A stretch of 64,000 nt of DNA from an uncultured Planctomycetaceae bacterium (lineage in GTDB: Bacteria; Planctomycetota; Planctomycetia; Planctomycetales; Planctomycetaceae). The notes under the pieces were generated by a model. It saw only the letters and a list, made by a program, of their open reading frames with translations. It searched no databases and was not told where the DNA came from. Made by a program: the position numbers and the translations under genes. The stretch spans positions 64,001-128,000 of the forward strand of contig CAWFGE010000017.1 of the NCBI GenBank assembly GCA_963815195.1. Direction: 5' to 3'. Positions 1 through 64,000 of this stretch are shown piece after piece; the first letter of the stretch is position 1, and every line of letters begins with the position of its first letter.

Positions 1-321
1 CCGGCAAATGATGCCTTCCGCTGCGCCCAGGAACAATCCCACCGATCCCGCCACCACAGGGAACATAAACAACGCGGCCAGATCCACATCGTTCCCGATG
101 CGGTTGTCGTCGAAGAACGGCTCTAAAATCAGCCAGCCAAGGATCCCGCCCACCATCGCGGCGATCGACAAGTAAAACCAGTTGGCGTAGATCACGCGGA
201 TCAGCCAGGGCTGATCGCTCAGCGGGCCGACGTCTCGCTGGAGGTACGCCTGAAGCTCGACATACTCATCCACCGCGGGAGCGTGCAGGTCGCGTTGGCT
301 GATGCGAATGGGATCGGACAC
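1..321 (-). CDS. multi-pass membrane protein, 4th gene of the Ubl operon (3' end off the window)
   Basis: Manual translation from GTG at 321 with a GAGGA RBS: MSDPIRISQRDLHAPAVDEYVELQAYLQRDVGPLSDQPWLIRVIYANWFYLSIAAMVGGILGWLILEPFFDD...ALFMFPVVAGSVGLFLGAAEGIICR; two hydrophobic helices; frame open to position 1. Not in the ORF track. Confidence 0.75.
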   Translation of the reverse strand, partial: MSDPIRISQRDLHAPAVDEYVELQAYLQRDVGPLSDQPWLIRVIYANWFYLSIAAMVGGILGWLILEPFFDDNRIGNDVDLAALFMFPVVAGSVGLFLGAAEGIICR

Positions 322-366
322 GGAGCAGTCCTCGAACAGATTCTTAATGAGCAAGAGAGATTGGGG

Positions 367-1586
367 TTATTTTTCCGCCTGGGCCGGAGCTGGGGATTCC
401 GGCGGCTGTTTTGGCGGGTTCTCGGTTTCTTTCGCCGGGGGCTTGGAACTCTCGTCAACGGGCTTTTTGGTTGTTTTGGGAGCGGCCGCGTTTTCCGGCT
501 TCTTGGTCGAAGCACCATTGGCGGACTTCGAGGAACCGGATTTCCTTTTCAATTTCATCCCCTGCGCCTCGGCCTCCTTTTCCGCGATCAACTGCTCCAC
601 GGCGTTTTGCTCGACGGCGGAAAGTCCATAGACTTCCCTCATGTATCCGATCGTATTGGCGCTCGCTTTGAGATTCTCCGCGATCAGTCGGCGGCGTTTC
701 AGCGCGGCCGCCCGCTCTTCGTCGGAAAGTTCGGCCGACGGAGCCGGCAGCTTTTGGAACTCGCTTTCGATGAGATGCAAGTGCTGTTCGATGGCGGACA
801 TCTTCTCTTCGAAGCCCGGCTTCAGCAATTTCGTCACCCCGTAGCGGGCGACCGCTCCCTGCTGAAGCAGGATGGATTCCGATTGGCTCCGCCACCCGGC
901 CAGGAGGTAGCCCAGCAACAACATGCAGATGCACGCCAGGATCGTGGTCACGAACGGCAAAATGCCCGGGTCCCCGGGAGGAGCCCCGGGGCGGGATTCG
1001 CCGGTCGCTTGACCCGGCGTGTCCCGGGGCGAAGCGGTCGAACGCAGCGTGGCGTCCACCGTGCGAACGCGGTCGCCGATCCAATAATGGGCGATGGGCG
1101 TGGGCTTTCCCGCGCGCAGGTGAAGACGCCTTCCAAATCCCGCACCGGATCGACCACATAGGCCACCTGCCCGGGGCCGGAGAAGAAATTCTCGTGGATG
1201 AACACGTCCCGGTCCGAGAGGAAGATCCCAAAGTCGGGGTGCGAATGATACCAGCCGATGATCCGCAGATCGGTATACTTGCTGTCCATCTCCTTGTTGA
1301 TCTGCGACCAGGATTCGTGGGTGAACGTGACCTCGGCGAATTTGCTCGTGGCGCTCTCGCAGCGGATATTTTCGGTGACGAGGGCAAAGGGGCCGTGCTC
1401 GTCTTTCTCCCACTTCCCCACCAGGACGCCGCAAATCTCCACGGAGACATCGGCCTTGGCGTGCTCCTGGATGCTCTTATGCACCGCTTCGGTCATGTGG
1501 AACCGAAAATCCTCTTTCGGCTTGACCGGAAATTTGCCCTCGGACAATTTTTCCTTTTTGAGGTCGCGAATGTCCACGCCGCTCAT
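367..1586 (-). CDS. JAB/MPN (JAMM) metalloprotease with C-terminal TM helix and coiled/low-complexity tail (one frameshift ~1118)
   Basis: EICGVL...GWYHSHPDFGIFLSDRD = JAMM E..HxH..S..D motif in the ORF 948..2054 frame; continues in the ORF 367..1434 frame (GKPTPIAHYWIG...ILPFVTTILACICMLLLGYLLAGW). Its ATG overlaps the E1 stop. Confidence 0.85.
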
Positions 1587-2782
1587 TTCGTTTCTCGCCC
1601 TTCCGCCAAAGCCCCCAAGACCAGGGAACGATCTCCCGCAAATTCGTAGTAATGCTGCTCCATGCCCGCCCGGCCGCCCAGGATGTCCCAGGCCGGCACA
1701 CCCAGCTCTGCGAGCGTCTTGTCCAAAAGGGCCGAGCCGGGGCCCAACGTATGATACAGATTCGGCGTCCGCAGATTTTCGCATTTCGGACATTTTGCCG
1801 CCGACTCGGTGACTTTTCCCAAGGACGCCAGCATCGGCGTGGTTTCCTTGCACGCGGGGCAGGTCAAGGATTCCAGAAGTTCCTGATTGAACTCGATCAC
1901 CGCGCTGGGCCCCAAATCGCTTTCTATCCGCTTGAGGAAGTCGCCCGCCGTCGTGTTTCCGATTTGATTCGGCAATTCGGTGATGGGTTCGTAGGCATCG
2001 TGGGCCGGGCAGTCTTCCAGCTTCGTGTAGTTGACGAGATAGCTTTGATGCCAATTGCCGTCGAACACAAACCCTTGCCCGGAAAGCGTGTCCAGCCCGT
2101 GCAGCATCTTGACGGCTTCGTGGGCCTGGATGCCGGCGATGATCGAGGAAGTCGTCGGCGTGGTGGGGACTTTGCCCTGCTCCATTTCCTCGCGGGACAA
2201 GAGGCGCAGCTCCGGCGGGCTTCGAGCATTTTCCAATCGACTTCGCTCATCGTGCATTCGTAGCAGGGCCCGACCGCGGGATCGAACACGCGGGCCACGC
2301 CGTCGAGCCGTTCGATCGCCCCGTCGATCCAGGGCTTGCCCACGCGGGCCGCGGCCTGATTGATCGCCACGCGGGCTTCGCGGTTGTCGAGTCCGCCGAG
2401 AATAACATCCGCCCAGCGGTACACGCCCAGGCCCAGATCGAACACGATATTCCCGTGAAACGCCTGCGTGCGGATGTCGGGGTAGATGTCCTTCGCCCGC
2501 TCGGCGGCGACCTCGGCTTTCGGGCGGCCGCAATCGGCGGCCCGGTACAACACCGACCGCGACAGGTTCGAGTTCTCGATGAGATCGAGGTCGGCCACAA
2601 ACAGATTCCCGACCCCCAACAGCGCCAGGTTTTTGATCAGCTGCGTTTCCGAGCGCACCCGCCCCGATCACCAGCGCGTTCGCCGCCGCCAATCGCTCCT
2701 GGTCCCACCAGCTGATGAGTTCAAACCGTGCAAACCGCCCTTCCTGGGGTTTTAAATCGGTCAACCGCAATACGTCATTCAA
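1583..2782 (-). CDS. ThiF/E1-like ubiquitin-activating enzyme (frameshifts ~2645 and ~2205)
   Basis: TTG start after GGAGGAG; VIGAGALG, DLDLIENSNLSR, GLDNREAR, CYEC...RRSC (putative catalytic Cys), C-terminal CPAC...CPKC. Assembled from ORFs 1583..2899 and 1924..2658. Confidence 0.88.
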   Translation of the reverse strand: MNDVLRLTDLKPQEGRFARFELISWWDQERLAAANALVIGAGALGNAADQKPGAVGGRESVCGRPRSHRELEPVAVGVVPGRRLRPPESRGRRRAGEGHLPRHPHAGVSREYRVRSGPGRVPLGGCYSRRTRQPRSPRGDQSGRGPRGQALDRRGDRTARRRGPRVRSRGRALLRMHDERSRLENARSPPELRLLSREEMEQGKVPTTPTTSSIIAGIQAHEAVKMLHGLDTLSGQGFVFDGNWHQSYLVNYTKLEDCPAHDAYEPITELPNQIGNTTAGDFLKRIESDLGPSAVIEFNQELLESLTCPACKETTPMLASLGKVTESAAKCPKCENLRTPNLYHTLGPGSALLDKTLAELGVPAWDILGGRAGMEQHYYEFAGDRSLVLGALAEGRETK

Positions 2783-2846
2783 GAATCTGACTCCTCCGGC
2801 ATTGGGGGGGGAATTGTTCCTCCGCAGCATCGCTTTCGGGGAAGCG

Positions 2847-3116
2847 CTACCCGGCTGTGATTTCCGGTTGGAGCCGCAGAACGTCGCCGTCCCGAACATC
2901 CGCCGATGCCAGCGTTTCCGAGTCCAAGAGCTGCCGACCCGAGCCTTTGTGATGGAATTTGTAACTCATGGCCTGCCCGTCCGGGCTGTGGCGGGGCAGG
3001 TTCATGCGTTCGATCAACACGGCAATCAGGCGGTTGACCTCGGCGTCGGCCGGGACTTCGACCATTTGGCGCTTGTTGCCGGTGGCGTCCCAGACTTCGA
3101 TTTTCAGCTCGCTCAT
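2847..3116 (-). CDS. ubiquitin-like beta-grasp protein (YukD/EsaB-like), 89 aa
   Basis: MSELKIEVWDATGNKRQMVEVPADAEVNRLIAVLIERMNLP...LLDSETLASADVRDGDVLRLQPEITAG; Ubl-type pattern with a C-terminal Gly; directly upstream of E1. Confidence 0.85.
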   Translation of the reverse strand: MSELKIEVWDATGNKRQMVEVPADAEVNRLIAVLIERMNLPRHSPDGQAMSYKFHHKGSGRQLLDSETLASADVRDGDVLRLQPEITAG

Positions 3117-3390
3117 AAGATGGATTCGCTCAAACAGGTTTTCGTCGCAGTATGATCTTGGGATTGGAGTGTTTTTGAGGATTGGCTGAACGTTCGGAAA
3201 CACCGATTCTTTGATTGAAAGAATCCCCGCTTTCCGGCAGGAAAAGGGAACCAAAGTGTGCTTCAAATTACCAAATCATACGATACCCCCACCGTGCAAG
3301 GTTGTCTAGGATGTATCTTCACGAAATTCAAGCCGGCAAGCGTCGGAACGCCCGTGGTCTCTCAAATCACGAGGCGGACGGTTGGCCCGC

Positions 3391-3420
3391 TTGCCGGGGC
3401 ACCGGGTCAAGGGATAGAAT
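3391..3420 (+). promoter_or_regulatory. putative sigma70 promoter for leuCD
   Basis: TTGCCG-N18-TAGAAT, about 145 bp upstream of the leuC start. Confidence 0.35.
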
Positions 3421-3565
3421 CACGTGAACCTTCTGGGGCAAACCTTGTCGTGATGTTGGTCGAACCATAACCCGCGATCATCCTGCGCCCTTATTCCGAG
3501 AACCGACTTCCTTCCTCCACGGCAGTTTTCCTTCCTCGAACCCGTCGAAAGCCGACATAGACCAC

Positions 3566-4987
3566 ATGACCGACAAACAGAATCTTTTCAACAAAGTCTG
3601 GGATTTGCATGCCGTGCGCCAACTGCCTTCCGGGCAGACGCAGCTTTTCATCGGCCGGCATCTGATTCACGAAGTCACCAGCCCGCAAGCCTTCGAGATG
3701 CTCCGCGACCGGGGCCTCAAGGTGATGTATCCCGAGCGGACCCTGGCCACGGTCGATCATATCATTCCCACCGACAACCAGGCCCGGCCGTTTGCCGACA
3801 CGCTCGCCGAGGAAATGATGTCGGCCGTCGAAAAGAACTGCCGGGAATTCGGGATCGAACTTCTCAATCTGAACGACAACCGCCAGGGCATCGTGCACGT
3901 GGTCGGGCCGGAGTTGGGATTGACGCAGCCCGGCATCACGCTGGTCTGCGGCGACAGCCACACCAGCACGCACGGGGCCTTCGGCAACATCTCCCTGGGC
4001 ATCGGCACCAGCCAGGTCGCGTATGTGCTCGCCACGCAAACCTTGGCGTTGGAACGGCCCCGCGTCCGGCGGATTGAAGTCAATGGCGAACTCTCGCCCG
4101 GCGTGTATGCCAAGGATGTGACCTTGCACATCATTCGCATCCTGGGCGTCAAAGGCGGCATCGGTTATGCCTACGAATACGCGGGCGACGTGTTCGACCG
4201 GATGACGATGGAAGAACGCATGACCGTGTGCAACATGAGCATCGAAGGCGGGGCCCGCTGCGGCTACGTCAATCCCGACCAGACGACCGTGGATTATCTC
4301 CGCGGCCGGCCCCTGGTTCCTCAGGGCGAGGAATTTGAACGAGCGGCCGCGTGGTGGCTGAGCCTGGCTTCGGGGCCCGCTGCCGAGTTTGACGATGTGG
4401 TCACCATCGACGCGGCCGACATCGAGCCGACGGTCACCTGGGGCATCAATCCCGGCCAGTCGGTGGGCGTGCGCGAATCGATTCCCTCGCCGGGCAGTTT
4501 TCCGGCCGAGGAACAAGCCGGGGCGGCGGAGGCCTTGGAGTTTATGGATCTCCAGCCCAACCAGCCGGTCCAGGGCATCAAAATCGACGTGGCGTTTATT
4601 GGTTCGTGCACGAACTCGCGATTGTCGGATCTTCGCGAGGCGGCGGAAGTCGTCAAAGGCCGGCACGTGGCCGAGGGTGTCAGGACTCTCGTCGTGCCCG
4701 GTTCGCAGGACGTTCGCCGGCAAGCCGAGGCCGAGGGCTTGGATCAAATTTTCGAAGACGCGGGCTTCGATTGGCGCGGGGCGGGCTGTTCGATGTGTCT
4801 GGCGATGAATCCCGACAAACTCCAGGGCCGGGAAATCTGTGCCTCCTCGAGCAACCGCAACTTCAAAGGCCGCCAGGGCAGCCCCACCGGTCGGACGCTG
4901 TTGATGAGTCCCGCGATGGTCGCCGCCGCCGCCGTCACCGGCCATGTGACCGACGTCAGAGAACTCCTCCAACCCGCCGGCGTCTAG
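3566..4987 (+). CDS. leuC: 3-isopropylmalate dehydratase large subunit
   Basis: [51 protein letters not shown]. Confidence 0.97.
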
Positions 4988-5098
4988 GCGAGCGGGGGGC
5001 GTGAGCCCCCTGGTTTTGTTCGAGTCGATCCGTTCGGCTCGCGATTCAATCCTTCAATCATTCGACGTGACCAGGGGGCTCACGCCCCCCGCTCGCCT
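4986..5098. repeat. REPIN-like element, perfect 29-bp inverted repeat
   Basis: AGGCGAGCGGGGGGCGTGAGCCCCCTGGT (4986-5014) and its exact reverse complement (5070-5098). Confidence 0.85.
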
Positions 5099-5128
5099 TG
5101 AGACAAACTTCAACGGACAATTCTCCAC

Positions 5129-5722
5129 ATGGCAAAAATCGATCAAATCACCGGCACCGGCCTTCCTTTGTTGCTCGACGACATCGACACCGACCGCATC
5201 ATCCCGGCGAGGTACTTGCGCTGCGTGACTTTTGAAGGCATCGGCGAACACGCCTTCGAGGATGACCGCCAGCAAAATCCCAAGCATGCCTTTAACGATC
5301 CCAGGTTCGCGAACGCGTCGGTTCTGGTCGCGGGGCGGAATTTTGGGTGCGGCTCTTCGCGGGAACATGCTCCGCAAGCCCTCATGCGGTGGGGCATCCA
5401 GGCGGTTGTTGCGGAATCGTTTGCCGAGATCTTCTTCGGCAACTGCACCGCGCTGGGCATTCCCGCGGTGACCGCGAAGCGCGCGGATTTGGAAAAAATC
5501 GCCGCCGCCATCGGGGCCGACCCGTCGTTGACCTTGATGGTTGATCTTTTGGAAATGCAACTCCACGCGGGGGAAGAGCAATATCCCATCCAAATGCCCG
5601 AAAGCGCCAAGAAAGCCCTCACCACGGGGCAGTACGATTTCCTCGCGCAACTCTTGGAGGGTGAACCGCAAATCCGCGAGACCGCGAAGACGCTGCCTTA
5701 TCTCAATCATTTCCAAACATAA
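5129..5722 (+). CDS. leuD: 3-isopropylmalate dehydratase small subunit
   Basis: [37 protein letters not shown]. Confidence 0.97.
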
Positions 5723-5743
5723 TTGGCCGCCTTTCGCCACAAC

Positions 5744-5845
5744 GTGTGCCACTGGCTTTGCCAGTGTTTTTTGCGATGGGCATCAGGACATCGATCAGAC
5801 TTCGGAGCCAACCGGTGAATCGCACTGGCGGAGCCAGTGGCACAC
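5744..5845. repeat. REPIN-like inverted repeat (GTGCCACTGGC family)
   Basis: GTGTGCCACTGGCTTTGCCAGTG ... CACTGGCGGAGCCAGTGGCACAC. Confidence 0.75.
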
Positions 5846-6006
5846 CCGCGGTTCGCGGTTTCGCAAAGGATGTCGGACAAACAAAAGGTCTGGACTTTTC
5901 GAACGAGGGACTTTTATACTGGATTGAGTTCGGGACGGTTGCTTTTCTGAGCCATCGCCTGTGCGCTCGGGAGTCATTCAATCATTCGATGAGTCGGACG
6001 GTTGCC

Positions 6007-7152
6007 ATGTTCCTGCATGACACGCATCTTCCGCAGATTCTTCCGCCCTCCGCCTACACCAGCCAGGACCAATTCGATCGCGAGATCGAAACGCTCTTCA
6101 AGCCGGCCTGGCATCTGGTGGGGTCGTTCTCCGAGCTGCCCCGCGACGGGGATTACCTCACCACGACCGTTCTCGATCACCCGTTGCTCGTGTGGCGGCG
6201 GGATGGGAAATTCCAGACCTTCTTGAACGTCTGCCCGCACCGGTTTTCGCAACTCTCCTGCAAACCGCAGGGGCATTGCCAGCCGCATTTGAAATGCCAA
6301 TACCACGGCTGGGAATTTGATTCCGAAGGCCACACCCGGCTGATTCCCGACGCGCGGAGCTTCAAGCCGATGACCAAGGGGGCCCTCGGTCTCACGAAGA
6401 TCCGCACCGACACCCTCGGGCAGTTGATTTTCGCGAATCTCGACGACGAGGCGCCGCCGCTCCGGGATTGGCTCGGCGAGAAGCCGGCTTTGCTGTTGGA
6501 GGAACTCTTTCCGCCCAACTTCCGATTGATCGCTGCGCTGGATTTCGAGGTAAAGGCCAATTGGAAGTGCCGGATGGAGAACTCGGTCGAAAGCTATCAC
6601 TTGGACATGGTCCATCAAGGCACGTTTGGCAAAACGCCGCCCGTGGAGAACGTGGTCCACGAACTGGAGCCGGGGTGGAGCGTGTATTCTGTGACGGAAA
6701 CGCAGGCGCGCTCGAAAATGGAAGAGCGGTTGGACCGCTGGATGCACCGCCTGGCGGGACGGCCGCAAGACCGGGTGTTTCGCAATTATCTCCGCTACCC
6801 GCATGTGATGTTTTCCAAAGTCCGGCTGTTTCGGTCGATGGAATGGGTGCTGCCGCTTTCGCCCACGCGGAGCCGGCTGGTCTACAAGTTCTTCTGCTAC
6901 GAGAACCCTGCATCCCTGCGGTCGCGGTTGGCTTGCCGGCTGCTGTCTTTCTGGGGCAAGCGGTTTTTCCCGCACGTTGTCTTAGAGGACGCCGCCGCGG
7001 TGGAATGGATGCAGAAAGGCCTGAGCTCGCCCCGGCACGCCTCGGGCGGGGTGATCTCCGCCCGCGAAGAGCGCTGCCATCACTTCCAAGAATACATCAA
7101 AGACGCGACCGCCCCGAAGATGCCCGAACCCAAGCGAGGCCGCTCGATGTAA
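6007..7152 (+). CDS. Rieske non-heme iron oxygenase alpha subunit (choline monooxygenase-like)
   Basis: NVCPHR...CQYHGW Rieske motif; ENSVESYHLDMVH mononuclear Fe motif; ED acidic ligand region. Start could be 5989. Confidence 0.9.
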   Translation: MFLHDTHLPQILPPSAYTSQDQFDREIETLFKPAWHLVGSFSELPRDGDYLTTTVLDHPLLVWRRDGKFQTFLNVCPHRFSQLSCKPQGHCQPHLKCQYHGWEFDSEGHTRLIPDARSFKPMTKGALGLTKIRTDTLGQLIFANLDDEAPPLRDWLGEKPALLLEELFPPNFRLIAALDFEVKANWKCRMENSVESYHLDMVHQGTFGKTPPVENVVHELEPGWSVYSVTETQARSKMEERLDRWMHRLAGRPQDRVFRNYLRYPHVMFSKVRLFRSMEWVLPLSPTRSRLVYKFFCYENPASLRSRLACRLLSFWGKRFFPHVVLEDAAAVEWMQKGLSSPRHASGGVISAREERCHHFQEYIKDATAPKMPEPKRGRSM

Positions 7153-7263
7153 GGGGCATTTCAGCGGCGAAGCGAGTGGGAACGCGGGGAAACAGTGTCG
7201 CCAGTGGAGCGCAAACCAGCGTCGTCAGTTCGCCTGTTTCAGCAAAAAAGTCGGAGCCGAGTT

Positions 7264-8727
7264 TCAGGGGCAATTGACGTTGCAGCTGTAGTTTCGGTCT
7301 TCGAGATGATACAGCCGGGGCCTTTTGGTCGGGCAATCGTAAAGGGCGTCGGCTTTGGCGGTGACGTAAAACGGCCCCACGGGCAGCCCGAACAAGTTGC
7401 AGCAAATGCTGGGGACGGGGTAGCTTGCCTCGGCCCGGACGGCGAACGGCCGCCCCGTGCCTCCTCCGGTACAACTTCCCGCCGAGACGCTGCCCAATGC
7501 CTGGCCGTTGTTGTTGGCCGAGGAACCGGGAGGACACGGAATGTCGGGAATCCCGGTGGGGTGGATAATCAGACCGCGATTCGTGGCCGAGTGGGGCGGC
7601 GGCTGGACGCTGATTCCCCAGGGCGAGGCCACATTGGCGCATTGCAAGCATTGGTTCGAGGTGTCGGTCGTGTCGACAAAATGCCCCGTGCACGTGGTTC
7701 CGTTGCTGAAGCAGACCGTGATTTCCGTCATGCATCCGCCGACGGCGTCGGCGTCGAGTTGGCCGTTGCTGATCGTGTCCGCGACTTCCGCCCCAAACCG
7801 GATGCGGTCGAGAATGTTAAACCGCGCCTGGTCGTTGTTGTCATCGTTGGGAAACACGACCGCCAGCGACCGCGACACGGGATCGCCAACGGCAATCGGA
7901 TCCCCGGTCGAACAGGGGTTGCCGGGATCGACGTTCCGCAAAAAGGTGACCAGCGTCCGGTCGATTCCATACACGTCGGATTGGGCGGACGGGCCGCCTT
8001 TCGGACCGGGGCAATTGTCTTGAAGCATGACATTGGTGTCGTCATCGGTGATGAAGGTGGACACCGTGGGGACGGAGTTGTCGAAATTGAAGCGGGGCAT
8101 GACGGTTTGGAAGTTCATCCCCGCCCCCACGCGGGCTTCGCATTGATCGGGCAGCCGGTAAATCACCCGCAGAATCCGCAAATCGGGAATCGGAAAGATC
8201 GTGGGCTGGAACGAGATGCCCCAGTCGTTGGCGTGCGAGAACGAGCCTTGGGCCGTGGCATCAAACTGGACGTTGCCCACGCCGCAGCCCGGCGTCGCGC
8301 AGCAGTCGAACACGAACTCCGGGTTGTCGGCGATGATCGCTCCGAAGACCAGAACCCCGTTGCTGCAGGCGTTCTGGTTGCAGGGTTCGTTCGCGTCGTA
8401 ATTCAAGGCGGGATCGATGGTTGCCAGGTTCACCTGCACGCCGTTGATCGTGTTCGCCATCGCATAGTTGTTGCCCACGAGGCGCGCGTGCATTGTGTCG
8501 CCGCCTCCGTGATCGCCCCAGTCTTTGACCGCGGCCTGGGCCGCGGCTTCGAGGGCGTCGTGGAGTTCCGTGCGGGCGAGGTACAGGTTGCCGACTTCCA
8601 GGATCACGCACAACAGCGTCAAGATCACCGGAAGCCCCACGATAAACCAGACCATCACCGCCCCCCGCCGGGGGTGCCGAAGAGGACGGGTCTGACTTCG
8701 CCGAGCGGAAACGCGACTGCGCATCAT
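7264..8727 (-). CDS. TadG-like pilus assembly protein, Cys-rich
   Basis: RRGAVMVWFIVGLPVILTLLCVILEVGNLYLARTELHDALEAAAQAA = Tad/TadG N-terminal motif. Confidence 0.8.
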   Translation of the reverse strand: MMRSRVSARRSQTRPLRHPRRGAVMVWFIVGLPVILTLLCVILEVGNLYLARTELHDALEAAAQAAVKDWGDHGGGDTMHARLVGNNYAMANTINGVQVNLATIDPALNYDANEPCNQNACSNGVLVFGAIIADNPEFVFDCCATPGCGVGNVQFDATAQGSFSHANDWGISFQPTIFPIPDLRILRVIYRLPDQCEARVGAGMNFQTVMPRFNFDNSVPTVSTFITDDDTNVMLQDNCPGPKGGPSAQSDVYGIDRTLVTFLRNVDPGNPCSTGDPIAVGDPVSRSLAVVFPNDDNNDQARFNILDRIRFGAEVADTISNGQLDADAVGGCMTEITVCFSNGTTCTGHFVDTTDTSNQCLQCANVASPWGISVQPPPHSATNRGLIIHPTGIPDIPCPPGSSANNNGQALGSVSAGSCTGGGTGRPFAVRAEASYPVPSICCNLFGLPVGPFYVTAKADALYDCPTKRPRLYHLEDRNYSCNVNCP

Positions 8728-8745
8728 AGGCCTTGGAGCGAGGTT

Positions 8746-9285
8746 CTAGGGTAAGGGTTGTTGTTCGTAAATCCAGACGGCGGATTGCCGAATGGAACAG
8801 GTGGAAACATCGTATCCGAACGTGCTTAAGCAGTTGGGAATGTTCCCCGACATCGGCAGACACACGGTCACTCGGACCGCCTGCATCGGCAGCGAACCGA
8901 TCGGACCATACACGGGAACGCAGGGGCAATTGGCGACCGTGGGGTTTGGCTGAATTGGGTTGGCGATCCCCATCACATTGTGTTCCAGGATCACCTGGCA
9001 GGAATTGGTGTAACCGGCGGTGATCAAATACTGATCCACCTGGTTTTTCAGATTGTTGGGCGTCGCCGGCTGGTTGAACGTATCCAGGTTTCCGGTTTCC
9101 GCCGCGAGCTTGGCCCCCAGCCGGCTGGCGAATTCCACATGCTTCGCCGCCGCTAGAATCAATCCAAACTCGACAACCGCGATGAGCAGAATCACCAGAA
9201 TGGGAAACAGCAGCAGGAATTCGAGCGCAACGACTCCCCGTTTCTTGGAGCAGGCTTTTGGGAGGGTTCTGCTTTTCGTTCGCAT
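8746..9285 (-). CDS. TadE-like pseudopilin
   Basis: KRGVVALEFLLLFPILVILLIAVVEFG...ASRLGAK. Confidence 0.85.
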   Translation of the reverse strand: MRTKSRTLPKACSKKRGVVALEFLLLFPILVILLIAVVEFGLILAAAKHVEFASRLGAKLAAETGNLDTFNQPATPNNLKNQVDQYLITAGYTNSCQVILEHNVMGIANPIQPNPTVANCPCVPVYGPIGSLPMQAVRVTVCLPMSGNIPNCLSTFGYDVSTCSIRQSAVWIYEQQPLP

Positions 9286-9334
9286 GGTGCCCAGGCGGTG
9301 AGAGATTCAAAGGGAGGAAACTTCCCCGACCAAA

Positions 9335-9350
9335 TGCAAAGCTCATACCG
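9335..9350 (-). promoter_or_regulatory. putative sigma54 (-24/-12) promoter for tadE-tadG
   Basis: Minus strand reads CGGTATGAGCTTTGCA (GG-N10-GC). Confidence 0.55.
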
Positions 9351-9376
9351 CTCGCGGAAAATTCGCCGGTCCGCAG

Positions 9377-9392
9377 CGGCACGGTGATTGCA
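9377..9392 (+). promoter_or_regulatory. putative sigma54 (-24/-12) promoter for the divergent tadE
   Basis: CGGCACGGTGATTGCA; one mismatch to TGGCACGNNNNTTGCA. Confidence 0.65.
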
Positions 9393-9441
9393 GAGGCAGT
9401 CGGGTCCAACGTGGAATTCCTTGTCATCTTATGTTCTTTTT

Positions 9442-10041
9442 ATGCGATCTTCCGTGCGGAAACTCAATCCCCCACAAAAAAGCGGACGAAAACGCGCCGG
9501 CGTGGTGACGTTGGAATTTATCATCGTCGCCCCCGTCGTGTTTATTTCCGTCATCGCGATCTTCGAGTTCGGCTTCCTCGCGCTCACCTTGCAAGTGGGG
9601 CACACGGCGCTCATTGAAGGCACCCGCCGCGGGGCGGAACTTTATCCCAGCATGTACCCGCTCGATATGGCCGGCCCCGACAACGACATCGCCGACCAGA
9701 TCGTGGAAATCATGAACGCCCATCTCAACGTGCAGTGTTTGGAGATCACACAGGGATTCGCGGACAACCCCGACCGCGCAAACGCCCAAATCATTATCGA
9801 GCGCGCGGGCATGAGCCCGATCATGCGGGGCGATGCCGTGAATTTCCCGCCGGGGTTCGTCTGCACGCCGATGGGCCCGGCCCCCGATGTGAATGAAATT
9901 CGCGTGACGTTGTGCTTTCCAATCGTCGATGCAACCGACCCCACCGGTTGCGGCAATCCCGTTCCCGATTGGCTGAGCCGCTACGGCTTCTCGCTCGACG
10001 GCTGCGTATTTGAAGTCAGCTCGCGAATGACGCTCGAGTAA
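9442..10041 (+). CDS. TadE-like pseudopilin
   Basis: RAGVVTLEFIIVAPVVFISVIAIFEFG...EGTRRGA; shares the C-terminal RVTxC...PxxLSxxG pattern with 8746..9285. Confidence 0.83.
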   Translation: MRSSVRKLNPPQKSGRKRAGVVTLEFIIVAPVVFISVIAIFEFGFLALTLQVGHTALIEGTRRGAELYPSMYPLDMAGPDNDIADQIVEIMNAHLNVQCLEITQGFADNPDRANAQIIIERAGMSPIMRGDAVNFPPGFVCTPMGPAPDVNEIRVTLCFPIVDATDPTGCGNPVPDWLSRYGFSLDGCVFEVSSRMTLE

Positions 10042-10067
10042 CCGCGCTTCTTCCCCACAGCGAAGCC

Positions 10068-10093
10068 AGGCGAGCGGCCGGCGTCAGCCGGCT
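10068..10093. repeat. single REP-like palindrome (GGCGAGCGG family)
   Basis: AGGCGAGCGGCCGGCGTCAGCCGGCT; same head and hairpin pattern as the arm at 4986. Confidence 0.5.
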
Positions 10094-10143
10094 AGTAGTT
10101 CACAATGGCCCCGCGATTCCGAGCCATCGCAACCGTAACTTCG

Positions 10144-12348
10144 TCAATTCGATAATTCTTCCAGTTCGCGCAAGTACCGCTTAGCCGTTTCCCTGTGTTG
10201 GAAGAACTCTTTCCGCAACTTGGCTTCCCGTTCTGAAAAGTCGGCAGATTTGGCTTCTTGAGCCTTGATCTCCCGCCATTTTTTCAGGCTTTCGTTCATT
10301 GCAGCCCTAGCCTTTTGATACTGCCTCAATTGTTCCGCTCCCCGAACCTTCGACTTCTCACCGTGAATGCCCAACCGGAGATCGGCATCCGAAGTTTCCA
10401 CGGGCAGGATCAGCCAGCCGTCTTTCTTTTTGACGTCCGCTTCTTTCCTGCCTTCGGCGAGAAGCACGCGCTTGTAAAGTTTCCCGCCGCGAAGGAAGAA
10501 GATCACTTCATCCGTCCCCGAATGCGCTTTTTCAAGCGTTCCGCCACCAGAAAAGAGCAACTCATACCGGTGATCACCGGATTCTGTTTCGATTCGCAGC
10601 GCATTCGCATCGTGATCGTCGAACTCCCAATCCTTACCATTGCCAGCCGCTTTTTCCGTCCGTTCCAACCACTCCTTGCGATTGCCCGCCGCGCTTTCCC
10701 TGGATTCCAACGTCTTCCGCAACTCCACAATTTTGCGGGCTTTCTTGTCGGGCGAAGTATCCTTGAGAAAGGATTCCGCCTCTTTCGCCCCGGGCAAGGT
10801 TCCCAGCAAGTCCAAGTCAACGCGGCGGAGCCAGACGGCATCGTCGGTGGTTTTCGCTAAATCGTGTGCCTTTCCATCGGATTTCTCTTTCTCGAGGGGT
10901 AGCACCGAAAGCCCCATCAAGCTGTGATAGAGCTTTCCATCTTTCGCATGGGCTTTGCCCAACGCGCCAAGGTCCAGCCAAACGGAATCGTTTTCATGGC
11001 ATTGCTTGCATTGCGAGGAACGCTCCAAATCCCACACGCGGGCCACGGCCGCATCTGTGTCTAACGCGAGTTCCGCAACGTCCATCGCGTAATCGTCGAT
11101 CGTCGCCTGCAGTTGTTTCCGCACCGCTTGCTGCTGTCGCTCGAGTTGTCGCAACTTGAGCAGCAACATAACTTGCTCGTGCACCACGAGGCTGGCCGTG
11201 ATGATGAGCCGGTTGTTCTTTGTGCGTTTGAGCGAATACGCTCCGCCGGCTTTGGCCCATTCTTTGGGGGCGACTTGTTTGCGGATGTCCTGCTCGACCT
11301 GTTTGGCGTTCAGATCGCCTAAACGGTAGACGATGGTTTTGAGTTCCGTGGCTGTCGGCTCTTCCTGGGCGAAGGCCAATGTCATGGGGACGATGAGGAC
11401 GGCCAGCATCGCCGCGAGGCCGCGGACCGAGAGCCGGCGAACGTGGGAGCCGTGTTTCAGCATTTCAATTCTCCTCGTCAAAGTGATGGCGGGTTGGGCC
11501 GCGGTCGCCCCGATGGGCAGCCGGCCGGTTTGTTGGGACAAAAACTCGACGGTTTCGATCAAGGCGATCGCATACCGGCGGGCGGAATCGGGCAGGGTTT
11601 CCAGGACCAGCGCATCGCAGCATTGCTCTTCCATCTCCCGCAGATTTCGGCGGACCCACCACACGAGCGGGTTCCACCAAAACACGGTGGTCACGGCCAG
11701 TTCCAAAATCCGCACCAGATGATCGCCCCGCCTGATGTGCGCGAGTTCGTGGGCGAGGATCGTTTCTAGCTGAGCCGGGTCCATCTCCGCAGCCAGTTGC
11801 GCCGGCAATAAAATCCGCGGCCGGCCGCACAGCGACCACACCGCAGGCGTGATCCGCACCGGAAGGAGCAAGAGTCTGGGAAGCCGGCGAACGCCCAACC
11901 GCCGGGCGAGGGCTTCCGCCAGGTCTTCCAGTTCCCGCGGCGCCGGCTCGGCCTGCTGGAGCAGTTTGCGAAAACACAGGATCCGAAGAATCGTCATCGC
12001 GAGGATCCCGGCAATTCCCACGATCCACACCGCGAGTAGGATGCCGTTCCAACTCCACGCTGGAGTTTGAGCGGGCTCGCGCGGTGGGGCCGGCATCGGC
12101 GGCGCGGGCAACAATAACCGAGGTTCCAATTCGATCGCGATTTCTTCCACGGGCGGTTCCACAGCAGGCTCTGGCCAGGGAAGCCCGATCCACAACAGCG
12201 GCGGCGTAAACAATTTCAAAAGCACCATCAGCCACAACACGTGGATCAAGTTGGGATTCACGCGGAACCGCGCGATCGCCGCGACCACGCCAGCCAGCAC
12301 GAGAGCCACCAGGCAATTGCTGGCCACGGCTTCCAACAGACCGTTCAT
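10144..12348 (-). CDS. BlaR1-like peptidase M56 with composite C-terminal domain
   Basis: HVLWLMVLLKL, HELAHIRRGDH, WWNPLVW, EEQCCD; the C-terminal part contains CKQCH. Confidence 0.88.
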   Translation of the reverse strand: MNGLLEAVASNCLVALVLAGVVAAIARFRVNPNLIHVLWLMVLLKLFTPPLLWIGLPWPEPAVEPPVEEIAIELEPRLLLPAPPMPAPPREPAQTPAWSWNGILLAVWIVGIAGILAMTILRILCFRKLLQQAEPAPRELEDLAEALARRLGVRRLPRLLLLPVRITPAVWSLCGRPRILLPAQLAAEMDPAQLETILAHELAHIRRGDHLVRILELAVTTVFWWNPLVWWVRRNLREMEEQCCDALVLETLPDSARRYAIALIETVEFLSQQTGRLPIGATAAQPAITLTRRIEMLKHGSHVRRLSVRGLAAMLAVLIVPMTLAFAQEEPTATELKTIVYRLGDLNAKQVEQDIRKQVAPKEWAKAGGAYSLKRTKNNRLIITASLVVHEQVMLLLKLRQLERQQQAVRKQLQATIDDYAMDVAELALDTDAAVARVWDLERSSQCKQCHENDSVWLDLGALGKAHAKDGKLYHSLMGLSVLPLEKEKSDGKAHDLAKTTDDAVWLRRVDLDLLGTLPGAKEAESFLKDTSPDKKARKIVELRKTLESRESAAGNRKEWLERTEKAAGNGKDWEFDDHDANALRIETESGDHRYELLFSGGGTLEKAHSGTDEVIFFLRGGKLYKRVLLAEGRKEADVKKKDGWLILPVETSDADLRLGIHGEKSKVRGAEQLRQYQKARAAMNESLKKWREIKAQEAKSADFSEREAKLRKEFFQHRETAKRYLRELEELSN

Positions 12349-12752
12349 GAGCGGTTCTCCTTGTTCGAAGAGCGCGACGGAGGCCAAAGCTGGTCGATCA
12401 ACTCGCGAAGTTGTTTTTGTTCCTTCTTGGAAATTCCCTTGGACTGGAGCAGCGAAGACATCAAGGGGGCCACCGACCCGCCGCACAACCGGTTGGCGAG
12501 CGACTGCAAGCGGTGCTGGAGATATTCCTCCTGGCTGACGAGCGGCCGAAAGCGGTGCGCCCGCTCGCTGCGGTCCCGCTCGATGCAGCCCTTGGCCTCC
12601 AAACGCTCCAGAAGCTTTTGCACCGACGCCAACTTGGGATCGTTGACCTCGTCGTAAAGCACATCCGTGATGTCCCGGCTCGTGGGCGCGTCCTGCTCCC
12701 AAATCACCTGCAAAATCGAGAGTTCCGTTTCCGTAACCTGATCCAATTTCAT
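12345..12752 (-). CDS. BlaI/MecI/CopY family repressor
   Basis: TETELSILQVIWEQ...SVQKLLERLEAKG...RAHRFRPLVS...ELRELI-like C-terminus; 4-bp overlap with the M56 gene. Confidence 0.92.
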   Translation of the reverse strand: MKLDQVTETELSILQVIWEQDAPTSRDITDVLYDEVNDPKLASVQKLLERLEAKGCIERDRSERAHRFRPLVSQEEYLQHRLQSLANRLCGGSVAPLMSSLLQSKGISKKEQKQLRELIDQLWPPSRSSNKENRS

Positions 12753-12766
12753 GGGGCACCTCTTTT

Positions 12767-12785
12767 GACAGACATTCTGTCTGTC
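12767..12785. promoter_or_regulatory. palindromic operator, probably bound by the BlaI-family repressor
   Basis: GACAGACA-TTC-TGTCTGTC, a perfect inverted repeat about 15 bp upstream of the blaI ATG. Confidence 0.65.
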
Positions 12786-12981
12786 TTTGTACAAAAAACA
12801 AAATCGCCTGGCAAGCGGAATCTCGAAAAAAAAGAACGAAATGGAAACGTCCCGGGCGGCGCAGCGGCGGTAACGCAATGGACGGGCGGCGAAGGCGGAC
12901 TTCATGAGCATCGGCTTGGCCAGTTCCAATCGCTCGCCTTGCGCCGCCCTTGGGCGTTGATTCCGGGACACGCGAGGGCGG

Positions 12982-13287
12982 TCACTTTTTCTTATTGGAC
13001 TTCGATTCCCCGGGCGACAGATCGAACACCCATCCGCCGCTGCCGGATTCCATCGCGATCTGCTGCAAGTCGGGATCGATGGTTTTGGCCACGTCGTACA
13101 GATAGCGGAGCGCCTCGTTGTCCTGCCCCAGCTTGGCCTTGACGACGAGTTCCATCTCCCCTTTGACCGCCCGCCACGTGCACGTTCTGGCTCCGGGGGT
13201 GCCGGTCGGATCGGGATTGAGATCAATAAACCGCTGACAATTGAGCGTCCAACCGGCGTCCTTCAACCGCGCTTGAAGCGTCGTCAT
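12982..13287 (-). CDS. hypothetical protein (101 aa)
   Basis: MTTLQARLKDAGWTLNCQRF... with a GGGGGA RBS; normal codon usage. Confidence 0.65.
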   Translation of the reverse strand: MTTLQARLKDAGWTLNCQRFIDLNPDPTGTPGARTCTWRAVKGEMELVVKAKLGQDNEALRYLYDVAKTIDPDLQQIAMESGSGGWVFDLSPGESKSNKKK

Positions 13288-13478
13288 CTCGCGTCCCCCG
13301 CAATGAGGAAAACCCAATAAGCCGCAGTTCACCCCCGAACATCCATTTTCCGCTCGAAATGTTGGGAACGCAACAAAAATCCGGCACGGCTTCCCCAATT
13401 TCGCGGGATGCCCCGGTCGCTTGTAAGCCGGGCGTCGAAGCGATGCAACGGGGACCCGGGCCGCCGATTGAGCGAGGG

Positions 13479-13613
13479 TTATCGCGGCGAGTCGCAGAGG
13501 TTGGTTGGCGTATCCGACTCACTCCGCGGGTCGCGCGAGGCGATGCGGTAGAACACGAGGCCACACAGAATCGAAATGGCGTAAATCAGGACCATTTCCG
13601 CGTCAAAGTACAT
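13479..13613 (-). CDS. small single-pass membrane protein (44 aa)
   Basis: GAGGGAG RBS then MYFDAEMVLIYAISILCGLVFYRIASRDPRSESDTPTNLCDSPR*; below the ORF-track cutoff. Confidence 0.5.
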   Translation of the reverse strand: MYFDAEMVLIYAISILCGLVFYRIASRDPRSESDTPTNLCDSPR

Positions 13614-14220
13614 GGCGGTTCTCCCTCAATGTGTGGACAGCCGGCGGATTCGCTCCCTGTCTCTGAAAATCCTCCGGTTCGACACGTGATTCGCAGGCAG
13701 GGTTCTCATCTTGACAAAACTTTTCCCGCCAGCGGACTTTTCCATTTCGTGGGGTTGTCGGCATCGGACGCGTTTTCGCGATAACGATCCGGGTGTTGGT
13801 TTGCCGGCGGTTTGTCAAATGTCTGACGACGCCCGCCTTCAATGTGCACACTATTATCCTTCTGTTCGGCCTTTCACATCGGTGAATTGAGAATACTGAT
13901 CTTTTTTCCAGATGTGTCTGCCGCCGTTTCAGGTTTTCTACGAATTTCGCGGCAAAATCGTGGGCGGGTTTTCGTAACTCTGTAGGAAAGATGACAAAAA
14001 CCGCCCTGAAACCGGCGGCGGTTTTCCGCGAACTGAGGGAAACTTGGAATTCTCGCCGGCCGCCACGATTTTTCCAATTAACTCGCGGGCGGAGAGATCT
14101 ACGATTAAAAAGGTGGCGTTAAGAAGCACTGTGATTCCTCTTTTCTTTCATTTTCCCTGATGGAACACCCGGTTTCGCGGCGTTCGCACTCCAGTCTCAA
14201 GCCGATACGAAGGAGCTTCC

Positions 14221-15581
14221 ATGAGTCGTGCCCGACAGAATCCGTTGAAAAACGATCGAGAGTTGCTGTTGGGCTGGGATGCCGAGGATGCGATGAACCG
14301 CCCGTTTGGGTTTGCTTCGGCGAGCCGGCGGATTCGCCGGGGAACTCTCAGCCGCTCACTTATGCGGGGGACAGTCATCTCCTGACGGTCGCTCCCACGG
14401 GGGCCGGAAAGGGCCGGGGCGTGATCATCCCCAACCTGCTCACCTACCAGGGTCCGGTGATCACGATCGACCCCAAGGGGGAAAACTACCAGGTTACTGC
14501 CCGCCGGCGGCGGGAAATGGGGCAGCGGGTGATCGTGCTCGATCCGTTCCACGTCGTCACCCAAAAGGGCGACCGCTTGAATCCGATGGACATTTTCGAC
14601 CTCGACAAGTCCATCCTGGATTGCGACGCGGAGATGCTGGCCTCGATGCTTTCCGTCGGGCATCATTTCGCGGACGATCCGTTCTGGAGCGACAGCGCCT
14701 CGGCGATCATGGCCGGGCTGATTGCCCACATCGCGTCCACCTCCCCCAAGCGCGAACGGAACCTCAATACGCTCCGTGGGCTGATTTATCACGATGACAT
14801 GGACTACACGCTGGCGACGCTTTTGGACAAAGAAGAGGTCGTCAACAAAATGGCCCGCGACGAGATCGTGGCTTATCTTTCGCATCCCGCCGAGCGAACC
14901 CGGCCCTCGGTGCGGTCCACGGCTTCGACGTATATCAAAGTCCTCGGCAGCCGGGAGGTCGCGGAAACTTTGGACTCCTCGAGCTTCAACCTGCAGGACA
15001 TCGTCAATGGCGAATCGCTCAGCATTTACATCGTGATCCCGCCGGAAAAGCTCGACAGCCACAAGGCCCTATTAAGGTTGTGGGTGAATACTTTGCTCAC
15101 GGCGGTCATCAGCCGCCGGCAGATTCCCCGGCAGCGGACATTGTTCCTGTTGGACGAATGCGCCCAGCTCGGTTCGCTGCCGGCACTCAAGCAGGCGATC
15201 ACACTGCTCCGGGGGTACGGCCTGCAAATCTGGTCGTTCTGGCAGGATTTGAGCCAGCTCCGCCTCTTGTATCCGCAGGATTGGGAGACGATCCTCAACA
15301 ACTCCGCGGTGCTGCAAACCTTTGGCCTCGCGAATCACTTGATGGCCACGGAATGGTCCAAAGTGGTGAATTGGGACGCCCAGGATCTCCAGGAACTCGA
15401 TCCCGAAGAAGCCTTCGTGATGGTCCAAGGCGAAGGCGGCGTTCGCTGCCGGCGTCCGGATTATCTGATGGACCCGGCCTTCGCCGGCCACTTCGATCCC
15501 AACGAACGCTTCTCGTTGCTCTCCAAGTTTTCCGCCCTGTCCGACAAGGAAGAACCCCCGCCCCGCAGCGAAGAACGCTAA
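14221..15581 (+). CDS. VirD4/TraG-like type IV coupling ATPase, no TM anchor (frameshift ~14310)
   Basis: AAGGAG-ATG at 14221 (MSRARQNPLKNDRELLLGW) joins HLLTVAPTGAGKGRGVIIPNLL, IDPKGEN, FLLDECAQLG, WQDLSQL. Confidence 0.85.
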
Positions 15582-15646
15582 TCGCGGTTTGGGGGGACGA
15601 GGACGTTGACGTCCGCTGGCCCAATGGCCCGCAAAGCTGGCTTACG

Positions 15647-16800
15647 TCACTTCATCGACTCCGCCGGGCCGGTGATTTCCGCCAACTTCGCGAAGAACTC
15701 GCGCGTTTGCGGTCGGAACTGATCCCCCAATTGACAGGGACGCTCTGATATCCTTCGCCGAAGTGCTTGTGTTTCTCCATGTCTTCATTGGGGAGACGAA
15801 AGTCAAAATAGCCCCACGAGACGTAGTTCTCCACACAGGTCACGAAGTTGTTCCCCTCGTCGCCCCAGCCTTGGTGGTCGTCGCGCCAGGGGCGGTCATC
15901 TTCGTTATTGACGATGGGCCGGGGCGTGTATTCCTGCATGTTCCGAATGGTGCGGATCATCGTCGCCATGCGCTTGGGATCACTGACGCCGTTGCCGTGG
16001 AACAGGATGTAATCGGCGACGCGGACGACGTTCGGACGGGGGATCGAGCCGCCGTTGAAACTGGCGCTGACGGGCAGCGGCTGTTTGTGCTCGGCCGCCC
16101 GCCGCTGGGCCAGTTCGATCAATTCGTGCACGCGCGGGGCCTTGATGATGGCGTGGTTGTACTTGGCGTTGTCGCATTCATTGGCAATCTCCAGCAGCAC
16201 GTTTTTGTATCCCTTTCCAGCGATCCAGTCGACCGTATCGACGACCGCCCGTTTGACCGCTGCTTCATCATCCAGCCTCTCGTCCTGGCCGAAATAGAAG
16301 ACGCCCAGCATGATCACCATTCCCAATTCGTCCGCGCGGTCGATGATGGTTTCCAGCCGCCGCATGGAGTCGTCCCGCAGCGAGCCATCGCCGCGGATCG
16401 CCGAATTGTGCCACGGTTGGTTGCGCGAATATCCCTCGGGACTCCCGCCCTGCAGGTTGACCACGGCGCACAACAGCCCCTTGGCCCGCCATTGGGGCAT
16501 GGCGGCGACGAACTCGCGGGTATTGCGGTCGGGATCCCACTTGCCGGTGTCCGGATAGGCCCAGCGGGAACGCGTCTGGGGATTCAGATCGTCAAAGATC
16601 CCCTGGACCATCCGGGAGTTCATCAGCAGCCCCTCGATTTTGTGGCCCTTCCACGTGCGGCCTGCATAGGTGGGTCGGCCATTGATGTGGAACTGGGCAC
16701 CATGAATCGAAACCTCCGTCTTCCGCTGCGGGGCTTCCGCCGCTGCCGATACACCCACGCAGGCCACGACGGCAATCGCCAGGAACAGCTTTTTCAACAT
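15647..16800 (-). CDS. secreted GH-A clan (GH5-like) TIM-barrel protein (frameshift near C-terminus ~15705)
   Basis: Signal peptide; LEIANEC (acid/base-like) and VNNEDD (nucleophile-like); the alternate frame ends EFFAKLAEITGPAESMK*. Confidence 0.6.
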
Positions 16801-17122
16801 GATCGTCATGCCCTTTCTGGCCAAGTCGGCGGGGTTTTCATGTCAGTGGGAAGGCTCGTAAGGCACGATGATCTTTTGAACGGATTTGAGAAGCTGCTCG
16901 TATTCTTTGGATTTCTTCGGATCGTGAATCTCGATCGAGCCTGGCAAGTACATCGCGGATTTTCTGCGGTCGCTAAATCATCGGCCCCCAGAATCCCGCC
17001 GGGTTGGAATACGACCACCGACAACAGCAGCATCGAGCTCACAGCAAGTCGGGACGTCAAAGGTCCTTCCAAAAAAACGGTGCCAACCGAATGTTTGCTG
17101 TTACTCAGACTGTAAGTCGAAA

Positions 17123-17276
17123 GCGTAGGGGGTGGCTGGGGCGCAAACGAGCGTTCCAAGGAAAAAGGACGTTTAAGGCCTGGGTCCGTGTAAGATTTTC
17201 TCGCCCGGCCACGGCCCCAGCATTCGCAGTTCGAGCTTTATTTAAAGGGGGATTTGCGCCCCAGCCACCCCAACGC
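17123..17276. repeat. MITE/REPIN-like element with 19-bp terminal inverted repeats
   Basis: GGGGTGGCTGGGGCGCAAA ... TTTGCGCCCCAGCCACCCC. Confidence 0.65.
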
Positions 17277-17349
17277 TGAATGTTTGAGCTTTTAGAATAC
17301 CACAAACGTCTCCACGATGGCGCAACGAATCGGTAACAAGCTCCGACGG

Positions 17350-18822
17350 CTACGGCTTCTTCATCGGGGCTTTCTCTTCTTTTCGCCGGATCTCGAATTT
17401 GACGTTGAGATCCATGGGCATATTTTCCGTCGGCCACACGCCGTCGGGTAGGAGAAGTTGGGTGTCCTGCGTGGTGGCCGAAGGCACATCCGCCAGGTCG
17501 ATGGGCTTGGTGGGAATCGATTGAATCTGCGAAGCGAGCGACTCGCGAATTTTCACCTTCACTTTCGGGACCGACGGCGCCAAAGAGACGAGCACCCATC
17601 CCGGCGGAAGCCGGCCGTGGGTTTTCACATCCACCGGCCGTTCGACGGTTTGCGTGGGATAAGCCGTCACCCGCACGACGCTCGGCTCGGCGCGGACCAG
17701 GGAGATTTCCTCCGGAAGGTTGATCGCATCGTCTCCCACCACGACCGTTTGCCGGCCGCTCTCGGGCTGGCTCAAATCCAACCGCACCCGCAAGGTACTC
17801 CAGTCGAACGCGGCAAAAGCCCGCTCGGAACCCATCACGTTCACCCGGAGTTGTTGCGGTTTGAGCGATTCGATCACCCAGTCCGGCGGGAGATTGTGGA
17901 CTTCCACCGGCACCTGATCGATGACTCGCTGCACCGAAGCGACCTGAAACGCAAACATCAGCCACAGAAAAAACGCGGCCGTGAACCCGACGGCGACCGC
18001 CAAAAGCTGATTGGCGAACGACCGGAACCAATCGCCCGCGGTCCTGTGTTTGGCCCCCTGATGATAAAAGGCCTCCAGGCGGTTCGCCAAATCCGCCGGT
18101 TGGGCCAGAATCTGCAGCCGGCTGTTTTGGGCGATGCTGACCTGTCCGCGTTCTTCTGAGACGACGATGACCAGGGCGTCGCTTTGTTCGGCGAGTCCCA
18201 AAGCCGCGGCGTGCCGGGTTCCTCCCGCCCCGATCGCCGCGAAATTCGTGGAAAGCGGAAGGTGCACTCCGAAGCGTTCCACGAGTTTTCCCTGCATGAC
18301 CACCGCCCCGTCATGGCCTGGAGACGTGGTGTCGAAAATGCTGACCAAGAGCGGAACGCTGGCCTGGCCGTGGAGTCGCTCGCCACCGTGCAGGTGCCGC
18401 TCCAAATCCTGCCCGCCCGGCAAGACGATGAGCGCCCCAATTTTCTCGCTGGCAAACAAGACCGCGGCTTCCACCAGGATGGAAATCAAAGTCGCATGAT
18501 TTTCCAGGCCTGAAGGACGAGAAAACGGATGCCAGGCGGCGAGCCGTTCAAACCCGTGCCGCAGGTCCCTTTGAAAAATGATCAGAATCCCAATCACCGC
18601 CAAGGCCAATCCCATGCGAAACAGGCCCAACGTCAAATACATCCGCAACCAATGCGAGATGAAATACAGCAAGACGAGGCCGATGACAACCAACACAAAG
18701 GCCTGATTCGATCGTTTCCGCATCCAGTGAAACAGGACGGCGAAGACGATCGTCACCACGGTCAGGTCCAAGGCATCCGCCAGGCGGAAATTCCTCGCAA
18801 TCTCATCAACATCCGGAAACAT
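17350..18822 (-). CDS. diadenylate cyclase (CdaA/DacA-type) fused to YbbR/CdaR-like domains
   Basis: Three N-terminal TM helices, FQRDLR, GALIV, HDGAVV, GTRHAAALG, VVSEERG; then a TM helix and YbbR-like repeats. Confidence 0.88.
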   Translation of the reverse strand: MFPDVDEIARNFRLADALDLTVVTIVFAVLFHWMRKRSNQAFVLVVIGLVLLYFISHWLRMYLTLGLFRMGLALAVIGILIIFQRDLRHGFERLAAWHPFSRPSGLENHATLISILVEAAVLFASEKIGALIVLPGGQDLERHLHGGERLHGQASVPLLVSIFDTTSPGHDGAVVMQGKLVERFGVHLPLSTNFAAIGAGGTRHAAALGLAEQSDALVIVVSEERGQVSIAQNSRLQILAQPADLANRLEAFYHQGAKHRTAGDWFRSFANQLLAVAVGFTAAFFLWLMFAFQVASVQRVIDQVPVEVHNLPPDWVIESLKPQQLRVNVMGSERAFAAFDWSTLRVRLDLSQPESGRQTVVVGDDAINLPEEISLVRAEPSVVRVTAYPTQTVERPVDVKTHGRLPPGWVLVSLAPSVPKVKVKIRESLASQIQSIPTKPIDLADVPSATTQDTQLLLPDGVWPTENMPMDLNVKFEIRRKEEKAPMKKP

Positions 18823-18885
18823 GGGGCGAAATCACCGCCGAAAGGGAAGGGTTTGGTCCACCATTCAATCCGCGGAGACACAGCG

Positions 18886-18901
18886 TGCAAATCTCAGGCC
18901 G
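18886..18901 (-). promoter_or_regulatory. putative sigma54 promoter for the diadenylate cyclase
   Basis: Minus strand reads CGGCCTGAGATTTGCA (GG-N10-GC), about 65 bp upstream of the ATG. Confidence 0.45.
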
Positions 18902-19104
18902 AACCCGTTTAATGCCGACTCACCGGCGAGAACCTTCTGAATTGCATCCAGACTCGTTAAACTTCCCAGAAGCGTTGTGTGTTGGAAGTTAGGACATTTT
19001 CGGATCAAGAATCGGTAAAACTTCTCATTGGCGTATTCGCCTGTGATTCTAAACTGTCGTAATTGAAATGTGTGATGGAGCCTCTCCACGGATCGGGACC
19101 CCGG

Positions 19105-21428
19105 ATGGAACGGCGAGAAATCACGGTCGAGGGAATCGTGCAAGGGGTCGGGTTTCGGCCCTTTATTCATCGACTGGCTTCCCAATATCAGTTGGACGGC
19201 TTCGCCAAGAACCGGGCCGGTTCCGTGCTGATCGAAGTCGAGGGCGAACCGCAGTCGCTGTCTCGATTTCTGGAGGATTTGGAGCAACAGCCCCCGGCCT
19301 TGTCCCGCATTGATGACGTGCGCTGGAAATCCTTGCCGGTCCGCGGCGAACGCGGGTTTCGCATCGAACACAGCGACCTGGCGTTTCCCAGCCCGGTTTT
19401 CATCTCACCGGACATGGGGGTGTGTGCGGACTGCCTGAGGGAACTGTTCGATCCGGAGGACCGCCGATACCGATATCCGTTTCTCAACTGCACCCGTTGC
19501 GGGCCGCGGTTGACGATCATCGAGGCCTCGCCCTACGACCGCGAGCGGACGACGATGGCCGGCTTTCGAATGTGCCCCGCGTGCCGAGCCGAGTACGACG
19601 ATCCAAGAGACCGCCGGTTCCACGCGCAACCGACGGCTTGGCGGAATGCGGCCCCCGCCTCGAACTTCTGAAGTCCACCGGCGAGCGAATCGGCAGCAGC
19701 GATCCGCTCGCCGCTTTTGCCCTGCACCTCTTGCAAGGGCAGATCGGTGCCGTCAAAGGCTTGGGCGGATTTCACCTCGTCTGCGATGCCCGCAATGAAA
19801 TCGTTGTGAAGGAACTCCGCCGCCGCAAGCATCGCGATGAAAGACCCTTCGCGGTGATGGTGTGGGATGTCGCTACCGTTCAAAGCCTCTGTGAATTGAA
19901 TCCTCAGGAGCGCGAACTCCTGGGATCGCAGCGGCGGCCGATTGTGCTGTTGAAAAAACGAACTCCTTCGGACAATGCGAATGCGATCTCCGAAGCTGTC
20001 GCGCCGGGAAATCCGTATCTTGGCGTGATGCTGCCTTACACGCCGTTGCATTTTCTTATGATGGAGGCCGCGGACGGGGTGCCTTTGGTGCTGACCAGCG
20101 GCAATCGTGCGGACGAGCCGATCGCCTACACCGATACCGACGCCCTCGAGCGGCTGGCCGACATTGCGGACGTGTTCTTAACGCACAATCGAGAAATCCA
20201 TGTCCGCTGTGATGATTCCGTCACGCGGATTGTCGACGGTCTGGAACAACCCGTCCGCCGGTCCCGCGGCTATGCCCCGGAACCGGTTAAACTGCCGAGC
20301 GGGTGCACTCGTCCCGTCCTCGCGGTGGGCGGGCAATTGAAGGGCGTGTTTGCGTTGGGGCGGGATCGGCAGGCGTTCCTCAGCCATCATTTGGGCGATT
20401 TGGACCACTATGCCGCTTACGCGGCGTTCGAGCGGGACGTGCGGCGGTATGAGCAACTCTTCGACGTTCGCCCCGAATTGATCGTGCACGATCTGCATCC
20501 CGATTATGCTTCGACAACCTATGCAAAAGAGCGGGCCGCGCGCGAAGGACTGGAACTGTTGGGCGTTCAGCATCATCACGCGCACCTGGCAAGCTCGATG
20601 GCCGAGCATGGTTTGGAGGAACCGGTCATCGGCGTGTGCTTTGACGGCACGGGCTTCGGGACCGACGGGGCGATCTGGGGCGGCGAATTTCTGATGGGGG
20701 ATCTGCGGCGATTCACGCGGGCGGCTCATTTGCGGTACGTCCCGCTGCCGGGCGGCGACAAAGCCGTCCGCGAACCCTGGCGCATGGCGGCCTCGCACCT
20801 CTGGGACGCCGGTTGTGAGAACATCAATCTGCTCGATGTTTCCTTCGGCGAGCGGCGGACGATCGAGCGGATGATCGAACGGAATTTCAATTCGCCCATG
20901 ACTTCGAGCATGGGCCGATTGTTCGATGCCGTCGCTGCGATCACAGGCGTCAGATCGCGGGTCCGTTACGAAGGGCAGGCGGCGATCGAATTGGAATGGC
21001 TGGCGACGGATGTTCCGGCGGCCGGAAGTTATCCGTTTGAAGTCACAGATAGCATCGACACTCGCCCGCTGATTCGTGCCGTCGTGGAAGACCTCAAACG
21101 CCAAACGAACGTTGGAACCATCGCGAGGCAGTTTCATTCAAGCTTAGTGGAGATGATTGCCGCAATCTGTCAGCGGGTGCGTTCCAACACGCAAGTCGAA
21201 GCGGTGGTGCTCAGCGGCGGTGTGTTTCTGAATGCCCTGTTGACTCGTGAGGCAACCGCCCGGTTGAAAGCGGACGGATTTCGGGTGTATCGGCATCGGC
21301 TCGTGCCTCCGAACGATGGCGGTTTGGCGTTGGGACAATTGGCGATCGCGGCCGCCGCGATCAACGCTCCACCATCGGATCACAAAGACTCGGAACAACC
21401 AGCGCCTTTAACGGCGTCCCCCTCATAA
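19105..21428 (+). CDS. hypF: [NiFe]-hydrogenase maturation carbamoyltransferase (frameshift ~19640)
   Basis: GIVQGVGFRPF, CxxC zinc fingers, RRFHAQP, KGLGGFHL, HDLHPDY, QHHHAH, PPNDGG. Confidence 0.95.
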
Positions 21429-21439
21429 CGGAGCCTCCC

Positions 21440-21691
21440 ATGTGCCTTGGGATTCCCGGCAAAGTCGTTGAAACCTACGAAGAGCACGATGTGCTGATGG
21501 GCAAAGTCGATTTCGGCGGCGTCTTCAAGCGGGTCTGCCTCGCGCACACGCCGGACGCGGAGCCGGGGCAGTACGTCATCGTGCACGTGGGGTTTGCGCT
21601 CCAGGTCATCGACGAGGAAGAAGCCTGGCAGGTGTTTGAGTTCTTGAATCGCATGAACGAGTTGGACGAACTGGAAGCCGGCGATGCTTGA
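21440..21691 (+). CDS. hypC: hydrogenase maturation chaperone
   Basis: MCLGIPGKV...YVIVHVGFA. Confidence 0.97.
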   Translation: MCLGIPGKVVETYEEHDVLMGKVDFGGVFKRVCLAHTPDAEPGQYVIVHVGFALQVIDEEEAWQVFEFLNRMNELDELEAGDA

Positions 21692-21706
21692 ACAAGAAAG
21701 CGTCCG

Positions 21707-22831
21707 ATGAAATACCAAGACGAATATCGCGATCCGAAGGCGGCGAACAGGCTCCGGGAGATGATCCGGAACGCGACCACGCAGCCGTGGACGATCATGG
21801 AAGTCTGCGGCGGGCAGACGCACACGATCGTCAAGTATGGCATCGTTGAACTCCTGCCGCCGGAGATCGAACTCGTGCACGGGCCAGGTTGTCCGGTGTG
21901 TGTCACGCCTTTGGAGTTGATCGATAAAGCCCTCGAGATCGCCGCCCGCCCGGATGTGATTTTCTGCTCGTTCGGGGACATGCTCCGCGTCCCGGGCAGC
22001 CGGCGGGATTTGTTTTCGGTCAAGGCCGCCGGCGGGGATGTGCGGATCGTGTATTCCCCGCTCGATTGCCTGAAAATCGCCGAGCAAAATCCCGACCGCA
22101 CCGTGGTGTTTTTTGCCGTGGGTTTCGAGACGACCGCTCCCGCGAATGCGATGGCCGTTTGGCAGGCGAAGAAGCGGGGCATCGAGAATTTCGCGGTGCT
22201 CGTGTCGCAAGTTCTGGTGCCGCCGGCGATGACGGCGATTCTTTCTTCCCCCCAAAACCGCGTGCAGGGCTTTCTCGCCGCCGGGCATGTGTGCTCGGTG
22301 ATGGGCTACGAAGAATACGAACCGCTCGCCGAGAGATTTCAAGTTCCGATCGTGGTGACGGGCTTCGAGCCGCTCGATCTCTTGGAAGGCATCTATCAAT
22401 GCGTCTGCCAGTTGGAACTGGGCCGGGTCGGCGTGCAAAACCAATACGCCCGGGCCGTCCGCCGCGAAGGCAATCCGGCGGCCAGGCAATTGATCCAGGA
22501 CGTGTTTGAAGTCGGCGACCGAAAATGGCGGGGCATCGGCACGATTCCCCAAAGCGGTTATCGGCTCCGCCCCGAATATGCCCATTACGATGCCGAGCGG
22601 CGGTTCGCCGTCGATCAGTTGGAAGTGCTCGAATCGGACGAGTGCATCAGTGGCATTATCTTGCAAGGCGTGAAGAAGCCGCACGAGTGCCCCGCGTTCG
22701 GCAAAACCTGCACGCCGGAGCATCCCCTGGGAGCCACGATGGTTTCCTCGGAAGGGGCGTGCGCGGCGTATTACAACTATGGACGCTATCGCGAAAGTTC
22801 TCGGAACGTGTTCGTCAACTCCCCGAAATGA
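21707..22831 (+). CDS. hypD: hydrogenase maturation protein
   Basis: [33 protein letters not shown]. Confidence 0.97.
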
Positions 22832-22844
22832 AGCACCGCGAAAA

Positions 22845-23948
22845 ATGTCTGATCCTTCCGGCAGAACAATGAACGCGGACGGCTTCGGGTCGTGTCCGTT
22901 GCCGCGGACGGACTCCGAGCGGATATTGCTCGGCCACGGCAGCGGGGGCAAGTTGAGTGCCGACCTGATCCAGCGGCTGTTCCTGCCCGCGCTCGGGAAC
23001 GATGTCCTCGATGCCTTGGAAGATCAGGCGACGCTCGCCTTGGACCGCAACGTCCTCCAAAGCAACGGCGTCCCCGCGGCCCGGCTGGCGTTCACGACGG
23101 ATGCCTTCGTCGTCAAACCGTTGTTCTTTCCCGGCGGCGACATCGGCAAGCTCGCAGTGCATGGCACGGTCAACGACCTGGCCGTCGGCGGGGCGAGGCC
23201 TTTGTATCTGTCGGCGGCATTCATTCTTGAAGAGGGTCTCGCCATCGAAAGCCTAAAGCGGATTGTCCGTTCCATGCGCGAAGCGTGCGAAGAAGCCGGC
23301 GTCCAGCTTGTCACCGGCGATACGAAAGTCGTCGATCGCGGCAAAGGCGACGAGGTGTTTATCACCACCTCCGGCATCGGCATCGTGCCCGCCGGTCGCC
23401 ATCTGTCGATCCGGAATGCCCGGCCGGGCGACCGTGTGCTGGTCTCCGGGACGATCGGCGATCACGGCATCGCAATCATGTCCGTCCGCGAAGGCATCGA
23501 GTTTGAAACTCTGTTGGAAAGCGACACCGCGGCCCTCCACGATTTGACGCGGGTCATGCTCGAAGCCTGCCCGAGGGTCCGCCTGATGCGCGATCCCACC
23601 CGCGGCGGCGTGTCGAGCACGGTGAACGAACTCGCGTCGGCTTCCAACGTCGGCATCAAGCTCGATGAAGCCGCGATCCCCCTGCGACGGGAAGTCCGCG
23701 CGGCCTGCGAGATGCTCGGCCTCGATCCGTTATATGTCGCCAACGAAGGCAAACTGATCGCCGTCGTTCCACCCGATGATGCGGAACGGCTTTTAGAGAC
23801 CATGCAAAGTCATCCCTTGGGGAAAAATGCCGCGATCATCGGAGACGTGGTGGAGAAGCACGCGGGGATGGTGGTGATGCGGTCGCGCATTGGCGGCGAG
23901 CGGGTCGTCACCATGCTGGCGGGAGAACAACTCCCCAGAATCTGCTGA
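22845..23948 (+). CDS. hypE: hydrogenase maturation carbamoyl dehydratase
   Basis: HGSGG, PLFFPGGDIG, RDPTRGG, C-terminal QLPRIC. Confidence 0.97.
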   Translation: MSDPSGRTMNADGFGSCPLPRTDSERILLGHGSGGKLSADLIQRLFLPALGNDVLDALEDQATLALDRNVLQSNGVPAARLAFTTDAFVVKPLFFPGGDIGKLAVHGTVNDLAVGGARPLYLSAAFILEEGLAIESLKRIVRSMREACEEAGVQLVTGDTKVVDRGKGDEVFITTSGIGIVPAGRHLSIRNARPGDRVLVSGTIGDHGIAIMSVREGIEFETLLESDTAALHDLTRVMLEACPRVRLMRDPTRGGVSSTVNELASASNVGIKLDEAAIPLRREVRAACEMLGLDPLYVANEGKLIAVVPPDDAERLLETMQSHPLGKNAAIIGDVVEKHAGMVVMRSRIGGERVVTMLAGEQLPRIC

Positions 23949-23955
23949 GGAAACC

Positions 23956-24297
23956 GTGCACGAGCTTTCCATCGCCTTAAACCTGATCGAGATCGCGGCC
24001 GAGGAAGCCCGGCAGCGCGGCGTGCGGGTGACGGCTTTGCATCTGAAGGTCGGGCCGCTCTCCGGCGTGGTGGCGGAGGCGTTGGTGTCGGCTTACGAAC
24101 TGGCCCGCGAAGGCACGCTGTTGGACAACTCTCGGCTGGAGATTGAAGAGACCTCCATCACCATGAACTGCCCCGCGTGCGACGCCCCGCGCGCGGTGGC
24201 GTCGATTCAGAATTTGTGTTGCAGCGCATGCGGCGAGCCCGCGATGGAGATCACCGGCGGCCGCGAACTGGAACTGACCGCTTTGGAGATTGAATGA
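23956..24297 (+). CDS. hypA: hydrogenase nickel metallochaperone
   Basis: GTG start MHELSIA, CPAC...CSAC, GGRELEL. Confidence 0.95.
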   Translation: MHELSIALNLIEIAAEEARQRGVRVTALHLKVGPLSGVVAEALVSAYELAREGTLLDNSRLEIEETSITMNCPACDAPRAVASIQNLCCSACGEPAMEITGGRELELTALEIE

Positions 24298-24959
24298 TGA
24301 CCACAACCCGCCTGGTCGAAGTCCGCACGAAGATCCTCAAGCAAAACGACGTGGCCGCCCGCCAGCTTCGCGAGCGGTTCCAGGCCGCCGGCGTGTTTGT
24401 GGTCAGCCTGGTTTCCAGCCCCGGGTCCGGCAAAACGACCTTCCTGCAGAAGACGCTGGAGAGCCTGCGGGACAAATACCGCGTCGCAGCACTCGTCGGC
24501 GACCTCGCGACCGAAAATGACGCCGCCCGTCTTGCGAAAGCCAACGTGCCGGTCCGCCAAATCACCACGGGCACGGTCTGCCATTTGGAAGCCGACATGG
24601 TCGCAGAGGCCCTCGGCGGCTGGCGGCTCGAGGAACTCGATTTTCTGTTTGTGGAGAACGTGGGGAATCTCGTCTGCCCGGCGACTTATGATCTGGGCGA
24701 AGCGCTCCGGCTCGTGCTGTTTTCCGTCACCGAAGGCGAAGACAAGCCGCTCAAGTACCCGACGATCTTCAACACGGCCGACCTCGCGGTCATCACCAAA
24801 ACCGATCTCGCCGCAGCCGTGGAGTTTAATGCCGACGCCGCGAGGCAAAGCATCCAAGCCGTCCGCCCCGGCATGGAGACGATGGAACTCTCGGCAAAAA
24901 CCGGCGAGGGCATGGACGCATGGCTCAACCGCTTGACCGCCGGCCGCCAGGGGCCGTAG
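24294..24959 (+). CDS. hypB: hydrogenase nickel incorporation GTPase
   Basis: SSPGSGKT, CHLEA, ENVGNLVCPA, EGEDKPLKYP. Confidence 0.97.
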   Translation: MMTTTRLVEVRTKILKQNDVAARQLRERFQAAGVFVVSLVSSPGSGKTTFLQKTLESLRDKYRVAALVGDLATENDAARLAKANVPVRQITTGTVCHLEADMVAEALGGWRLEELDFLFVENVGNLVCPATYDLGEALRLVLFSVTEGEDKPLKYPTIFNTADLAVITKTDLAAAVEFNADAARQSIQAVRPGMETMELSAKTGEGMDAWLNRLTAGRQGP

Positions 24960-25081
24960 AGATTGCGGACCCCGGAGTTGAACGCCGGCCGGCTGGCTGG
25001 CATCGTCACGGCTCGCGCTGGCGTGGCCGGGACGGCCATCGAACCCATTGTGCAACGACTTTTCCGTGGGTGTCGGCTGCT

Positions 25082-25267
25082 TTAATCGGGTGTTGAGCCC
25101 CATCTCAGGAACACCAGTTCTCGATGGGTTTCCCGCGGATCGAACCGCACCGCGGCCACGTTCTGGGACGGGGCGATGTTGTAATGGGGCGCGAGGTCCG
25201 GCACGTCCACGTCGAAAAGGTCGGCGATGTCCCGGGCCGGAGTGCGAAGCGTAAATCTGCCACACAT
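25082..25267 (-). pseudogene. truncated SOS response-associated peptidase (SRAP/YedK-like)
   Basis: MCGRFTL...YNIAPSQ...LRWG, then a stop; I could not find the rest of the domain in any frame. Confidence 0.75.
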
Positions 25268-25379
25268 GGGTTTTCCTGTGCGTGACTGCCGGTGATGATT
25301 TTCTTCCCTCCTCAAATGTAAGCCACACGCTCGTTTTGTTCGAGGCCGATTTGTGATTTGACAGCCGCAAAGGTTCAAA

Positions 25380-25473
25380 GTGAGCGGTAGGCGCTAGCCT
25401 CCGGCGGCGATGAAGTGAAATTCACAAAGTCAAGTCCGGCGGCTAGTCACCCAGAGGGTCCCCGGCCGCTCAC
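25380..25473. repeat. degenerate REPIN-like element (GTGAGCGG family)
   Basis: GTGAGCGGTAGGCGCTAGCCTCCGG ... CCGGCGGCTAG...CCGCTCAC. Confidence 0.5.
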
Positions 25474-25487
25474 GCGGAGTTCAAACT

Positions 25488-26887
25488 TTAAGGCTTGCTT
25501 TCCTGAGCGACGACGGGCCGGCCTGAGGTGATCCAGGCTTTGTAGCCTCCGATCAAGTCGAACACATTCTCGCGGCCGGCTTTTTCCAACAGGCTCGCGG
25601 CCGCCGAGGAACGGTAGCCGCCTTGACAATGCACCACCACCGGACCGGTCGCGGGAACTTCGCTCAAGCGGTCGGCGAGGTGATTGAGCGGGATGTTTCG
25701 GCTGCCTGCAATGTGGCCCGTCTCCCATTCGCTGGGCGCGCGGACGTCGATAATCGACGGTTCGCCCTCCAGTTCCTCGACGGCGTTCGCCGCGATGCGG
25801 TTTGTCACGTCAATTTGGTCGGATCGCTCCTGCAGCGAGGCCATCCCGTCTTTGAGGTAGCCGGCCACGTTGTCGAACCCGATCCGGCCCAGCCGCATGA
25901 CCGCCTCTTCGACGCGGTCGGCGTCCGCAATCACGACAATGGGAACATCCTTCTTCAACAGCGTGCCGGCCCAGGTGGCGTATTTCCCGTCGATGCCGAT
26001 GTTGAGCGAACCCCGCAGATGGGCGCTCGCAAAACTCGCCGCATCGCGGACATCGACCAATTGAGCGCCTGCGCCGGCCAGATCCAGCACGCGGTCCAGT
26101 TCGAGCGGCTGAAGCGATTGACCGAGTGCCGTCTCCAGGCTCGGCCGTTCTTGGCGGTTGAGGAGAGCGTCGTGTCCGAAGTAAGCCGGGGCTTCGGGCT
26201 GGTCCGCGGTAATCAACTTCACGAACTCTTCGCGGGACATCGGCTGAAGGGCGTAATTGTACCGCCGCTGCTGGCCGAGCGTGGAGACCGCCTCGTCGCT
26301 CAACTGCTTGCCGCACATCGAGCCGGCCCCGTGCGCGGGGTAAACCAGCGTGTCGTCCGGAAGTTTGAGCAGCTTCTCGTGCAGCGAATCGTAGAGCATG
26401 TTCGCCAGTTCGTCGGCGGTCATGCCGATGGACGCCAACAGGTCGGGCCGGCCCACATCGCCTAAGAACAACGTGTCGCCCGTCAAGACGGCATACGGTT
26501 TTGCAGGGTTCGTTTTGTCGTCATAGACCAGGATCGAAAGCCCTTCCGGAGTATGGCCGGGCGTTTCCATCGCGACCAGCCGGACCGAACCCAATTCGAT
26601 CGCGTCCCCGTCTTTGAGCGGGGTGAAGTCGAATTCCGCCTGGGCCTTGGCTCCGAAATAAATCCGCGCACCAGCCGGTCCCGCAATTCGATATGCCCGG
26701 AAACAAAGTCGGCATGAAAGTGCGTGAGGATGACGTGCTTGATCGTAAAGCCGTGCTCGCGGGCGTCGTTTACATAAATGGCGATGTCGCGCTGCGGGTC
26801 GACGACGGCGGCGATTTTGGTTTCCTCATCCGCCAACATGTACGAGGCGTGGGATAGACATTCGAGGTAATACCGCTGAAAAAACAT
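25488..26887 (-). CDS. MBL-fold hydrolase / double rhodanese fusion (persulfide dioxygenase-like; frameshift ~26670)
   Basis: THFHADFVSGH, TPGHTPE, GDTLFLGDVGRPDL, PAHGAGSMCG, C-terminal HCQGGYRS. Confidence 0.92.
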
Positions 26888-26950
26888 GGCCGTGCCTTTC
26901 TGAAAACAGTGGTTCCTTCGCTTGCGACCGAATCTCGCCCGCACAAATCC

Positions 26951-26978
26951 ATTATATCGCAAGGTTTCGACATGTCAA
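26951..26978 (-). promoter_or_regulatory. consensus sigma70 promoter of the MBL-rhodanese gene
   Basis: Minus strand reads TTGACA-N16-TATAAT. Confidence 0.7.
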
Positions 26979-27224
26979 TATAAATCCCGCCATGCACAAA
27001 CCGGCGCTGAAGCTGGGACAATGGTGGGACGGATGAGTCGGCCCTCGCCGCGCGACAACCGCCCGCCGGAATCGTGCGCGGTCATCAAGATTCAAGACCA
27101 AGTTGGCCTATGGTCTGTGGTCCGGAAAACATCACGCCGCTGAAGGTTCAATGTACCGCGAGCGGGGCCGGATTCAAATTGTGTCAATAGAAATGGCGGA
27201 ACTTTCCCCGCCGATTTTCTGAAA

Positions 27225-27974
27225 CTAATTGCTCCCGCTCAGCGCGGCCATCAACACGCCGGCGGCGACGGAGACGTTGAGGGACGTGATTTCCCCACGC
27301 GGGCAAATGCGGCAGAGTTCGTCGCAGTGCTCGCTCGTCAGCCGGCGGAGGCCTTTTTCTTCGTTCCCTAATACCAACAGCCACGGCCGATCGCGATCGA
27401 CTTGGGAAAGATCGCGGGTCGCGTGTTCCGAGGTGCCCAGGACCCAAAGCCCCGCATCTTTGGCTTTTTTGATCGCCCGGCTGAGATTCGGCGGCTGGGC
27501 GAAGGGCACGCATTCCAATCCGCCCGACGCCACGTCATAGACCGTCGCGCTCAAGGGGGCGGAACGGTCCTTGGTGACGATGATCCCGCGAACGCCAAAA
27601 AACGCCGCCGTGCGAAAGATCGCCCCGACGTTGTGGGGGTCTTGAATCTGATCCAGCGCCAGCCACAGCCCGGGGAGATTGCTATCAATATTTTGAAAGA
27701 GTTGATCGAGCGTGACATCGGGATGTTCTTTGACAATCGCGATATTTGTTCCCGTGCGGCCCATCGCGTTCGCCGCCTCCCGCCGGCTTTTTCTTCGCGG
27801 TTCGTTTCGCGCGGACACCCGGCGGACGAGAATGCGATGCTCGGCCGCGAGCGTCGCCACCGCGTCCCAGCCGGTACTCGGTTGAGCGGCAGTTAACTGC
27901 ACCTCGAGCACCGCCGTGGGCCGATGTTCCAAGGCGGCCAGCACGCTATGAGGATTGCGAAGCTCCCAAGCCAC
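27225..27974 (-). CDS. TrmH/SpoU (RlmB-like) RNA 2'-O-methyltransferase
   Basis: LDQIQDPHNVGAIFRTA, GNEEKGLR, SLNVSVAAG. Confidence 0.92.
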   Translation of the reverse strand: MAWELRNPHSVLAALEHRPTAVLEVQLTAAQPSTGWDAVATLAAEHRILVRRVSARNEPRRKSRREAANAMGRTGTNIAIVKEHPDVTLDQLFQNIDSNLPGLWLALDQIQDPHNVGAIFRTAAFFGVRGIIVTKDRSAPLSATVYDVASGGLECVPFAQPPNLSRAIKKAKDAGLWVLGTSEHATRDLSQVDRDRPWLLVLGNEEKGLRRLTSEHCDELCRICPRGEITSLNVSVAAGVLMAALSGSN

Positions 27975-27985
27975 GGAAAATCTCG

Positions 27986-28789
27986 CTAGTCTGGTATCAT
28001 GTTTCGTTGACGATGGACTTCATAAAGCAGAATCCCCGCCGAGACGGCCGCGTTCAGGGAACCTACTTGTCCGGTTTGAGGGATCGCAACCCGCAGGTTG
28101 CAGGCCTCGAGCAATTCTGGACGAATGCCAGAACCTTCGTTTCCGATAACGAGCGCAATCGGTCCGGTCAGGTTAATATGATAGATCGGCGTCGAGGATT
28201 TTTCACTCGCCCCTAGAATCTGAACACCGCGACTTTTCCAGTCGGTAATGACATCCAATAGATCCGGCGAGCGAATCATCGTCAAATAATTCACCGCCCC
28301 GGCGGAACTGCGGGCGACCTGACTTGTCACACCCGTTTGACCCTGTTCGCCGATCACGATGGCGTTTGTTCCTAGGACTTCCGCGGAGCGGAGGATGGCT
28401 CCGAAGTTATAAGGATCTTGAATGCCGTCTAGTATCAAGAAGAGCGGGTTATCCGGCCAATTCGTTTGGAGAGTCGCCAAGTCGTCATAGGGATAGGGAG
28501 GCATCTTGGCGAGATAGCCTTGATGCTCCTGCGAGCCGCCGGTTTTTGTCAGGTCCTGGCTCGATTCAAAGCCATAAGGAACGCCGAGTTGTTCCGCGAG
28601 TTCCCCGGCTTGGTTTTGCTCCTGTTGAGGCAGTTCGTTCGCGAACCGGAGTTCGTAGATCGGCCACTTGCCGGCTTTCATGGTTTCCAGAACGACGTGC
28701 CGGCCCCAGAGCCAACAGCGTTGATGGCTGCTTAACAGAGGTTGTTTCGCCCGGCGTTTCCGCCGCGACCGGCGAGATCGTTCCACCAT
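27986..28789 (-). CDS. TrmH/SpoU (RlmB-like) RNA 2'-O-methyltransferase
   Basis: HQG, LDGIQDPYNFGAILRSA, GNEGSG, SLNAAVSAG. Confidence 0.92.
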   Translation of the reverse strand: MVERSRRSRRKRRAKQPLLSSHQRCWLWGRHVVLETMKAGKWPIYELRFANELPQQEQNQAGELAEQLGVPYGFESSQDLTKTGGSQEHQGYLAKMPPYPYDDLATLQTNWPDNPLFLILDGIQDPYNFGAILRSAEVLGTNAIVIGEQGQTGVTSQVARSSAGAVNYLTMIRSPDLLDVITDWKSRGVQILGASEKSSTPIYHINLTGPIALVIGNEGSGIRPELLEACNLRVAIPQTGQVGSLNAAVSAGILLYEVHRQRNMIPD

Positions 28790-28796
28790 CGGGACA

Positions 28797-29004
28797 ACCG
28801 GACGCTAGCCAAATCGGGATAACCGGACGCAAACGCGTTCCGGCTGATGATTTCTTGTATTCATTTCATTAGCCGCAGGAGTTTCAGTCGCTCAAATCGA
28901 AGGCGGCGTCGGCACGCTGATGATTTCTTGTATTCATTTCATTAGCCGCAGGGTGCTCGCCCCGGTTCAGAGGGCAACCGGACGCGAGCGCGTTCCGGCT
29001 GATG
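28797..29004. repeat. cluster of REP-like units and a 35-bp direct repeat
   Basis: AACCGGACGC(A/G)A(A/G)CGCGTTCCGGCTGATG twice; TGATGATTTCTTGTATTCATTTCATTAGCCGCAGG twice. Confidence 0.65.
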
Positions 29005-29007
29005 GTT

Positions 29008-29382
29008 TCAAAATTCCTCATCGTCGAGGTCGTCCAAGTCGTCGTCCTCGTCTTCTTCATCCTCATCCTCGTCGAAATCGTCGTCGAAGTCGTCATCGTC
29101 CTCGAAATCGTCGTCGAAGTCGTCATCGTCCTCAAAGTCTTCGTCTTCGAATTCTTCATCGTCGAATTCCTCGTCCTCAAGATCATCGTCGAGATCGTCG
29201 TCGAGATCGTCTCGATCGTCGTCATCGTCGTCCGTCAGGAAATCATCGAAGTCTTCATCATCATCGACAGCGACGCTCTCGAAGCCGGTCCATGCGTGGG
29301 GAAAGCCGGAGGACGAACTCCGGCGGGCCAGATCGATCACAGGCGCTCTGGTCTCCTTATCCTGGTTGCTGAGAGTGACCAT
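29008..29382 (-). CDS. small, extremely acidic (D/E-rich) low-complexity protein
   Basis: ATG with a GAGG RBS; the C-terminal ~85 aa are mostly D/E with periodic F/L. Confidence 0.65.
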   Translation of the reverse strand: MVTLSNQDKETRAPVIDLARRSSSSGFPHAWTGFESVAVDDDEDFDDFLTDDDDDDRDDLDDDLDDDLEDEEFDDEEFEDEDFEDDDDFDDDFEDDDDFDDDFDEDEDEEDEDDDLDDLDDEEF

Positions 29383-29615
29383 CTGTGTACACCTCTAACA
29401 TATTGAAGTATTGGGAATGACTGCCAATGCCGACATCGATTTCACCCTCATTATTAAACATTTCGGGGCTTGTCAAGCACAAATGCACGGTCATTTCAGA
29501 TTCCGTTGATGGACGGTTTTCGACCTAACATCATTTATCATCAATTCTTAAATCGCGGCGAAAATACTGTTCAGGCCCGCCGTGCGCCGGAACGTTCGCG
29601 CCGGCGATTGCGGAA

Positions 29616-31787
29616 TCACGGCCGAGACCGGGATGCCGAAACCCCGCGTTTGGGGCGGAGCGGCGATTGGTTCCGCCAGGTCTCGATGCGGACCTTGTGC
29701 CGGAGCCGATGGTATTCGCGTGAACTCGTTGGCAACAAGTCGAGGGCCTTTTCCCAATGGGTCAACGCGGCTCCCGTTTGGCCGAGATTTTGATGGCAGT
29801 CGCCGAGCAGGGATTCGATCCGCCAGTTGCGGGGCTCCAATTTCGCGGCCCGCGTGAGGGCTCGAGCCGCCTCTTGGTACCGGCGCTGGGAGATCAGCGA
29901 ACGGGCCAGGTTTTGTTCGAGCACGCCGCCCTCCTGGCCCATCTCCCGCGCAGCTTCGAAATGCACCTCCGCCCGCGCCGGCTGCCGAAGGTTCAAATAC
30001 GCCAGCCCCAACAGATATTGCACGGCCCCCTCGCCGAAATCCGGTTCCCACTGATTGAGGAACTCCAAATGTTCGAGAGCCTCCGCAGGCTGGCCGAGCC
30101 GCATGAGCGCCAATCCGTAATCGTAGCGGGCCAATAAAAAGTCGCCGTCGAGGTCGAGGCACCGCCGGTAGTATTTCAATGCCGCCGCGGTTTGCCCGCG
30201 CGACCATTCCAAATTGGCCCGGACCCGCAGGACCGCGGCGTACTCGGGATCGTAATGCTCCGCCAAATCCAGTTCCCGGACGATCCGCTCGATCGGATAG
30301 CCGTCCCGCTCCATGTTGACGGCGAGCATATAATGTGTGTTGGACCGCATGGGATCGTGCGGCTCGCCAGGCCAGTTCGCTAAGACCGCCACGAGTGCGA
30401 GAACCAAGCCGCCCCATGCCAGCCGCCCAAACGGACGCCGAAACCGGCTCGGCAGCCGAACCAGTCCCGCCGCCGCGAACAACATGAGCGCCGGGACCAA
30501 GGGAAAGCGATACCGCCCGAAGACGTAAAACAAACTCACACTCGCTGCATAAATCGCGATAAACAGCAGCACCACCCCCTGCCGCCGCCAACTTGTCCAC
30601 GCCAAAACGAGGCCCAGCGCCGCAAGCGGAGCCAGCACCCCGAAGTGCCAAACTGCGAGCAAACTTCGCAAAATCCACGAGGCGTCCGCGTGGGAATAGA
30701 TGTCTTCCGTGTCGATGATCTCCGCGCTATTCCCGATCAAAAACCACTTGCGGCCCATCAATTCCAGCCAGCCCGGCCAGTCGGCCCGCATGTCGGAAAG
30801 GGCCGCTTCCGTCCAATAGGCGGAGACTTCCCGCGGCGAGAGTTCGCGGCCCACGTCGCGCTCGGCGAGTTCGGTCGCATCGATCCGCTCGTACTCCGGC
30901 CCGCCCCGGTCCTGGCGAAGCGGAATGTAGCGGCCGTTCGCGTACGCCGAATTGCCGATGTAGAAATTCGGCCCGAACTGCGAAGTCGTCAGCAGCCATT
31001 CGCCCCCGACGAGCCGATTTCTCAAGGCCACCGGGAACAACACCACCGCAAGCCCCACCGCGACCGCGCCCAGCCAGCCGCAGCGGGACGCCAACGAATG
31101 CTTCCGCCAACCAAAGGCCAGCCAGATCGGCAACAGCCCCGCGAGGACGAGGGCGTTTTCCCGAATGAGCATCAAGGCCCCCAGAACGACGCCCCAAAGA
31201 CTCCATCGCCAAAGCCTGCGCGGACGGTAAACGGCGGAGGCGGTCGCCGCGAGCAACCCGCAGGTCAGGAATGAACCCAGCGAGGTTTTCTGAAGGATGC
31301 CGTCGTAAAAAACGGCGGGGGCAAACACCGCCAGCAGCAGCCCCGCGAGCCAACCGGTCCTCGGCGAAAACAGCCGCCGGCCCGCGAGCGCCAAGAGCAG
31401 GCAGCCCGTGGCGCCCAACACCGCTTGGGCGATCCGCACGGTCATCTGCCCGACGCCGAAGATCCAATATAAGCCGCCGATGAAGTAGGGATACAGAGGG
31501 GCCTGGTAGAAGGTTTCGCTCCCGAGCCAATCCCCGGCTGCGATCTCGGTCCCCCATTCGTGATACCGGCGGGCGTCGCCCATCAGCACATGCCCCAAGG
31601 GGTCATCCTGTAACAGCCACAAATGCCCCAGCCGCACCAACAGGGCCAGCGCCCAAATTCCGGCACACCCCGCCCACCAACGCCGCGAAACCCGGCGAGC
31701 AGACGGCGGAAGCGAGCCAGCGATGTTCAATGCAATTGCCCCCTTGATCCGGGCGAGCGAACCCACCGGTGGCCGGTGGCGCATCAA
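29616..31787 (-). CDS. GT-C fold (PMT/ArnT-like) membrane glycosyltransferase with C-terminal TPR repeats
   Basis: MGDARRYHEW, YQAPLYPYF, many TM helices, NFYIGN, RYRFP; C-terminal TPR-like helices. Start uncertain. Confidence 0.8.
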   Translation of the reverse strand: MMRHRPPVGSLARIKGAIALNIAGSLPPSARRVSRRWWAGCAGIWALALLVRLGHLWLLQDDPLGHVLMGDARRYHEWGTEIAAGDWLGSETFYQAPLYPYFIGGLYWIFGVGQMTVRIAQAVLGATGCLLLALAGRRLFSPRTGWLAGLLLAVFAPAVFYDGILQKTSLGSFLTCGLLAATASAVYRPRRLWRWSLWGVVLGALMLIRENALVLAGLLPIWLAFGWRKHSLASRCGWLGAVAVGLAVVLFPVALRNRLVGGEWLLTTSQFGPNFYIGNSAYANGRYIPLRQDRGGPEYERIDATELAERDVGRELSPREVSAYWTEAALSDMRADWPGWLELMGRKWFLIGNSAEIIDTEDIYSHADASWILRSLLAVWHFGVLAPLAALGLVLAWTSWRRQGVVLLFIAIYAASVSLFYVFGRYRFPLVPALMLFAAAGLVRLPSRFRRPFGRLAWGGLVLALVAVLANWPGEPHDPMRSNTHYMLAVNMERDGYPIERIVRELDLAEHYDPEYAAVLRVRANLEWSRGQTAAALKYYRRCLDLDGDFLLARYDYGLALMRLGQPAEALEHLEFLNQWEPDFGEGAVQYLLGLAYLNLRQPARAEVHFEAAREMGQEGGVLEQNLARSLISQRRYQEAARALTRAAKLEPRNWRIESLLGDCHQNLGQTGAALTHWEKALDLLPTSSREYHRLRHKVRIETWRNQSPLRPKRGVSASRSRP

Positions 31788-31958
31788 CTCCAGGATCGAT
31801 TTGAATCGGAAAGGATTCGCCGGTGGATCGGGATCAGCCGGCCGACACCGGCCGCTCGCCTTTTCGTGTTAATCCGTGGAACCCAATCCCATGATACACG
31901 GGGAGGCCGCGTTTCCAATACCTCGCGGGGCTCCGCGAGTCGCCACAGCAGGCCTGCT

Positions 31959-33407
31959 TTATTGCAGGGGGACGACTTTGAGCGTTTGGGCGGGATGCCC
32001 GAAGACGTTGGAGGCCGCGGTCGGCGTGGTCTGACCGAAGCCCGGTTGGGCGCGGCGATCCTGCTCTTTGTTCAGAAGTTCCATGACCTGCTCCACGGTC
32101 AAGGGCTCGCGCTTGGGCTTGGTGGTGGGAGCGATCAGAACCGAGTTGGGATCGAGCAAATCCAGCTTGGTGAAGTCTTCGCCAAACGTCGCGGAATCCG
32201 ACTGCGTCAACAGATCGGAATTCTTCGGCAGCGGAGCCGAGAGTTCCACGTCCCGCAGCATTTCGCGGGAATCCAAGGGCGGCAGATTGATCAAATCCGC
32301 CCGTGGCGATTCGCCAGCCTTGGCATCGGTATCGTCCAAGGCCGCGACCGCGTTTTCCAACTCCGGTGAAACGGGGTGGCCGTGTCGATACACATACGCC
32401 AAGTGCGCTTCCAGGAACTCATTCTGTGTTCGGGACTCGTCTTTGGGGTCGGCGGGTTTTGTGGGGGCTTCGGCCGCGGCGGTTTCCGTGGAATTCCGAC
32501 TCGCTTCGACGTTGGAAGTTTGCGAACCGGTTTCGGGCGTTTGCGGATTCTGGACCAGCCACCATCCGCCCAGAGCCCCTGCCATCAAGCCAGCCGCGAC
32601 CAGGGACTTGACCATCGCATTGGCAACCAGGAGTTTCCCGGTGAGAGACAACGACCCCGCGGCACCGGCGGCCGTCGGAACCGACCCGCCGCTTATGACC
32701 GTTTGGGCGACAGCGTGCGCGGTCTGAGCGGAAACGGCACTCGGCGAACCGAGTTCAGCCAAGACCGGCAGCAACACGAACCCGCTTTGGACAAAACCTC
32801 GCTTCGACAACCGCTGGCGGAGCATGCCCCGCGCTTCTTTCAACCGCCGGCGGAGCGTCGCATAGGTGATGCCCAATTCCTTCGCGGCATCGTGCTGGGT
32901 CTTGCCTTCCAGATGGCATTTCACCACGGCCAGGCGGTATTGCCCCGGCAGTGCGGAAATTTCTTCATCGAGGGCCGGCAGCACATCGTTCCAGGGCTCC
33001 GCGGGGGCCTCGGCGGACGGGCGATGCTCCGCAAACGTCGTTTCCCGCCGGCGGCGCGAACGGGCTTTCCGCTTCAATTGGAGCGAAGCATTCACCGCGA
33101 CCCGGTACAGCCAGCTTCCCAAGGATGCCGTGGGCGCGACTGTTCGCATTAACACCGTGGCATGCTGCGCCAGGGACAGGAACGTTTGTTGGAAGGCATC
33201 ATCCGCGGCCGCGGGATCGAGCAGAATCCGCCGGCACACCCCGCGGACCAAACCCCCGTGCCGCTTGACCAAAGCCGCGAACGCCGCCTCGTCCTGCTCG
33301 GCCACAAACTTTCCCAGCAGGTGGGAATCGGGCGTTTCGCTATCGACCTGCGGATCATCGAGTAAAGCTGGGGAAGATAGAGGGCTTAACGTGTTTTCCA
33401 TCGTCAT
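31959..33407 (-). CDS. ECF sigma-70 factor with C-terminal TM/extracytoplasmic extension
   Basis: DEAAFAALVKRHGGLV, ADDAFQQTFL, LGSWLYRVA, LDEEISALP, EGKTQHDAAKELG. Confidence 0.9.
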   Translation of the reverse strand: MTMENTLSPLSSPALLDDPQVDSETPDSHLLGKFVAEQDEAAFAALVKRHGGLVRGVCRRILLDPAAADDAFQQTFLSLAQHATVLMRTVAPTASLGSWLYRVAVNASLQLKRKARSRRRRETTFAEHRPSAEAPAEPWNDVLPALDEEISALPGQYRLAVVKCHLEGKTQHDAAKELGITYATLRRRLKEARGMLRQRLSKRGFVQSGFVLLPVLAELGSPSAVSAQTAHAVAQTVISGGSVPTAAGAAGSLSLTGKLLVANAMVKSLVAAGLMAGALGGWWLVQNPQTPETGSQTSNVEASRNSTETAAAEAPTKPADPKDESRTQNEFLEAHLAYVYRHGHPVSPELENAVAALDDTDAKAGESPRADLINLPPLDSREMLRDVELSAPLPKNSDLLTQSDSATFGEDFTKLDLLDPNSVLIAPTTKPKREPLTVEQVMELLNKEQDRRAQPGFGQTTPTAASNVFGHPAQTLKVVPLQ

Positions 33408-33722
33408 CGCTCGCGGGAAAGGATTTCGTTAGAACCGGCCGAAAGGGTGCAAGCTCTCCCAATAATTGGATGCGCCGGAAGTGCTTTTCTGCGCATGGAT
33501 TCTTCAAAATCGTCGAAATCAGCCCGCTGACGCCAGTATATCAAACACTTTTCAAGGCCACAAAGCCTATAAAGTGATAAAGGGAAAAATCGGCCCGGGT
33601 GTCGCAGCGAGGACCTTTCAAAACAAACCGTCACGAGCGACAATTCAGGTAGGAATCGTTTTGCACGGGAATATAGGAATTGTTTGTCAACCGGTTCGAG
33701 ATCTCTCGGCGAGAGGATGCTC

Positions 33723-34199
33723 ATGTGCTGCTCAAATAGTTGGTCGATGATTGGCGCGGTCCTGGCTGCGTTTGGAGTGATTTTGGGGGCGTATGCCGCG
33801 CATGGATTGGATAAGTATCTCGTCGAGAAATACGCAGGCCAGACCCGCGAGGTGGCAGGGCGGGAAATTCCCGCGGCCCAGAAGTATCTGACGGACTTCA
33901 AAACGGGCACGACCTATCAGATGTACCACGCCTTGGGACTGATTGCCGTGGGAATTTTGGCCCAGACCCGCCGCAAGTGGTCGCTCGAGATCGCGGCGTG
34001 GTGTTTCCTGGCGGGGATCGTGCTGTTTTGCGGGGCGCTTTATGTGATCGCGCTCGCCGGCCCTTCTTGGCAGGGAATCACCTGGGGGCTGGTGGCGCCG
34101 TTCGGCGGGGTGGCGTTTATCGTCGGCTGGCTGGCGCTTGCCGTGGGAGCGTGTCCGTGCGGAATGAAATCCGGCACCGAGCACGTTCCACTCAATTAG
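33723..34199 (+). CDS. DUF423 (YgdD/TMEM256) membrane protein
   Basis: GAYAAHGL, YQMYHALGL, GIVLFCGALY, APFGG. Confidence 0.88.
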   Translation: MCCSNSWSMIGAVLAAFGVILGAYAAHGLDKYLVEKYAGQTREVAGREIPAAQKYLTDFKTGTTYQMYHALGLIAVGILAQTRRKWSLEIAAWCFLAGIVLFCGALYVIALAGPSWQGITWGLVAPFGGVAFIVGWLALAVGACPCGMKSGTEHVPLN

Positions 34200-34608
34200 A
34201 TCGCCACGAAACATCCCGATCGGGAGGCAATGCCAACGCCGCCGACACCGTGAGCACGAGCTCGTTTTTTTTGATCGGCTTGGCGAGCACGGAATAGGCG
34301 TCCGCCTTGGTCGCCTGCCGGCGCAGATCGTCCGAGGCGTCGGCCGTGATCAAAATGCAAGGCAACAGGATGTGCGTGGATTTTAAGACCTGCAAGGTTT
34401 CCAGGCCCGTCATCACCTGCATGTGCATGTCCAACAGGGCGATGTCCAGGGACTCGGCCTCGGCGATTTCGATGGCCTCTTCGCCGCTCTCGGCTTCCAA
34501 CGTTTGAAAGTGAGGCTCAAAAATCGTGCGCAACGCCTCCCGGAAGCGGGAGTCGTCGTCGGCAATCAACATGCGAAATGGACGCTCGGAACCCACCACG
34601 AGCAGCAC
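34192..34608 (-). CDS. single-domain response regulator
   Basis: LIADDD, LLDMHM, LITA, KP. Start uncertain. Confidence 0.88.
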   Translation of the reverse strand: MLLVVGSERPFRMLIADDDSRFREALRTIFEPHFQTLEAESGEEAIEIAEAESLDIALLDMHMQVMTGLETLQVLKSTHILLPCILITADASDDLRRQATKADAYSVLAKPIKKNELVLTVSAALALPPDRDVSWRSN

Positions 34609-34745
34609 CTCGTCGAACCAATTTCGGAAGACAAATCAAACCCGGGCGGTTATGCACAGGCTTCTCATACGAGTTTACCCCGAAACCCCGCCCCTCGCCA
34701 AGAGAAATCTCCCTGCCGATGTGACCCGATGAGAAGGGCCGCGGG

Positions 34746-35771
34746 TCAAAACTCGCCGAGGACTTCGCCGCCGGCCCGACTGCCGAGGCCTTGCCAGATT
34801 TGGCGGTTGATGCTGTCGCCGATGAACTGCACGTGGCCGTCGCAGAACAGGGAGTGCACGCCGCCCGCGTGCCGGCTGCGGGCGGCGATGTTATGCGACA
34901 GGCGGATCCACCCTTGATCGGTCCGCGTGCTGTGGGGCAGCCCGCCCCGGCAATCGATGTCGGGGTCGTTGGGCGGGCGGATGTGGTTGTACATCGAATG
35001 CCCGGGGGCCCCGTAGAACCATTTGCTGCCGCGGGTCTGTTGAATCTTAAGCCCCGAAGCGTGGCATTGGCTGGCGTAGTTGGTGAGTTCCGGGCCGTTG
35101 GTGGCGTTGTCGTTGCCGTTGGTGAGGACAAACCCTGTCACCGGACTCGCGCCGTCCCAGAGGGTGGGGCCGGTGGGATCGGATTTGACGGTCTCGCTGA
35201 TGCACACCGTCTGGCTCGATCCGTCCGTGATGTCCGCGAACCGCACGGACGAGTTCTCAAAAAAGATCCCGGTGACCGGCTGGCCGCCCAGGTTTCGAGG
35301 CGAGACGGGATAAGTCGTCCCGGTGTTCAACGGATAATTGTGCACCGCGGCCCCGGCTTGCATAATGACGTACATGTCGCTGGGGCACAGTAACAGCGGG
35401 ATCGGCTGTGACAGGACCACGGCATTGTCGTTGGTATAGCTGTCCGGGTTTTCGTTCCAATGAATCTCGTCGTAAACGTTCTTGCGGTCGAGGTAAGGCA
35501 AGAGATGGGCATACGCCGAAAAACAACGCCCCTGTCCCGCGACGGGATTCAGCAATCGACCCGGCGGAAACGTGCGGTGGCTGTCATGGTAGTTGTTGAG
35601 GGCAATCCCGATCTGCTTGAGATGGTTTTTGCACTCGGCCCGGCGGGCGGCTTCGCGGGCCTGCTGCACCGCCGGGAGAAGCAATGCCACCAGAATCGAG
35701 ATGACCGCAATCACCACCAGCAATTCAATCAGCGTAAAGCCTTTTGGTTTTCGACCGGCGAACCGCGGCAT
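34746..35771 (-). CDS. DUF1559 prepilin-type protein
   Basis: [34 protein letters not shown] ... SRHAGGVHSLFCDGHV. Confidence 0.95.
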   Translation of the reverse strand: MPRFAGRKPKGFTLIELLVVIAVISILVALLLPAVQQAREAARRAECKNHLKQIGIALNNYHDSHRTFPPGRLLNPVAGQGRCFSAYAHLLPYLDRKNVYDEIHWNENPDSYTNDNAVVLSQPIPLLLCPSDMYVIMQAGAAVHNYPLNTGTTYPVSPRNLGGQPVTGIFFENSSVRFADITDGSSQTVCISETVKSDPTGPTLWDGASPVTGFVLTNGNDNATNGPELTNYASQCHASGLKIQQTRGSKWFYGAPGHSMYNHIRPPNDPDIDCRGGLPHSTRTDQGWIRLSHNIAARSRHAGGVHSLFCDGHVQFIGDSINRQIWQGLGSRAGGEVLGEF

Positions 35772-35824
35772 TTTTGAACCTTTCCATTTCCATCGCCATG
35801 ATTCTGACATAGAATGACAGGATT

Positions 35825-36877
35825 ATGACACGCCCCTCTTCCCCGATCAACCGTGTGCGGGAATTCCGCAATCTCGCCGGCCTGACGCAAGCCGAACTCG
35901 CCGAGCGCGCGGGCATCTCGCGGACCGCGGTGACGGCCATCGAAGGCGAACGGCTCGTGCCGTCGGTCTCGGCCGCGCTCGCGCTCGCCCAGGCCTTGGG
36001 GACCAGCGTGGAGGCGCTCTTCGGCGGCTCGGAGCGGTCGGAGCCAATCGCCCAATGGGCCTGGGAGCCGCCTTCAAATCATCCCCCATTCTGGCAGGCG
36101 GAAGTCGGGGGCCGGCATTGGCTGTACCCGGCGGAATCGTCACCCATGCTCACGCTCCTCCCGGATGAGAATCGATCCAGTGCGCCCCGATCAACGTCCG
36201 CGGCCCGGCAAACGCTGGTGGTCGCCTGCTGCGATCCGGCGGCGGGACTTTTGGCAAGCGAGTACAGCCACGCCACCGCCCAGCGAATGTTGATTTTGCA
36301 CCGCTCCAGCCGGCAGGCGCTCGAACTTTTGTCCGAGGGAAAGGTGCATCTCGCGGGGCTGCATTTCTCGACCGAAGATGAGCCGGACCGAAACGCCCAA
36401 ATCGTGCGGGAGACGTTGGGGACCGAATACTCTCTCCTGCGGATTGCCCGCTGGCGGGAAGGCATCGCGGCCGCTCCGAGTGCGCGGGTTCGCTCGGTGC
36501 GAGGGGCACTCAAGTCAAAGCTCCGCTGGGTCGGCCGCGAACCGGGTTCCGGGGCCCGGCAATGTCTGGACCGATTGCTCGGGAACCGCCGCCCGCCGCG
36601 GAGAACGGCCCGCAATCATCGCGGCGTCGCCGAAGCCGTGCATTCCGGCTGGGCCGACGCCGGCGTCTGCGTGGAACTTACGAGTTCGGAAGCCGGCCTC
36701 GTGTTCCTGCCAGTCCAGGAAGAAGCCTACGACCTTTGCGTGCCGAATGCGCTCCTCGATGATCCGCGAGTCGGGGCTTTGCTCCAAGTCGTCCGCTCCC
36801 CTCGTTATCGCGGTCTCCTCAGTCCGCTCCCGGGCTACACGACCACGGAAACCGGCGATTTGCTGTGGCTGAGTTGA
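35825..36877 (+). CDS. XRE-type HTH regulator fused to a PBP-like (molybdate-type) domain
   Basis: LTQAELAERAGISRTAV; CCDPA, GREPGSGARQ, H..VA.AV..G.ADAG, E.YDL. Confidence 0.85.
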   Translation: MTRPSSPINRVREFRNLAGLTQAELAERAGISRTAVTAIEGERLVPSVSAALALAQALGTSVEALFGGSERSEPIAQWAWEPPSNHPPFWQAEVGGRHWLYPAESSPMLTLLPDENRSSAPRSTSAARQTLVVACCDPAAGLLASEYSHATAQRMLILHRSSRQALELLSEGKVHLAGLHFSTEDEPDRNAQIVRETLGTEYSLLRIARWREGIAAAPSARVRSVRGALKSKLRWVGREPGSGARQCLDRLLGNRRPPRRTARNHRGVAEAVHSGWADAGVCVELTSSEAGLVFLPVQEEAYDLCVPNALLDDPRVGALLQVVRSPRYRGLLSPLPGYTTTETGDLLWLS

Positions 36878-37029
36878 CCAGCGAAACGACGGCTCCGCCC
36901 AAAGGCGTTCGAGGACGCGTGCGGCCGGCGACGTCGCCCCGCATTGGTTGATTCCGCACCGGACCAGACCTAGAATCCCAATGCACCTTCTGTGGACCCG
37001 CCCCGTGTCTCTGTCAACCAAAAAAAACC

Positions 37030-37686
37030 ATGACCGACAAGACTTCTCGCTTGAAAAACCCGCTCTCGGGCGACACCTGTGCAGACGAGGTGCCCAGTGC
37101 TCCGGCCGAAACGCCGGCCGGCGGGGTGGATTTGCCTCGAATCGAACGGGCGGTGCGCGAGATTCTGTTTGCCATCGGCGAGGATCCGGACCGATCGAGC
37201 CTGGCGGAGACGCCCGCCCGCGTGGCGCGGATGTATGCGGAGCTCTTTTCGGGACTGCACACCAACCCGGGCCGGCATTTGCAAAAGGTTTTCGAGGAGA
37301 ACTACGACGAGCTGGTGCTCGTGCGGGATATTTCCTTCAACAGCACCTGCGAGCATCATTTGCTGCCCTTTACGGGTGTGGCCCACGTCGGGTATTTGCC
37401 GCGGGGCCGGGTGACGGGTCTCAGCAAGCTCGCCCGCGTCGTGGAGGAAATTTCCCGCCGGCCGCAAGTCCAGGAACGCATGACGCACCAAATCGCCGAT
37501 TTGGTCCACGAGGAACTGGACCCCAAAGGCGTGATCGTGGTCCTGGAAGCCACGCACACCTGCATGACGATCCGCGGGATTCGCAAGCCCGGCAGCCTGA
37601 CCGTCACCAGCGCGGTGCGGGGGCTGTTTAAGACGAACCAATCCAGCCGGGCGGAGGCGATGGCGTTGATTTATGGAAAATCGTAG
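37030..37686 (+). CDS. folE: GTP cyclohydrolase I
   Basis: [38 protein letters not shown]. Confidence 0.97.
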
Positions 37687-37701
37687 GGAAGCGGGGCTCT
37701 T

Positions 37702-38469
37702 ATGATCGCCCAGTTTGCTCTGCGGTTGATGTTCGGAATGAGTCTGATGTGGAGCCTGATGCCCCGCCGGGAGGTGTCGGCGGGCTTCTTTCGCATTCAG
37801 ATGCTGATCGTGATGGGCCTCGGTGTTCTCGCCGCTTTGACCTTCGGCGAGTTGAGTCCGGTCCTTGAAACTTCCCCGCGGCTCGATCCCTCCTGGGGAA
37901 CACCGCTGTGCATCGGCCTGGCGGCGTCGGCGTTTTTGGGATCGGCCTTCTGGACGCTGGGATGGCGGGGCATCGGGACCGTTTTCGTGTTTCTGATCCT
38001 CGTGGTTTCGGGCGTGTTGCTGATCGGCTCGACCGCGAGCGACTGGAACGGCGGCCGGGGCTGGCTGTTCCCGGCCGCGGAAATCGCCACCGCGGCCACG
38101 CTGGGAGGAGCGATGACGGGCATGCTCTTGGGGCATTGGTATCTCACGGCCCCGACGATGTCCATAGAGCCGCTGTCTTCGCTCAACCGCTTGTTCGGGA
38201 TCGGCCTGGGACTGCGGCTGGCCGTTTCCATCATCGCCCTCGCAGGCGGTTATGCGGTGCTTCACGGCGGGACGCACATCCTCTGGCTGAGCCTCCGCTG
38301 GCTCGCCGGGATCTTGGGGCCCCTGGTTTTGGTCGGGATGGTCTCGCGGATCCTCCACTATAAAAACACGCAATCTGCCACGGGGGTGCTGTTTGTGGGG
38401 GTGATCCTCACGTTCATCGGCGAACTCTCCGCCACCCTGTTGGCCCGCGAACTTCACTGGCCATTCTGA
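37702..38469 (+). CDS. conserved multi-pass membrane protein
   Basis: About 7 hydrophobic helices; MLLGHWYL and TQSATG motifs. Confidence 0.75.
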   Translation: MIAQFALRLMFGMSLMWSLMPRREVSAGFFRIQMLIVMGLGVLAALTFGELSPVLETSPRLDPSWGTPLCIGLAASAFLGSAFWTLGWRGIGTVFVFLILVVSGVLLIGSTASDWNGGRGWLFPAAEIATAATLGGAMTGMLLGHWYLTAPTMSIEPLSSLNRLFGIGLGLRLAVSIIALAGGYAVLHGGTHILWLSLRWLAGILGPLVLVGMVSRILHYKNTQSATGVLFVGVILTFIGELSATLLARELHWPF

Positions 38470-38670
38470 GTTCGAAGGCATTCCTTTCCAAAACTCAGGG
38501 GCACGACGCTCGATGTCGATTTCGTAGTGTCTCGGCAATTATATTAGCCCGAAGCGCAAGCGAAAGTATTCATAAGCTTAACCCTCGCTTGCACTTTTTG
38601 AAGTTGCTTCTCCGTAGCCGAGAAGTGGGGTTATGTGTAGATAGAATCCTTCTCACCACTAAATTCGCGG

Positions 38671-39696
38671 CTATTCGATCGTCGCGGCGACTTCTTCTTT
38701 TTGTGCTTTTTCAGAGGGCGGATTGCTGTTCGTAAACACTTCCGCGATGACTTCTTCCAGCGGGCGTTCCTGCACGCCTACGTCTTCGATCGTGTAACGG
38801 GCTAACAGGTCGGCGAGGATTTCGGGAATCTTCTTTCGCGGGACTTCCAGTTTGACCCGCGGCGGCAAACTGGCGATCACGGTGCCGTAGCGCTCCAAAT
38901 TCGGCACTTTCGAAGTGCCGGCAAATTGGATTTCCATGATTTTATGATGGCTAAAACGGTCGATAATCTCCGCCAGCGGGCCGTCGTGCTTGATTTCGCC
39001 CTGGTTGATGATGATCGCCCGCTGGCAAAGGGCTTCGACATCCTTCATATAATGGCTCGTTAACACGACGGTGATCCGCTGCTCGGCCTGGTAAAACTTC
39101 AAAAATTCCTGCACCCGCCGCTGCGACACGACATCCAAACCGATCGTGGGCTCGTCCAAAAGCAATATGTCCGGGCTGTGGAGGAGCGCGGCGATGAGTT
39201 CCATCCGCATCCGCTCGCCGAGCGACAATTCCCGCACCGGCTGGGCGACGAGATCCCGCACTTCCAACAGGCTCACCAACTCGTCCAAACGCCTGAGGAA
39301 CCGGGCCGGTTCGATGCGGTAAATTTCCTGGTGCAGCCGGAACGACTCCTGGGCCGGCAGGTCCCACCAGAGCTGGTTTTTTTGGCCCATCACCAGCGAA
39401 AACCGCCTGCGGTAAGCGTTTTCTCGCTTCCAGGGGATATGCCCCAAGACCGTCGCTTCCCCGCCGGTGGGATAAATCAAACCCGAGAGCAGTTTGAGCG
39501 TCGTCGTCTTGCCGGCACCGTTCGGCCCCAAGAAGGCGACCATTTCGCCTTCTTCGATCTGAAAACTCACATCATCCACCGCCGCGACTTCTTTGTAGTC
39601 GCGATGAAACAGCCCGCGCAGCGAGGCGAACAATCCCTCCCGCTTGCGGTACACCCGGTAGATTTTGCGAAGGTGGCGAACATCGATGGCTGGCAT
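38671..39696 (-). CDS. ABC transporter ATP-binding protein
   Basis: [27 protein letters not shown]. Confidence 0.95.
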
Positions 39697-39899
39697 CCTG
39701 TTATCTTAGACGCCGGGCGAACTCCGGTCGAGAGTTTCGGTCGCTTGGAACGGAGATAAGGAAAACTGGCCAATTATCAGCCGGAACACGCTAATGTCCG
39801 GTTCTCGCCGTGAACCGGGGCTAGCGCCCTGCGGCTAATAGATGCGACCATTGTGTATCGGGCGATCCTAAGCCGGGATTTCGGCTGCCGAGAATGTCA

Positions 39900-40784
39900 T
39901 CAGAATTCGCCGACGACTTCGCCGCCGCGTTTGGTTCCCAAGGCGGCATAGATCGGGCCGTTGATGTTCTCGGAAATGAACCGCACCGAACCGTCCGCGA
40001 GCGCGAACATCGCCCCGCCGATGTGCTGGCTCGCCAACGCGAAACCATCAGTTCCGTTGATCCGCAAAGCGGGCGTGTTCTGGACGACGGCGGTCGTGGT
40101 GGCGTTGTTAAACGGCTCGCGGGGACCGATCCACACCGAACCCAAAAAGGGGTCGTTCGTGCTCCGCTCGGCGAGCATGATCGTATGCGTGGCGCCATCG
40201 GTCACATCTTTGATGCGGGTGCTCGTGTTCGCGTAGAACATGCCCGGCGGCTTGGTGGCCTGGCAGTAGTTCGGATAATTGTCCCCGGCGATCGCCACGT
40301 AGTTGCTCGTCGCCATCAACACCGGCGGTCCGCCGCCAATCGCCGTGGTCGAATAGCGCTTGGAATTGATCGGCCCCATTGTATCCGTGGGACACAGAAA
40401 CACCTCGAGCGGCGTTTGGCCGACCTGCTCGGCGGCGGAAATGCCGTACCAGCCCGTTTGAAAACCGTTCGTCAAACTGTTGAGTTGGTCGAACACCGGC
40501 TTTTGATCCAGTTGGGGCAGAATCAGCGTGGACCAGGCGGACGGGACTTTGTAACTCGCGGTGCAGTTGACGACGTCGTTCACCCAGCCGGGCGGAAACA
40601 CACCGTGCGCCGAATGATAGTTGTGGAGCCCCAAGGCGAGCTGCTTGAGATTGTTCCGGCACGCCGAACGCCGGGCGGATTCGCGGGCTTGCTGCACGGC
40701 GGGGAGAAGCAGCGCGATCAAAATCGCAATGATCGCGATCACCACGAGCAATTCGATCAAAGTAAAACCCCGCGGGCGGCGCAT
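39900..40784 (-). CDS. DUF1559 prepilin-type protein
   Basis: [14 protein letters not shown]...; [16 protein letters not shown]. Confidence 0.95.
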
Positions 40785-40919
40785 GAAGTGACTCTATCAT
40801 CAAGAAAGGTGAGAAAAGACCCCGCAACCAAAATGCCCGCAATAGCCAGAATACACCCGGTCCCGCAGAAAGGAAAGGAGATTTCCCGAAAAACGGCCCG
40901 GTGCGTTCCCGGCTGGTTC

Positions 40920-43818
40920 TCAATCGTTCCGCCGTTTCTCCGGGCGCTTCTTGAGGAACTGCGGACTGCTGACGATCACTTCCACCAGACGGCTGAAGCG
41001 GTCTTCTTTCGCGAGGGCTTGTTGCATTTCATCAATGAGCAACTCATCCGACAACAACAAGCTCCGCCCTAGACCGTAGGCCAAAAGCTTCCGGCACAGG
41101 TTCTCTTGAAACGGCTCTCCGCGATGTTTCAAGAGATAGTTTTCCAGACCGGCGAGCCCTTGGCCTTCGGCGCCGTTGGGGAAGGTCGTGCCCGCATCGA
41201 TCGGCTTTCCGCCCAAGTCTTTCTCGCGCCGATCTCCAATGGGGCCGTAGCCCTCGAATACCAATCCCGCGAAATCGAACTTCGCGTGGCAGACGGCGCA
41301 GCTGGGATTTTCCCGATGTTTCGCCAAGACTTCCCGCAGCGTCAAATCGCCCAGGTCGGCTTCATCTTCGGGAAGGTCCGGCACATTCGCGGGCGGGGCG
41401 GGAATCCGTTCGCCGAGCAATTGTTTCACCACCCAATACCCCCGCTTGACCGGGCTGGTTCTAAGTCCCGGCGAGGTCTTTGTCAGAAACACCGCCATCG
41501 GCAGCAAACCGCCGCGGCCATACTCGCGGGCATTGCCCACGCGCAGCCAACCCTCGGCATCGGCGGCGTCCTTCGAATACGGAATCCCATAATGTTCCGC
41601 GAGGTGCTCATCCACAAACGTATGCCGGGCTTCCAACAGATCGCGGACCCCGCCGTCCCGCCGGATCCAATCGAAGAGAAAATGCACCGGCTCCTGAAAC
41701 ATCGACTCGCGAAGCGCATCGGTGAACTGCGGAAACTTCGTGCGGTCCACGCCGACGTGATGTTGAAACTGCCGAAAGTCCAGCCAGTTCCCGGCAAACT
41801 CCACCGCGAGCGCGCGGGCGCGGTCATCCTTGAGCATCCTCCGAACTTGCTTTTTGAGGACCTCGGGCTTTCGCAACTCATCCGTGCGCGCGAGGTTCAA
41901 CAACTCTGCGTCCGGCATGCTGGACCAGAGGAAATAACTCAGCCGGCTCGCAAGCGCATCACTCGTCAGGCGGTTGTCGCCGTCCGCCGGTTCCGCAAAA
42001 TCCACCCGGTAACAAAAAAACGGCGACATCAAAACGCTGACCACGACATCGCGAACCGCTTCCTCGTGATCCAGATCGCTGTCTTCGCGGAGCGTGCGGT
42101 AAAACTTCAAAAGGTCCCGGCCTTCTTCCGCGGTCAGCGGTCGCCGCCAGGCTTTGCCCGCAAATTCCAGAATCGCTTCGAGATGCACTGGCTCGGCTTT
42201 GATGCGCGCCTGCTCGTGGGCTTGGATTTTTTTGGAAAGCGCCGCGAAATACTTTTCGATTTCCGCAAGGGCTTCCTTTTCGATGCCTCGCTTTTTGACG
42301 GCGGCCAGATACAGCCGGGCGAATTTCTTCATGGTGTCCGGCGAAGTGACCGTGCGGTCCTCGCCGCGGGCAAAATCGAACTCGGCCTCGGTGATGATCT
42401 CCCGGCCCTCGGCTCGCTCGAAATAAATGTAATCCCGAAACTGCCGGACCGGAGCCGCGGTGACGAAATCCAACTCCCGCCAAAGCTGATCCAACTTCGC
42501 CTTCTCGGCTTCGGACAAGAGCAAATCGCAAAGCGGGGCATCATCGCGGTAATAGCCCACCTGCAAGTGAAAGCCCGCACTCAAATACCGGCCCTTGTTC
42601 TGCTCTTCGAACGGCAGGTTCATCCGGCCGCGTTCGCTCAGCAAGAACCGATCGGGAAAAACATCGCAGAACCGTTCGATCGCCGCCTTGAGGTCTTGAT
42701 CCTGTTCTTCCTCGGCGGACAGCTTGCCCTGGCGGCGATGTTCCGCGATGAGCCGATTCTTCCAGAGGATGCCCGGTTGCGTGGACGGGTTGAGTTGCGG
42801 GATCATCACCAGCGGAAACGTGAATTGCCGTTCCGCCCGTTCCTGTTCGATCCAATTCTTGATGGCGCTAACTTCCTGCACCGGGAGTGCCGCCGACTCA
42901 TCCGCGGGCACGGGCAAAGCCTGCCATTTTTTGCGGAGTTCGGCGATGGGGCCAAAAGGGTTTTTGCCGTCGTGCAGCAGGTCCCAAAACGTCTGGAGAT
43001 ACTTGGGACTGATTCCGCGCGCCGCCGCCATTTGGGACAGGGTCTGTTCTTTCCGATGGAGCGGTTGGCGATGCTTGTACAACCACGCCGCGAGCAAGAA
43101 CTCATGGTCGTCGGTCTTTTGTTTGTTGTAGAAATCGATGATCCGCCGGACGGCGAACTTGTCCCGGTCGGAATAGATCATCGCGGGATGCGGGGCGAAC
43201 GCGAAGCCGTCGGGCATCAGGACCAAATGATCCGCCACCTGCTTCGCGGCCGCGAGATATTTGTTGAAGAGGGCCGGCGACATCGACAGGGATTCGCCGG
43301 AGTTTGTAAAGCCCGCCGGGTTCGCCGGGTCCACGGGGAACTCGCGGGTCGGGCGGATGTCCACGCCGGTCAAGTCGCGGATCGTGTAATCGAACTCGGC
43401 ATTGCTCAACCGCCGGGGCAGCACCACGCCCGGGTCGCCGGCATTTCGTTTCGCCTCGAAGGTTCGCAGATTTTCGATCCACTTGACCACCTTCGCCCGC
43501 TGTTTTGGCGTCGGAAACTCGGCGGCATCTTTGGGCGGCATCTCCCCGGCTTTCAATCGGCCCAAGACCAATTCCCAATGCCCCAGATCCGCCCGGACCG
43601 ATTCCAAGCTCGTTGAACCGGCTCAAATCGAACTTGGCCTCCTTTAAGGCTTCGCCGTGACAGTCGAGGCAAAAGCTTTTCAAAAACGGCCGGACGGAGG
43701 TTTCAAAATCCTGTTTGAGGGATTCCAATGCCGCTTCCTCCGCCGAAGCGCGGGAGAGGAAGCTCAGCACGATCCCCAAGGCGATTGTGGTCGATTTCAG
43801 CGCGCATACCCGTACCAT
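40920..43818 (-). CDS. planctomycete cytochrome c / DUF1587-1592-1588-1585 protein (frameshift ~43610)
   Basis: CLDCH, RRLSNAEFDYTIRDL, LASRLSYFLWSSMPD, TSPVKRG, CAVCH. Confidence 0.88.
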
Positions 43819-43846
43819 TTGGCTTTTACACAGATCAGTTGACAAA

Positions 43847-43982
43847 TTCAGTACTTCCAAAAATGCCTGAGCCGCGCACGAAGTAAGTGGTCTTGCGCAG
43901 TCTGAGTCCCTGAAAACCGCTTACTTCGTGCGCGGCTCTTGAAAACCAAACCAATTTCCTGAGCTTTTTTGGAAGTACTGAA
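43847..43982. repeat. nested inverted-repeat element (REPIN/MITE-like)
   Basis: Outer TTCAGTACTTCCAAAA / TTTTGGAAGTACTGAA; inner GAGCCGCGCACGAAGTAAG / CTTACTTCGTGCGCGGCTC. Confidence 0.8.
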
Positions 43983-43994
43983 ATTTTATTGTCG

Positions 43995-44648
43995 TCAAAG
44001 AGCCGGGGACTCGCCAGTCCCAGCCGTCTGCTGCCCAAGCCAGCGGCCGGATAACCACAGGGCGAAGACGGCGATCGCCAAACCGCCGAACCAATCCCAG
44101 GTGTAATGCTGCTTGGTGGTCAGAATGGTGAGAGACAGCACGAGCACCGCCGCCGCGTAGCCTTTGGCCCAGGCTTTTTTCTCGGCCCAGGCGGCCCAGC
44201 ATACAATCGCGGGAAGCATGATATGCATCGAGGGAAAACTGCACGCGGGCGTATCGACCGCGGCGAGCCAGCGGTAAGCCGCGAGATCCCAAGAGCCGTC
44301 CGTCCCGGAGAGTTCCGGACGCGGGCAAGCGGTCGGCCAGAACACAAAGATCGGCACGGTGATCGCGAGGCAGATGAAATACGCCGCCACCGCTTGCCGA
44401 AGCACGCGATCGGTGCGGATCGCGAGCGCAACGGGCAGACTGATGAGGAAAAATGCGAGGTAAGGCAGGACGGTCCACGGCCAGAACGGCAGCCATTCAT
44501 CGAGGGCGGTCAACGGCAGCGGCCGGGGCGTTCGCCAATGCACCTGGTTTAACGTGACGTAAACCGCCGTCTGCAGCGCCACGATCGGCAAAATCACCTT
44601 CAGGTTCGAGATGAAAACGGAGGTGTTGTGATCCGCGCCTGTCCGCAT
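43995..44648 (-). CDS. PAP2-superfamily membrane phosphatase/phosphotransferase
   Basis: PTACPRP, SFPSMH, TKQHYTWD; several TM helices. Confidence 0.8.
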   Translation of the reverse strand: MRTGADHNTSVFISNLKVILPIVALQTAVYVTLNQVHWRTPRPLPLTALDEWLPFWPWTVLPYLAFFLISLPVALAIRTDRVLRQAVAAYFICLAITVPIFVFWPTACPRPELSGTDGSWDLAAYRWLAAVDTPACSFPSMHIMLPAIVCWAAWAEKKAWAKGYAAAVLVLSLTILTTKQHYTWDWFGGLAIAVFALWLSGRWLGQQTAGTGESPAL

Positions 44649-44661
44649 CAAAAGTATCGCC

Positions 44662-45997
44662 TTACGATTTCATCGCAGTGAGCACCTCGTCCACAATCCG
44701 CACCGCGGTTTGGGCCTGGTCGCGGGAGATGACCAACGGCGGACAGAAGCGGATCGTGTTTTCGCCGCAGGTAAGCAGCAACAATCCCTTGTGGAACGCG
44801 CGCTGGATCAGTTCGTGGCTTTCTTCTTTGGCGAGCGTCTTTTTGCCGCGGTGCCGGACGAGTTCCATGCCGATCATCAAACCCCGTCCGCGCACGTCGC
44901 CGATGAGCGGATGCCGATCCGCGAGTTGCCGGAGTTCGCCCATCAAAAACTCGCCCACGTCGGCGGCGTTTTTCATCAGCGAACCTTCGAGCAGATCGAT
45001 CGTCGCCAGTGCCGCGGCGCAGCACACCGGGTTCCCGCCGAACGTGCTGGCGTGGCGCCGGGCGTCCAATCCATGACCTCGCTGCGGGCGACGATCGCCC
45101 CCAAAGGCATCCCGGACGCGATGCCTTTCGCAAGGCAGATAATATCCGGCTCCACGCCCCAATGTTCGGCGGCGAACATTTTCCCGGTGCGGCCCATGCC
45201 GGATTGCACTTCGTCCGCGACCAACAAAATCCCATGCTGATGCGTCAACTCGTAGAGCCGCGGCAGAAAGTCCGAGTGGGGAACGATATAGCCGCCTTCG
45301 CCTTGAATCGGCTCGACCACGATCGCCGCGATTTCATCGGGACCCGCGATCCGCGCGAAGAGGTTTTTCTTGATCTGCCGGAAACATTCCTCGACCGTCG
45401 GCCCGCGGTAGGGATTGGGATATTCGACGTGCAAAACATCCGCCAAAAGCGGGCCGAACTTCCGCTGCTGGGCGACCTTGCTCGCCGTCAGTGACAAGGC
45501 CCCGCAGGTCCGGCCGTGGAAGGCTCCGTAGAACGCGATGATCTTCTTCCGCCCCGTATGCCAGCGGGCCAGTTTGATTGCGGCTTCGACGGCCTCGGCT
45601 CCGGAGTTTCCGAAAAACACCCGCTTAGGCGAGCGGCCCGGTGCCAACTTCGCGAGCCGTTTGGCGAGTTCGCCCTGCGGACCGTAATAAAAATCGGTGC
45701 CCGACATATGCAAGAGGCGATCGCTTTGGGTTTTGATCGCCTCGACGATTTTGGGATGACAATGCCCGGTTGCGGACACGGCGATCCCCGCGGTGAAATC
45801 GAGAAACGCGTTCCCGTCCATATCTTCGATTACCGCCCCCGCACCGCGCGCGACCGCCAGCGGATACACGCGAGTGTAGGAAGGGGACGTGATATTGCTT
45901 CGTCGGTTTCGATGAGCCGCTTGGCGTTCGGGCCGGGCAATTCGGTAAGGATTTTCGGCGCGGCGAGCGCCGCAAGATCGGAATAGGATGTGCTCAT
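44662..45997 (-). CDS. class III PLP aminotransferase (frameshifts ~45895 and ~45058)
   Basis: SGAEAVEAA, FHGRT, EPIQGEGG, DEVQSGMGRTG, LAKGIASG, STFGGNP, DVRGRGLM. Confidence 0.92.
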
Positions 45998-46124
45998 AAG
46001 AATCTCCCAGAAGAACCCGTCTCCCCGCCTTCTGGAACTGATATAATGATAGGGAGGAAACGAAAGCGGGAACAGGGGTTGTTTCCCGACGTTCGATTTG
46101 TTTCTCAGTCCAGGAAGGCGAACT

Positions 46125-47102
46125 ATGTCACAAAACCTGCAAAACCCGCAAGATCAGTCTCCCGGCCCGCACGGCCGCATCGCCGCCGGCGACGCCCGCG
46201 AACGCTTCGCGGCCGCCCTTTTCGACCGGCTCTGGGACCGCTATCGCGAGCGGGTGTCCTACGTGCGGGATTATGAAAAAGTCATCGCCGAGCACAGGGC
46301 GACGTTCGTCAACGATCACATCGCATTCCGCACGTTCGCCACGCAGGAACCCTTGGCGGGAATCGCCTCGCTTTCACGGATCTTTGAAGCCCTGGGCTAC
46401 CAGGCGGCGGGGTGTTATCAGTTCCCCGACAAGCATCTCTCCGCGATCCATTTCCAACATCAAAACGCCGACTTCCCCAAGCTGTTTATCTCGGAACTCA
46501 GGCTCTGGGAACTCTCGGCGGAGACGCAAATTCGCATCACCTCTCACGTCAAATCCCATCGCTATCCGATTGATTTGGATGTGCTCGCGAAACTCTCGAA
46601 GTTGGGCGGCAAAGATGCCCATGAACCGCCGGATGAGACATTACTCAAGCGGACGCTTCAGGAGTTTGAAGTCCTGCCCTGGGCCGTTCCGAACAAGGCG
46701 GATGTGGAAGCCGTCAACAAAGAAAGCCAATACGCGGCGTGGGTGCTGGTGCACGGTTACAACGTGAACCATTTTACGTCGCTGATCAACTCGCACGGCG
46801 TGGACGACTTAAACAACATCGACAAAACCATCGCGGCCCTGAAAGCAGCCGGCGTGCCCATGAAAGCCGAGGTGGAAGGCGAACCGGGATCCAAACTCCG
46901 CCAGTCCGCGACCGCGGCCGTGGAGATCGACGTGCCCGTGATCGACAGCGGCCATCAAACCGCCATGCCCTGGAGCTACGCCTACTTCGAACTCGCCGAA
47001 CGCGGAGAGGTCGCCGATTCCGAAACCGGCGGGTCGCATCGCTTTGAAGGTTTCTTGGGGCCGCAAGCGACGCAACTGTTTGAGATGACGCGGCGGGGGT
47101 AA
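46125..47102 (+). CDS. DUF1338 family (2-oxoadipate dioxygenase/decarboxylase-like)
   Basis: NDHIAFRTF, PKLFISEL, ESQYAAW, NHFT, LRQSAT, YFELAER, FEGF. Confidence 0.85.
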   Translation: MSQNLQNPQDQSPGPHGRIAAGDARERFAAALFDRLWDRYRERVSYVRDYEKVIAEHRATFVNDHIAFRTFATQEPLAGIASLSRIFEALGYQAAGCYQFPDKHLSAIHFQHQNADFPKLFISELRLWELSAETQIRITSHVKSHRYPIDLDVLAKLSKLGGKDAHEPPDETLLKRTLQEFEVLPWAVPNKADVEAVNKESQYAAWVLVHGYNVNHFTSLINSHGVDDLNNIDKTIAALKAAGVPMKAEVEGEPGSKLRQSATAAVEIDVPVIDSGHQTAMPWSYAYFELAERGEVADSETGGSHRFEGFLGPQATQLFEMTRRG

Positions 47103-47165
47103 ATGCCTGATGAATGACCAATTCCAGTCCGCGATTTGAACGGGTTCCAAATTCAGTCGTTCCAA

Positions 47166-47235
47166 GAGCCGCGCACGAAGTAAGCGGTTTTTCTAGATTT
47201 ACACATCGCAATACCGCTTACTTCGTGCGCGGCTC
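47166..47235. repeat. REPIN-like perfect 23-bp inverted repeat, same family as 43847
   Basis: GAGCCGCGCACGAAGTAAGCGGT ... ACCGCTTACTTCGTGCGCGGCTC. Confidence 0.85.
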
Positions 47236-47261
47236 CGGCATTTTTGCAATTACGGAAATTC

Positions 47262-48671
47262 TCAAATCAACTCGCGGATGGGTTCGCCGGCGTCGAGCAG
47301 ATATTGCGGGCGGCCCCTGGGATCTTGGATGGTCGTGCGGTGCGGATCGATTCCCAAGCTGCGATAAAGCGTCGCGAACACATCTTTGTAGGTCATCGGC
47401 CGGGAGATGACGTGGGAGGCGGTGCGGTCCGTCGCTCCTAAAACCTGGCCTGTTCGCAAACCGCCGCCGGCTAACAGGGCCGGTCCCACGCGGGGCCAGT
47501 GGTCGCGGCCGCCGCTGGAATTGATTCGCGGCGTGCGGCCGAATTCCCCCCAGGCGACAATCGCGACATCATCGAGCATCCCGCGTTCTTCCAAATCGAG
47601 CACCAACGCGGAAAGTCCCTGATCGACCAAAGGCAGCATCTGCTTCATGCGCGGGAAGTTTTTGGAGTGCGTGTCGAAATCACTGAACGACAAGCTCACC
47701 ACGCGAACGCCGGCTTCGATCAGCCGCCGGGCCAGCAAAAACTTCTTGACCGACTCCGGCCCTTCCGCCGTGTAAAAGCGTTCGGCGTTGTCCTGAGCCG
47801 GTGCGGTATAGCGGGCCAGGATGCGGGGATCTTCCCGCTCCAAATCCAAGGCCTCGGCGAGTCGGCCCGAGGTCAAAATGCTGACGGCCTGCTGGGTGAA
47901 CTCGTCCATCGCCTCCATCATTCCGGTCGAATCCGCTTCCCGCCGCAAGCGGTCCAAACCGTCCAACAGCTGCGTGCGGCCGTGCAAGCGGTCCAAGGGA
48001 AGGTCGGCGTTCAAAGTCAGCGGCGTGCTGTGGTTCTCACCCAAGCGGGCGAGCTCGTTTTTCATCCCGGCTTCCAATTCCCGCGCGAACATCTGGGACA
48101 GATCGGGACGGAACGGCTGAAACGCCGGGCCCAAAAATCCGGGGCGGGCACTGTTTCGCACCAGCGGCCGGCCTTGCATCAAATCCACAAACGGCGGGGC
48201 GATGTCCTCGGGCGAGCCTTCTAACCGGGCGATGACTGAACCCAGCGCCGGCCGGCCGCCCAGCGATTCCAAATCCTTCGTGTGAAACCCCGATTGGCAT
48301 TGAAACGCATCATGCCGGCCCGCCGACTCGACCAGCGAACGGATGAACGCAAACCGATCCGCGATCGCGGCCAAACGGGGCAGCAACTCGCAAATCTGAA
48401 ATCCGGGCAGATTCGTGTCGATCGGCAGAAACTCGCCGCGAACTTCTTTGGGGGCGGCGGGCTTGAGATCGATCGTGTCCATCTGCGGCGGACCGCCGTC
48501 GAGATGGATGTTGATAATCGCCTTCCGCGAAGCCTTCCCGCCGGCCGCCGCTTCCGCCCGCAAGAGGCTTGGCAGCGTCAAGCCGAAAGCCCCCATCGCC
48601 CCGATCCGCAAGAATCGCCGCCGTTCGATTTTCCGCGCAGCCGTGGTGCGAAGTTCAGAAAGCGTCAGCAT
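47262..48671 (-). CDS. DUF1501 protein (Tat signal)
   Basis: RRRFLRIG, LDGGPPQMDTIDLKP, LLARRLIEAGV, GEFGRTP, GRDHW. Confidence 0.93.
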   Translation of the reverse strand: MLTLSELRTTAARKIERRRFLRIGAMGAFGLTLPSLLRAEAAAGGKASRKAIINIHLDGGPPQMDTIDLKPAAPKEVRGEFLPIDTNLPGFQICELLPRLAAIADRFAFIRSLVESAGRHDAFQCQSGFHTKDLESLGGRPALGSVIARLEGSPEDIAPPFVDLMQGRPLVRNSARPGFLGPAFQPFRPDLSQMFARELEAGMKNELARLGENHSTPLTLNADLPLDRLHGRTQLLDGLDRLRREADSTGMMEAMDEFTQQAVSILTSGRLAEALDLEREDPRILARYTAPAQDNAERFYTAEGPESVKKFLLARRLIEAGVRVVSLSFSDFDTHSKNFPRMKQMLPLVDQGLSALVLDLEERGMLDDVAIVAWGEFGRTPRINSSGGRDHWPRVGPALLAGGGLRTGQVLGATDRTASHVISRPMTYKDVFATLYRSLGIDPHRTTIQDPRGRPQYLLDAGEPIRELI

Positions 48672-48725
48672 CGGTCGGCCCATTGAAAAAGGTTGCCTTG
48701 AAGCCGGGGAACACTCCATTCTATA

Positions 48726-49090
48726 TCAAGAAAGTTTGATTTGTTGCAACCCTTTGGGAATTTCGAGGATTTGTGATGCTGTCGCAAAGAAGGCCGAGAC
48801 CGGTTCGTGGAACTCGTCCAGCGGGGCGGGCAAGGTGAGTTCTTCCTCGCCTTCCAGAATCACCCCGGGCCGGTGGGGATAGAACACGTGGGCCGCTTGG
48901 GATTCGAGCACGCACACCAGTTCCACGCCGGCGTTTAGATACTCGGCGACCTTCTCGAGAATCTCGCTCCAACGGTCATGGGGCGATCGCACCTCGAATA
49001 CGTTGTTGGGGGACACTCCGGGGTAACCCTCGAGATGAGCGTCCCGCGGCAGTCGGTCGTAACTATAGAAGCAAACATCCGCCCTTCGGC
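48726..49090 (-). pseudogene. 5'-truncated Uma2-family endonuclease remnant
   Basis: RADVCFYSYDRLP...VFEVRSPHDRWSEILEKVAEYLNAGV; no N-terminal half or start codon; internal frameshift. Confidence 0.7.
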
Positions 49091-49255
49091 GGGCCTGATG
49101 AAAGACTCCGGAGCGTTTTATTCATGTTAAACCTGGGAACCGATTTGTTCCAGAGGAATCCGCATGCGCGAAGTTCGCGCTCGCCGTTGGACAAATTCGC
49201 TAGAATGTCGTGATTGCGGATCAATCAATTTGACCGGGCAATTCAGGAGACATCT

Positions 49256-50085
49256 ATGACAACATTCACTCGGCAGGCGATTTTGGCGGAGCTTCGCGAG
49301 AAGGTCGCGGCGGGGCGGCCGATTATCGGCGGCGGGGCGGGGACGGGGATCAGCGCGAAGCTCGAAGCCGCGGGCGGGATTGATTTGATCGTCATCTACA
49401 ACTCCGGACGGTTTCGCATGGCGGGGCGGGGCTCCTTGGCGGGGATGATGCCCTACGGCGATGCCAACGCGATTGTGATGGACATGGCCCGCGAGGTGAT
49501 TCCCGTGGTGCCGAAGACGCCGGTGTTGGCGGGCGTGTGCGGCACCGATCCCTTTCGCGTGATGAGCCGGTTTTTAGAGGACATCCGCGCCGCCGGGTTT
49601 GCGGGGGTGCAGAATTTCCCCACGGTGGGTTTGATCGATGGCACCTTTCGCCGGGTCTTGAAGAAACAGGGATGGGCTTCGGCCTCGAGGTCGATCTGAT
49701 CCGCGAAGCCCACCGGCAGGATCTGCTGACAACGCCTTATGCTTTCAACCCGGACGAAGCCACCGCGATGGCCGAGGCGGGGGCGGATATTTTGATCCCG
49801 CACATGGGTCTGACGACGAAAGGCACAATCGGAGCCGGCACCGCGATCACATTGGAAGAAGCCGCGAATCGCGTGCAAGCGATGCACGATGCCGCCAAGA
49901 AGATCAACCCGGAGATTCTCGTCCTCTGCCACGGCGGCCCCATCGCGGAACCCGCCGACGCCCAATACATCCTCGATCACACCGAAGGCATCGTGGGATT
50001 CTACGGAGCGAGCAGCATGGAACGTTTGCCCGTGGAACCCGCCATCACGGGGCGGATTCGGGAATTCGCGGAGCTGAAATTGTGA
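49256..50085 (+). CDS. phosphoenolpyruvate hydrolase-like TIM-barrel protein (frameshift ~49650)
   Basis: [51 protein letters not shown]. Confidence 0.88.
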
Positions 50086-50302
50086 TTCGAAACAGGCGAG
50101 CGGAGAGCGTTAACCCTCCGGCGGTGAAAAGGAATCCGTGAATCGCGGTTCGGCGAGCCGGCTTGTTGACCGACCGGCGTTCCGGGCTGCACGAAAGAGC
50201 TCCGAGGACGCGAACCCGTTCCGCTTGAATTGGAGGCGGACATTGGTTGGAATGGGCGAAAACGAACAGGTACGAAAACGCTTCAACCGAGGAAAGTCCA
50301 AG

Positions 50303-51789
50303 ATGAACATGCGGCTGAATGGATCGGAATGGAAGTCGGCGGACGTGGATTGGCTCGTGGCGGCGGTTCCCGAAGCCGAAACCTGGCCCGAAAACCTGAA
50401 GGCTTTGGACGACACGCTGGAAGGGCTTTTGACCCGGCTGCGGGAACGGGGCGATCTGTCGGGCAAGCTGGGCGAAGTCTCGAAGATCCTCGATGTGCCG
50501 CAAATCGCCGCCCGCCGACTGTTGTGCATCGGCCTGGGACCGGCGGACAAGCTCGGCCCGGCCGCTTTGAACAAAATCTTCAGCACCGCCGCCCGCGCGA
50601 TCTCGGAAAAGCCCCGCCAGACAGTCGGGGTCGCGATCCCGAGCCTGCCCGGTTCCGATTGGGACGAGCCGCGCCTCCTGGAAATCGCCGCGACCGCGTT
50701 TGCCGTGGGATGCGTGGGGCAGGGGATCTATCAAAAGGAGCCGGGACGGCATCCGTTGGAACGCGTCGAGTTTCTCTGCTCGGAATCCGCGTCCCATCAA
50801 ACCGCCGTCGACCGCGGCGGCGTTGTGGGCGAGGGCATCAACCTCGCCCGCGAACTCGTCAACCTGTCCCCCGAGGACATGTATCCCGAACGCTTCGCCC
50901 TTAGAGCCGGCGAACTGGCGAAAGAACTCGGGCTCGAATGTGAAGTCTTTGACGAAAGCCGGCTGGAGTCCGAACGCATGGCGGCGCTGCTCGCTGTCGC
51001 GCGGGGCAGCGCCGGGCGCCGCGGATGGTGGTCTTGAAGTATCAAGGCGGCGGGGCCGATGCGCCCACGCTGGCGCTCGCGGGAAAAGGCGTGACGTTCG
51101 ACAGCGGCGGCTTGTCGCTCAAGCCGACCGAAAGCATGCTCACGATGAAATGCGACATGGCCGGAGCCGCGACGGTGCTCGGCGCGGTCGTCAGCCTGGC
51201 CCGGTTGAAAATTCCCGTTAACGTCGTGGGCTACATGGGCCTCGTGGAAAACATGCTCAGCGGTTTGTCCTACAAGCTGGGCGATGTGCTCACCGCGCGA
51301 AACGGCGTGACGATTGAAGTCCAGAACACCGACGCCGAGGGCCGATTGGTTCTGGCCGATGTGCTCAGCTACGCCGCCGACCAGAAGCCGGCCCGCCTGA
51401 TCGATCTGGCGACGCTGACCGGTGCCTGCGTCGTGGCCTTGGGCGAACAGGTGACCGGCGCCTTCACGAACGACCAGGCCTGGTGCGACGACGTGCTCGC
51501 CTCAGCGAAACGGACCGGCGAAGACATCTGGCAACTCCCCATGTTCGATCATTACGCCGACCTGCTCGCGAGCGACGTGGCCGACTGCAAAAACGTAGGC
51601 GGCCGCTGGGGCGGCGCGATCACCGCCGGGAAGTTCCTGGAAAAATTCGTAGGGGACGTGCCCTGGGTCCACTTGGACATCGCGGGCCCGTCGTTTGCTT
51701 CGAGCAGCAAGCCCCACCAGGAAGGCGGCGCCACCGGCTGCATGGTCCGCACGCTGATCGAAGCCGCGACGCACCGGCGGGACGCATAG
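50303..51789 (+). CDS. pepA: leucyl aminopeptidase M17 (frameshift ~51015)
   Basis: [39 protein letters not shown]. Confidence 0.93.
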
Positions 51790-51935
51790 GAAATCCTGCC
51801 GATCGCCATCGTCCCTCCCGATCCCCGCCCATCACGGACCGCGACGTTGCGGACCTCCGCGGATCGACGCCACTTGCAACTCCCCGCGGACCTTTGCCGC
51901 TTTCCTGCTTCAAAAAAAACGGCGGGAAGCCGGCG

Positions 51936-52150
51936 GGGTGGCACTGGCAGCTTGCCTGCCAGTGCGAAGCGGATGAAACGCGCCCCGAATCCACGCCCAT
52001 GAAAAGCACTGGCAACAAGTTGCCAGTGGCACCCGCCGCCCCGAATCCACGCCCATGAAAAGCACTGGCAACAAGTTGCCAGTGGCACCCGCCGCGCCCC
52101 GAATCCACGCCCATGAAAAGCACTGGCAACAAGTTGCCAGTGGCACCCGC
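51936..52150. repeat. three tandem copies of a 56-bp REP-containing unit plus one inverted arm
   Basis: CGCCCCGAATCCACGCCCATGAAAAGCACTGGCAACAAGTTGCCAGTGGCACCCGC at 51981, 52037 and 52095; inverted arm at 51936-51965. Confidence 0.9.
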
Positions 52151-52169
52151 CGCCCACGGCACAGTTAAG

Positions 52170-52721
52170 TTAGACGAACACTTCTCGAATCGGGAGTTGC
52201 CAGCCCGGGATTACGTCGCCTCCCTCAAGCGTGTCCGCTTCGGTCAGCCTGATAATGTCCGTGGGGAAGCGATAGACTGTCACAGACCGCTGACGCGGAT
52301 TGACCACAATGACCAGCCGGCTTCCTGCGTCAAGCCACCCCGCCACCTTTTCCTCCACATCGGCATAGCGGTCGGAGGGTGAGATGACTTCGACTGCGAG
52401 ATCGGGCGCACCTGGCCAGTAGCCTTCGGTCTCTCCCACCGCTTCGCACCGCTCTTGACAGACAAAGGCCACATCTGGGGCACGCACCGTGTCCGGGTCC
52501 TGCGTGAGTTGGAAGCCCGTCTCCGCGGCATAGACCGCCCCGAGGTTGTGGGTTTCCACGTGCTGAAAGAGGTGGGCCGCGATCCGCATCGCGAGACGTC
52601 CATGCCTGGGGCCGGCTGGAGCCATCTGCCGCAGTTCTCCTCGGATGAGTTCGTAACGGTGCCCCTCGCCGGAGAGACGCAACAGATCGGCGGCGGTCAT
52701 GCTGTGGAGCTTTGTGCTCAT
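52170..52721 (-). CDS. Uma2-family PD-(D/E)XK endonuclease
   Basis: YELIRGEL, VRAPDVAFV, PDLAVEVISPSD. Confidence 0.92.
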   Translation of the reverse strand: MSTKLHSMTAADLLRLSGEGHRYELIRGELRQMAPAGPRHGRLAMRIAAHLFQHVETHNLGAVYAAETGFQLTQDPDTVRAPDVAFVCQERCEAVGETEGYWPGAPDLAVEVISPSDRYADVEEKVAGWLDAGSRLVIVVNPRQRSVTVYRFPTDIIRLTEADTLEGGDVIPGWQLPIREVFV

Positions 52722-52986
52722 GCGATCCTCATACCCTTGCTGAAGGCAGCACGATGTGCGTCGAGAAAGAGATATTGTAGTCAGTCGGGCGGGCACTGCC
52801 CATCTTACTTAAACTTCCCTTCAAGGATTTCTCGGGAGGCTGGGCTTTGTGGATGGGGTCGATACGAGGCAAAGCCGCCCTGACTGCCCGGCCAAATTGG
52901 CTTTCCGATCTCAGTCGTTCCAAGTGACGGAAAAAGGGCCGAAGGTCCGGCTCGCGCCAAAGGCAAGATGACACCGGACCAGTTTC

Positions 52987-54375
52987 TCATTCGCCGAGCG
53001 TGGATTTGCGGCGGAGCAGATGATGGTAGTGCTGGGCGAAGCGGTGGGCTTCGTCGCGGACATATTGTAAAAGCCTGAGCCCGAACGAATGCCGGCTGAG
53101 GCGGATCGGCTCTTCCTCGCCCGGCACGTAAACCTCTTCCTCACGCTTGGCGAGGGAAATCGTAAACGGCGGGTTTTCGATGCCGAGGATCCGCATGGCT
53201 TCGAGAGCCGCGCTCAATTGGCCTTTGCCGCCGTCGATCAAAAGCACGTCGGGGAAAGGCTGGCCGTCGTGCTCCAATCTGCGCAGCCGCCTGCTGACGA
53301 CTTCCCGCATCGAAGCAAAATCGTCCACGCCTTCGACGGTGCGGATTTGATACCGGCGATAGCCATGCTTGAACGGCAGCCCATCGATGAATTGCACCAG
53401 GCTCGCCACGGTTTCGCCGCCCTGCAGATGGGCGATGTCCATGCCTTCGATCACGCGGGGGACCTCGGGCAGCTTGAAAACTTTCTTGAGGCCCGCCAAA
53501 CCTTTTTTGGGATCGACGTAAAACGCCTCCGGCTGGGCGTGGTCTTCCAAGTTGCCGCGGAGGTTCAGACTTTCCAAAAGGGCGATCTCGTCGCGGATGC
53601 GGGCGGCTTTTTCGAATTTCCGTTCCGCCGACGCCTCCTGCATCTCGGCCCGCATCTCGCGGAGGAGCTTGTCCTTCTTCCCGTCCAAAAACATCCGCAG
53701 GCGTTTGATGTCCTTCTTGTAGTCTTCCTTGCTGATCCGCAGATTGCACGGGGCGGTGCACTGGTTGATGCTCGCGAGCAGACACGGACGAAACCACCGC
53801 CAGCGCTCGTCGCCTTCGTCGATGTCCAGCGAGCAATTGCGGAACCGGAAAATCTTTTGGAGGATCGCGATCGTGCCGCGGAGTTTTTTCGCGCTCGTGA
53901 ACGGCCCGTAAAGTTTGACGCCTTTCTGAAGTGGCGTGCGGGTGAACTCCACGCGCGGAAAGTCCTCCCCCGTGCGGATTTGCAAGTAGGGGAAGGTCTT
54001 GTCGTCTTTGAGTTCCTGATTGAACCGCGGCTGGATGTCTTTGACGAGCCGGGCTTCCAACAGGAGAGCATCGACTTCGCTGTCGGTGTCGATGTGGTCG
54101 ATGTGATGGATTTCCCGAACCAGATCCGCCGTCCGCCGGTCTTCCGCCGCCTGTTGCGAAAAGTAACTCGACACCCGGCTGCGGAGGTTCACCGCCTTGC
54201 CGATATAAATCACCCGGTCGAGCGCGTCTTTCATCAGATACACGCCAGGCGTCGTGGGAAGCTGCTTCGCTTGCTCCGCCGGCGTCAGCGGTCCGGCGGC
54301 GCGGGCTGCACCTTCGGCCGCGCTGTGAGCCTGTTCTCCTCCATCCGTGATCGTTTCGGAGGAATCATCCGCCAT
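52987..54375 (-). CDS. uvrC: excinuclease ABC subunit C-like (short form)
   Basis: PGVYLM..IYIGKA GIY-YIG domain, Cys cluster, FEKAARIRD UVR domain, DGGKGQ, RDEAHRFA. Confidence 0.9.
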   Translation of the reverse strand: MADDSSETITDGGEQAHSAAEGAARAAGPLTPAEQAKQLPTTPGVYLMKDALDRVIYIGKAVNLRSRVSSYFSQQAAEDRRTADLVREIHHIDHIDTDSEVDALLLEARLVKDIQPRFNQELKDDKTFPYLQIRTGEDFPRVEFTRTPLQKGVKLYGPFTSAKKLRGTIAILQKIFRFRNCSLDIDEGDERWRWFRPCLLASINQCTAPCNLRISKEDYKKDIKRLRMFLDGKKDKLLREMRAEMQEASAERKFEKAARIRDEIALLESLNLRGNLEDHAQPEAFYVDPKKGLAGLKKVFKLPEVPRVIEGMDIAHLQGGETVASLVQFIDGLPFKHGYRRYQIRTVEGVDDFASMREVVSRRLRRLEHDGQPFPDVLLIDGGKGQLSAALEAMRILGIENPPFTISLAKREEEVYVPGEEEPIRLSRHSFGLRLLQYVRDEAHRFAQHYHHLLRRKSTLGE

Positions 54376-54529
54376 GATGCGACCTCAAGCCGTTCACCTG
54401 TTGCATGCAAAAACTCTTCATCAGTTCATTCTAGGCGGCAGGCTTGGGGAAATCATCCCCCCTTGGAGTTTCGCGGACCGCATCGCAGCCGAATCGCGGG
54501 AGCCATGCCGCTGGTTTCAAACCAACCAG

Positions 54530-54847
54530 CCCGGCCATTTGGAAATGGACGGGCACCGCGTCTCGGTGGCCTTCGATGGGAAGTCGGGGCTGGAATGCGT
54601 TCTCAGGGAACAGCCGGATCTTGCCATCATGGACATCGGGATTCCCGAACTCAACGGCGACGAAGTCGCCAAGCAAGTGCGAAAGCACGACGCCGGCAAA
54701 GACATTTTCCTGGTGGCTCTCACCGGATACGGCCAACCGGCCGACGTGACGCGAGCCAAGGAATCCGGGTTCAACGCCCATCTGGTCAAACCCTTGGACC
54801 TCACGCGGCTCCGCGAACTGCTTTCAAAGCCGCAAGCGAATCTTTGA
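54530..54847 (+). pseudogene. receiver domain lacking its N-terminal acidic strand (remnant or atypical)
   Basis: LEMDGHRV..PDLAIMDIGIPELNG..VALTGYG..HLVKP; no ILVVDD-like segment recognisable upstream. Confidence 0.55.
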
Positions 54848-54884
54848 GAAAGCCGGCGTGCCCGCGAATCCCGGCAACCGACTT

Positions 54885-55313
54885 TCACGAACCCGCGGGC
54901 TTCCCAGAACCGCGTTGGAATTGCGGGAGCACTTCCGCGAGGCGTTGGACCTGGCCTTCGTTGTTGACGCAGGCGAGGACGGTGCGGCCTTGGGCCAACA
55001 CTTCGCCGTCGCGGAGGACGGTGTGCTCGAATTCGATCTTGGCCGGCGACTGTTTGCCGACGGCCGTGCGGATGGTCAACAGGTCGTCGAAGCGGGCGGG
55101 GGTTTTGTAATCGCATTCCACGCGGATCACGACGAGGTAGAGGCCGTTTTCCTCCATCTCGCGGTAGCTGCCGCCTTGGGCGCGGAGCAGTTCCGTGCGG
55201 CCCAGCTCGAACAGGTCGATGTGGTTTCCATGATGCAAATAGCCCATCGCATCGGTTTCGCTGTACCGGACCCGGACCGTGATGTCGTGGCTTTGGGGAA
55301 GCTCGGCGGACAT
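54885..55313 (-). CDS. YbgC/4HBT-like acyl-CoA thioesterase
   Basis: VRYSETDAMGYLHHGN, FELGRTE, YKTPARFDD. Confidence 0.92.
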   Translation of the reverse strand: MSAELPQSHDITVRVRYSETDAMGYLHHGNHIDLFELGRTELLRAQGGSYREMEENGLYLVVIRVECDYKTPARFDDLLTIRTAVGKQSPAKIEFEHTVLRDGEVLAQGRTVLACVNNEGQVQRLAEVLPQFQRGSGKPAGS

Positions 55314-55797
55314 GTTTCTGTGATCTCCTTAAACGGGAAGCTCCTATGGTTTGAACCGCGGACCACGCGGATTTTCGCGGATGTCCAAGGGAACCGCCAT
55401 TCAAATTGGCTTCACAATTATTTTGCTGGAAAACGAGGCGGAAACCGCTTCGTTTTATTCGCGGCCTCCGCGAAATCCGCGGTTTGGTTCAGTCTTCGCC
55501 GGACTGCCCACAACGGGGGTGGACCTGGATTTTGGACGAGGACCGGTTCGGCATGATTGAAACCCGACCCCACAGCGCCTACTCTGTAGGGAATGTGGAT
55601 TGGTTACCTTATGAAATTCAAACACCAATGCGGGAACCCAAACTCGACCCAAGCCCCCGGCTTGCCGGGCGGTCCGACGCCAGAGGCGTCGGCTTGGGCT
55701 GAGAAACCCGTTCAATATTTGTGAAATGGACCACATAGACGGTCGCGATTTCGCGCGAAAATGTCAATTTCCACGGCCCCATTCGGGAGAGAGTGAC

Positions 55798-57045
55798 GTG
55801 CGATTGTTTTCGATTTCCCGCTCGGCGAAGCTGCTCGTTCCGCTCCTGGTGCTTTTGCTGGCTGCGTCGGAGGGGCGGGCCTGCTCTGTGCCGGTGTTCC
55901 GGTATGCTTTGGAGCAATGGCGGTCGGATCCCTATCAGGTGCTGTTCTTCCACCGGGGGGCTTTGTCGCCCGAAGATCAAGCCCTCTTGGATCGCTTGAG
56001 CCCCGCCGGCAAAGCGGGCGAGATCTCGGCGAACGTCACCGTGATCCCCATTGACTTGGACGCCCTCAGCCCGACCGATCCGCAGGGCAAGGAAGACCTG
56101 GCGTTGTGGAAGTCGCAGAATACCGAGACGCTGCCTTGGCTGGTGATGCGGTATCCGTTGTCGATCCGCATCGCCAAGACCATCTGGGCCGGCGAAGCGA
56201 CGGAGGAAGCGATCGACCGTTTGCTCGATTCCCCCAAGCGGCGGGAAATCGCCCGGCGGATTTTGAAAGGCGACACGGCGGTGTGGATGCTCTTGGAAAG
56301 CGGAAACGAAGAAGCCGATGCCGCGGCTTATCTTACGCTCGAAAACGAACTGAAGTTCGCCGAGAAGAGTTTGCAGCTTCCGGCGGCCGACCCCAAGGAC
56401 GTGGCGGATGGATTGATCAGCGTCGATCAGGCCGCCCTCAAAATCCGGTTTTCGATTTTGAAAGTCTCGAAAAAAGACCCGCAGGAAGCCCGGTTCGTGG
56501 AGATGCTTCTGGACAGCGAACCGGAACTTCCCGACCTGCCGAGTTTGCGGAGCGAAATCGACAAGGGGAAGCCGATCGCGTTTCCCATCTTCGGCCGCGG
56601 GCGGGCGCTCTATGCTTTGGTGGGCGAGGGCATCGCCAAGGGTGAGATTTCGGCGGCGTGCGAAAGCCTGACCGGGCCCTGCACCTGCCAGATCAAGCAG
56701 CGAAACCCCGGCACGGATTTGCTCTTGGCGGCGGATTGGGAGCATCTGGTGACGTCGAAAACTCCCGTCGATGAATCTCTGCCGCCGCTCCCGGTGTTCG
56801 CCCCGGTGTCGGCAAGCGTGACGAAAGACCTGCCCTCCAAAACGAAACCCGATTCCGAAAAAACTCAAACGGAAACCAACGAAGGCAAACCGACGCCCGC
56901 AGAAAAACCTATCTCGGCCACGAGCAAGGCGGCCGAGGAAACACCGCAAGAAGTCGGGTCGCGAGTGGTGATCACCACGGTGCTTTCGTTGTTGGTGGCG
57001 GCGATGGGCATCGGCGTCGCGAGCTTTTTCTTTATGAAATCCTGA
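55798..57045 (+). CDS. exported, C-terminally anchored hypothetical protein
   Basis: Signal peptide then ACSVPVFRYALEQW; FGRGR; CESLTGPCTCQIK; C-terminal TM helix. Confidence 0.75.
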   Translation: MRLFSISRSAKLLVPLLVLLLAASEGRACSVPVFRYALEQWRSDPYQVLFFHRGALSPEDQALLDRLSPAGKAGEISANVTVIPIDLDALSPTDPQGKEDLALWKSQNTETLPWLVMRYPLSIRIAKTIWAGEATEEAIDRLLDSPKRREIARRILKGDTAVWMLLESGNEEADAAAYLTLENELKFAEKSLQLPAADPKDVADGLISVDQAALKIRFSILKVSKKDPQEARFVEMLLDSEPELPDLPSLRSEIDKGKPIAFPIFGRGRALYALVGEGIAKGEISAACESLTGPCTCQIKQRNPGTDLLLAADWEHLVTSKTPVDESLPPLPVFAPVSASVTKDLPSKTKPDSEKTQTETNEGKPTPAEKPISATSKAAEETPQEVGSRVVITTVLSLLVAAMGIGVASFFFMKS

Positions 57046-57087
57046 CTTCTCCCCTACAGAATCCTCATAGATAACGAGGCGACTTCC

Positions 57088-58421
57088 ATGAGCATTTGGC
57101 GAATGATTTGGCAAGAAATTGCCCACCGCAAGCTGAATTTCGTGTTGGGGTTGTTCTCCGTGGTCGTGGCGATTGCCACCTTGGCGGGCGTGCTGACCCT
57201 GCTCGACGCCGACAAACTGAAGGCGGACGAAGCCCGCGCGCAGCTCGCCGCCACCGGCAAGGATCTCGACAAGACCAGCGCGGAACTGAAGGAAGCCGGC
57301 GCGAAGCTGGAGGACGAGATGCGGAAGATCATGCTCGGCCTGGGCTTCAATATCTTGATCCTCAGCCAGGATGAAGACCTGCACGCGATGAACCTCACCG
57401 GCGTGCCGCAGAAAACCTTCCACGAGGAAAACGTCGATCGGCTCGTGAACTCGGACCTGCTCATCATCAACCACGTTCTGCCGGTGGTGACGAAGCGGAT
57501 TCCCTGGAAAGAGCAAAACGGTCTCGAAATCCTGCTCACCGGCACGCGCGGCGAAGTGCCGCAGTTGCATCGCAAGATGAAAAAGCCGATGCAGGAGCAA
57601 GTCCCCGCCGGCACGATGATCGTCGGCCATCAGATCGCGGACCATTTGAAGCTGACGAAAGGGCAAAGCGTGAAGCTCATGGGGCGGGATTTCAAAGTCA
57701 CGAAGATTCAAGAGCCCCAAGGCGATGTGCCCGACAGCACGGTGTGGATCAACCTCGAAGAAGCCCAGGACATGCTGGGCATGCAGAACGAAGTCTCCGC
57801 GATCATGGCGCTCGAATGCAATTGCGCCTCGGCGGACCGCGCGGGGAAATCCGCGATGCGGTCGCCAAGGTGTTGCCAGGGACGCAGGTCGTCGAACGCG
57901 GCAGCCAGGCCCTCGCGCGGGCCGCCGCCCGCAATCAGGCCAAAGCCACCGCCGAGAAAAACAAGGAAGCCGCAAAGAAGAACAAAGAAGCCGCCGAGGA
58001 AAACGAGCAAGCGGCGATCGGGAAACTGCAGCAGCACGAAGACCTCGCCGCGGTGTTGACGCCTTTGGTGTTCGTGGCGTGCGGCGTGTGGATCGGGGTC
58101 TTGTCGCTCGCCAACGTTCGGCAGCGGGCCGAGGAAATCGGCATCTTAAGGGCCATCGGCTGGCGGTCCGGCCAGATCATGGGTCTGTTCTTAGGGAAAG
58201 CCATGATCCTGGGTTTGATCGGAGCCGTGTTGGGCTACGGTGCGGGACTGGCGATCACGGCCGCCTTCAGTGGGGGAGCGTGGGATCCCTCCCAACTGTT
58301 TAACTCCGGGCTGCTCGTGAGTGCGCTCTTGCTGGCCCCCGTGCTGTCGGCCATCGCCAGTTGGCTTCCCGCCCTCACCGCCGCCCGCAACGATCCCGCG
58401 GTGATCCTGCAAGGCAATTAG
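57088..58421 (+). CDS. FtsX/MacB-like ABC permease (frameshift ~57843)
   Basis: N-terminal TM helix, periplasmic domain, RQRAEEIGILRAIG, PALTAARNDPAVIL. Confidence 0.88.
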
Positions 58422-58447
58422 GGATTATTATAGGAGCGGTTTGATTC

Positions 58448-59156
58448 ATGCTGTTGGAAATTGAGAATCTTGTAAAAACGTATCGAACTGGTTCGCAGAC
58501 GGTGCGGGCGGTGGATGGGGTTTCGCTGAATGTGGACGGGGGCGAATTTGTCGCGGTGCAGGGGCCGAGCGGGTGCGGAAAGACCACGCTGCTCCTGGTG
58601 GCCGGAGGCGCTGTTGGCTCCCGATTCGGGGACGGTCCGCATTGGAGGCGAGAATCCCTACGAACTCCCCGCCGACCGCCGGGCCCGGTTCCGCGCGAAG
58701 CACGTGGGGTTCGTGTTTCAGCAGTTTCACCTCGTGCCCTATTTGAACGTCTTGGACAATGTGCTGGCCCCGTCGCTGGCGGCGGACGCGTCAACGCCCC
58801 AAGACTCCGCGCTTCGCGAACGAGCGGAGGAACTGATCGCGGAGTTTGGCTTGGAATCTCGCAAGCATCACGTCCCCGGCCAATTGAGCACCGGCGAACG
58901 CCAGCGCACGGCCCTCGCACGGGCGCTGCTCAACGGGCCGGCATTGTTGCTCGCGGATGAGCCGACCGGCAATCTCGACCAGGAGAACGCGGCCCTCGTG
59001 CTCGGGCATTTCTCGCGGTTCGCCGAGAACGGCGGAGCCGTGCTGATGGTCACCCACGATCCCGAAGCCGCCAAGACCGCCCACCGCGTGGAAACTATCC
59101 GCGACGGCAAATTGGTCTCGGCTCGGGCGGAAGAACTCGCGAGCCCCGCGGGTTAG
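58448..59156 (+). CDS. ABC ATP-binding protein, LolD/MacB-like (frameshift ~58608)
   Basis: GPSGCGKTT, FVFQQFHL, LSTGERQR, ADEPTGNLD. Confidence 0.92.
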
Positions 59157-60508
59157 GCCGCGTTCCGCCGGGTTGGCTTCGGGAAATCTCGCACGGGCAG
59201 GATCATGGCTTCCGGTTCGGCTTGTCGCTCCTGCCGATGGCTCCGGAGCACGAGCCACAGCACCGCTGCCACGCACCAGGTGGTCATGTAATAGCTGTCG
59301 AGAAGATACGTCGCCTGCTTGCCGATCAATCCGCGATTGAAAAGCAGAATGAACAGCGAAAACATCCCGAGCACTGCCAGGCTCGACCGCGAACAACGCC
59401 GGTGATAAAACGCCTCGCGAATCAAAAAATACACCGCCGGGATCACACCCACGCAGTGCTGTCCCCAAGTCAATGGCGAAAGCAACAAGATCAGCACCGA
59501 AACTGCGGCGGCTTCCCAAAGGAAAACCGTCTCCGTTCGCGACCGGACCGGCCGGCGAAATTGCCAGGCGATCGAAAACACCAGGACCGCAAGCACCACC
59601 CGCACCACCCACCCCGCCGTGTGCGGGGAAAGGTTTAAGAACTCGAAGGCCCAGGGATGCTCGAAGCGGGCGTTGTGGCCCTCGGGCAGATGCACGAGGA
59701 ATCGCCCCAGTGCGGGGCGGAGCGAGACGTTCTGGATGGATTCCTGTCCGAGCACGCCCACGACCGGGTTCTCCGCGAGCAATCCCCGCGACGCATGATG
59801 CCACCACACGCGGTGCACATCAATAAAATCCGCGCGGTCGATGAATAGCAGCGGCGATAAAAACAGAACAGCCGCGGTCAGCAGGGTGGCAGAGGCGATC
59901 TTCCATTGCCGCTTCCACACGAACCACGCCAGAAACAGGGCGGGCGTGAGTTTGAGCGCAATCGCCAGCCCCAACAGGCCGCCGCCCGTCACATCCCGCC
60001 GCTGCCGCCAGCACCAGACGGCTCCCCACGCCAAAGCGACGAGTGCCAGATTCACGCCGCATTCGAGAATGTCGCGGACCAAAAATCGGCTCGCCAAAAA
60101 GATGGTCAGGACCGCGCCCCAGAATACAAAGCGGTCCGGGACGGGCCAGGCTCGTTCGCAGACCCGCCCGAGCACGCGAAACAACCCAAACGCGGCCAAA
60201 ACAAATACCGGCAGAATGCAGATCTGGGCGGTGTGCATCGGCAAGTAGGACAAGGGCGCATGGGCCACCGCCCAGAACGGCAAGTAAGGCAGATCGAGGC
60301 CGTTTTTGTCATACGGGTACATGCCCGCGGCGACGCGCCGGCCGAACCGCCAATGCAGATGGAAATCGCCCCGGGGCTCCGCGACGACTCGGCTCATTTG
60401 GAGCAAAGCCACGAGGCCGATGAGACCCACCGCGACGCGACGCCATTCGCGTTCCGAATATCGGCCGAGGACGTTCCGCAATCGAGTCCACATCATCATC
60501 CTGGCCAC
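59153..60508 (-). CDS. GT87 / DUF2029 membrane glycosyltransferase
   Basis: GDF, YLPFWA, G.VN, LAIALKLTP, SPLTWGQH. Confidence 0.8.
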   Translation of the reverse strand: MARMMMWTRLRNVLGRYSEREWRRVAVGLIGLVALLQMSRVVAEPRGDFHLHWRFGRRVAAGMYPYDKNGLDLPYLPFWAVAHAPLSYLPMHTAQICILPVFVLAAFGLFRVLGRVCERAWPVPDRFVFWGAVLTIFLASRFLVRDILECGVNLALVALAWGAVWCWRQRRDVTGGGLLGLAIALKLTPALFLAWFVWKRQWKIASATLLTAAVLFLSPLLFIDRADFIDVHRVWWHHASRGLLAENPVVGVLGQESIQNVSLRPALGRFLVHLPEGHNARFEHPWAFEFLNLSPHTAGWVVRVVLAVLVFSIAWQFRRPVRSRTETVFLWEAAAVSVLILLLSPLTWGQHCVGVIPAVYFLIREAFYHRRCSRSSLAVLGMFSLFILLFNRGLIGKQATYLLDSYYMTTWCVAAVLWLVLRSHRQERQAEPEAMILPVRDFPKPTRRNAA

Positions 60509-60612
60509 GCGATCTGTAGAGGGTCTCCCGCAAAAAGCCGCGGAACCATACTGGGCGGGGCGAATTCTGTCAAGAAGAGGCGGGCGACGAAATTCCTAGA
60601 AAACTGCCGCTG

Positions 60613-62472
60613 CTACGGCGATGGCTTGTCTCGGCGCACGGTCAGCACGAGACAGGACGGATGCCCGGCGTCGTGGTAAATCGTGTTGAGCGTTTTCTGC
60701 AAATGCGTGTGCCGGCCCAAGTCTTCGCCCGTGTTGGGGTTCACGTCGTACATCGGAAAGTTGCTGCTGGAAAGATCGAGGCGGATGCGGTGCCCTTTGC
60801 GGAAGACGTTCGCCGTCGCCCACAGGTCGATTGTGACCGGATAAACTTCGCCGGGTTCCAGGAGATCCTGATGGTCCCGGCCGTTTCGAAACCGCATCCG
60901 CAGAATGCCGTCTTCGAGATTCATCGCGTAACCCGAGGGAAAATCCGCCGACGGCGGGACCACATCGATCAGCTTCGCCGTGAAGTCGGTGTCCTTGGCT
61001 TCCGAAGACACCCACAGCAAAACGTGGATCGGCCCCGCGACTTCCTGATCGTTTTTTAACGCCGGCGTCTCGAACGTCAGCACATCCTGCCGGGACGAGA
61101 GGGGCAGGATGCTGTCGGCGAAGGGATGCTCCGCGGCCGGGGTCTGGTTTTGTGCGCCGCGGGGAATCAACTTCTTCCCGGAATCGATATTCCCGCCCAA
61201 CGTGGGAACGGGATGCCTCGGATCGAACTCGAAGCGGCTGGGCCCCTCAGATTCCGGCGGTGCCGCGGACAGCGATGCGTCCGCGTGCAGATAAAACTTC
61301 TGTTCGGAGAAGCCGGCGGGCGGCCAGGTCTCGGCGGTCAGCCAGCGGCCGCCTCGTTGCAGCCGGCCGTCTTTGTTTTTTCCGCTGCCGCCGCCCATCA
61401 GAAAATACTTCACCGGCGGCTCCTTCAAGATGCCCCGGTCCTCGCCTTTGAGGAACTGATCGAACCAGCGGAGCGCTTCGTCCTGCACAGAAACCTCGGC
61501 GGCCGGGCCGAAGTCCACGTCCCCGGCATAGGTCAAACCGGACGTGTGCGTCCACGGCCCCATGATGAGTTTTGTGTAGGCCTTCCGTTGAGACAGCCCC
61601 GCAAAGTTCCGCAGCGTGCCCCGCTTGAAGATGTCGTACCAGCCGCCCAAGAAGCAGATCGGAATCTCCGGATAGTCCGCGTGGCACTCCTCGAAGTTGT
61701 AGCCGTTCTGCTTCCAGTATTCATCAGAGTCGGGATGGGCCCGCCAATCGGCGTACCACTCTTGATAGGTGGGCGTAAAGCGGAGCGGCGACGTGCGCTT
61801 CAGCGGTGCCGCCTTCAGCCACGCGGCGAGTTGATTGTCCGCCGTTTCGAGCGAGGTCTTTGTGACGGGGTTCTGTTCCGACTCGTGCCCCGTGGATGCG
61901 AGCCAAAAACAGTAGGCCATATTATGTAAGAGCGCAAATGCCCCGCCGCGGCCGGCCCCGTCTTCGATGTAATTCGACGTGCCGTTGATGACGAACATCG
62001 TCGTGAGGTGCGGCGGGTGCAACACGGCGATCGCGTTCTGCGTCGCGGCTTGGTACGAGCTGCCCCACGTGCCGACCTTCCCGTTGCACCAGGGCTGCTT
62101 CGCGATCCACTCCACGGCGTCGTAGCCGTCGGGTCCTTCGTTGGTGTAGATGTAAAAATCGTCCTCGGACTTGAACCGCCCCCGCACATCCTGAGCGACG
62201 AACACATAACCATGCGAGGAGAAGAAGTTCCCGTCGGCCTCTTTGCCATCTTTGTCGTAAGGCGTGCGGATCAAAATCACCGGCCGCGGCTCCGAAACCG
62301 CTTCGCCGTTTTGAACCGGGCGATAAATGTCCGTCGCCAACTTCACCCCGTCCCGCATGGGCACCATCTGATTCTTGGCGACCACCACCTGCGGCGGCTC
62401 CGCGGCTTCGGCAACGTCGATGAACAATCCCAGCAGAAGCCCCAACACGCTCACGGCCCGAGAATTCTTCAT
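60613..62472 (-). CDS. CocE/NonD family serine hydrolase, secreted
   Basis: MRDGVKLATDIY, RTPY, QDVRGR, GSSY nucleophile, GGWYD, GPWTH. Confidence 0.93.
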   Translation of the reverse strand: MKNSRAVSVLGLLLGLFIDVAEAAEPPQVVVAKNQMVPMRDGVKLATDIYRPVQNGEAVSEPRPVILIRTPYDKDGKEADGNFFSSHGYVFVAQDVRGRFKSEDDFYIYTNEGPDGYDAVEWIAKQPWCNGKVGTWGSSYQAATQNAIAVLHPPHLTTMFVINGTSNYIEDGAGRGGAFALLHNMAYCFWLASTGHESEQNPVTKTSLETADNQLAAWLKAAPLKRTSPLRFTPTYQEWYADWRAHPDSDEYWKQNGYNFEECHADYPEIPICFLGGWYDIFKRGTLRNFAGLSQRKAYTKLIMGPWTHTSGLTYAGDVDFGPAAEVSVQDEALRWFDQFLKGEDRGILKEPPVKYFLMGGGSGKNKDGRLQRGGRWLTAETWPPAGFSEQKFYLHADASLSAAPPESEGPSRFEFDPRHPVPTLGGNIDSGKKLIPRGAQNQTPAAEHPFADSILPLSSRQDVLTFETPALKNDQEVAGPIHVLLWVSSEAKDTDFTAKLIDVVPPSADFPSGYAMNLEDGILRMRFRNGRDHQDLLEPGEVYPVTIDLWATANVFRKGHRIRLDLSSSNFPMYDVNPNTGEDLGRHTHLQKTLNTIYHDAGHPSCLVLTVRRDKPSP

Positions 62473-62526
62473 GAGGAGAGCCTTTCCAAGCAATTTCGTT
62501 CGCCGGTGGGGGACGGGGACGCAGAG

Positions 62527-62597
62527 ATGTGAGCGGCACGGCGCTAGCCGCCGGTGGATCGAGCAAAAACCGGCGGCTAACGCCGTGCCGCTCACAT
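62527..62597. repeat. REPIN-like 29-bp inverted repeat (GTGAGCGG family)
   Basis: ATGTGAGCGGCACGGCGCTAGCCGCCGGT ... ACCGGCGGCTAACGCCGTGCCGCTCACAT; one mismatch. Confidence 0.85.
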
Positions 62598-62640
62598 TGA
62601 CGGTCAGTTTCGTTCACAAACAACGGCCGTGGTCGGTCGC

Positions 62641-63369
62641 TTACTCCATCTCTTTCAACCGCAGATTTTTGAACTCGACCCACATCGGGTTGCCAGCGTG
62701 GAGTTGGACGGCGAGGATGCCTTCGGCGTTGCCGCGGGGGTCGTTGTCCATGCAGTCCATAATCAGCTTGCCGTTCATGTAATGCTGAATGTGATGCCCC
62801 TTGGCGATAATGACCACATCGTTCCATTCGTCGAGCTTGAACAGCTTTTTGAAACCCTCGGCGTCGATGAGCTTCTCGTCCGCGATCGTCTTTTTGCCGT
62901 CGGCGGACCAGGTGGTTTTGTCGCCCACGAGAGCCATCCGGCCGCGCGAGCCTTTCTCATCATAGATGAAGCCGGACACGCTCGGCAGCTTGACTTCGTT
63001 GCGGATCTCGTGCTGATAGCCTTTGACGACCCATTTGTTCTTGGGGTTGTTCTGGTTGACTTGCTGAGAGCGGTATTGGATGCCGGAGTTGTTGGTGTTG
63101 GTCGAGCGGAAAGACAGGCGGAGTTCGAAATCCTTGAGCTTGCCGTCCTGCCAGATGAGGAACGTGTTGCCGTTGGCTTTGTTGTCCTTGGTGGTTTCGC
63201 CGTGGATCGCGCCGTCTTTGACGGACCACAACCGCGGATCGCCGTCCCAACCGGTGAGGTCTTTGCCATTGAAAATGCTCTTAAATCCCGGCTCGACCTT
63301 GGGCTCCTCGGCGGCGAGGGTGTTCAAAGCCAGAAGTGAAACAGCGAGAAAAGTCAAACAACGAATCAT
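62641..63369 (-). CDS. DUF1080 (3-keto-disaccharide hydrolase-like) secreted protein
   Basis: FNGKDLTGW, NSGIQYRS, GYQ, EWN, QLH, FKNL. Confidence 0.92.
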   Translation of the reverse strand: MIRCLTFLAVSLLALNTLAAEEPKVEPGFKSIFNGKDLTGWDGDPRLWSVKDGAIHGETTKDNKANGNTFLIWQDGKLKDFELRLSFRSTNTNNSGIQYRSQQVNQNNPKNKWVVKGYQHEIRNEVKLPSVSGFIYDEKGSRGRMALVGDKTTWSADGKKTIADEKLIDAEGFKKLFKLDEWNDVVIIAKGHHIQHYMNGKLIMDCMDNDPRGNAEGILAVQLHAGNPMWVEFKNLRLKEME

Positions 63370-63421
63370 GAAGAGTCTCCAAATATGTCAGAGGTTAACG
63401 GTACGTTTGTGGTTTTCCAGT

Positions 63422-63931
63422 TCAATTGTGTCCCACTTCCGGAAGCAGTTCCCAGCTTACTGCTTCGGCCATTTTTGCCCTGTAATGTTTTTTCACGTTC
63501 TTAGGAATCAATTTCTTGAGTTTCTTGCGGTCTGCAGTCGTTTGACGAACACCATCTTTGTATACGCGAATTTCACAGTGCTGGTAGTTTTCTGGTAAAG
63601 GATCATGTTCAAGGACAAATGTGTAAATGGCTTTGTCATTTTTTACCGGAGTCGGCATAGGATTGGCCAAAAGTTTCAGAATCCCCATGCAGAGTTTTCG
63701 ATTTCTCAGCTCAACAGGCTCCTTGGGTTCCGGCATAAGCACAAACCAGCATTTTCCACCGAGTCCACTCCGATTAACGGACTGGTCGGGAGTTGGAATC
63801 TGATTAGGTGTTATGCCTGTTGGATTGTCCTCGCCTCTGAATTCCTCCTTCATGTCGGTCCGATACCAACGAAAGAAAACTTGTTCACTATTTTCAAAAA
63901 CGGGCACAACGTCACGACTATGACGATGCAT
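63422..63931 (-). CDS. low-GC hypothetical protein (frame stays open to the window end)
   Basis: AT-rich ORF with FFRW..DQSVNRS..EHDPLPENYQHCEI; no stop in frame between 63931 and 64000. Confidence 0.6.
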   Translation of the reverse strand: MHRHSRDVVPVFENSEQVFFRWYRTDMKEEFRGEDNPTGITPNQIPTPDQSVNRSGLGGKCWFVLMPEPKEPVELRNRKLCMGILKLLANPMPTPVKNDKAIYTFVLEHDPLPENYQHCEIRVYKDGVRQTTADRKKLKKLIPKNVKKHYRAKMAEAVSWELLPEVGHN

Positions 63932-64000
63932 CTTGCGAGGTCTTGGACCTAACCAGACAAAACGACCAACGCAATAAAACAGTCGGCGGATTCTGCATGG

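Follow-up and report, generated by a model that had tools for sequence, protein, structure and literature searches.

Operons that combine a ubiquitin-like protein (Ubl) with E1, E2, RING and JAB proteins were predicted by Burroughs, Iyer and Aravind in 2011 (Mol Biosyst 7:2261) and termed tri-ligase operons, a prediction considered here through later papers that cite it (PMC4197634, PMC3417536, PMC7159879, PMC10557695). In the accessible portions of these papers, Planctomycetes are named among the carriers (PMC4197634), and the type is defined by the presence of a JAB, the lack of linked metabolic genes and a sporadic distribution (PMC3417536). The prokaryotic RING is described as belonging to the C4HC3 type in the available text of PMC11354881, and the ubiquitin operon of Caldiarchaeum subterraneum has been reconstituted, according to the sections available of PMC5654768. 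YukD, in turn, is a binding partner of the FHA domains in YukB and is reported as not conjugated (PMC1779556, PMC12637312, both in their accessible parts). As far as the accessible descriptions go, the bacterial Ubl systems that have been tested (CBASS Cap2, Bil and Bub) are presented without a RING E3, and the Bil E1 without a ubiquitin-fold domain (UFD).

The locus described here starts in a window of 64,000 nucleotides, the whole stretch of DNA that was analysed, whose position 1 corresponds to C17:64001 of the source genome (G000). ORF calls and Pfam matches revealed that the four genes at the left end of the window are the first part of an operon of ten genes and 8.8 kb, which runs on for 5.7 kb to the left of position 1. 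The genes are arranged in the order Ubl, E1, JAB with one transmembrane (TM) helix, multi-TM/FHA protein, two Zn-ribbon TM proteins, RING-TM protein, RING-TM-serine protease, E2 and DUF2752 protein, as follows:

3280..3308, minus strand: possible sigma-70-type promoter (weak) upstream of the Ubl gene, 9/12 matches
2847..3116, minus strand: Ubl, YukD/EsaB-type beta-grasp, 89 aa (Pfam YukD 3.4e-12)
1583..2779, minus strand: E1, about 397 aa (ThiF 3.9e-38), frame breaks near 2643 and 2203
367..1586, minus strand: JAB/JAMM metallopeptidase with one TM helix and a helical/low-complexity tail, about 405 aa (JAB 4.1e-13), frame break near 1117
1..321, minus strand: 5' part of a six-helix membrane protein with a C-terminal FHA domain, 354 aa (FHA 6e-13)
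G000:C17:63257-64321 (= L001:15257-16321), minus strand: the whole multi-TM/FHA gene (ORF)
C17:62457-63056, minus strand: double Zn-ribbon/2-TM protein, copy 1 (Pfam)
C17:61855-62394, minus strand: double Zn-ribbon/2-TM protein, copy 2 (Pfam)
C17:60990-61694, minus strand: Zn ribbon, Prok-RING_1 (C4HC3), Zn ribbon and 2 TM helices (Pfam)
C17:59580-60962, minus strand: Prok-RING_1, 2-3 TM helices and an HtrA/DegS-like trypsin protease (Trypsin_2 3.1e-22)
C17:58861-59583, minus strand: E2 with HPN..C95 and a C-terminal zinc finger (UQ_con 9.1e-13)
C17:58340-58864, minus strand: DUF2752 membrane protein (DUF2752 1e-15)

A preliminary description had reported four co-oriented, tightly spaced genes in the window. 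The ORF check places all four on the minus strand; the tight spacing applies to E1 and JAB, where the JAB ATG lies over the E1 stop codon as had been observed, but gaps of approximately 68 nt and 46 nt separate the Ubl from the E1 gene and the JAB from the TM/FHA gene, respectively. The multi-pass membrane gene indeed leaves the window, starting at 321 and continuing past position 1. The apparent lack of an E2 or E3 is true of the window itself, because its edge cuts the operon, but both are situated 2.3-5.1 kb to the left; the proposed inspection of the sequence on that side recovered the E2, two RINGs and the rest of the FHA gene. All five core components (Ubl, E1, E2, RING and JAB) are located in one operon with intact catalytic motifs. 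Likewise, no thiamine, MoCo or cysteine-synthesis genes were present in the operon or its immediate neighbours, as first noted; the flanks are formed by leuC/leuD on one side and a prenyltransferase-fold/HEAT gene on the other. The membrane coupling proposed earlier is borne out by TM helices predicted in seven of the ten products. Membrane-linked bacterial versions were reportedly already noted in the 2011 prediction. Promoter and terminator scans gave results near chance, with five promoter-like sites in the region vs. 2.4 ± 1.4 in shuffles.

Regarding the individual components, the 89-aa Ubl ends in PEITAG, as described, followed by a TAG stop, and is made in the source genome with a free C-terminal Ala-Gly; on a conjugate, trypsin would leave the eight residues behind the last Arg instead of di-Gly. 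A88 and G89 are invariant in 28/28 aligned homologues, while in the 29 homologues parsed beyond this point the Ala-Gly is followed by a stop (8) or by unrelated tails of 1-28 aa (21). The Ubl is the best-conserved component, with a median identity of 84% vs. 57% for E2 (16 loci). Its nearest solved sequences are ubiquitin and entries named 'Ubiquitin-like protein', all weak matches; neither ThiS/MoaD nor an entry named YukD was found among its matches up to E=1. The E1 comprises one adenylation domain, a CxxC..CxxH zinc site, a catalytic Cys and a C-terminal UFD with a zinc-ribbon insert, and its residues C170, C173, C189, C255 and H258 are invariant (24/24). For the structure comparison, the C-terminal domain was taken from the intact homologue of Lacipirellula limnantheis I41 (L050); of the 48,161 chains searched, the seven that matched it best were all UFDs of UBA2/UBA3 (Z 7.6-9.5, rmsd 2.6-4.2, 78-87 aligned; next fold Z 6.3), with Z-scores barely exceeding the level that the tool calls common. 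With Foldseek, this domain gave no match at E<=0.001, the UFDs ranking 1-3, and the top match of the whole E1 was UBA3 over 434 columns, followed by ThiF.

In the E2, H86, P87, N88 and C95 are invariant in 17/17 sequences, and the best PDB matches of its profile are eukaryotic E2s. The two Prok-RING_1 matches (7.6e-10 and 2.2e-8) both exceed the Pfam cut-off, and the RING zinc ligands are invariant in 45/45 sequences. In both operon RINGs, the last Cys pair is not followed by the basic 'linchpin' residue found in many eukaryotic RINGs. The RING-protease protein has either 2 or 3 predicted helices, so the membrane side of its protease is uncertain. Among the operon genes left of the window there is also a match to Pfam Zn_ribbon_3 (6.4e-9). 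The JAB bears the Glu, HSH, Ser and Asp motifs and a hydrophobic helix at 954-898 (KD 2.43), and the FHA domain lacks the phosphothreonine-binding residues in all 22 copies compared.

From the computed gene content, gene order, motifs, folds and distribution we infer the chemistry, interactions, targets and trigger proposed below. We put the probability that the operon carries out Ubl-protein conjugation at about 0.85. The earlier preference for conjugation over sulfur transfer gains from the E2 with its HPN motif and catalytic Cys, the two C4HC3 RINGs and the UFD-bearing E1; conjugation is likely because the E1 ends in a UFD like those of UBA2/UBA3. Very probably, the reaction would take place at the inner membrane, where a cascade of E1, E2 and RING in the eukaryotic style would be anchored. 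The E1, presumably acting as a homodimer, would adenylate the C-terminal Gly of the Ubl and hold the Ubl in thioester linkage to its own Cys; the UFD would recruit the E2, and the Ubl would pass to Cys95. The two membrane-anchored RINGs would then position E2~Ubl, directing the tag to lysines on the cytoplasmic parts of membrane proteins, of which the operon's own TM proteins are the simplest candidates. The membrane JAB may trim pro-Ubl where a tail exists and remove the tag; since the Ubl is made mature in the source genome, the JAB there would have to act mainly in de-conjugation. Points against this scheme are the missing linchpin residue of the RINGs, the modest UFD scores, the uncertain side of the protease, the patchy and sometimes split operon, and the JAB break that lies beyond the reads. 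Rather than a proteasome signal, the tag would probably be a reversible mark used in assembly or signalling. Regarding its purpose, we favour an envelope-sensing module responding to stress, damage or contact with an invader, with the RING-TM-protease protein as input, and give such a non-degradative envelope-signalling role even odds.

Of 23 related loci, 18 share the gene order of the operon, so the arrangement of the four genes is not due to chance. The Ubl was found in 12 of 61 relatives, UQ_con in 10 of the 12 genomes that have the Ubl, and the operon in one of three same-genus genomes. The operon can also be split, as in G017, where the E2 and DUF2752 genes lie approximately 300 kb from Ubl-E1-JAB. 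The idea that its position beside leuCD hints at a resident role did not hold up: no leuC/leuD match was found in any of the 23 related loci, and in each of the three same-genus genomes leuCD is preceded by other genes. A resident role is therefore unsupported, given the patchy occurrence of the operon and the lack of conservation around leuCD. No clean insertion point was found around the operon when the three same-genus genomes were compared, because in each of them the genes around leuCD and around the downstream gene stand in a different, shuffled order.

With the same chemistry, the operon could instead serve in defence against phages or other invaders, the tag being placed on phage proteins, a host receptor or a membrane effector during infection, a reading that we regard as possible though on balance improbable. 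It draws on the patchy distribution, on neighbours that differ in most genomes and on a gene tree that mixes orders (the AU test rejects a Planctomycetaceae clade, p=0.0003), as well as on NYN and PIN genes beside one locus (L059). Furthermore, the available text of PMC10557695 assigns a defensive role to CBASS Cap2 and Bil and predicts one for the other operon families. However, only 4 of 82 ORFs flanking 18 loci match PADLOC at E<=1e-15, all of them generic enzymes (an IscS-like enzyme, two Ser/Thr kinases and an SNF2 helicase), in agreement with the earlier view that the operon is not in a defence island. The PADLOC matches of the operon proteins themselves are weak (best 2.5e-11, for the protease domain; BilD 5.5e-6), a gene order fixed across classes and Ubl identities of 73-90% are unlike fast-evolving defence genes, and the operon GC content (60.7%) is close to that of the genome (59.7%).

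It is doubtful that the tag marks membrane proteins for destruction, in a form of quality control resembling ERAD and carried out by FtsH, Clp or the protease of the operon. Such a role would suit the membrane anchoring of the RINGs and the fusion of a protease to one of them, and related tri-ligase systems are coupled to FtsH, or to Pup in some planctomycetes, in the accessible part of PMC7159879. However, the operon has no AAA+ ATPase, and a search directed at the proteasome family found no 20S pair in the source genome and no match at all in the operon-bearing genomes G005, G017 and G053. The single match in the source genome we take, from its motif, to be HslV. Within the favoured signalling role, a more specific scheme, which we consider rather unlikely as a whole, would be transmembrane signalling by ubiquitylation instead of phosphorylation. 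An outward DegS-like protease, joined across the membrane to a RING on the cytoplasmic side, would sense an envelope cue, the RINGs would tag membrane partners via the UBA3-like E1-UFD/E2 cascade, and the FHA domain, devoid of a phosphothreonine pocket, would read the tag directly, as the YukB FHA binds YukD. If true, bacteria would have a ubiquitin signalling pathway that depends on an E3 but neither serves defence nor needs a proteasome.

Polishing of the three frameshifts with short reads, as had been suggested, resolved both E1 breaks, but the JAB site lies outside the read coverage. One short-read contig (558 bp, 0 substitutions) restores the frame at both E1 breaks, and one of the two is also corrected by a contig from another study; the respective depths are 3.6 and 2, and the first run may be the source sample itself. 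The E1 frameshifts (2643 and 2203) are assembly errors, and the JAB frameshift near 1117 is probably one as well, JAB being in frame in all 17 related loci with both halves detected. Programmed frameshifting was considered because a same-genus copy breaks about 6 nt from a source-genome break, and was rejected, since the bases at the two breaks differ, E1 lies in one frame in 18 of 21 related loci and short reads correct the source copy. Decay of the operon in the source genome, with real E1 and JAB frameshifts, is very improbable. The one-base loss in that same-genus copy would fit it, as would the crowding of three breaks into 2.4 kb, which at the background rate has a probability of about 0.008 when the stretch is picked after the fact. 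Against it stand the short-read corrections, a background of 19 breaks spread over 17 of the 94 genes in 115 kb, a chance of 0.18 for at least three breaks in the 8.8-kb operon, and the intact state of the other eight genes. Two circumstances had been named as speaking against protein conjugation, namely real frameshifts, and the lack of any E2 together with a Ubl that forms a thiocarboxylate; as far as can be judged from the sequence, neither applies. The source-genome copy adds little by itself, coming from an error-prone assembly, and the intact copy of L. limnantheis I41 is better suited for study.

Finally, a sulfur-carrier system built from a ThiS/MoaD-like Ubl, a ThiF/MoeB-like E1 and a JAB, peptidases that also occur in such systems, is hardly credible. 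In its favour, the best NCBIfam models of the E1 are ThiF/MoeB (5.2e-41) and ThiF ranks second in Foldseek, but all NCBIfam scores are far below the cut-off (140 vs. 275), a far better ThiF-family match (6e-74) exists elsewhere in the genome, E2, RINGs and UFD have no place in sulfur transfer, and the Ubl matches and gene content given above point the same way.

When compared to the described systems, the operon resembles the tri-ligase type in bringing together Ubl, E1, E2, RING and JAB in a sporadic, mobile operon devoid of metabolic genes. With its Gly-ended Ubl, E1 motif and Cys, E2 Cys, Prok-RING_1 and JAB, it is a member of the kind predicted in 2011, judged on its sequence and through the citing papers. 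The Caldiarchaeum system likewise has a Ubl with a removable tail, E1, E2, a RING E3 and a JAB trimming pro-Ubl, and differs in being archaeal, with a di-Gly end and a small RING (accessible text of PMC5654768); in contrast, the source operon has an Ala-Gly end, TM-anchored C4HC3 RINGs and JAB, extra membrane proteins and, in its genome, no 20S proteasome found. Bil (BilABCD) shares separate Ubl, E1, E2 and JAB proteins and a Gly-ended Ubl processed by the JAB, whereas its BilD is described as a tandem IAD-AAD-CYS protein without a UFD, its E2 as CEHH-type and no E3 as present (PMC10557695, PMC11601596, in the parts available). Identity with Bil is ruled out by the single adenylation domain, the UFD-like end, the HPN-type E2, the two RINGs and the membrane anchors. 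Bub (6E/DUF6527) also combines a bacterial Ubl, E1, E2 and JAB, but according to the available text of PMC11601596 it lacks catalytic cysteines, forms oxyesters and includes DUF6527; it is ruled out because the E1 and E2 Cys are kept here and the ten genes have no DUF6527 match. The type VIIb YukD/EsaB proteins belong to the same Pfam family as the Ubl, which is likewise paired with a membrane FHA protein, but YukD lies with FtsK/EssC and WXG100 genes (PMC1779556, PMC12637312, accessible parts). Neither occurs among the ten genes, which excludes this identity, and the one WXG100 match of the genome sits on another contig. A ThiF/MoeB sulfur-carrier identity is ruled out by the E2, the lack of a ThiS/MoaD match and the lack of biosynthetic genes.

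Our search of the full-text literature, covering mainly open-access main texts, found no experimental study of such an operon. The present analysis adds the UFD, the FHA domain without phosphothreonine residues (22/22) and the finding of no 20S proteasome in the source genome. Eukaryotic ubiquitylation is defined by the combination of an E1 with a UFD, an E2 of the HPN type and RINGs, a set that is here anchored in the membrane. RING-dependent conjugation by this operon, if shown, would put an existing prediction to the test and inform the question of where E3-dependent and membrane-linked ubiquitylation arose.

The window corresponds to C17:64001-128000 of the source genome (G000). Its first 3.1 kb carry four minus-strand genes, as the preliminary description had it, encoding a ubiquitin-like protein (Ubl), an E1, a JAB protein and a membrane protein. 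Reading left of window position 1, as that description had proposed, yielded the FHA end of the fourth gene and six further co-oriented genes, including an E2 and two RING proteins, so an E2 is present in the genome. The operon is real and larger than had been reported.

Genes of the operon in order, with Pfam matches
3116-2847, minus: Ubl, 89 aa, C-terminus Ala-Gly then stop; YukD 3.4e-12
about 2779-1583, minus: E1; ThiF 3.9e-38
1586-367, minus: JAB protein, start overlapping the E1 stop; JAB 4.1e-13
start at 321, minus: membrane protein (TM/FHA), C-terminal FHA domain
left of window: Zn-TM pair, two TM proteins each bearing a double zinc ribbon, about 60% identical to each other; zinc ribbons
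left of window: RING-TM protein; Zn-ribbon/Prok-RING_1/Zn-ribbon/2-TM
left of window: RING-protease; Prok-RING_1/TM/trypsin-like protease
left of window: E2; UQ_con 9.1e-13 plus C-terminal zinc finger
left of window: DUF2752 protein, final operon gene

The final two gene junctions each show a four-base overlap. The E2 and the two RINGs, which account for the operon's two Prok-RING_1 matches, are the sole members of their families matched in the genome. ThiF-family matches number nine in all, several of them outside the operon on contigs C6, C11, C12, C14 and C15.

Because of this component anatomy and the cascade reconstituted from Caldiarchaeum (PMC5654768, excerpt), we consider it probable (roughly 0.85) that the Ubl is conjugated via E1, E2 and RING. 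The E1 would hand the Ubl to the E2 and the RING would pass it onto membrane proteins, while the membrane JAB would reverse the conjugation. In the E1, the GxGxxG and CYEC motifs, a Cys 16 residues on and CxxH are invariant in 24/24 rows (6 of 30 homologues, mostly frameshift-broken, were excluded). The HPN motif occurs in all 27 E2 homologues and, together with Cys95, is invariant in the 17 that were aligned; eukaryotic E2s were the best solved-structure matches of the operon E2. The eight RING-TM ligands, in C4HC3 order, are invariant in 45/45, as is a Lys ahead of the last zinc ribbon (K119), a possible acceptor site. This RING-Zn-ribbon-2TM protein is one of a large family (P0001-P0150; 271 clusters at 50% identity, E<=1e-10), with many members of 170-240 aa. 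The JAB motifs (Glu, HxH, Ser, Asp) are present in the source genome and nearly all rows. The terminal Ala-Gly of the Ubl is invariant in 28/28, and is followed by a stop in 8 of 29 parsed homologues and by unrelated tails of 1-28 residues in 21 (of 31 rows, two with frameshifts were left unparsed), the pattern of a pro-modifier that would be trimmed by JAB. In the source genome JAB is retained though the Ubl needs no trimming, which points to a putative role in de-conjugation.

Three frameshifts had been noted, of which two lie in the E1 gene and one in the JAB gene. Short reads bore out the suspicion of error in E1: a 558-bp contig with 0 substitutions departs from the window at just two positions, the E1 breaks 2203 and 2643, and another study yielded a contig that likewise corrects 2643. 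Depths are 3.6 and 2, and the run behind the first contig may derive from the source sample itself. No reads cover the JAB break near 1117, which lies at a GG run shortened relative to relatives; among the matches listed, both JAB halves are in one frame at this point in all 17 related loci where both were detected. A crude background count, setting ORFs from 400 kb of the relative G017 against the source genome, showed 17 of 94 genes to be broken, with 19 breaks across 115 kb. At this rate the chance of at least three breaks in 8.8 kb is 0.18, and 0.008 for the 2.4 kb holding all three, a stretch chosen after the fact. We take all three as assembly errors, as shown for E1 and as we infer for JAB, and the operon is in all likelihood intact. 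The copy in the same-genus genome G002 has its own one-base loss within the E1 catalytic Cys codon (L014:4115-4130), about 6 nt from the window 2203 break, and more breaks in JAB, RING-TM and RING-protease.

By a Kyte-Doolittle scan, Ubl, E1 and E2 are soluble. The JAB protein has a single helix C-terminal to its JAB domain, TM/FHA has five or six, almost all Zn-TM and RING-TM proteins have two, the RING-protease has two or three and the DUF2752 protein one or two. With three helices, the RING-protease would place its protease outward and its RING inward. The operon FHA aligns with GarA and OdhI. In 22/22 sequences Ser replaces Arg and Glu or Ala replaces Ser, and the Asn site is never Asn; the Arg, Ser and Asn at these sites are the residues that bind phosphothreonine. 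Mean identity of the domain is still 77%, and its profile at E<=1e-25 matches just five genomes, those whose Ubl is closest; four of the five contributed to building the profile. Since YukD binds YukB FHA domains in type VIIb secretion (PMC12637312, excerpt), it is a fair guess by analogy that the operon FHA reads the Ubl. The boldest reading, in which ubiquitin-type tagging drives membrane signalling and an FHA domain reads the tag independently of phosphorylation, is, as a whole, unlikely. The single WXG100 match in the genome lies at G000:C12:933389-933619, near a 1221-aa ORF.

A scan of genome contigs recovered at least 23 related loci. Among the matches listed, 18 of 23 keep the order Ubl, E1, JAB, TM/FHA, Zn-TM, RING-TM, RING-protease, E2, with DUF2752 also present in 17 of these; of the other five, three are truncated at the ends of short contigs, one is a shorter Gemmatimonadales version and one is deltaproteobacterial, distant and reordered. 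The latter (L066:7079-10240) reads E1-E2-Ubl-JAB, with a 34% identical Ubl ending in Ala-Gly-stop. Carriers, labelled from record titles, include Planctomycetaceae, Lacipirellulaceae and Phycisphaerae. Ubl was found in 12 of 61 genomes (source included) and UQ_con in 11, ten having both; one of three same-genus genomes (completeness 85-94%) has both. The protein search gave 2294 Ubl clusters, the best 120 of them all at least 81% identical. Median identities to the source genome across 16 complete loci were 84% for Ubl, 80% for the E1 adenylation part, 72% for TM/FHA, 66% for JAB, 58% for RING-TM and 57% for E2. Several variants were also observed. In G017 (L016 and L079) the operon is split on one contig, Ubl-E1-JAB-TM/FHA lying about 300 kb from E2-DUF2752, with genes for an ECF sigma factor and a Ser/Thr kinase ahead of Ubl. 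In L045, L047, L050, L061 (about 10240-10620) and L046:3913-4200, Ubl and E1 are separated by an additional zinc-ribbon TM-like gene. Five genomes (G049, G053, G039, G054, G059; L017-L021) carry another operon type, Ubl-E2-E1-JAB, which is more distantly related; three of them have RING genes close by, and G053 has two E2s and two JABs. None of these genomes closely matched the degenerate FHA. The complete genome G008 encodes an E2 41% identical to ours (L080:9870-10538), and neither a Ubl match nor, within the 20 kb examined, a further operon gene was found there.

The window stretches 3566-5722 (plus), 5746-7152 (plus) and 7264-9285 (minus) presumably hold intact leuC and leuD, then a Rieske-type ORF and two TadG/TadE-like pilin ORFs. 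The leuCD setting, previously read as a hint of a resident role, is not conserved: no leuC or leuD match fell within the 23 loci among the matches listed, and leuCD in three same-genus genomes has other upstream neighbours. The 82 flanking ORFs of 18 loci (simple ORF caller; 55 scanned with Pfam) are mostly metabolic, transport or planctomycete-specific and vary from one genome to the next; four closely related Lacipirellula-like loci are the exception. In a three-protein concatenated tree, which excluded loci with broken or missing genes, Lacipirellulaceae copies nest among Planctomycetaceae, and an AU test rejected a Planctomycetaceae clade (p=0.0003; the test used two rows fewer, the group was defined once the first tree had been seen, and its labels come from record titles). 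Given the varied flanks, the distribution, the tree and the AU test, the module is self-contained and patchy and was probably transferred between genomes.

As to purpose, gene content and analogy give about an even chance that the operon serves reversible envelope signalling or assembly control. Defence, the role of the anti-phage Bil system, appears less probable. NYN and PIN genes flank one locus, and a Ser/Thr kinase lies upstream at two; PADLOC matches, in 4 of 82 flanking ORFs, are all generic enzymes, in agreement with the earlier view that the operon is outside a defence island, and the module is not tied to such islands. Degradation is improbable: the single proteasome-family match in the source genome reads as HslV, and none was found in three operon-bearing genomes. 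Reversible envelope signalling or assembly control is the purpose we favour.

The operon belongs to a kind predicted earlier. Excerpts of PMC4197634, PMC3417536 and PMC7159879 credit Burroughs, Iyer and Aravind 2011 with Ubl/E1/E2/RING/JAB operons in Planctomycetes, Actinobacteria and Acidobacteria, and an excerpt of a 2023 preprint still calls them uncharacterised (PMC10557695); related literature includes PMC11601596, PMC11601603, PMC11354881, PMC5493775 and PMC1779556 (excerpts). Our literature search found no bench study of this operon type. The intact E1 of Lacipirellula limnantheis I41 (L050) was modelled (mean pLDDT 86.1). Its top Foldseek match was UBA3, over 434 columns, narrowly ahead of ThiF, which aligns over the adenylation domain. 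The C-terminal 128 residues of this E1, modelled alone (pLDDT 94.5) and carrying a CxxC..CxxC insert, matched UBA2/UBA3 ubiquitin-fold domains (UFDs) best: these took the first seven places among 48,161 chains, with Z 7.6-9.5, rmsd 2.6-4.2 and 78-87 aligned residues, against Z <=6.3 for other beta-grasp folds; Foldseek with this domain ranked UBA2/UBA3 UFDs 1-3, without significance. Canonical E1s bind E2 through their UFD, and BilD, the E1 of the Bil system, is described as lacking this domain (PMC10557695, excerpt), whereas the operon E1 is predicted to bear a UFD-like C-terminal domain.
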